A DNA stretch of 25,436 bases. Origin: Candidatus Asgardarchaeum abyssi. GTDB lineage: Archaea; Asgardarchaeota; Asgardarchaeia; Asgardarchaeales; Asgardarchaeaceae. The stretch's first letter is position 1. Every line of letters starts with the position of its first letter. Position numbers and translations under genes: made by a program. The stretch covers positions 3,233 to 28,668 of the forward strand of contig JBECUL010000028.1 of assembly GCA_040225955.1 (NCBI GenBank), read 5' to 3'. Shown in pieces: positions 1 to 25,436 of the stretch. The notes beneath the pieces were generated by a model. That model saw only the letters and a program-made list of their open reading frames with translations. It did no database searches and was not told the DNA's origin.

Positions 1-237
1 GTCTAGACGCTCCTCAGTCCGCCTTTGTGCCTCGGCTAACTCGTTTAATCGTTCCTCGGTTCTTCTTTGTGCCTCGGAGAGGGCTAGTATTGAGGAATTT
101 AGCTTTAATATATTTTCTGATAATTTGTCGACGGTTAATCGCAATTTATCGAACTCCTCTCTTGTGACCTTTATTTCTTTTACTTTGTCCTCTATGATTT
201 TCACTATCACGTCGTAGAGTTCAGGCGTAAGAGTCAT
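1..237 (-). CDS. Coiled-coil repeat protein, N-terminal part (runs off the window); resembles archaeal LAEAQRRTEERL-repeat proteins
   Basis: Not in the ORF track. Hand translation from ATG at 237: MTLTPELYDVIVKIIEDKVKEIKVTREEFDKLRLTVDKLSENILKLNSSILALSEAQRRTEERLNELAEAQRRTEERLD. GGTGA RBS just upstream; frame open to the window edge. Confidence 0.85.
   Translation of the reverse strand, partial: MTLTPELYDVIVKIIEDKVKEIKVTREEFDKLRLTVDKLSENILKLNSSILALSEAQRRTEERLNELAEAQRRTEERLD
5..76 (-). repeat. Intragenic 42-bp (14-aa) tandem repeat encoding EAQRRTEERL units
   Basis: Two visible copies on the minus strand (gaggcacaaagaagaaccgaggaacgatta / gaggcacaaaggcggactgaggagcgtcta) with synonymous divergence. 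Confidence 0.7.
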
Positions 238-376
238 TAAATCACCAAGATATAATTCATACAAAAATATATAAACTATTTCCTTTTGTTTGGCTCAAAA
301 ACAGTTTTACTTGCATATACTCGGAATATTACACATCCTCTAATGCTACACTTATTAGGATCTGTGAGAATATATA

Positions 377-859
377 TCATCCTTTTTGTTTTGCTAAGGC
401 TTCATGTATCTTTTTGACACGCAAAATATCCTTTTGCCGCTTACTCTTCTCATAGGAAGAAAGTTGCTCCTCCAAAGAGGATACGGGTACTTGTATTCCC
501 AGGACGTTAACAAATACAGGAGACTCTAGCCTCTTATTAAGGGAAACCCATTTTCCTTCTATTTTCTCTTCCAGATCACCCATGACCTCAATGTTCACAT
601 CATTAATTCTAAATTTCCCATAATATGAGCGAAAATGTTCAGTTTCTCCAAATGAAACATCTTTTATCTTGTATTGCTCCCAAAGTTTGTTTAGTCTTAA
701 GGCATCGTCTTTTGTGGTTAAAATATCAATATCCTTCGGTTCAATGTCTACACCTTGGAGAGCTAGGCTGAGACTACCTACAAGCACCCAGCGGATACCT
801 TTATTTTTAAGATCCTCGACAACAAATTTCAATACGTTAAGCACTCTCTCAGGAATCAT
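377..859 (-). CDS. Nucleotidyltransferase (Pol-beta superfamily)
   Basis: VGSLSLALQG...KDIDILT fits the GS...DxD motif; a third acidic residue lies in VNIEVM; 160 aa. Confidence 0.8.
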   Translation of the reverse strand: MIPERVLNVLKFVVEDLKNKGIRWVLVGSLSLALQGVDIEPKDIDILTTKDDALRLNKLWEQYKIKDVSFGETEHFRSYYGKFRINDVNIEVMGDLEEKIEGKWVSLNKRLESPVFVNVLGIQVPVSSLEEQLSSYEKSKRQKDILRVKKIHEALAKQKG

Positions 860-1218
860 TTCATATCACTCAATTGTTTGTATGACATTTGTAGTAGAGA
901 ATACTAACATCCTTAAACTTTAATATTTATCGGGATTTTTTATGAAAAAAGAGATAATTAGCTCAACAGTTATATGAATTGCAATTTTAAACATAATTGC
1001 TTACACCCACATCTTATGGTATTTCAGTAATACATATGACAATAACTTAGAGATAGCCTCAAGACTTGTTATGAGTGTATTCAATAACCTCTTCTGGATT
1101 TACATAGTAATTAGTGCCTACTCAACCAAGTTTCTTGGCTTAAGAGAATAATCATAGCTATATATTAGTGCTCTATATTTCTTTGCGCTAATAAAAAGAG
1201 AATATTAGAATTCCTTAG

Positions 1219-3162
1219 TTACTTTAGATATTTATTAAACCATCCGACCATCTCCTCAAGTCTCTTCTTTCTATGTTTTGGCTTACCTTTCCTTGATAAG
1301 TTATGGTTCTCCTTTGGGAACAGCACAAGTCTCGTATCAATTCCTCTCATTTTTAAGGCTGTGAATATCTGAAGTGCTTGGTCAAGCCAGCATCTGTAAT
1401 CCTCTAAACTGTGAATTATGAGTAAGGGTGTTTTTACATTCTCAACGTACTTTATTGGGCTCTGGTCCCAATACTTAGCAAACCATTTCTCATCCCAGAA
1501 TGGTCGTTCGAATCCTCCAGCAATTTGATCCTCATTAAAGTAAAATCCTATATCTGTGGTTCCGTAATCACTAATCCAATTTGCAATAGACCTTTGTGTC
1601 ACTGCAGCTTTGAATTTATCAGTATGTCCTATGATCCAATTTGTCATAAACCCTCCATAACTTCCACCTGTAACTCCAAGTCTTTCTTTATCAATAAAGT
1701 CGTATTTTTCAAGTACGTAATCTAGAGCTTCCATTAAGTCTTTATAGTCCCTATCTCCGTATTTCCCACGGATATCTCTAAACTCTTCAGAATACCCTGC
1801 ACTACCTCGTGGATTTGTGTATATTACGACGTATCCCTCATTAGAAAGTACATGAAATTCATGCATGAACCCCTCTCCATATGTTGTAGCTGGACCACCA
1901 TGGATTTCGAGAATAGTGGGGTACTTTTCTCCCTCCTTAAAATTCACTGGCTTTAAAATCCATCCATCAATCTCTACACCATCGCTTGCTTTAAAAACAA
2001 AATGTTCTGGCTCTTGTAATTTGATTTGACTTAGAAAGCCATCATTGAATAAGGTCATTCGCTTTAGCTTATTAAAGTCATAGATGTATACCTCTGGTGG
2101 TTTAGTTGAAGTCATAATTACTGATGCAATTACCTTCTCGCTTACGGAGAAGCTATCCACTACAAATTCCCCTTTTATTACAGGAGATATGCTACCGTTA
2201 ATATCTACTTTGTAAACATGCACAAATCCACTATCAGCAAGTGAAAAATAAATATAATTGCCTACCCATTGAAGGTCCAAGCTTGATGAAGGGCCTCTGA
2301 TATCGCAATTCATCGGGTTTCCTGTTCCCATGTCCATGTCTGTAAGTAACTTTATAGTTTTATCTTTTAATGACAGAATCCAAACTTTTGTATGCGAAGA
2401 CAAACCTCTTGGAAAATTGTGTCCTCGGAATGCTAAAAGTTGATTATCTGGGCTAAATTCCAAGTCACGGATCAAGAAATCATCGTTTGTCAATTTTATA
2501 CTCTGGCCGGTCTCTAGATCATAAATGTAAATATTATGTATGTACGGCTTTAGCTCATATTCCTTCACTATGTACGCTATCTTTTTACCATCTCGACTCC
2601 ATCTTGCAAAGGTGACATTGAAATCTCCACTCGTTACTTGGGTATAATTTCCACTCTCTACATTGATAATGAATAAGTGTGAAGATGTGTTATATACAAA
2701 GCCCTTTTCGTTATACCATATTGGGATTTTCTCAATAACTTTAATGTCCTCATCAGGCTCACCAACGGTGGATAGAAAAAGTATCTTCTTTCCATCTGGA
2801 GACCACTGGATATTCTCAATGCCCCCTTCCATCTTTAGTATCATTCTGGGTTCATATCTTCCATCGATGCGCATAACCCATAACTCTTTACCCTTTTCTT
2901 CCTCTTTAAGGGTCCTTCTCGAGATAAAAGCAAAGTGTTTTTCATCTGGAGACCACTCTGGTGATCTGTCACTAGGTCCATTTGTTATAGACTCGTAATC
3001 TCCTGTCTCATTATTTAAAATCCAGATTTTGGATATGTATTTATCTTCTTCAAAGCTTAGCTTAGTTACCGTAAATAGTGTATACTTCCCGCTGGGTGAT
3101 ATTTTTGGGTCGGAGACCAACGTTAATTTTTCCAAGTCCTCTATTTTCAAACCCCTTTTCAT
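1219..3162 (-). CDS. S9 family serine peptidase (acylaminoacyl/dipeptidyl peptidase)
   Basis: N-terminal beta-propeller with WSPDG repeats; IHGGP; GGSYGG nucleophile motif; EDYRC Asp; ENH His. Confidence 0.95.
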   Translation of the reverse strand: MKRGLKIEDLEKLTLVSDPKISPSGKYTLFTVTKLSFEEDKYISKIWILNNETGDYESITNGPSDRSPEWSPDEKHFAFISRRTLKEEEKGKELWVMRIDGRYEPRMILKMEGGIENIQWSPDGKKILFLSTVGEPDEDIKVIEKIPIWYNEKGFVYNTSSHLFIINVESGNYTQVTSGDFNVTFARWSRDGKKIAYIVKEYELKPYIHNIYIYDLETGQSIKLTNDDFLIRDLEFSPDNQLLAFRGHNFPRGLSSHTKVWILSLKDKTIKLLTDMDMGTGNPMNCDIRGPSSSLDLQWVGNYIYFSLADSGFVHVYKVDINGSISPVIKGEFVVDSFSVSEKVIASVIMTSTKPPEVYIYDFNKLKRMTLFNDGFLSQIKLQEPEHFVFKASDGVEIDGWILKPVNFKEGEKYPTILEIHGGPATTYGEGFMHEFHVLSNEGYVVIYTNPRGSAGYSEEFRDIRGKYGDRDYKDLMEALDYVLEKYDFIDKERLGVTGGSYGGFMTNWIIGHTDKFKAAVTQRSIANWISDYGTTDIGFYFNEDQIAGGFERPFWDEKWFAKYWDQSPIKYVENVKTPLLIIHSLEDYRCWLDQALQIFTALKMRGIDTRLVLFPKENHNLSRKGKPKHRKKRLEEMVGWFNKYLK

Positions 3163-3287
3163 AGTAATTCACACCATAATAGCTTAGTTTTTCTTAGATT
3201 AGAAAAGCCCTATTAAATAATGTTTGTGTTAAGTGAAATACAAATTAATGTTTTTATATCTCCTCATTGCAGTCATGAAAGAAAAAG

Positions 3288-3332
3288 TGTTAGGGGGATA
3301 AATATTTAATTTTATAATTTTTCCCCCTAACA
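3288..3332. repeat. Inverted repeat in a divergent intergenic region
   Basis: tgttaggggga (3288-3298) and tccccctaaca (3322-3332) are perfect 11-bp arms around an all-A/T spacer. Confidence 0.6.
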
Positions 3333-3515
3333 ATATGTAGTCTCAAAACTAAGTGGCCAGCATCAATTGCAATTAAAAATGATTTAAGGTGAATCGCCAT
3401 ACATTTAAAAGGTTGTGTGCGCAATAGATATTAGAAATGACTAAATTTTAATAGTGCGTCCTTCAAAGTAGGAATCAGATAAAGATGGTAAGTTCAAAAT
3501 GTAGGTGACACGTTA

Positions 3516-4553
3516 TTGGATACTGAAATGCCAAAATTTTTAGAAGAGCTTGAAAATTGTAAGTTATGCGAATGGCAGTGTGGTGTGGATAGGCTCTCTG
3601 GAGAACTTGGAGTATGTAAAATGGGGGTTCCGCAAGTAGCAAGTTGCCAGCTTCATCCGGCACCACCGCAAAGTTATACTATATTTACAGCTGGATGCAA
3701 TTTTAAATGCTTAAATTGCCAGAACTGCTTTATTGCACACTACCCAGACATAGAAACGCCAATAAGAGGCTATGTAGACCCCAAAGAACTTGCAATAGAA
3801 TCTATTGCCGCAATAAAATCCTCTATAGGGAAACTTATAGGTGCGGATCGCATATTTTTCAGTGGCGGAGAACCAACAATACATCTGCCCTATATAGAAA
3901 AAATAGTGGAAGAGGCTAGAAAAATAGATCCCGAAACAAAAGTGAATTTTGATACTAATGGTTTCCTAACAATGGATTCTCTGAGGCGAGTGCTAAGATT
4001 CACAACATCTATAACTTTCGATATTAAAGCCTACAATGATGATGTTCATAGAGCATTAACTGGAGCTCCGTCCGAGCCTGTTTTAAGTAATGCCGAATAT
4101 ATTGCCAGATATGCTAGAGACAAGTTATGGGAATATAGAATTTTAGTAATACCTGGAATTATTGATGTGGACGAAATAAAAGCGATATGTGAATTTATAG
4201 CATCTATTGATCCATCGCTGCCGATATGTTTTCTTGCCTTTAGACCAAATTTTGTATTGGACCAGCATATGGGTGCGACATGGAAACTGATGAATAAAGC
4301 TGTTGAAATAGCACGTAAAGTTGGATTGACAAATGTAAATTGGGCGGGAGGAACGAATATACCGGGGTATGAACTAAAAGATTATGACAAGCTAAAAACT
4401 AAAATTTCAGGATATTATAAGCATGAATGGGCTCTAAAGGCTGCAGTATACGCTTTCAAAGTTGGTTGTAGAACCCATCCGAGAAATTGTGGGAGTTGCA
4501 ATATTAAACTCAGTTGCCCAGTTAAAAAATATGTTCCTGAAAGAGTAACCTAA
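3516..4553 (+). CDS. Radical SAM protein, PFL-activase-like family
   Basis: CNFKCLNC (CxxxCxxC); FFSGGEPT; DTNG; N-terminal CKLCEWQC; AGGTGA RBS upstream. Start is TTG 3516 or ATG 3528. Confidence 0.9.
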   Translation: MDTEMPKFLEELENCKLCEWQCGVDRLSGELGVCKMGVPQVASCQLHPAPPQSYTIFTAGCNFKCLNCQNCFIAHYPDIETPIRGYVDPKELAIESIAAIKSSIGKLIGADRIFFSGGEPTIHLPYIEKIVEEARKIDPETKVNFDTNGFLTMDSLRRVLRFTTSITFDIKAYNDDVHRALTGAPSEPVLSNAEYIARYARDKLWEYRILVIPGIIDVDEIKAICEFIASIDPSLPICFLAFRPNFVLDQHMGATWKLMNKAVEIARKVGLTNVNWAGGTNIPGYELKDYDKLKTKISGYYKHEWALKAAVYAFKVGCRTHPRNCGSCNIKLSCPVKKYVPERVT

Positions 4554-4631
4554 AAACATGATTTAAGCTTAGAGAAAGTTAATATTTATAGTTAATAATT
4601 ACATGATTATCTAATTAAGGAGGATATCATC

Positions 4632-4876
4632 TTGGAGAAATATACTACGATTTCGATTTCAATAGAAACAAAGAGAATGCTTGAAAAGCGAAAAAGAACA
4701 TGGATTGGGATCGTTTTCTAAGATCACTTATTGAAAGGTTAGAAGAGTTAGAAAAGATAATGGCCGCAAAAGAGTTAGAAGGAAGATTTACTGAAGATGA
4801 CGAAAAGGCTGTTATAGAGTCCATGCTTCAGCACAGGAGGAACATAAAATTTCGAGAAGTAAATTTGCAAAGATAA
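4632..4876 (+). pseudogene. Frameshifted ribbon-helix-helix (VapB-type) antitoxin-like gene
   Basis: AAGGAGG RBS and TTG start give MEKYTTISISIETKRMLEKRK. After a frameshift in the A5 run (4691-4695) it reads KNMDWDRFLRSLIERLEELEK...NLQR*. The TTISIS...WDxFLxxL pattern is typical of archaeal RHH antitoxins. Confidence 0.65.
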
Positions 4877-4940
4877 TAGCTTTTTTATATAAAAAGTGAG
4901 GAAAAATATAACCATGATATCACAATGTATAGGTGATCAT

Positions 4941-5873
4941 ATGAAATCATCAGTACGCGTAGGTATTATTGTAGGACTCATAGCTGGTATTGTTGCAACA
5001 CTTGTTGAAGCATTTGTAGCCTATAATGAATCCCTTCACTCCCTATGGCCATGGGTTGGCTTTTTCTTATACACACCTGGCCTAGTTGTTGCATTACTGA
5101 TTTCACTGTTCATGACACAATTATATATGAAAAGAGGAGCGATCCTTGATGAGAACTATGGTATCTTTCTGGGACTAACGATTCTTATAGTGTTCTTTGT
5201 GTTTGATAACTTAATAATTTTCCCGATTTTCGTGGCACCCGTTGTTTGGCCGTGGCAGGATTTCTTCTTTAACTTCAGATTCCCCGTAGGGCTCATTGAT
5301 ACACTTGCAAATGGATTCATATTTTTCATGATAGGCTGTTGGATAGAAAAGAAATATGTTACAAAAACGGATCCTAAAATGGAAAATCTATTCTTTAAAA
5401 TCTTTAATATTGTGAAGTATGTATTTACGGGCCTAGCGGCTATTTATATACCTCTAGTTATAGTAGCCTTGATGCTTTCTGCAGATTATTTAAAAACAGA
5501 ATCATTCCTCTCACCAATGGTACTGTTCATGACTCCTATTGCAAGTGTAATTTTGGTAATTCTCTGGTTTCTGGCAGCAAAAACAATACTTAAAGTTTCT
5601 ACAATTGATTATGAATTAATCAGGAGTGCCACCTCTAGGCTTATAAAAATCGTAATTATTAACGGGATCATCAACGGGTTTGCATTCTTTTACGAAATAT
5701 TCTTCCTATATCCATTTGGTCAAGGAGTTATTACATCCGCGTTTCCAGAATTGCCAATGTTTCATAAAGCGTTGATTCAAAGCTACTTGGTGGTGATTTC
5801 ATTTCAAATGATCTTCATGTTACTTATGATATCGCTATTGCTTCCATTCTTACGATTATCAAAACGCGGTTAA
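4941..5873 (+). CDS. Multi-pass membrane protein of unknown function (about 8 TM)
   Basis: Long hydrophobic stretches; AGGTGA RBS precedes ATG 4941, while the track starts at GTG 4896. Confidence 0.75.
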   Translation: MKSSVRVGIIVGLIAGIVATLVEAFVAYNESLHSLWPWVGFFLYTPGLVVALLISLFMTQLYMKRGAILDENYGIFLGLTILIVFFVFDNLIIFPIFVAPVVWPWQDFFFNFRFPVGLIDTLANGFIFFMIGCWIEKKYVTKTDPKMENLFFKIFNIVKYVFTGLAAIYIPLVIVALMLSADYLKTESFLSPMVLFMTPIASVILVILWFLAAKTILKVSTIDYELIRSATSRLIKIVIINGIINGFAFFYEIFFLYPFGQGVITSAFPELPMFHKALIQSYLVVISFQMIFMLLMISLLLPFLRLSKRG

Positions 5874-5994
5874 CTTGTCTATCACGTTTTTCTATTTTAT
5901 GGCTTCTATTGACTTTCTAAAAATACTCATATCTCTCCTCTAAGATGCATTTTTCATATTTTTTATTATCTCTTCTAATGTTGCTTAAGAAAAA

Positions 5995-6450
5995 TCATAT
6001 TTCCCTTAAGTTAATAACATCAATTTTTAGTTTATCAGCGTTTTCTATTATGAATTTGTCGCTGGTGATTAATGGATAATCGTAATATTGACTAGTGGCA
6101 ACATGATAGCTGTCGAAATAATGAAGTTTTCTTGGATCACCAAATTTCTTATATAATCGTAATGCGGTGATAACAATAACTGGTGATAGTGGAAGTGATA
6201 TATGAGGTATTGCTGATAATCTGCTAATTGTATTAATAATCATATCGATGTCGACACCCACCGAAAGAAGACATGTAACTAAGTCATCATAGAGAATTGA
6301 TGATACATAAGCGATTATTTTATTATCAAGAATAAGATTAATAACCTTTTCAGAATGCTTAACAAGCTCATCTGCCTTAAAATAAGAAAGGAAAACATCA
6401 GAGTCGATAAGAAATTCTCCCTTAAGTTCTCTTTCTAACAAATTTTTCAC
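5995..6450 (-). CDS. vapC: PIN-domain (VapC-like) ribonuclease toxin
   Basis: FLIDSDV, SSILYDD, YFDSYHVAT and LITSD supply the PIN acidic residues; 151 aa. Confidence 0.85.
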   Translation of the reverse strand: MKNLLERELKGEFLIDSDVFLSYFKADELVKHSEKVINLILDNKIIAYVSSILYDDLVTCLLSVGVDIDMIINTISRLSAIPHISLPLSPVIVITALRLYKKFGDPRKLHYFDSYHVATSQYYDYPLITSDKFIIENADKLKIDVINLREI

Positions 6451-6483
6451 CAGCCTCCTCTAACTCTTCAATGCTCCATGGGA
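6422..6483 (-). pseudogene. 3' remnant of the probable cognate antitoxin overlapping the vapC start
   Basis: A different frame reads IPWSIEELEEAGEKFVRKRT* and overlaps the vapC 5' end, as in coupled vapBC pairs. Upstream of about 6483 the DNA is instead P1B-ATPase coding sequence on the other strand. Confidence 0.5.
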
Positions 6484-6484
6484 T

Positions 6485-7425
6485 TTTCTTGATGCTATGA
6501 GCAAAGCAACAATTGTTGCCTTTGACAAAACAGGAACATTGGCAAAAGGAGTTTTTAGAGTTACTCAAATAATTGTGAAAAACGGTTTTGGTTGAAAAAG
6601 AGATTTTAGAGTTCGCAGCATTAGCTGAAATATACTCAAATCATCCAATTGCAAGAGCAATAAGAGATGCTTATAAAGGGGAGATTGATAAGAGTTTAGC
6701 TAAGGAATATGAAGAGATAGCTGGACACGGTGTTAGAGCGAAAAATAAATGGGAGAGAAATAATAATCGGAAATGATAGACTTCTGCATAAATTTGACAT
6801 AGAGCACAATACATGTTACGTAAAAGGGACTGTAGTTCATGCCGTCGTCGATAGAAAATATGCAGGGTATATAATAATATCGGATGAGATAAAAGAAGAT
6901 GCTCTAAAGACCATAAGAGAACTCAAAAGGCTTGGTATTAAAAGAATAATGATGCTTACAGGCGATAATAAAGAAGCTGCGGAGCAAATAGCTAAGCAAG
7001 TAGACATTGATGAATTTTATGCCGAGCTTTTACCAGAAGATAAAGTTAAGATAATTGAAACTCTTGAAAAGAAAAAGTTCAAGGGAGATGATGCAATTAT
7101 TTCTGTTGGCGACGGCATAAATGATGCTCCTATTATTGCAAGGGCGGATATTGGAGTTGCAATGGGTGCTCTGGGAGGCGATGCTGCTATAGAGACAGCT
7201 GATGTGGTTATAATGGATGATGCTCTTTTAAAACTACCTTTGGGTATTAGGATTGCAAGGAAAACACGAAATATCGTATGGCAAAATATAATTCTTGCTT
7301 TGGGTGTTAAATTACTTTTCCTAAGTCTTGGAATTATAGGACAAGCAACAATGTGAGAGGCTGTGTTTGCTGATATTGGTGTGGCTCTAATAGCCGTCTT
7401 TAATGCTATGCGTATCTTAAAATAA
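6485..7425 (+). pseudogene. cadA: Heavy-metal (Cd/Zn, P1B-type) translocating ATPase, 5'-truncated and multiply disrupted
   Basis: FLDAMSKATIVAFDKTGTL begins at 6485; SNHPIA, MLTGD and VGDGINDAP follow. Frameshifts near 6590 and 6741. In-frame TGA (7354-7356) in ATM*EAVFADIGV where the family has Trp. Natural stop at 7423-7425. Confidence 0.9.
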
Positions 7426-7660
7426 GCAAACAATAATACTTAAGAACAGAATATACTAATGTCTGGATTAGAAAATAAATCAAGAACTATAAATTATAAT
7501 AGTATACCTAAATTATTATTAAATTTTAATTGATAAGTAGAAATAAAAGAAAGTTAAAATGCATCTAAAAACTAAGTTTGGCAAACTGGTATTTCTAGTC
7601 TAGTAAGATAAAACTTTAAGTAGGCAGGATTTACATAAGCGTAGGAGAGGAGATAATTTC

Positions 7661-8143
7661 ATGAGTGAAATAAAGTACAAGCCGATAGGAATTATTCATT
7701 CCCCATTCAAAGAACCCAAGGGCACGCCTATACAACCAACAAGCGCTCGAGGAGTAAAGGGAACTGTTGAAATTTTTCCTGAGTATATAGAAGGACTAAA
7801 AGATCTTGAAGGTTTTTCACATATTATCCTAATATATCATTTCCATTTAGCAAAAAGGGGAACTTTAAAGGTAATACCATATATGGATAAAGAAATTCGT
7901 GGGGTTTTCGCTACTCGAGCACCAAGTCGTCCTAACCCAATTGGCATATCAGTTGTACGCCTCATTAAAATCAAGAGAAATATTTTGCACATCCAAGATG
8001 TGGATATTATAGATGGGACACCTCTTCTCGACATTAAACCATACGTTCCAGAGTTTGATATACACAAGGTAGAAAGAATAGGATGGCTCGAAAAAAGAGT
8101 AAAAAACCTTCATAAAGCAAGAGATAATGGAAGATTTATATAA
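7661..8143 (+). CDS. tsaA: tRNA m6t6A37 methyltransferase TrmO (TsaA/YaeB family)
   Basis: PIGIIHSPFK, GLKDLEGFSH, GVFATRAPSRPNPIG and DGTPLLDIKPY signatures. Confidence 0.92.
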   Translation: MSEIKYKPIGIIHSPFKEPKGTPIQPTSARGVKGTVEIFPEYIEGLKDLEGFSHIILIYHFHLAKRGTLKVIPYMDKEIRGVFATRAPSRPNPIGISVVRLIKIKRNILHIQDVDIIDGTPLLDIKPYVPEFDIHKVERIGWLEKRVKNLHKARDNGRFI

Positions 8144-8199
8144 TATATGATTTTGTAGGAAAATCGCATAATAGATAAGGGAAATTATAATAGACTTGC

Positions 8200-11199
8200 T
8201 TAAATGAATCTCCAGTGCTTTTTCAGCCAAATTTTATATGACTCCAGTAAGAGAATTGGAAACCAGCCGAGTACAAGAGCAATTATCCAATCAATCCATG
8301 TAAGTTGTATTACCTCTAAGTTAATTCCCATTGCTTGTATTAGGATCAATTGTGTTTCTGGTACATACATTAATATGAGATGTGCTAGAGGGACTAACAA
8401 GATTAAAGGCCATGTGATCCAGTAATTATCTTCCTTCAATATCTTGTGAATAGGTTTGTTAAGCCTTCTCAGTGAGACTACTAGGGTGCACTCCGCTACA
8501 AACGCAACGGTGTGTAACATTGTACGTGCCTTTGCTTGAGCCCAACTCACTGGATCATCTACACTAACTTGAAATCTTGGAACATAACCTGCTTTATTAA
8601 AGTCAAAAACTGGAATAATTCCATGATATGTTGCAAAATATGCAATAGACATTGAAAGTGCCAACGAGAGGGAGAATATCATCAATGCATTTCTTAGAGG
8701 AATATTGAAAATACCCTCCGTATTTCTCGGCTTTTCTTTCATAACATCTCTACTAAGTCTATCTATGATTAGTGCAAATGGAGGCAATGAGTGAGCTGTC
8801 ATAAATATATATATTTGCTGCCATGTATTCAACAAGTAGAATCCTGGGATGAGTGAAGATCCGAAATACACTAAAGCCTCAGCAAAGTTTACTGCAATAT
8901 AAAAGAAGATTATAGCACGTATCTTTTGGAAGAGCCCTCTTCCCTCACGAATACCTACTACAATAGAGGTAAACGAATCATCAGCTATGATCATGTCTGC
9001 TGCTTGTTTTGCCACGTCAGTTCCAGAAATGCCCATTGCTATACCTACATCAGCCATAGAGATTGCTAATGCGTCATTTACGCCATCTCCTGTCATAGCA
9101 ACAACTTGATCTCGCTTCTTATATCGTTCAATAATTATTTTCTTATGCTCTGGAGAAACTCTCGCGAAAACTGTAGTTCTCAGGAACTCATCATCGGTTA
9201 GGTATGGAATCTTGCGTCCTTCCACAGCTAAATCATTCTCACTAGCAATTCCTACTTGCATTGCAATGCTTTTTGCAGTTTCTACACTATCACCTGTTAT
9301 CATTATCGGCTTTATCCCTGCGCTTTTTGCCTCAAAAACAGAGTCTCGAACACCTTCTCTTGGAGGGTCGATTATTGCAACAAAACCTAAGTATATCATA
9401 TCGCTCTCGATAACTTCTCTCTCATTATCACCTTTTGGTGGTAGCGAATCCATATACTTAAATGAAAACGAGATCACTCTATAACCCTCTGAAGCAAAAA
9501 GTCTCGCTCTCTCCCTAATATGTTCCCTTTTATTTTCATCTAAAATTTCTATGTCAGCCACTTTGTCTTTTACAATGTAGTTACACTTGGGTAATAATAC
9601 CTCAGTAGCTCCTTTTGTAAATACGACATATCTACCGTTTTCTTTATCCAGAAAAACTTTTGTCATACGTTTTAATTTTGAGTCGAATGGATAATTGCGA
9701 ACCAGCTGAAATCTATTCTTATAAATTTCTGGATCAAGTTTTGACTTATAAAATAGAACTAAAATAGAAGCGTCTGTGGTGTCTCCAACCGCTTTATAAG
9801 CAATCTGCTCTCTTTTCTTATCTGGTCCCTTAACCTTTTCTTTAGTAATTGAACTATCGTTGTTAAGATAACCTGAAGCGAGAAGGTATTCAAGAGGCGT
9901 ATACTGCTCTATTCTTACTTCGCCATCCCCTAGGGTTTCAGGTTCTTTTGTTATAATTTCTCTTAGATTTGGGTTTCCATCTAACTTAACTGATAAAATT
10001 TTACCTGAGGGCTCAAATCCAACGCCTGTGACACCATACAAGGCTCCATCAGAAGATTGAAATCTTGGAATCCAGACCCACTTTACAGTCATTTCATTCT
10101 TTGTTATTGTTCCAGTCTTATCTGAGCAGACCACTGAAACTCTACCAAGGCTTTCAACAGAGTTCAAGTCTCTTATTATAACTTGATGTTTAGCCATAGC
10201 CAAAACGCCAGTTAGTAGTATAATTGTGGTTAGCAAAGGAATATTAATGGGCATGATACTCATGGCTGTGATTAAGCATCTGACTATCTCTTTTATTACC
10301 AGCTTTGTGTTAAAAATGCCATTTACGAAAATAAGATTGTTTGTATAAAGGAGAAACATATTATATGTAATTGCAATACTGAGATATATTACAACAGCGA
10401 GTCCAAGATATTTAGCAAGTCTATTAACTTTCTGACGTAATGGTATCTCACCAGTACTAAGTTCCTCCAAATCCTTTGAGATTTTTCCAATTTCAGTTTG
10501 TCTTCCTGTCTTTACTACTAGTGCTGTCGCCGAACCTGCTGTTACATAAGTTCCTAAGAAAACCATGTTCTTTCTGCGAGAAAGTGGAGTGTCTTTATCT
10601 AAGGGAACATCGTGTTCAAATTTCTCTACTTCTTCTGATTCTCCTGTAAGCGGAGCTTCATTCACTCTTAAGCTTGATGCGCTAATGATTCTTGCGTCTG
10701 CTGGAACCCTATCTCCTTGATCTAGTTTTATTATATCTCCTGGAACTATTTGCTCTGAGGGTATTTCTATTATCTTGCCCTCTCTAATCACTTTACTCTT
10801 GGGAGCGGAGAGTCGTTGAAGTGCTTCAAGCTTAGTTTGAGCTCTTGCTTGCTGAACAATAGCCAGGGCTGCATTGACTGCTATTACTGATAACCATTCA
10901 ATGACCTGCCCCCAAATCTCTGGTAAAATTAGAAATGCAAAAACTGCTAGGATAGTACTAATTATTAAATAGATATTTATAAGCCAGTTTAGAAGAGGGG
11001 CAATATATACCTTAAAAAGACTAGGTTTGATTTTCGGAATTACGTTCGGACCAAAAATAGCAAGACGTCTTTCTACTTCTTTTTGGTCTAACCCTCTTTC
11101 GATATCTGTTTTTAGCCGTTTTATAAGTTCTTCTAAAGGTAATGTATACGTTTCTACTTCACTCAATTCGAGTTCTTTTTCACCTTCCATGCTGTACAT
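8200..11199 (-). CDS. P-type ATPase with a P2A (Ca2+-ATPase)-like scaffold and atypical transport site
   Basis: LTGES, CSDKTGT, FDSKLKRM, KGATE, DPPR, MITGD, FARVSPEHK and TGDGVND motifs; about 10 TM; TM4 reads MPINIP instead of IPEGLP. Confidence 0.93.
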   Translation of the reverse strand: MYSMEGEKELELSEVETYTLPLEELIKRLKTDIERGLDQKEVERRLAIFGPNVIPKIKPSLFKVYIAPLLNWLINIYLIISTILAVFAFLILPEIWGQVIEWLSVIAVNAALAIVQQARAQTKLEALQRLSAPKSKVIREGKIIEIPSEQIVPGDIIKLDQGDRVPADARIISASSLRVNEAPLTGESEEVEKFEHDVPLDKDTPLSRRKNMVFLGTYVTAGSATALVVKTGRQTEIGKISKDLEELSTGEIPLRQKVNRLAKYLGLAVVIYLSIAITYNMFLLYTNNLIFVNGIFNTKLVIKEIVRCLITAMSIMPINIPLLTTIILLTGVLAMAKHQVIIRDLNSVESLGRVSVVCSDKTGTITKNEMTVKWVWIPRFQSSDGALYGVTGVGFEPSGKILSVKLDGNPNLREIITKEPETLGDGEVRIEQYTPLEYLLASGYLNNDSSITKEKVKGPDKKREQIAYKAVGDTTDASILVLFYKSKLDPEIYKNRFQLVRNYPFDSKLKRMTKVFLDKENGRYVVFTKGATEVLLPKCNYIVKDKVADIEILDENKREHIRERARLFASEGYRVISFSFKYMDSLPPKGDNEREVIESDMIYLGFVAIIDPPREGVRDSVFEAKSAGIKPIMITGDSVETAKSIAMQVGIASENDLAVEGRKIPYLTDDEFLRTTVFARVSPEHKKIIIERYKKRDQVVAMTGDGVNDALAISMADVGIAMGISGTDVAKQAADMIIADDSFTSIVVGIREGRGLFQKIRAIIFFYIAVNFAEALVYFGSSLIPGFYLLNTWQQIYIFMTAHSLPPFALIIDRLSRDVMKEKPRNTEGIFNIPLRNALMIFSLSLALSMSIAYFATYHGIIPVFDFNKAGYVPRFQVSVDDPVSWAQAKARTMLHTVAFVAECTLVVSLRRLNKPIHKILKEDNYWITWPLILLVPLAHLILMYVPETQLILIQAMGINLEVIQLTWIDWIIALVLGWFPILLLESYKIWLKKHWRFI

Positions 11200-11458
11200 A
11201 GCCTCCCTGTATACTCCTCAAAGTTCTACGTAATTTGTTTGTATTAACAATATACAGTATTGTAATTAGCCAAAATAAATATTTTTGATTCCTAATAATA
11301 TATATTTATTAAACTATTAGCCGCTTAAAATAGCGGAATAAACTCTACCAAATAAAAGAATCTTCAGTTTATTGTTTAAAACTAAATTCAAATAATGGTT
11401 TCGGTAGAGGAATTATGAAAAGGCGTTTTCTGACTTATTATAAAAAGAGAGGAAAGAG

Positions 11459-11881
11459 CTACCGATAATCATAAGTTGAATAACCAATGATTTCTTTCTC
11501 AACAGTTTTTATAATTCCCAAACTAATTTTTGCTGAAACATAAATTTTCCATTTACACCAAGCGTTGACACCGTAATATGAACTAGGAATGTTTTCAGGA
11601 ATCTTTATGGAGAGTGTGTATTTCTTTGTTTCTCCAGCCTTTAATTTAATATTTTCTGCAATGTGCTCAATATACTCATAAAGAACTAGAATTTTTGATG
11701 ATGTCCTGTAAAGTTCCTCATAGGGACATTTATAAGTCGCCCTGCTGAATTCTTCAACTCTAAAAGTGGCAGTTAAATCCTTAATAAATACATCTTCGCT
11801 AGCCGTAATAGATAGCAAGATATGTATAATCTCTTGTGTAAAATACTTTTCTTTATCAGTTTCTAGTAAAATATTCATCAT
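11459..11881 (-). CDS. Single-domain arrestin-N / SpoOM-like beta-sandwich protein
   Basis: N-terminal ILLETDKEKY..QE.I and LKAGETKKYTLSIKIPENIPSSYYG...KWKIYVSA resemble the arrestin-clan LxxGxxxYxFxFxLPxxLPxSFxG pattern. Confidence 0.65.
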   Translation of the reverse strand: MMNILLETDKEKYFTQEIIHILLSITASEDVFIKDLTATFRVEEFSRATYKCPYEELYRTSSKILVLYEYIEHIAENIKLKAGETKKYTLSIKIPENIPSSYYGVNAWCKWKIYVSAKISLGIIKTVEKEIIGYSTYDYR

Positions 11882-12114
11882 GCTTATCTCCTATTATAAG
11901 ATATTACATTACTTTTATCTTATTATTATTCATAAGTGTGTAAATAAATGATATGAATTTGAGTGATTATATGCAAATGCACTTTTTCTTTTATCATTCA
12001 AAATCTTCAAATTCCTTAGAACTGAGAAACTGGCAGCCGCATCTATCTATTTATTATATTATATAAACAAATAGAGAATTATATCACATGAATGGAGCTT
12101 TTGATTTGCTGAAA

Positions 12115-12879
12115 TCAAATTGTAAACAAGACTTGGATCGTTGATATCATAAGCATTCCAAAAAATAAGCTAATAATCGCGATATGTTCCTCTCCATGCT
12201 TTAGTGACAATGGAAGCAGCTCATCGAAACTTATGAATATCATTATACCAGCAACAAAAGCTAACGTTACACTGAGCAAGAAATCATTAACAAAAGGATA
12301 GAGGACCAAAAAGCCTATTATTGCACCTACTGGTTCTGCAATTCCTGAAAGAAACGACCAGAGAAAAGCTTTTTTTCTCTCTCCTGTTGCATAATATATT
12401 GGGAATGCTACTGATACTCCTTCTGGAATATTATGTAAGGCAATTGCAACCAAGAGTAATAAACCTAAATTTATATCTTTTAGCGCTCCAAAAAATGCGA
12501 CAAGTCCTTCTGGGAAATTATGAATAGCTATACCAAGGGCAACTAACAAGCTAGTTCTACCCAACTTTTCGTATTTCTCTTCAAAATCCTCAGGTGGATG
12601 TTCTTCTTTATACTCATGTGGAATAAAAAAATCCAAAACTGCTATTGCGAGAATGCCAATGAAGAAAGTAATATTTGCAAAAAGAAAACCAGTATCTATA
12701 ATCGCCGTAAATAGTAATTCCATGAATGAGATATATATCATAACACCCGCAGAAAAACCTATAAATATTGATAAATGCACTCGCTTTAAATTCTTTATAA
12801 AAAGGACAATTAAACTACCAGCTCCTGTCGAAATTCCAGCGATGAATGAAAAAATAAACGCGATTATATATGCTTCCAT
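12115..12879 (-). CDS. zupT: ZIP family zinc/divalent metal transporter ZupT
   Basis: GFSAGVMIYISF, HNFPEG, HNIPEG, SGIAEPVG and DELLP motifs; GGTGA RBS before ATG 12879. Confidence 0.93.
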   Translation of the reverse strand: MEAYIIAFIFSFIAGISTGAGSLIVLFIKNLKRVHLSIFIGFSAGVMIYISFMELLFTAIIDTGFLFANITFFIGILAIAVLDFFIPHEYKEEHPPEDFEEKYEKLGRTSLLVALGIAIHNFPEGLVAFFGALKDINLGLLLLVAIALHNIPEGVSVAFPIYYATGERKKAFLWSFLSGIAEPVGAIIGFLVLYPFVNDFLLSVTLAFVAGIMIFISFDELLPLSLKHGEEHIAIISLFFGMLMISTIQVLFTI

Positions 12880-12992
12880 AATAATCACCTATGCCTCATA
12901 AACCTCTATCTTAACTTCTTTAAGTTTTCTGAGGATTTAAGGAATGTGATACTTAATAAAAATTAGGAAAAATAAGTTTCCTCATAACACTT

Positions 12993-13156
12993 TTATTCTT
13001 CCAGAAGCTCAAACACATCCTTTCCTACACCACATATTGGGCATGCCCAATCTTCAGGTAGTTCCTCAAGAGGAGTACCCGGCTTAATTCCCGAATCGTG
13101 ATCTCCTGCCTTTGGTCATAGACATATCCACAAACTGTACATCTGTACTTTTTCAT
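12993..13156 (-). pseudogene. Rubredoxin with a single-base frameshift
   Basis: [14 protein letters not shown], one base missing near 13113-13116, then [39 protein letters not shown]. Two CxxC motifs; AAGGAG RBS; absent from the ORF track. Confidence 0.88.
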
Positions 13157-13336
13157 TTTTTCTCCTTATGTACAATTATCTCCAAAAGCTTTATTCAAGC
13201 CATATTATATTTTTTCCACTTATTCTTAGATTTTTAGTAGCAAATTCTAACCATTTTTGAAAAACTTAATGCGTCTCTTAAGAATTATTCACCTCATCGT
13301 TTTTTATATTTTTATTATTATCAATTTATTATCAAT

Positions 13337-13873
13337 TTAAGTTAAATCTCGCTGCTCAGCAATTCTTTTTACAAGATCATTAAATGTTTTTGCTACATTC
13401 TCTCCAGTTTTAGCACTTGTTTCTATAAAAGGAATATCGTATGTAGTAGCAAGATCTTTCCCCTCATCAAAGTTGACTGCTCTTTTTGATTCTAAATCCT
13501 TTTTATTGGCAACCAAAAATACTGGGACTTCACCACAGTTCTTATCTACTTCCCCCAGCCAGAATGGAACATTTTTAAAGGATTTTCGATTAGTTATGTC
13601 ATAGCATACTAATGCTCCAGATGCACCCTTATAATATAGACTTCTGAGATAGTTAAACTTCTCCTGCCCCCCTGTATCCCATATATCCAAAATTATAGTT
13701 TTATCCTTTTCTTCAATCACTTTCCTAAGAAGATTTATTCCGGGTGTTGATTCATAAGTCTCGCTAAAATAATCTTTAACGTATCTTACCGCTAAAGCAG
13801 TCTTTCCAACAGAGATATCTCCTACAATTATAACCTTGAAAATATGCATAGATTTTTTCTCGAAATCATCCAT
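13337..13873 (-). CDS. Rab-like small GTPase (Ras superfamily)
   Basis: G1 GDISVGKT, G2 YEST, G3 WDTGGQE, G4 NKKD, G5 ETSAK; Rab-like YYKGA and CYDIT; no C-terminal Cys prenylation motif; GGTGA RBS before ATG 13873. Confidence 0.93.
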   Translation of the reverse strand: MDDFEKKSMHIFKVIIVGDISVGKTALAVRYVKDYFSETYESTPGINLLRKVIEEKDKTIILDIWDTGGQEKFNYLRSLYYKGASGALVCYDITNRKSFKNVPFWLGEVDKNCGEVPVFLVANKKDLESKRAVNFDEGKDLATTYDIPFIETSAKTGENVAKTFNDLVKRIAEQRDLT

Positions 13874-14151
13874 TGAAATCACCAGACTTTTGGGTTATTA
13901 ATAGTGATCAAAATTGTGAACAGAGTATTAACATGATCATATATCTAAATTTTAGCTAGGTGTAACATTTCTATTATCCTCTATATAATATTTTACAACT
14001 TAAGTTTTTACTTTTACTCTTTTGAATAGACTCTTGAAATATTCTTAAATCAAATGTGTCAGTAAAGAGTAAGAGTATATGTAGAGATTTAATAAAAATA
14101 GAATATGAAAACGAGTTTCTATAAATAAATAGAAAATAAAAAGAGAGGATA

Positions 14152-15708
14152 TTAGTGTCGTTTTCGGAACATGATGATTACACCAATTGCTGCTAGAATT
14201 CCTGTTAATATTCCAGCATATAGGTATGGGTCCCCAACAAATAATCCTGTTAAGGGCTCTTCTCCAGTTGGTTCTCCTGTAGTAGCAACTGTAGTTATAG
14301 TAACTTGATATTCTTGAGACTCGGTTGTAACTCCGTAAATATCTTTAACTTCGATTGCGAATACCCATGTTCCTGTTTGCCAATCAGATGTATCAAGTGT
14401 GAGATAGTAATAGCCATCATCACTATTATAGCTAGCAAAGTAGGAGAATTTAGTACCATCAGGAGCGGTAAGTTCTATCTTTACACTATCAATTCCGTAG
14501 TCATCAGTTACTTTTATTTTTATTGTTAGTTGTTCTCCTATTGTTAGACTTTCTGGGTATATGACCTCTAAAATACTTGGAGGATTATTCCCTGGTACAT
14601 CAGTAGTTTCAGTAATGCCAATTGTTGGGTCATGAACTAAAGTTCCATTGAATGCAGGATAGCTTAAGTACAATCGTAAAGCCTCTCCATCGCAGATAAA
14701 GCTAGCGTTAACATCAACTAGCAAGGTTTCATCTGTTGTTTCGTTTATCACAAGTGCCTTGTTTACCCATTTAAAGTAGCCATGCGTTACATTTTGCATA
14801 TTTACAAATTCTATGATTTCTTCTCCTCCATATTCCATACGTTCTCTGAATTTGTGTTCAAGTTGAGTTAATGTTTGATTGCCTACGGATTCTGGATCGA
14901 TGATAATTGATTCGTTCTTCATCTCTAGTCTGAATCTGTGTTCTTCTTTATATTGATGTTCCTCACCTTCTTCAACTGCCTCATCCTCTATGAAGATTCC
15001 AACCGCCAAACTGTCTTCCATGCTTAAAAATGGCCATCCAGATACCTCGAAGTCTATTTTTAGAGACAATCCACCATCAACAGTATATGTAATGTTATCA
15101 AGTGTTTCATTTACTGTATTTTGATAAAGATGCAAGACAAACCTTACGCTGACATTTTCCCACCAAAGTGACTTCATATCAGGTTTACCGTCCCAGCTGT
15201 CGTTATAATACCCGCCATGATCATAGTCGCCAGCTTCAGACATCCAGCCAGTAGTATAGAGAACAACATCAATTACAGTTCCCTTTTCAGTATCATTATA
15301 TGGTCCTACAATATTATAACTCCAGTTTGCACTTTCTAGTGATAGTACACGATTCATGACGGTTTCATTATACTGAAATGCTCCGTCACCATTTGCATCA
15401 TAGAATTCAATTAGAAACTTATAATCTACTTTAAATTTTATAGTGCTACCGTTATCGTCTGGAGTATACCAAAATAGTATTTTTGGAACTATGTGTTCTT
15501 TGCAACCTGCTATTTTTATAGTTATGTAATCTGTTGATAAAATAATCTCAGATGATGTATTTGAAACAAGTTTTGGTGATCTATGCATAGAATCATGATG
15601 ATCTTCAGAATATATACTTGGCGATGCTAGGACTGAGCTTGAAGCTACGGTTGCACTAAATAGTATTAGTAAGATTATTACTCCTATGATTACTTTTGCA
15701 TTTTTCAT
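14152..15708 (-). CDS. Secreted, C-terminally membrane-anchored surface (glyco)protein with a probable Ig-like domain
   Basis: Signal peptide MKNAKVIIGVIILLILF; beta-rich acidic body with many NxS/T sequons; NNPPSI Ig-like module; Thr-rich linker; C-terminal TM followed by RKRH; GGTGA RBS before ATG 15708. Confidence 0.8.
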   Translation of the reverse strand: MKNAKVIIGVIILLILFSATVASSSVLASPSIYSEDHHDSMHRSPKLVSNTSSEIILSTDYITIKIAGCKEHIVPKILFWYTPDDNGSTIKFKVDYKFLIEFYDANGDGAFQYNETVMNRVLSLESANWSYNIVGPYNDTEKGTVIDVVLYTTGWMSEAGDYDHGGYYNDSWDGKPDMKSLWWENVSVRFVLHLYQNTVNETLDNITYTVDGGLSLKIDFEVSGWPFLSMEDSLAVGIFIEDEAVEEGEEHQYKEEHRFRLEMKNESIIIDPESVGNQTLTQLEHKFRERMEYGGEEIIEFVNMQNVTHGYFKWVNKALVINETTDETLLVDVNASFICDGEALRLYLSYPAFNGTLVHDPTIGITETTDVPGNNPPSILEVIYPESLTIGEQLTIKIKVTDDYGIDSVKIELTAPDGTKFSYFASYNSDDGYYYLTLDTSDWQTGTWVFAIEVKDIYGVTTESQEYQVTITTVATTGEPTGEEPLTGLFVGDPYLYAGILTGILAAIGVIIMFRKRH

Positions 15709-15790
15709 ATTTTTCACCAAGTTTACTTCCTCGGCGTTTTCTTTAAATGTTTTCAATAAATAGTTGTTCTTTTCTCGACTTTAGCTTTAT

Positions 15791-15860
15791 TTTCGGTCCA
15801 TTTCGTTTTATAACGTTTATAATGGTTTATTTTAGTTTTTTAGCCGTTATAGTTCGTCTT
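15791..15860. promoter_or_regulatory. Array of imperfect roughly 10-bp direct repeats, candidate operator
   Basis: tttcggtcca/tttcgtttta/taacgtttat/aatggtttat/tttagttttt/tagccgttat/agttcgtctt; core (C)GTTT recurs at spacings 10,10,10,10,11,10 between divergent genes. Confidence 0.45.
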
Positions 15861-15945
15861 TTTTAAAAGAGAAATCATTTTGAACCTAAAAGATAAATAT
15901 TAAATTCCTATAATGATATACAGTGCTTGGATTCATTAATACTGG

Positions 15946-16971
15946 GTGTCGCTTATGATTTTTCGTTCTCTTGTCTGCGTTTTTCTCATAATATCAGTGT
16001 TCTTCGCAGTATCTCTCAATTCTGAGATAGCGCAATCGCAAGGGACGCTATTTACTATCTTAGAGGATCATGTCTATATAATCTTAAATGAAACAAATCA
16101 CGCAATAGTTCTAGAAAATATCAAGCTTAATGTAACTGGTAGGTTAAATAGCATAGCTTTTAGGATATATGCCGAAAGTATTTCAAATTTAGCTGTTTTT
16201 GAAAATGATGTAGAGCAGAATTATACATTAATTGAAGGCGAAACTTATTGGAGCTTAATTATTCAATATCCAGAAGATTTGAAAGAGGGCATAATGAAGA
16301 ACTTAACCATAATTTACACAACCGATACATATACTTCAGTTACTGAGGATAATTTTGTTGTTTTTGATTACCCTTATTTTGCCTCAGCGGATATAGATTT
16401 GCTTCAAATAAGAATAAGGTTGCCTAGAAATAGTAGAATTTCCGATGAGAAGTTTTCTATATTTCCAAAGCCGTCAAAGAACTGGACTGATGGCACATAC
16501 TTCTATTTTGATTGGACTTTCTATTCGGTTGAGAGAGAAACAAGCTTTGTAATACATCTTAAATATTTCATAGAGGAATCCAGCCAGATGATAACGCCAC
16601 CAGAAACAGAAGGGGATACTTATCTGCGTAGTTTCTTACTTGGAATTCCAATAGGGCTTGGAGCAGTACTACTTACCTATCTTGGAGTTCAATTTCTTCT
16701 AAGAAGAACAGTAAAGCCAGAAGTTGAGTTTGATATTGGAGTTTTCCTTAGTGAGAACGAGAAAAAGGTCCTTAAAAGTATTTTAGATAGGAAAGGAAAG
16801 TGCTGGCAAAGTGAGATTGTTATGGATACAAAACTCAGCAAGACTGCAGTTTCGCTAGCGCTCGTTTCTTTAGAGAAAAAGGGATTGATAACGAGAGAGC
16901 GTATGGGAAGAGAAAATCTTGTAAAAACTACCGAAAAATTAAGCAAAATTGTAGAAATGATGGAAGGCTAA
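15946..16971 (+). CDS. Membrane-anchored winged-helix transcriptional regulator (COG2512-like)
   Basis: Signal peptide, beta-rich extracellular domain, one TM (FLLGIPIGLGAVLLTYLGVQFLL), C-terminal wHTH (LSENEKKVL...WQSEIV...LSKTAVSLALVSLEKKGLITRERMGREN). Alternative start ATG 15955. Confidence 0.85.
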   Translation: MSLMIFRSLVCVFLIISVFFAVSLNSEIAQSQGTLFTILEDHVYIILNETNHAIVLENIKLNVTGRLNSIAFRIYAESISNLAVFENDVEQNYTLIEGETYWSLIIQYPEDLKEGIMKNLTIIYTTDTYTSVTEDNFVVFDYPYFASADIDLLQIRIRLPRNSRISDEKFSIFPKPSKNWTDGTYFYFDWTFYSVERETSFVIHLKYFIEESSQMITPPETEGDTYLRSFLLGIPIGLGAVLLTYLGVQFLLRRTVKPEVEFDIGVFLSENEKKVLKSILDRKGKCWQSEIVMDTKLSKTAVSLALVSLEKKGLITRERMGRENLVKTTEKLSKIVEMMEG

Positions 16972-17230
16972 AGTTGTTATAATGTTTCTAACTTAAAGTT
17001 TCTTAGCTCTTATAAATATTGAGATTACTGTTTTGCCGAATTAGAAAATATTAAATATATTTGTTTTATTCAATATTCTGAAATTTAATAGTTTAAAAAA
17101 TCATAAAAAGAAGTATAAAAATCCAATATATATAGTATGTACACTGTTTTTTTAGATATAATTATTAAATATTACTTCTCGTAAAAATTTGATTACTTTG
17201 TTATTTTGGTTATAAGTAGTGGTGATGATC

Positions 17231-19021
17231 ATGATATTACTCAATTACCCGAGACCTGATTTTCGAAGAAAAAATTGGATTGATCTGACAGGAAAATGGC
17301 TATTTCATTTTGATTATAAGGAGAGATTAACATTTGAAAATGCAAAGGATCTAGATATGTACACTAATGAAATCAATGTGCCTTACCCTTATCAGAGTAC
17401 ATTGAGTGGCATTGGCGTAGATGTAGAATGTGATGTTATATGGTACGCTTGTCAATTCTCAGTTTCTCCTCTCCATCTAAAATCATATAAAACATTTTTA
17501 ATAAAATTCGGTGCCGTTGACTATGAGTCACATGTTTGGCTTAACGGAAAATATCTAGGAAAGCATATAGGTGGATATGACCCATTCTCATTTAACATTT
17601 CTGATATCGTCGAAAATGAGAATACCTTGATTCTGAAGGTTATTGATAGACATGGCGACCAACCTAGAGGAAAACAAGCAAAGAGAGGCGAAAAGCCAAG
17701 TGGTATCATTTATACAAAAGTTACTGGGATATGGCAACCCGTGTGGCTTGAAATGATAAAAGAGAAAACATACATCGAAAACTATCAAATAATCATAGAA
17801 TCCAGTAAGAGCTTTATTCTTAGAGTTCAAATGGGAGGTAAAATGAAAGAGGATCTATCACTTGAGGTGTCAATCACATCTGGAGGGGCCTCGATAGAAC
17901 AACGTGTCATAAGGCTGAAACAAATGATAGTAGAGGAGAAAATAGAACTTGAAGACCCAATCTTATGGAGCCCAGATGACCCCCATCTCTATGATCTGAA
18001 ATTGACGCTTAAGCATGACGAGGAAATTTTAGATGAGGTAGAGGGGTACTTTGGCTTAAGGGAAATCAGTATAAAGGGAGATAAGATTCTATTTAATGGA
18101 AAGCCCATATACCTGCAAATGGTGTTAGATCAAGGCTATTATCTAGATGGAATTTATACGCCTAAGCGTGTTGAAGATTTCTTAAGCGATCTCAAAAATG
18201 TTATAGAGATGGGCTTTAATGGTGTAAGAGCTCATCAAAAACCTCCAGATCCCAGATACCTTTACATAGCTGATTCATTAGGTGTGCTAGTTTGGGAAGA
18301 GATGGCTGACTGGGGTATGAGCTTAAAGAAAGAAAACCTTGAAATTTTCTTATCGCAGTGGAGGAACATAATAAAAAGAGACTTTAATCACCCAAGCGTT
18401 ATAACATGGGTTCCATTCAATGAGAGAATAGAGCCTACTAAAAGCGAAGAGGCAAGAAAGTTTATTTTAACAGTCTTTGAAGAAACTAAAAAGTTAGATC
18501 CAACAAGGCCAGTTATAGATTCAAGCGGCTGGACTCATGTAAAAACTGACATAATGGATATTCATGATTATCTATATTGCATGAATACGGGACGGGAGTA
18601 TTCGGAGATTTTAAACTATGAGGAGTTATGGAAACCAATTATTGAGGGAACCGAGTTAATAGAGATAGGGTCAGAGCCTTTCCGTATTTCGATCCCCGGA
18701 ACGTATAAAAAACAACCAATAGTTATCAGTGAGTTCGGCGGCTGGGGAATAGAAGGACAAAAGCCAGTAATTGATAGAAAACCATATGTCTATGCAAAAT
18801 TATATGACTCCTTTAGGTTACAAGCGAAATTTGAAGAAATTGTCAAAGCAATAGCTTTGGCATCTCACATTTCTGGGTATTGCTACACTCAGCTTTATGA
18901 TGTAGAGGGCGAGCTAAACGGTCTACTAACGTACAACAGAAAATGGAAGGTAGATCCTCAAAAGATAAGAAAAGCGAACAACGAAGCTTTAAGAATATGG
19001 AAAGAAAAAGTAATGGAATAG
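17231..19021 (+). CDS. Glycoside hydrolase family 2 (beta-galactosidase/beta-glucuronidase-like)
   Basis: FGAVDY, GIWQPVWLE, WSPDDPHLY, NHPSVITWVPFNE (acid/base Glu) and PIVISEFGG (nucleophile Glu); GGTGA precedes ATG 17231, while the track starts at 17219. Confidence 0.93.
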   Translation: MILLNYPRPDFRRKNWIDLTGKWLFHFDYKERLTFENAKDLDMYTNEINVPYPYQSTLSGIGVDVECDVIWYACQFSVSPLHLKSYKTFLIKFGAVDYESHVWLNGKYLGKHIGGYDPFSFNISDIVENENTLILKVIDRHGDQPRGKQAKRGEKPSGIIYTKVTGIWQPVWLEMIKEKTYIENYQIIIESSKSFILRVQMGGKMKEDLSLEVSITSGGASIEQRVIRLKQMIVEEKIELEDPILWSPDDPHLYDLKLTLKHDEEILDEVEGYFGLREISIKGDKILFNGKPIYLQMVLDQGYYLDGIYTPKRVEDFLSDLKNVIEMGFNGVRAHQKPPDPRYLYIADSLGVLVWEEMADWGMSLKKENLEIFLSQWRNIIKRDFNHPSVITWVPFNERIEPTKSEEARKFILTVFEETKKLDPTRPVIDSSGWTHVKTDIMDIHDYLYCMNTGREYSEILNYEELWKPIIEGTELIEIGSEPFRISIPGTYKKQPIVISEFGGWGIEGQKPVIDRKPYVYAKLYDSFRLQAKFEEIVKAIALASHISGYCYTQLYDVEGELNGLLTYNRKWKVDPQKIRKANNEALRIWKEKVME

Positions 19022-19022
19022 T

Positions 19023-20297
19023 TTATTTCTTCTTCTCTCTTTTTAATTCTCTTGCTGGTATAAGTGGAATCACCGTAAGTAATATCAATAACGCGGCTGC
19101 CATAAAGATTATTGGCGTTGGAATATATCCTGGTTGTCCATCAATTATTGTAGGAATCCCATATTCTGATGCCAGCCAACCTCCTATTAATGGTCCGGGA
19201 ATCATTGTAAATAGAACAGTAAATAATATGAAATATCCACTAAATTGTCCTCGCTTCTCTTCAGGGTAAAGATCCTTTATCCAAGTGCCAGAAGATATAG
19301 ACCAAGTAGTCATAAAGAACAACCAGAGGGTTCCTGTTATGAATAGCAGAACTATATCTGTAGAGATAGCAAAAAGGAACAATGAGATACTTTCCATGAA
19401 AATTGATACGACCGCTATCTTTTTTCGACCTATTTTATCTGTAAGAATTCCTATTGGATATGATGCTATAATTGAGACCAAGAGAGCAAAAAATATCAGA
19501 AGCGATGCTACTTCTAAGCTTAACTTTATGTAATGCTGAAGATATATGATGATGAAAGGGAAAAAGACGTTAACTGCCATACCCCAAAGCCCAGCTCCCG
19601 TCAGTACCAAGAAATAATCCTTATACTCCTTTATCTTTTCTCTTCTAAAAGTACTCTTTATATGTTCCCAGATACTTATATTCAATGGCTTTAAATTTTC
19701 AGGTTCCGGCGCAAGTATAGCTCCTGTTACGCCAAAAACACCTACAAGAGCACCAACTATGTAGAAGAATATAAAGTAGCCAAACCATTCAATTATGAAT
19801 CCAGAAGCACCATAAGTAAGTAGTGCAGCAAGTAAAGTCATTATTTGAACTAGGCCAACAGCCTTACCTCGATTCTCTAAGGTTGTAACATCAGTAACAT
19901 AAGCATTGAATGTAGCGTCATATGCAGTAGATCCAAAGAATGTCATTATACAGTCAAATAGAATTGCAATGAACACAGCTATAGCCACAGGTCTAAGTAG
20001 TGCAGCAAGGGGGAATATTGCAGTTGTGACAGTCCACGCTATATATCCAACAAGTAGAAATATTTTCCTTTTACCCTTAATATCACTCAGAGATCCCATA
20101 AATATAGTAGTTATTGTTGCTACGGCAGCGCTCGCTGCAACCATGTATGAAACATACATAGGCACCGGTGCAATTGCGTTATATAAGAAAACATTATAAT
20201 ATTGATTTTCAACTGCCCAAGCAACTTGACCTGCGAATGAGAGAAAAGATATTGTAACTAAAATTCGTGGAGGTAGTTTTTCTGGCATGTTCATCAC
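19023..20297 (-). CDS. MFS transporter, probably for sugars or glycosides
   Basis: About 12 TM; motif A in both halves (GSLSDIKGKRK, GILTDKIGRKK). Confidence 0.9.
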   Translation of the reverse strand: MMNMPEKLPPRILVTISFLSFAGQVAWAVENQYYNVFLYNAIAPVPMYVSYMVAASAAVATITTIFMGSLSDIKGKRKIFLLVGYIAWTVTTAIFPLAALLRPVAIAVFIAILFDCIMTFFGSTAYDATFNAYVTDVTTLENRGKAVGLVQIMTLLAALLTYGASGFIIEWFGYFIFFYIVGALVGVFGVTGAILAPEPENLKPLNISIWEHIKSTFRREKIKEYKDYFLVLTGAGLWGMAVNVFFPFIIIYLQHYIKLSLEVASLLIFFALLVSIIASYPIGILTDKIGRKKIAVVSIFMESISLFLFAISTDIVLLFITGTLWLFFMTTWSISSGTWIKDLYPEEKRGQFSGYFILFTVLFTMIPGPLIGGWLASEYGIPTIIDGQPGYIPTPIIFMAAALLILLTVIPLIPARELKREKKK

Positions 20298-20529
20298 GCA
20301 AGCAGTATATAATTAGCAATATAAAGAAGTGTAAAAGAGATATATAAGGATTCAACAAAAACAGCCATATGTTGGAGATAATTAATGCAATAGAGTTGCT
20401 AACTTTTCTAAAAGTTTTTAAGCATGATAGTGATAAAATTTCTTAAAGATTACATTAATAAGTTTGGAAGGGACTATTGCTTCTTTTTGCAATAGTTCCT
20501 TCGTTCTGTAAAATCTTGGAGTTGGAAAA

Positions 20530-20973
20530 ATGAGTCGTATTTGGAAGGTTGTTTTTGAAGGAGAAGAGCCTGGAGTAGCTGATGACTTTGAATTGAGCTT
20601 TGTAGACGTAAGAGATGTGATAGGAAGGTTTATAGGAGTGAAAAGAGAGGCCATGGACAAAATTACAGAAAACATAAAAACTGAAGAGAAATATAATTCA
20701 ATAGGCAACATAAAGGAAGTAGTTAGTCCAGAGGGTGAGGAGTTATCATTAGGTGATTTCATTGCTCTACTTGGAATAGATAAGAACGATCTAAGGTTTG
20801 GTTTTCTCTTTGCGTTTATAGAGAATGAAGCAACGTTAATCGCTATCTGGCCAGAACTCTTTGCAGATGCTATAAAGGAAAATGAGAATATACTAGGCGG
20901 TGTGATATATTATATGGTGGAGAAGCCTGATAACTGGAAGAGAGTGGATTTAATTTTACCGATTAAAGAATGA
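20530..20973 (+). CDS. Hypothetical soluble acidic protein
   Basis: 147-aa ORF with genome-typical composition and GGAG upstream; no motif recognised. Confidence 0.7.
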   Translation: MSRIWKVVFEGEEPGVADDFELSFVDVRDVIGRFIGVKREAMDKITENIKTEEKYNSIGNIKEVVSPEGEELSLGDFIALLGIDKNDLRFGFLFAFIENEATLIAIWPELFADAIKENENILGGVIYYMVEKPDNWKRVDLILPIKE

Positions 20974-21272
20974 GATAGCCTCATCAATACACTAAAATTA
21001 GTGAGGCCAGCGATACAATAATGCTCACCCTTTTTATCATATTTTAAATTTATACAATTTTATTCTCTTAAGAAGCACACAAACCATTTTCTTATAGACA
21101 TTGAAAATCTCAGTTGTGTAATCCATAAAAATAGTCTCAAGGATTACTCTAAAGGATTCATTTGCTCTATCATTAAGATTAAGTGCTTGTAACAATAGCT
21201 CTGTAACAATTGATTTTGCTAATTATCGAAAAAATAATGATGTCTGAAGCTTTATTAGAAACCGAAAATTAT

Positions 21273-21294
21273 ATTTTGTGCTATAGCACAAAAT
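21273..21294. promoter_or_regulatory. Perfect 22-bp palindrome, candidate operator
   Basis: attttgtgctatagcacaaaat equals its own reverse complement and lies 20 bp upstream of ATG 21315. Confidence 0.7.
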
Positions 21295-21314
21295 TATATA
21301 GTAGGTGGTGAAAA

Positions 21315-21581
21315 ATGCCATTCGGAATGGGGCCAGCCGGATGGTTTCTAATGCCTTACATAGCAAGTTGGTTCAGCTATGCATTTAGATACTGGCCCTA
21401 CATGTGGTGGCCTTGGTGGCCATATTACTACTTATGGACTATGCCATATATGTATCCCTACGCATACCCGGTCATGTCTAAAGAAGAAGAATTAAGAATT
21501 TTAGAAGAAAATGCAAGGATGTTGGAACAACGGTTAAATGACATAAGGAAACGCATTGATGAATTAAAAAAGAGTGAATAA
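21315..21581 (+). CDS. DUF5320-like small protein
   Basis: MPFGMGP start, Tyr/Trp/Pro-rich low-complexity middle, C-terminal coiled coil SKEEELRILEENARMLEQRLNDIRKRIDEL; AGGTGGTGA RBS. Confidence 0.75.
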   Translation: MPFGMGPAGWFLMPYIASWFSYAFRYWPYMWWPWWPYYYLWTMPYMYPYAYPVMSKEEELRILEENARMLEQRLNDIRKRIDELKKSE

Positions 21582-21600
21582 AAAATAGTGTGTGCTTTCA

Positions 21601-21628
21601 TTTTACTTTTTTTATTTCTTTCTTCTTT
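21601..21628 (+). terminator. Oligo-T tract, putative archaeal terminator
   Basis: ttttactttttttatttctttcttcttt starts 20 nt after the 21581 stop. Confidence 0.4.
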
Positions 21629-21652
21629 ATAATGATCATTAAGCTTAAACTG

Positions 21653-22384
21653 TCAAGATATTGTAACCTTCTTGAGTCGCCCTCCAATCATAATGCATAA
21701 AAGGAATACGATAAACCCGCCAAAATCACTTAGAGGAGGGACCATCATGAGAATGCCTCCTATTAGCAATATCGTATTCCAAGTAGAATAATCTGGGAGC
21801 TTATACTCTGAAGTTATAAGATCGATAAATCTTGAAATGAATATAATTCCTAGCCCTAAAACTGCATTAGAACACCATGAAATGTAATCATAAATTGGTG
21901 GACTGATCAAGCTTTCAAGCGGACCACCCATTGGCATCTCGTAGTATGATTCAATTGCGCTAGCTACTTGTTCAACTGATACGAAGAATTGAAAGTATAT
22001 CATAAAGTAGGTAGAATTTAAAATTTCAATTAAGTGACCTACGATTATAAGAATAACACCATACTTTAAGATTTTGTAATCCTTAGTTAGATTGGTATTC
22101 GCCAAATTTAATTTAATAGCACCATATAATGGAAATATTGCTGCAATTATATACACAATTGAAACCATTTTCAGAAAGTTTAAAAAAACCTCTGCAAACT
22201 CAATTAAAGTTTTCTTACCCTCCATGTATAAAGATTGGATTGTAGAAACTGGTGCTGCAAGGATTAAAATCGCAAAGAGTACGATAACAAATGGTACTAC
22301 CAGCATAGAGCCGTAAAAGTGCAAAGAGCTTCCAAAATTACGAACATTTTCAAATACTGGAAACTTCTCATTTTTGTTCTCCAT
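21653..22384 (-). CDS. Multi-pass membrane protein of unknown function
   Basis: About 6 hydrophobic segments; AAGGGGG RBS-like element before ATG 22384, while the track starts at 22447. Confidence 0.7.
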   Translation of the reverse strand: MENKNEKFPVFENVRNFGSSLHFYGSMLVVPFVIVLFAILILAAPVSTIQSLYMEGKKTLIEFAEVFLNFLKMVSIVYIIAAIFPLYGAIKLNLANTNLTKDYKILKYGVILIIVGHLIEILNSTYFMIYFQFFVSVEQVASAIESYYEMPMGGPLESLISPPIYDYISWCSNAVLGLGIIFISRFIDLITSEYKLPDYSTWNTILLIGGILMMVPPLSDFGGFIVFLLCIMIGGRLKKVTIS

Positions 22385-22558
22385 GTTTTTGGTCCCCCTT
22401 ATATGTATATATTGTCTAGAGGCTTTAAAAAACATTTTGTTTTTCATTAATGCTTTATAAGAGTGGATTGCATAACTATTTCAGAAAAATAAGAGCCTAG
22501 GATATATATTAAAGAAGAGTTATAACAATTTACCTAGAAGTCCGAGTGTGAAGGATCT

Positions 22559-23331
22559 ATGGCTGAGGATTTTAATTTTGAGGCCAAAATTTATGATTAT
22601 GTATGGGGTAGCAAAGATTATCATCCAGAAGTACTAGCGTTAGATAGGATATTTAAGAAATTTTCAGTTAAGGATATTTTAGATGCTGGTTGCGGCACTG
22701 GAAATCACGCTATCCTTCTAGGTGAGTTAGGATACAATACAATGTTATTGGTGTTGATATTTCCGAAGAGATGGTAAAAAGGGCCAAAGGAAAGAATAAA
22801 TGGGAGAACGTAAAGTTTTTCGTAGAAGACATACGAGAACTTAATTTTAGAGAAGAATTTGATGCTACTATTTGTCTCGGAGTTACGATAGCTCATATGG
22901 TGACAGATAGAGATATGGATATGTTTTTTGCAAGCATATACAATGCACTAAGAAGTGAAGGTATTTTCATATTCAACGCTAAAAATGCAAAGAGGATAGA
23001 TGAGTCGCTATTAAATAAACTTCGACCAGGAGAATATGTTAATGTAGAGGATCTAAGAATAATGAGCCTTGATTTTGTTAGTAGAGATAAGGAGAATCCA
23101 AATGTATTAATCTGGGAACCCATATGGTTCATAAAGGAAGGAAGCACTGTCGATTTTATTAGGAGGAAGATTAAGCTTAGATGGTTCTACAAAGATGAAA
23201 TAATGTCCTTTATCAAAAAGCACAATTTTAGAGTTATAGAGGTGCTAGGTGATTCTTTAACAGGAGATACCTTTGATGAGACAATTCATAGCGAGATGTA
23301 CTTTGTGCTGCAAAAAAGTAATAAGGTCTAA
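22559..23331 (+). pseudogene. Class I SAM-dependent methyltransferase split by a 5-bp duplication
   Basis: ILDAGCGTGNH in the first ORF. tacaa-tacaa at 22733-22742 shifts the frame; removing one copy restores GYNVIGVDISEEMVKRAK and continues to EEFDATIC and LRSEGIFIF. Confidence 0.9.
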
Positions 23332-23373
23332 TATTCACATAGATTATATTACTGCTCTTAGTGAGGAGTTATC

Positions 23374-23718
23374 ATGCCAAGGAAAAAGTATAAACTTTCA
23401 GATATTTTTGCCATCCTAGGAGCCTTTCTAGCTATTCTATCAGGAGCTCTAACAATAATAGGAACTAGCCTTTCTACGTTGATTCACTTGTCAATTCCAG
23501 CATTTGGAGGTTTTGCAAGCGGACTAATAGCTGGCTTAGTACTTGTTATAATAGGCGTAATTGTACTTGGGAGTTTAGGTGTAATATCAAGCTCCATGAG
23601 GGTTGAGATGAACTGGATCGCATACTTTGTATTCGCAATTGTGACGTTTCTGCTTGGATCTACGCTATCTGCCTTACTTTTCTTATTAGCGACAATCCTT
23701 GCGTTCTTTAAATCGTAA
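23374..23718 (+). CDS. Small membrane protein (3-4 TM)
   Basis: 114 aa, almost wholly hydrophobic; GAGGAG RBS. Confidence 0.75.
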   Translation: MPRKKYKLSDIFAILGAFLAILSGALTIIGTSLSTLIHLSIPAFGGFASGLIAGLVLVIIGVIVLGSLGVISSSMRVEMNWIAYFVFAIVTFLLGSTLSALLFLLATILAFFKS

Positions 23719-23838
23719 GCATTATTTACATTATTTTATTTCCTTCTTCTATTTTACAGAGCTCTATGATTTAATGGTGAAAATCGTAAAGGACAAAGTA
23801 AAGGAAAATATAGATAGCTATATGAGATAATTTAATTA

Positions 23839-24507
23839 TTATACTGCACCTGCTTTTTTTAAAGCCTTTATAAGTTGGTTCCATGCATAAGGATGAGTGT
23901 AGATACGTTCAACATTTTCCTCATATGTAATTTCCACCTCTGGTTCTTTATCAGGAACGCTAATATCGATATCAATATATCGAACAATTTTCCTATAGGA
24001 GGATTCTGGAGCGGCATAACATATCACACTTTTGAACCTATCTCTATTTCTTGAAAACCAAGCCTCAGCAACTCTTGCAAGCTTTTCCCATACAGTATTT
24101 GCAAGTTCCCAATCCCACTTATATCCGTATTTTTCTATCCATGGGAAAAAGGGGGCGTCATATATCAGATTATGTCCCCTCCACTTAAAGTTCCAATACT
24201 CTCTAGGTTCCAAGGCAAGAGGCTCAGACACTGTTACAAAATATATATTCTTGGCTTTCTTTTCCAGCTCTATTAGTTTCTTATGAAGAATGTTTCTTGG
24301 TGGATCATAAGGCTTTTTTGCGGCGCAAGGAACGAAAACGAGATGACTATCCTTAACTGGTGGCACATGCTCTTCTGCAATAAACTTCAACCAGTCCTTC
24401 ACAGGTGATTCGTCAAGAATTCTTAGCACATCACGAGGATCAGGTAGAAACAATTTCGGGTTTAAATCAGGATTTATCTTTAGTGCATCTTCTAAGGTCA
24501 TCTTCAT
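23839..24507 (-). CDS. DUF5591 / archaeosine synthase (ArcS) catalytic-like domain protein, stand-alone
   Basis: VFVPCAAKKPY...H and TVSEPLALEPRE resemble the ArcS-family PCxxxKPY and S-P-G-VPRE motifs; no TGT barrel or PUA domain. Confidence 0.65.
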   Translation of the reverse strand: MKMTLEDALKINPDLNPKLFLPDPRDVLRILDESPVKDWLKFIAEEHVPPVKDSHLVFVPCAAKKPYDPPRNILHKKLIELEKKAKNIYFVTVSEPLALEPREYWNFKWRGHNLIYDAPFFPWIEKYGYKWDWELANTVWEKLARVAEAWFSRNRDRFKSVICYAAPESSYRKIVRYIDIDISVPDKEPEVEITYEENVERIYTHPYAWNQLIKALKKAGAV

Positions 24508-24664
24508 TTTCCATTACCCGCGTATTTAGCTTTATTACTACATTGTTTTCATTATTATAGATTATATATAATTGTTAGCTTTTGTTAGAATATTAAGTAT
24601 TGAAAGACCTATTAGGTAGAAAAATAGGAATATTTATAAATGATAATAGGTCATAATACTGCGA

Positions 24665-24701
24665 TAGCAAAAAAGTTGCTACTTTTGGCTCTTTTTTGCT
24701 A
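24665..24701 (+). promoter_or_regulatory. Inverted repeat in the probable 5' UTR of ssb
   Basis: tagcaaaaaag (24665-24675) pairs with cttttttgcta (24691-24701); TATA-like tttataaa at 24633-24640; AAGGTGAG RBS follows. Confidence 0.5.
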
Positions 24702-24719
24702 ATTTAAAAGGTGAGTTAG

Positions 24720-25136
24720 ATGTCAGAATTTAGTACAATTGGTAGTTTAAGACCAGGTTTAAAACAAGTTAGTTTGAAATTTAAAGTTATCAGTAAATCT
24801 GATGTGCGAGAAGTAAATTCTCGTTTAGATGGATCGTTACATAGAGTAGCTGAAGCAGTAGTAGGCGATCCAAGTGGAGTAGTTACCATGACATTGTGGG
24901 ATGACCAAATAGATATGATAGATGAAGATGAGACTTATGTTTTAAAGAATGGACATACAAGTATCTTTAGAGAGAGACTGAGGTTAAATATTGGAAGATT
25001 TGGCTCTATTGAAAAATCAGACGAAAAGATTGAAGAAGTAAATATGGATAATGACGTTAGCAGTAGGACGTATGAGAGAAGAAGTAGAGAATATAGAGGT
25101 AGGGGCTTTACCAGACGAGGTAAAGGCCGCTACTGA
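24720..25136 (+). CDS. ssb: Single-OB-fold single-stranded DNA-binding protein
   Basis: VAEAVVGDPSGVVTMTLWD, NGHTSIFRERLRLNIGRFG and an Arg/Gly-rich tail, as in Sulfolobus-type SSB. Confidence 0.88.
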   Translation: MSEFSTIGSLRPGLKQVSLKFKVISKSDVREVNSRLDGSLHRVAEAVVGDPSGVVTMTLWDDQIDMIDEDETYVLKNGHTSIFRERLRLNIGRFGSIEKSDEKIEEVNMDNDVSSRTYERRSREYRGRGFTRRGKGRY

Positions 25137-25148
25137 TTTTTTATTTTT
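25137..25148 (+). terminator. Oligo-T terminator of ssb
   Basis: ttttttattttt immediately after the TGA stop. Confidence 0.5.
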
Positions 25149-25436
25149 GGCTAAAAACTTACTGTTTTTTTAAACGTGAATACTCATAGCAAAGGTGGTA
25201 TGAATTAAAAATAAATAGCCTAGCGCATTAGTACGTAGATGTGCTTTTATGCAAATGCTTAATTCTTTTTCTAAGTTAAGATTAAGAACGAATTTTTTAG
25301 TTAATTTATTTTAGATTTTGTTTTATTAGTAATAATTGCAAAAACCACTGATCGAGCATATGTAAAAATTAAGGAATTTCTGATTTAAGATGTTTTCGCA
25401 TTCATCAATCCCCAAAATCATGACCCTCTACCGCAA

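Follow-up and report, generated by a model that had tools for sequence, protein, structure and literature searches.

The P-type ATPase gene described here lies on the minus strand of the window (the whole stretch of 25,436 nucleotides that was analysed) and appears to belong to a real, conserved, P2-derived subfamily that is apparently undescribed and whose transport site is of a new type. It is by this site that P-type pumps are classified, and the combination of a hydrophobic TM4 gate with a Glu-His pair is unlike the described chemistries. The earlier note on this DNA had reckoned with the chance that the family was already characterised; a search of the openly available full-text literature returned no description of it. 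A paper on the transporters of Asgard archaea names no more than a putative Ca2+ ATPase and infers Asgard Ca2+ signalling from P-type annotations (PMC7997004), and a review expects new P-type families only among prokaryotes (PMC10654040).

The 999-aa protein consists of N-terminal, A, P and N domains and ten membrane helices, and a Pfam scan identified all five domains of P2-type pumps and none of the phospholipid-ATPase (PhoLip_ATPase_N/C) domains. The features expected of the superfamily are all present, namely DKTGT, the A-domain Glu motif, the N-domain Lys, GDGxND and the proline of an unwound TM4, and the TIGR01494 score is 267 against a cut-off of 62. The earlier note had described the catalytic motifs TGES, DKTGT and TGDGVND as intact and TM4 as reading MPINIP; both observations hold, at the places it named and within an intact ORF (Table 1). 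In the AlphaFold model (pLDDT 87) the helix breaks at residues 316-318, in the TM4 motif. The position of Asn109 in TM2 we take to be that of SERCA N101 and AHA2 N106. SERCA and AHA2 numbering for this TM2 Asn is that of PMC10654040.

Table 1. Positions in the window of the P-type ATPase gene and of its diagnostic motifs.
Feature	Residues	Window positions	Strand	Basis or remark
P-type ATPase gene	999 aa	8200..11199	minus	ORF without internal stop; P2A-like layout
TM2	Trp102 to Asn109	10873..10896	minus	Trp102 conserved in family crown
TGES, A-domain dephosphorylation motif	aa185-188	10636..10647	minus	Motif scan
TM4 PINIP	aa317-321	10237..10251; including Met, 10254-10237	minus	Ile318 at SERCA E309 position; Asn319 family-specific
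DKTGT phosphorylation motif, Asp360	aa360-364	10108..10122	minus	Motif scan
KGA, N-domain Lys motif	aa529-531		minus	Motif scan
TGDGVND P-domain motif	aa703-709	9073..9093	minus	Motif scan
TM5 Val770-Asn771-x-x-Glu774 (SERCA N768/E771)	770-774	8878..8892; N771/E774, 8889-8878	minus	No P4-type Lys at 770
TM6 stretch: Phe799 (N796), Ala802 (T799), His803 (D800)	aa794-806	8782..8820	minus	HMMER alignment
TM8 Glu903 (SERCA E908)	903	8491..8493	minus	Ile or Gln in two subclades

The best sequence and fold matches of the ATPase are P2A pumps. Over TM5-10 the fold match reaches Z 19-22 for SERCA and SPCA1 versus 13.5-16.2 for P4 structures; for the membrane part, Neo1 is the best P4 fold (Z 16.2), followed by ATP8A1 (15.8), and a plant proton pump gives 14.0. 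A shape search of the structure atlas returned generic P2 C-terminal domains only. The protein nevertheless scores below the cut-offs of all P2A and P2B models, including the curated P2A models TIGR01116 and TIGR01522 (407 < 703 and 442 < 798 bits), which are eukaryote-centred, and it also falls below those of the P3A (332 < 615 bits), P4 (TIGR01652; 120 < 431 bits) and P5 (227 < 618 bits) models.

When aligned by HMMER with LMCA1, I318 falls opposite the Glu of the PEAL motif; with SERCA2, N771 and E774 match the TM5 Asn and Glu, F799, A802 and H803 the TM6 Asn, Thr and Asp, and E903 the TM8 Glu. Together the two alignments uphold an earlier hand alignment to SERCA in which E309 becomes Ile, N796 Phe, T799 Ala and D800 His, and N768, E771 and E908 are kept. 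The TM4 PEGL glutamate (E309) and the TM6 pair Asn796 and Asp800 by which P2A pumps are recognised are thus replaced by Ile318, Phe799 and His803, and three of the five side chains of SERCA site I (N768, E771 and E908) are present as N771, E774 and E903. Ile at the E309 position had been taken as the hallmark of P4 flippases. It is indeed found in P4, but it is not exclusive to them: P3A proton pumps also carry Ile or Val at this position (PMC4937031), as is visible in the P3A reference sequences of our alignment.

Conservation of the site was assessed in 137 near-full-length members, counted after subtraction of the canonical rows P0240 and P0247; these rows are related rather than independent. 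The E309 position is occupied by Ile in 119, Val in 12, Phe in three, Trp in two and Leu in one, and never by Glu. Glu774 is kept in every member, and His803 is found in 127, with Gln in the other 10, so that the TM6 His is co-conserved with a hydrophobic E309 position that is common to all 137. Asn771 and Asn319 are each present in 121 members and Glu903 in 108, with Ile in one subclade. PISIP and PVSIP variants of the TM4 motif occur in some members, and in the PVSIP subclade His, Asn771 and Glu903 have been lost together and the motor motifs retained. The catalytic Asp, the TGE motif and the P-domain residues are essentially invariant among the 137 members, as are Asn771, Glu774, His803 and Glu903, without exception, in the six deepest ones. 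Comparison with five homologous genes gave pN of 0.11-0.15 versus pS of 0.74-0.99 in TM4-6, with synonymous sites saturated and the site residues retained through different codons. The family that carries this site is under purifying selection.

Members were detected with a model of TM5-10 at E < 1e-40, on which canonical pumps score only ~1e-4 to 1e-13. By this measure the family is present in 216 of 301 Asgard genomes (71 of the 90 high-quality ones), a sample that includes Atabeyarchaeia, a Heimdallarchaeota genome and Ca. Harpocratesius, and it was not detected in several of the taxonomic families sampled (for example 0/4, 0/6, 0/7 and 0/11 genomes). The assembly of the source genome contains no 16S rRNA gene; the host was placed as Asgard through its relatives in the phylum and through a homologue 98% identical to the studied ATPase, which is labelled Ca. 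Odinarchaeota. Many genomes carry at least two copies, often in tandem, and Ca. Harpocratesius repetitus has four family paralogues versus one canonical pump. The candidate subfamily is well bounded. It occurs in ~70% of the genomes sampled from the archaea that are nearest to eukaryotes, with up to four copies in some. In two samples of small genomes from other archaeal groups it was found in 0/61 and 0/151, which says little. The few copies outside Asgard archaea are proteins labelled Bathyarchaeia, Nitrososphaeria and Dehalogenimonas, which fall in the subclade of the studied ATPase and probably reflect horizontal transfer. The full transport site is retained in the bacterium Dehalogenimonas (row P0053), which does not have archaeal ether lipids, and copies in named Dehalogenimonas species provide an experimental handle.

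No partner gene recurs across lineages in 30 neighbourhoods. Of 10 annotated loci, 5 have glycosylation or lipid genes no more than 8 kb away, in one case in an operon-like arrangement, a count that has no control set. A conserved partner or operon was rejected; the nearby glycosylation and metal genes are sporadic and uncontrolled. A broken P1B pump is located 850 bp from the ATPase gene.

Descent was examined with quick trees of an alignment that held 32 family rows and from which the diagnostic motif columns had been removed. The canonical P2 references were matches of a scan of genome contigs with the family alignment, which, because its seed patterns were generic, returned nothing but ordinary P2 pumps. 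P4 references were taken from metagenome contigs, as viral contigs yielded none; the same contigs yielded no P5 references, and the trees consequently include no P5 sequences; eukaryotic P2B-D are also absent. All 32 family rows group together in one clade, with SH-aLRT support of 98 (100 in a smaller tree), and both rooted trees place this clade within the P2 radiation. In its two deepest branches the stretch before the E309 position is P2A-like and the position itself holds Trp, Phe or Val, and the TM5 Asn and Glu, the TM6 His and the TM8 Glu are already in place; Ile at this position is characteristic of the crown nested within. Judged from these sequences, the family is an old, Asgard-centred, P2A-derived clade. 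Kinship with P3A was not rejected (p-AU 0.20), and the two are not joined in the best trees.

As to function, we lean, if only slightly, towards a working stand-alone P-type pump that would carry a small cation other than Ca2+ through a single site built on Glu774 and His803. ATP would phosphorylate Asp360 and TGES would direct dephosphorylation as in other P-type pumps, an activity predicted from the motifs. Ca2+ site II would be filled by the hydrophobic Ile318 and Phe799, with Tyr77 and Trp102 presumably close by, in analogy to SERCA. One site would remain, formed by Glu774 (TM5) and His803 (TM6) with help from Asn771, Asn319 and usually Glu903. We infer the geometry of this site, its substrate and the direction of transport, and the Glu774-His803 contact is predicted from the corresponding SERCA positions.

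With regard to the cation itself, H+ is the leading, if tentative, choice, whereas a monovalent ion (K+, NH4+ or Na+) and a soft divalent metal are both rather unlikely, and equally so. A proton would be carried on the protonatable Glu774, with His803 as a built-in counter-charge, an arrangement that would resemble that of P3A pumps (TM6 Asp, TM5 Arg, Ile or Val at E309) with the charges swapped. To our knowledge there is no precedent for His as a P-type counter-ion. In P3A pumps the TM6 Asp is the proton carrier and is tuned by the TM5 Arg (PMC10654040), and this ion pair accompanies the hydrophobic Ile or Val at E309 (PMC4937031, PMC10654040). Because no ionisable residue of the site other than Glu774 is found in every member, a proton carrier fits better than a multi-ligand metal site, and the presence of P3A-opposite charges on the same two helices makes H+ on Glu774 preferable to either import of a monovalent ion or a soft-metal site of the Asn-Glu-His-Glu kind. 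The proton assignment is weakened by the fact that fermentative cells have cheaper proton pumps. Up to four paralogues per genome, together with subclade-specific changes, suggest more than one substrate, and the paralogues may differ in this respect.

It is unlikely that the pump instead moves a lipid or another bulky organic substrate, as an archaeal flippase-like enzyme or a carrier of an amine or lipid-linked sugar would, with Ile318 as a hydrophobic gate and His803 as a built-in cation allowing phosphorylation without a cytosolic ion. Such a role would accord with Ile or Val at the E309 position, the PISIP and PVSIP variants, the Asgard-centred expansion of the family, the nearby glycosylation and lipid genes (uncontrolled as they are), Neo1 as the top P4 fold and the fact that P4B flippases need no CDC50 (PMC10654040). 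Of the P4 features, however, only the single Ile is found. The A domain has TGES, where all 15 P4 references have DGET; the TM4 motif shares Ile with P4 PISL but continues N-I-P, and residues 313-314 are Met-Ser and not the Asn of P4 (N359); and the TM5 Lys-Asn (K873/N874) and TM6 Asn (N905) of P4 are represented by Val770-Asn771 and Phe799, with an invariant acid in the site. On a P4 profile that we made from 29 sequences, canonical P2A pumps do at least as well as the family, the medians (family vs canonical) being 93 vs 101 bits for the whole protein, -1.1 vs -1.1 for TM4 and 3.1 vs 3.2 for TM5-6. The domain PF16212 (P4 C-terminal) was above cut-off in 0/251 Asgard genomes, and the controls, all prokaryotes, were likewise without a match. 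CDC50 had no match in the source genome (93% complete), in a search whose control set also matched nowhere. Retention of the site in a bacterium and the lack of a recurrent neighbour also count against a lipid substrate. By nearly every test, then, the ATPase is probably not a lipid flippase, and the earlier suggestion that it is flippase-like finds little to sustain it.

A Ca2+ or Ca2+/Mn2+ pump that uses only a modified site I (Asn771, Glu774, His803 and Glu903) is less probable still. Although the fold and ancestry are those of P2A, part of SERCA site I is retained and databases label members as Ca2+-transporting ATPases, these labels are automatic, and the known single-site Ca2+ pumps SPCA, PMCA and LMCA1 retain site II, not site I. 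Here neither E309 nor D800 is left, His binds Ca2+ poorly, Glu903 can be dispensed with and the scores lie below the P2A and P2B cut-offs. Canonical pumps also coexist with the family: the source genome encodes an ordinary PEGLP P2A pump on another contig, and a canonical-type P2 model matches 273 of 301 Asgard genomes; other pumps therefore probably take care of Ca2+ export. The earlier judgement that this is unlikely to be an ordinary Ca2+ pump is supported.

There is only a slight chance that the protein acts, like KdpB, as the motor or regulator of another membrane protein, with Glu774 and His803 forming a dipole within it, or that it is a scaffold that transports nothing. The reduction of the ionic site to one pair, the KdpB precedent of a built-in counter-ion (PMC10654040) and the tandem paralogues of several genomes would suit such a role; transfer to other phyla as a single gene and the want of a conserved neighbour in 30 loci would not.

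Slighter again is the chance that the family is the prokaryotic sister of eukaryotic P4, with P4 arising off its stem after E309 turned hydrophobic and a lipid or organic substrate already being moved in Asgard archaea. P4 sits on a branch of 3.7 changes per site and its place shifts between trees. We kept the motif columns and attached P4 in turn to every branch of a backbone that was held fixed. Under LG+F+G4 all placements inside the family were rejected (p-AU <=0.017) but the family stem was not (p-AU 0.17); tests under a mixture model gave p-AU 0.098 for P4 joined to the crown and 0.43 for P4 joined to the family. As so long a branch cannot be placed, P4 is unlikely to descend from the PINIP crown, and sisterhood has low odds. 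The proposal that the pump is a P2-to-P4 intermediate, which the Trp, Phe or Val of the deepest branches also disfavours, is thus unlikely but not dead. Finally, a decaying or drifted P2A gene or a sequencing error, for which the broken P1B pump might be cited, is practically ruled out, since the site is common to 137 relatives, the family is widespread in Asgard genomes, identical site residues persist through different codons amid synonymous saturation, and a PEGL-type motif is missing from all of the best 120 homologues (47-98% identity). When representatives at 50% identity were searched with a profile, ~45 family rows were likewise followed by an abrupt change to canonical PEGLP pumps.

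The family offers a natural test of substrate change on a P2 scaffold, and its Ca2+-pump database labels may inflate claims on Asgard calcium handling. Its closest likeness is to P2A pumps (SERCA1/2, SPCA1/PMR1, LMCA1 and prokaryotic PEGLP pumps), with which it shares the domain layout, TGES, DKTGT, the ten-helix fold, ~27-30% identity, the TM5 Asn and Glu, the TM8 Glu and, in its deepest members, the stretch before the TM4 proline; it differs in the hydrophobic E309, the Phe, Ala and His at N796, T799 and D800, and its separate clade. Like P3A pumps (AHA2, Pma1 and methanogen P3A), it has Ile or Val at E309, a second TM4 proline, TGES, the TM2 Asn, a TM5/TM6 pair of opposite charge and no beta subunit, but TM6 has His for Asp, TM5 has Glu for Arg and the long N domain is of the P2 type. 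With P4 flippases (ATP8A1/2, Drs2 and Neo1/ATP9) it shares the Ile after the TM4 proline, and PISIP or PVSIP in some members, whereas TGES in place of DGET, the second proline, the acidic site and the missing TM5 Lys and TM4 and TM6 Asn set it apart. P5 ATPases differ in the PP motif of TM4 (PPxxP), which the family does not have. The P6 ATPases (CtpE) are also P2-like prokaryotic pumps without the TM6 Asp (PMC10654040), but in CtpE PEGL is retained and the TM6 residue is Ile, whereas the present family has no Glu in TM4 and carries His in TM6.

Within the pump family, one subclade whose members carry PVSIP in TM4 (P0072, P0091, P0103 and their kin, one of them labelled Bathyarchaeia) departs further from the residues of the pump itself. 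In these proteins Asn771 is replaced by Ser, and both His803 and Glu903 by Gln, and TM6 is one residue shorter owing to a deletion. Judged from the sequences, the PVSIP subclade represents a second rewrite of the transport site, and its pumps possibly carry a different substrate.

The genes adjoining family members differ between loci. In one Asgard family (L249, L254, L257 and L259), a protein of 650–665 amino acids with a membrane anchor at its N-terminal end and a UFM1-ligase-like match (PF09743, E 1.5e-10) is encoded directly downstream of the pump; at four of the five loci of that family the two genes share a strand, with a small gap or none. On L314, a basal member with PWSFP is flanked by genes for a GT4 glycosyltransferase and a sugar-epimerase-like protein, at distances of 72 and 42 bp.

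Features in the window and on L314
Feature	Location	Strand	Remarks
Zn/Cd-type P1B ATPase remnant	window 6460-7420	+	DKTGT, N-domain and C-terminal pieces
140-aa ORF	window 11459-11881	-	immediately upstream of pump, same strand
ZupT zinc transporter	window 12115-12888		
Ras/Rab-like small GTPase	window 13337-13882	-	Pfam Ras, 190 bits
Locus of a basal pump-family member, PWSFP	L314:4693-9954	same for pump and both flanking genes	

In the window, the 140-aa ORF gives a weak Rgp1 match (E 3e-4) and possibly adopts an arrestin-like fold; no counterpart was seen adjoining other pump-family members. The P1B remnant lacks its N-terminal half, and its three pieces lie in different frames with stops present, reflecting either a broken gene or an assembly error. 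The Ras/Rab-like GTPase is a eukaryotic-signature protein typical of Asgard archaea.

A Crocosphaera contig (L277) encodes a further unusual P-type ATPase: its TM4 reads PNEFP, TM5 and TM6 are divergent, and it sits on a long branch in the tree. For the P4 flippases, attachment scored best in two analyses at P2C-like prokaryotic pumps (L300, L305 and L058), some of them from Asgard genomes, a placement that may be due to long-branch attraction.
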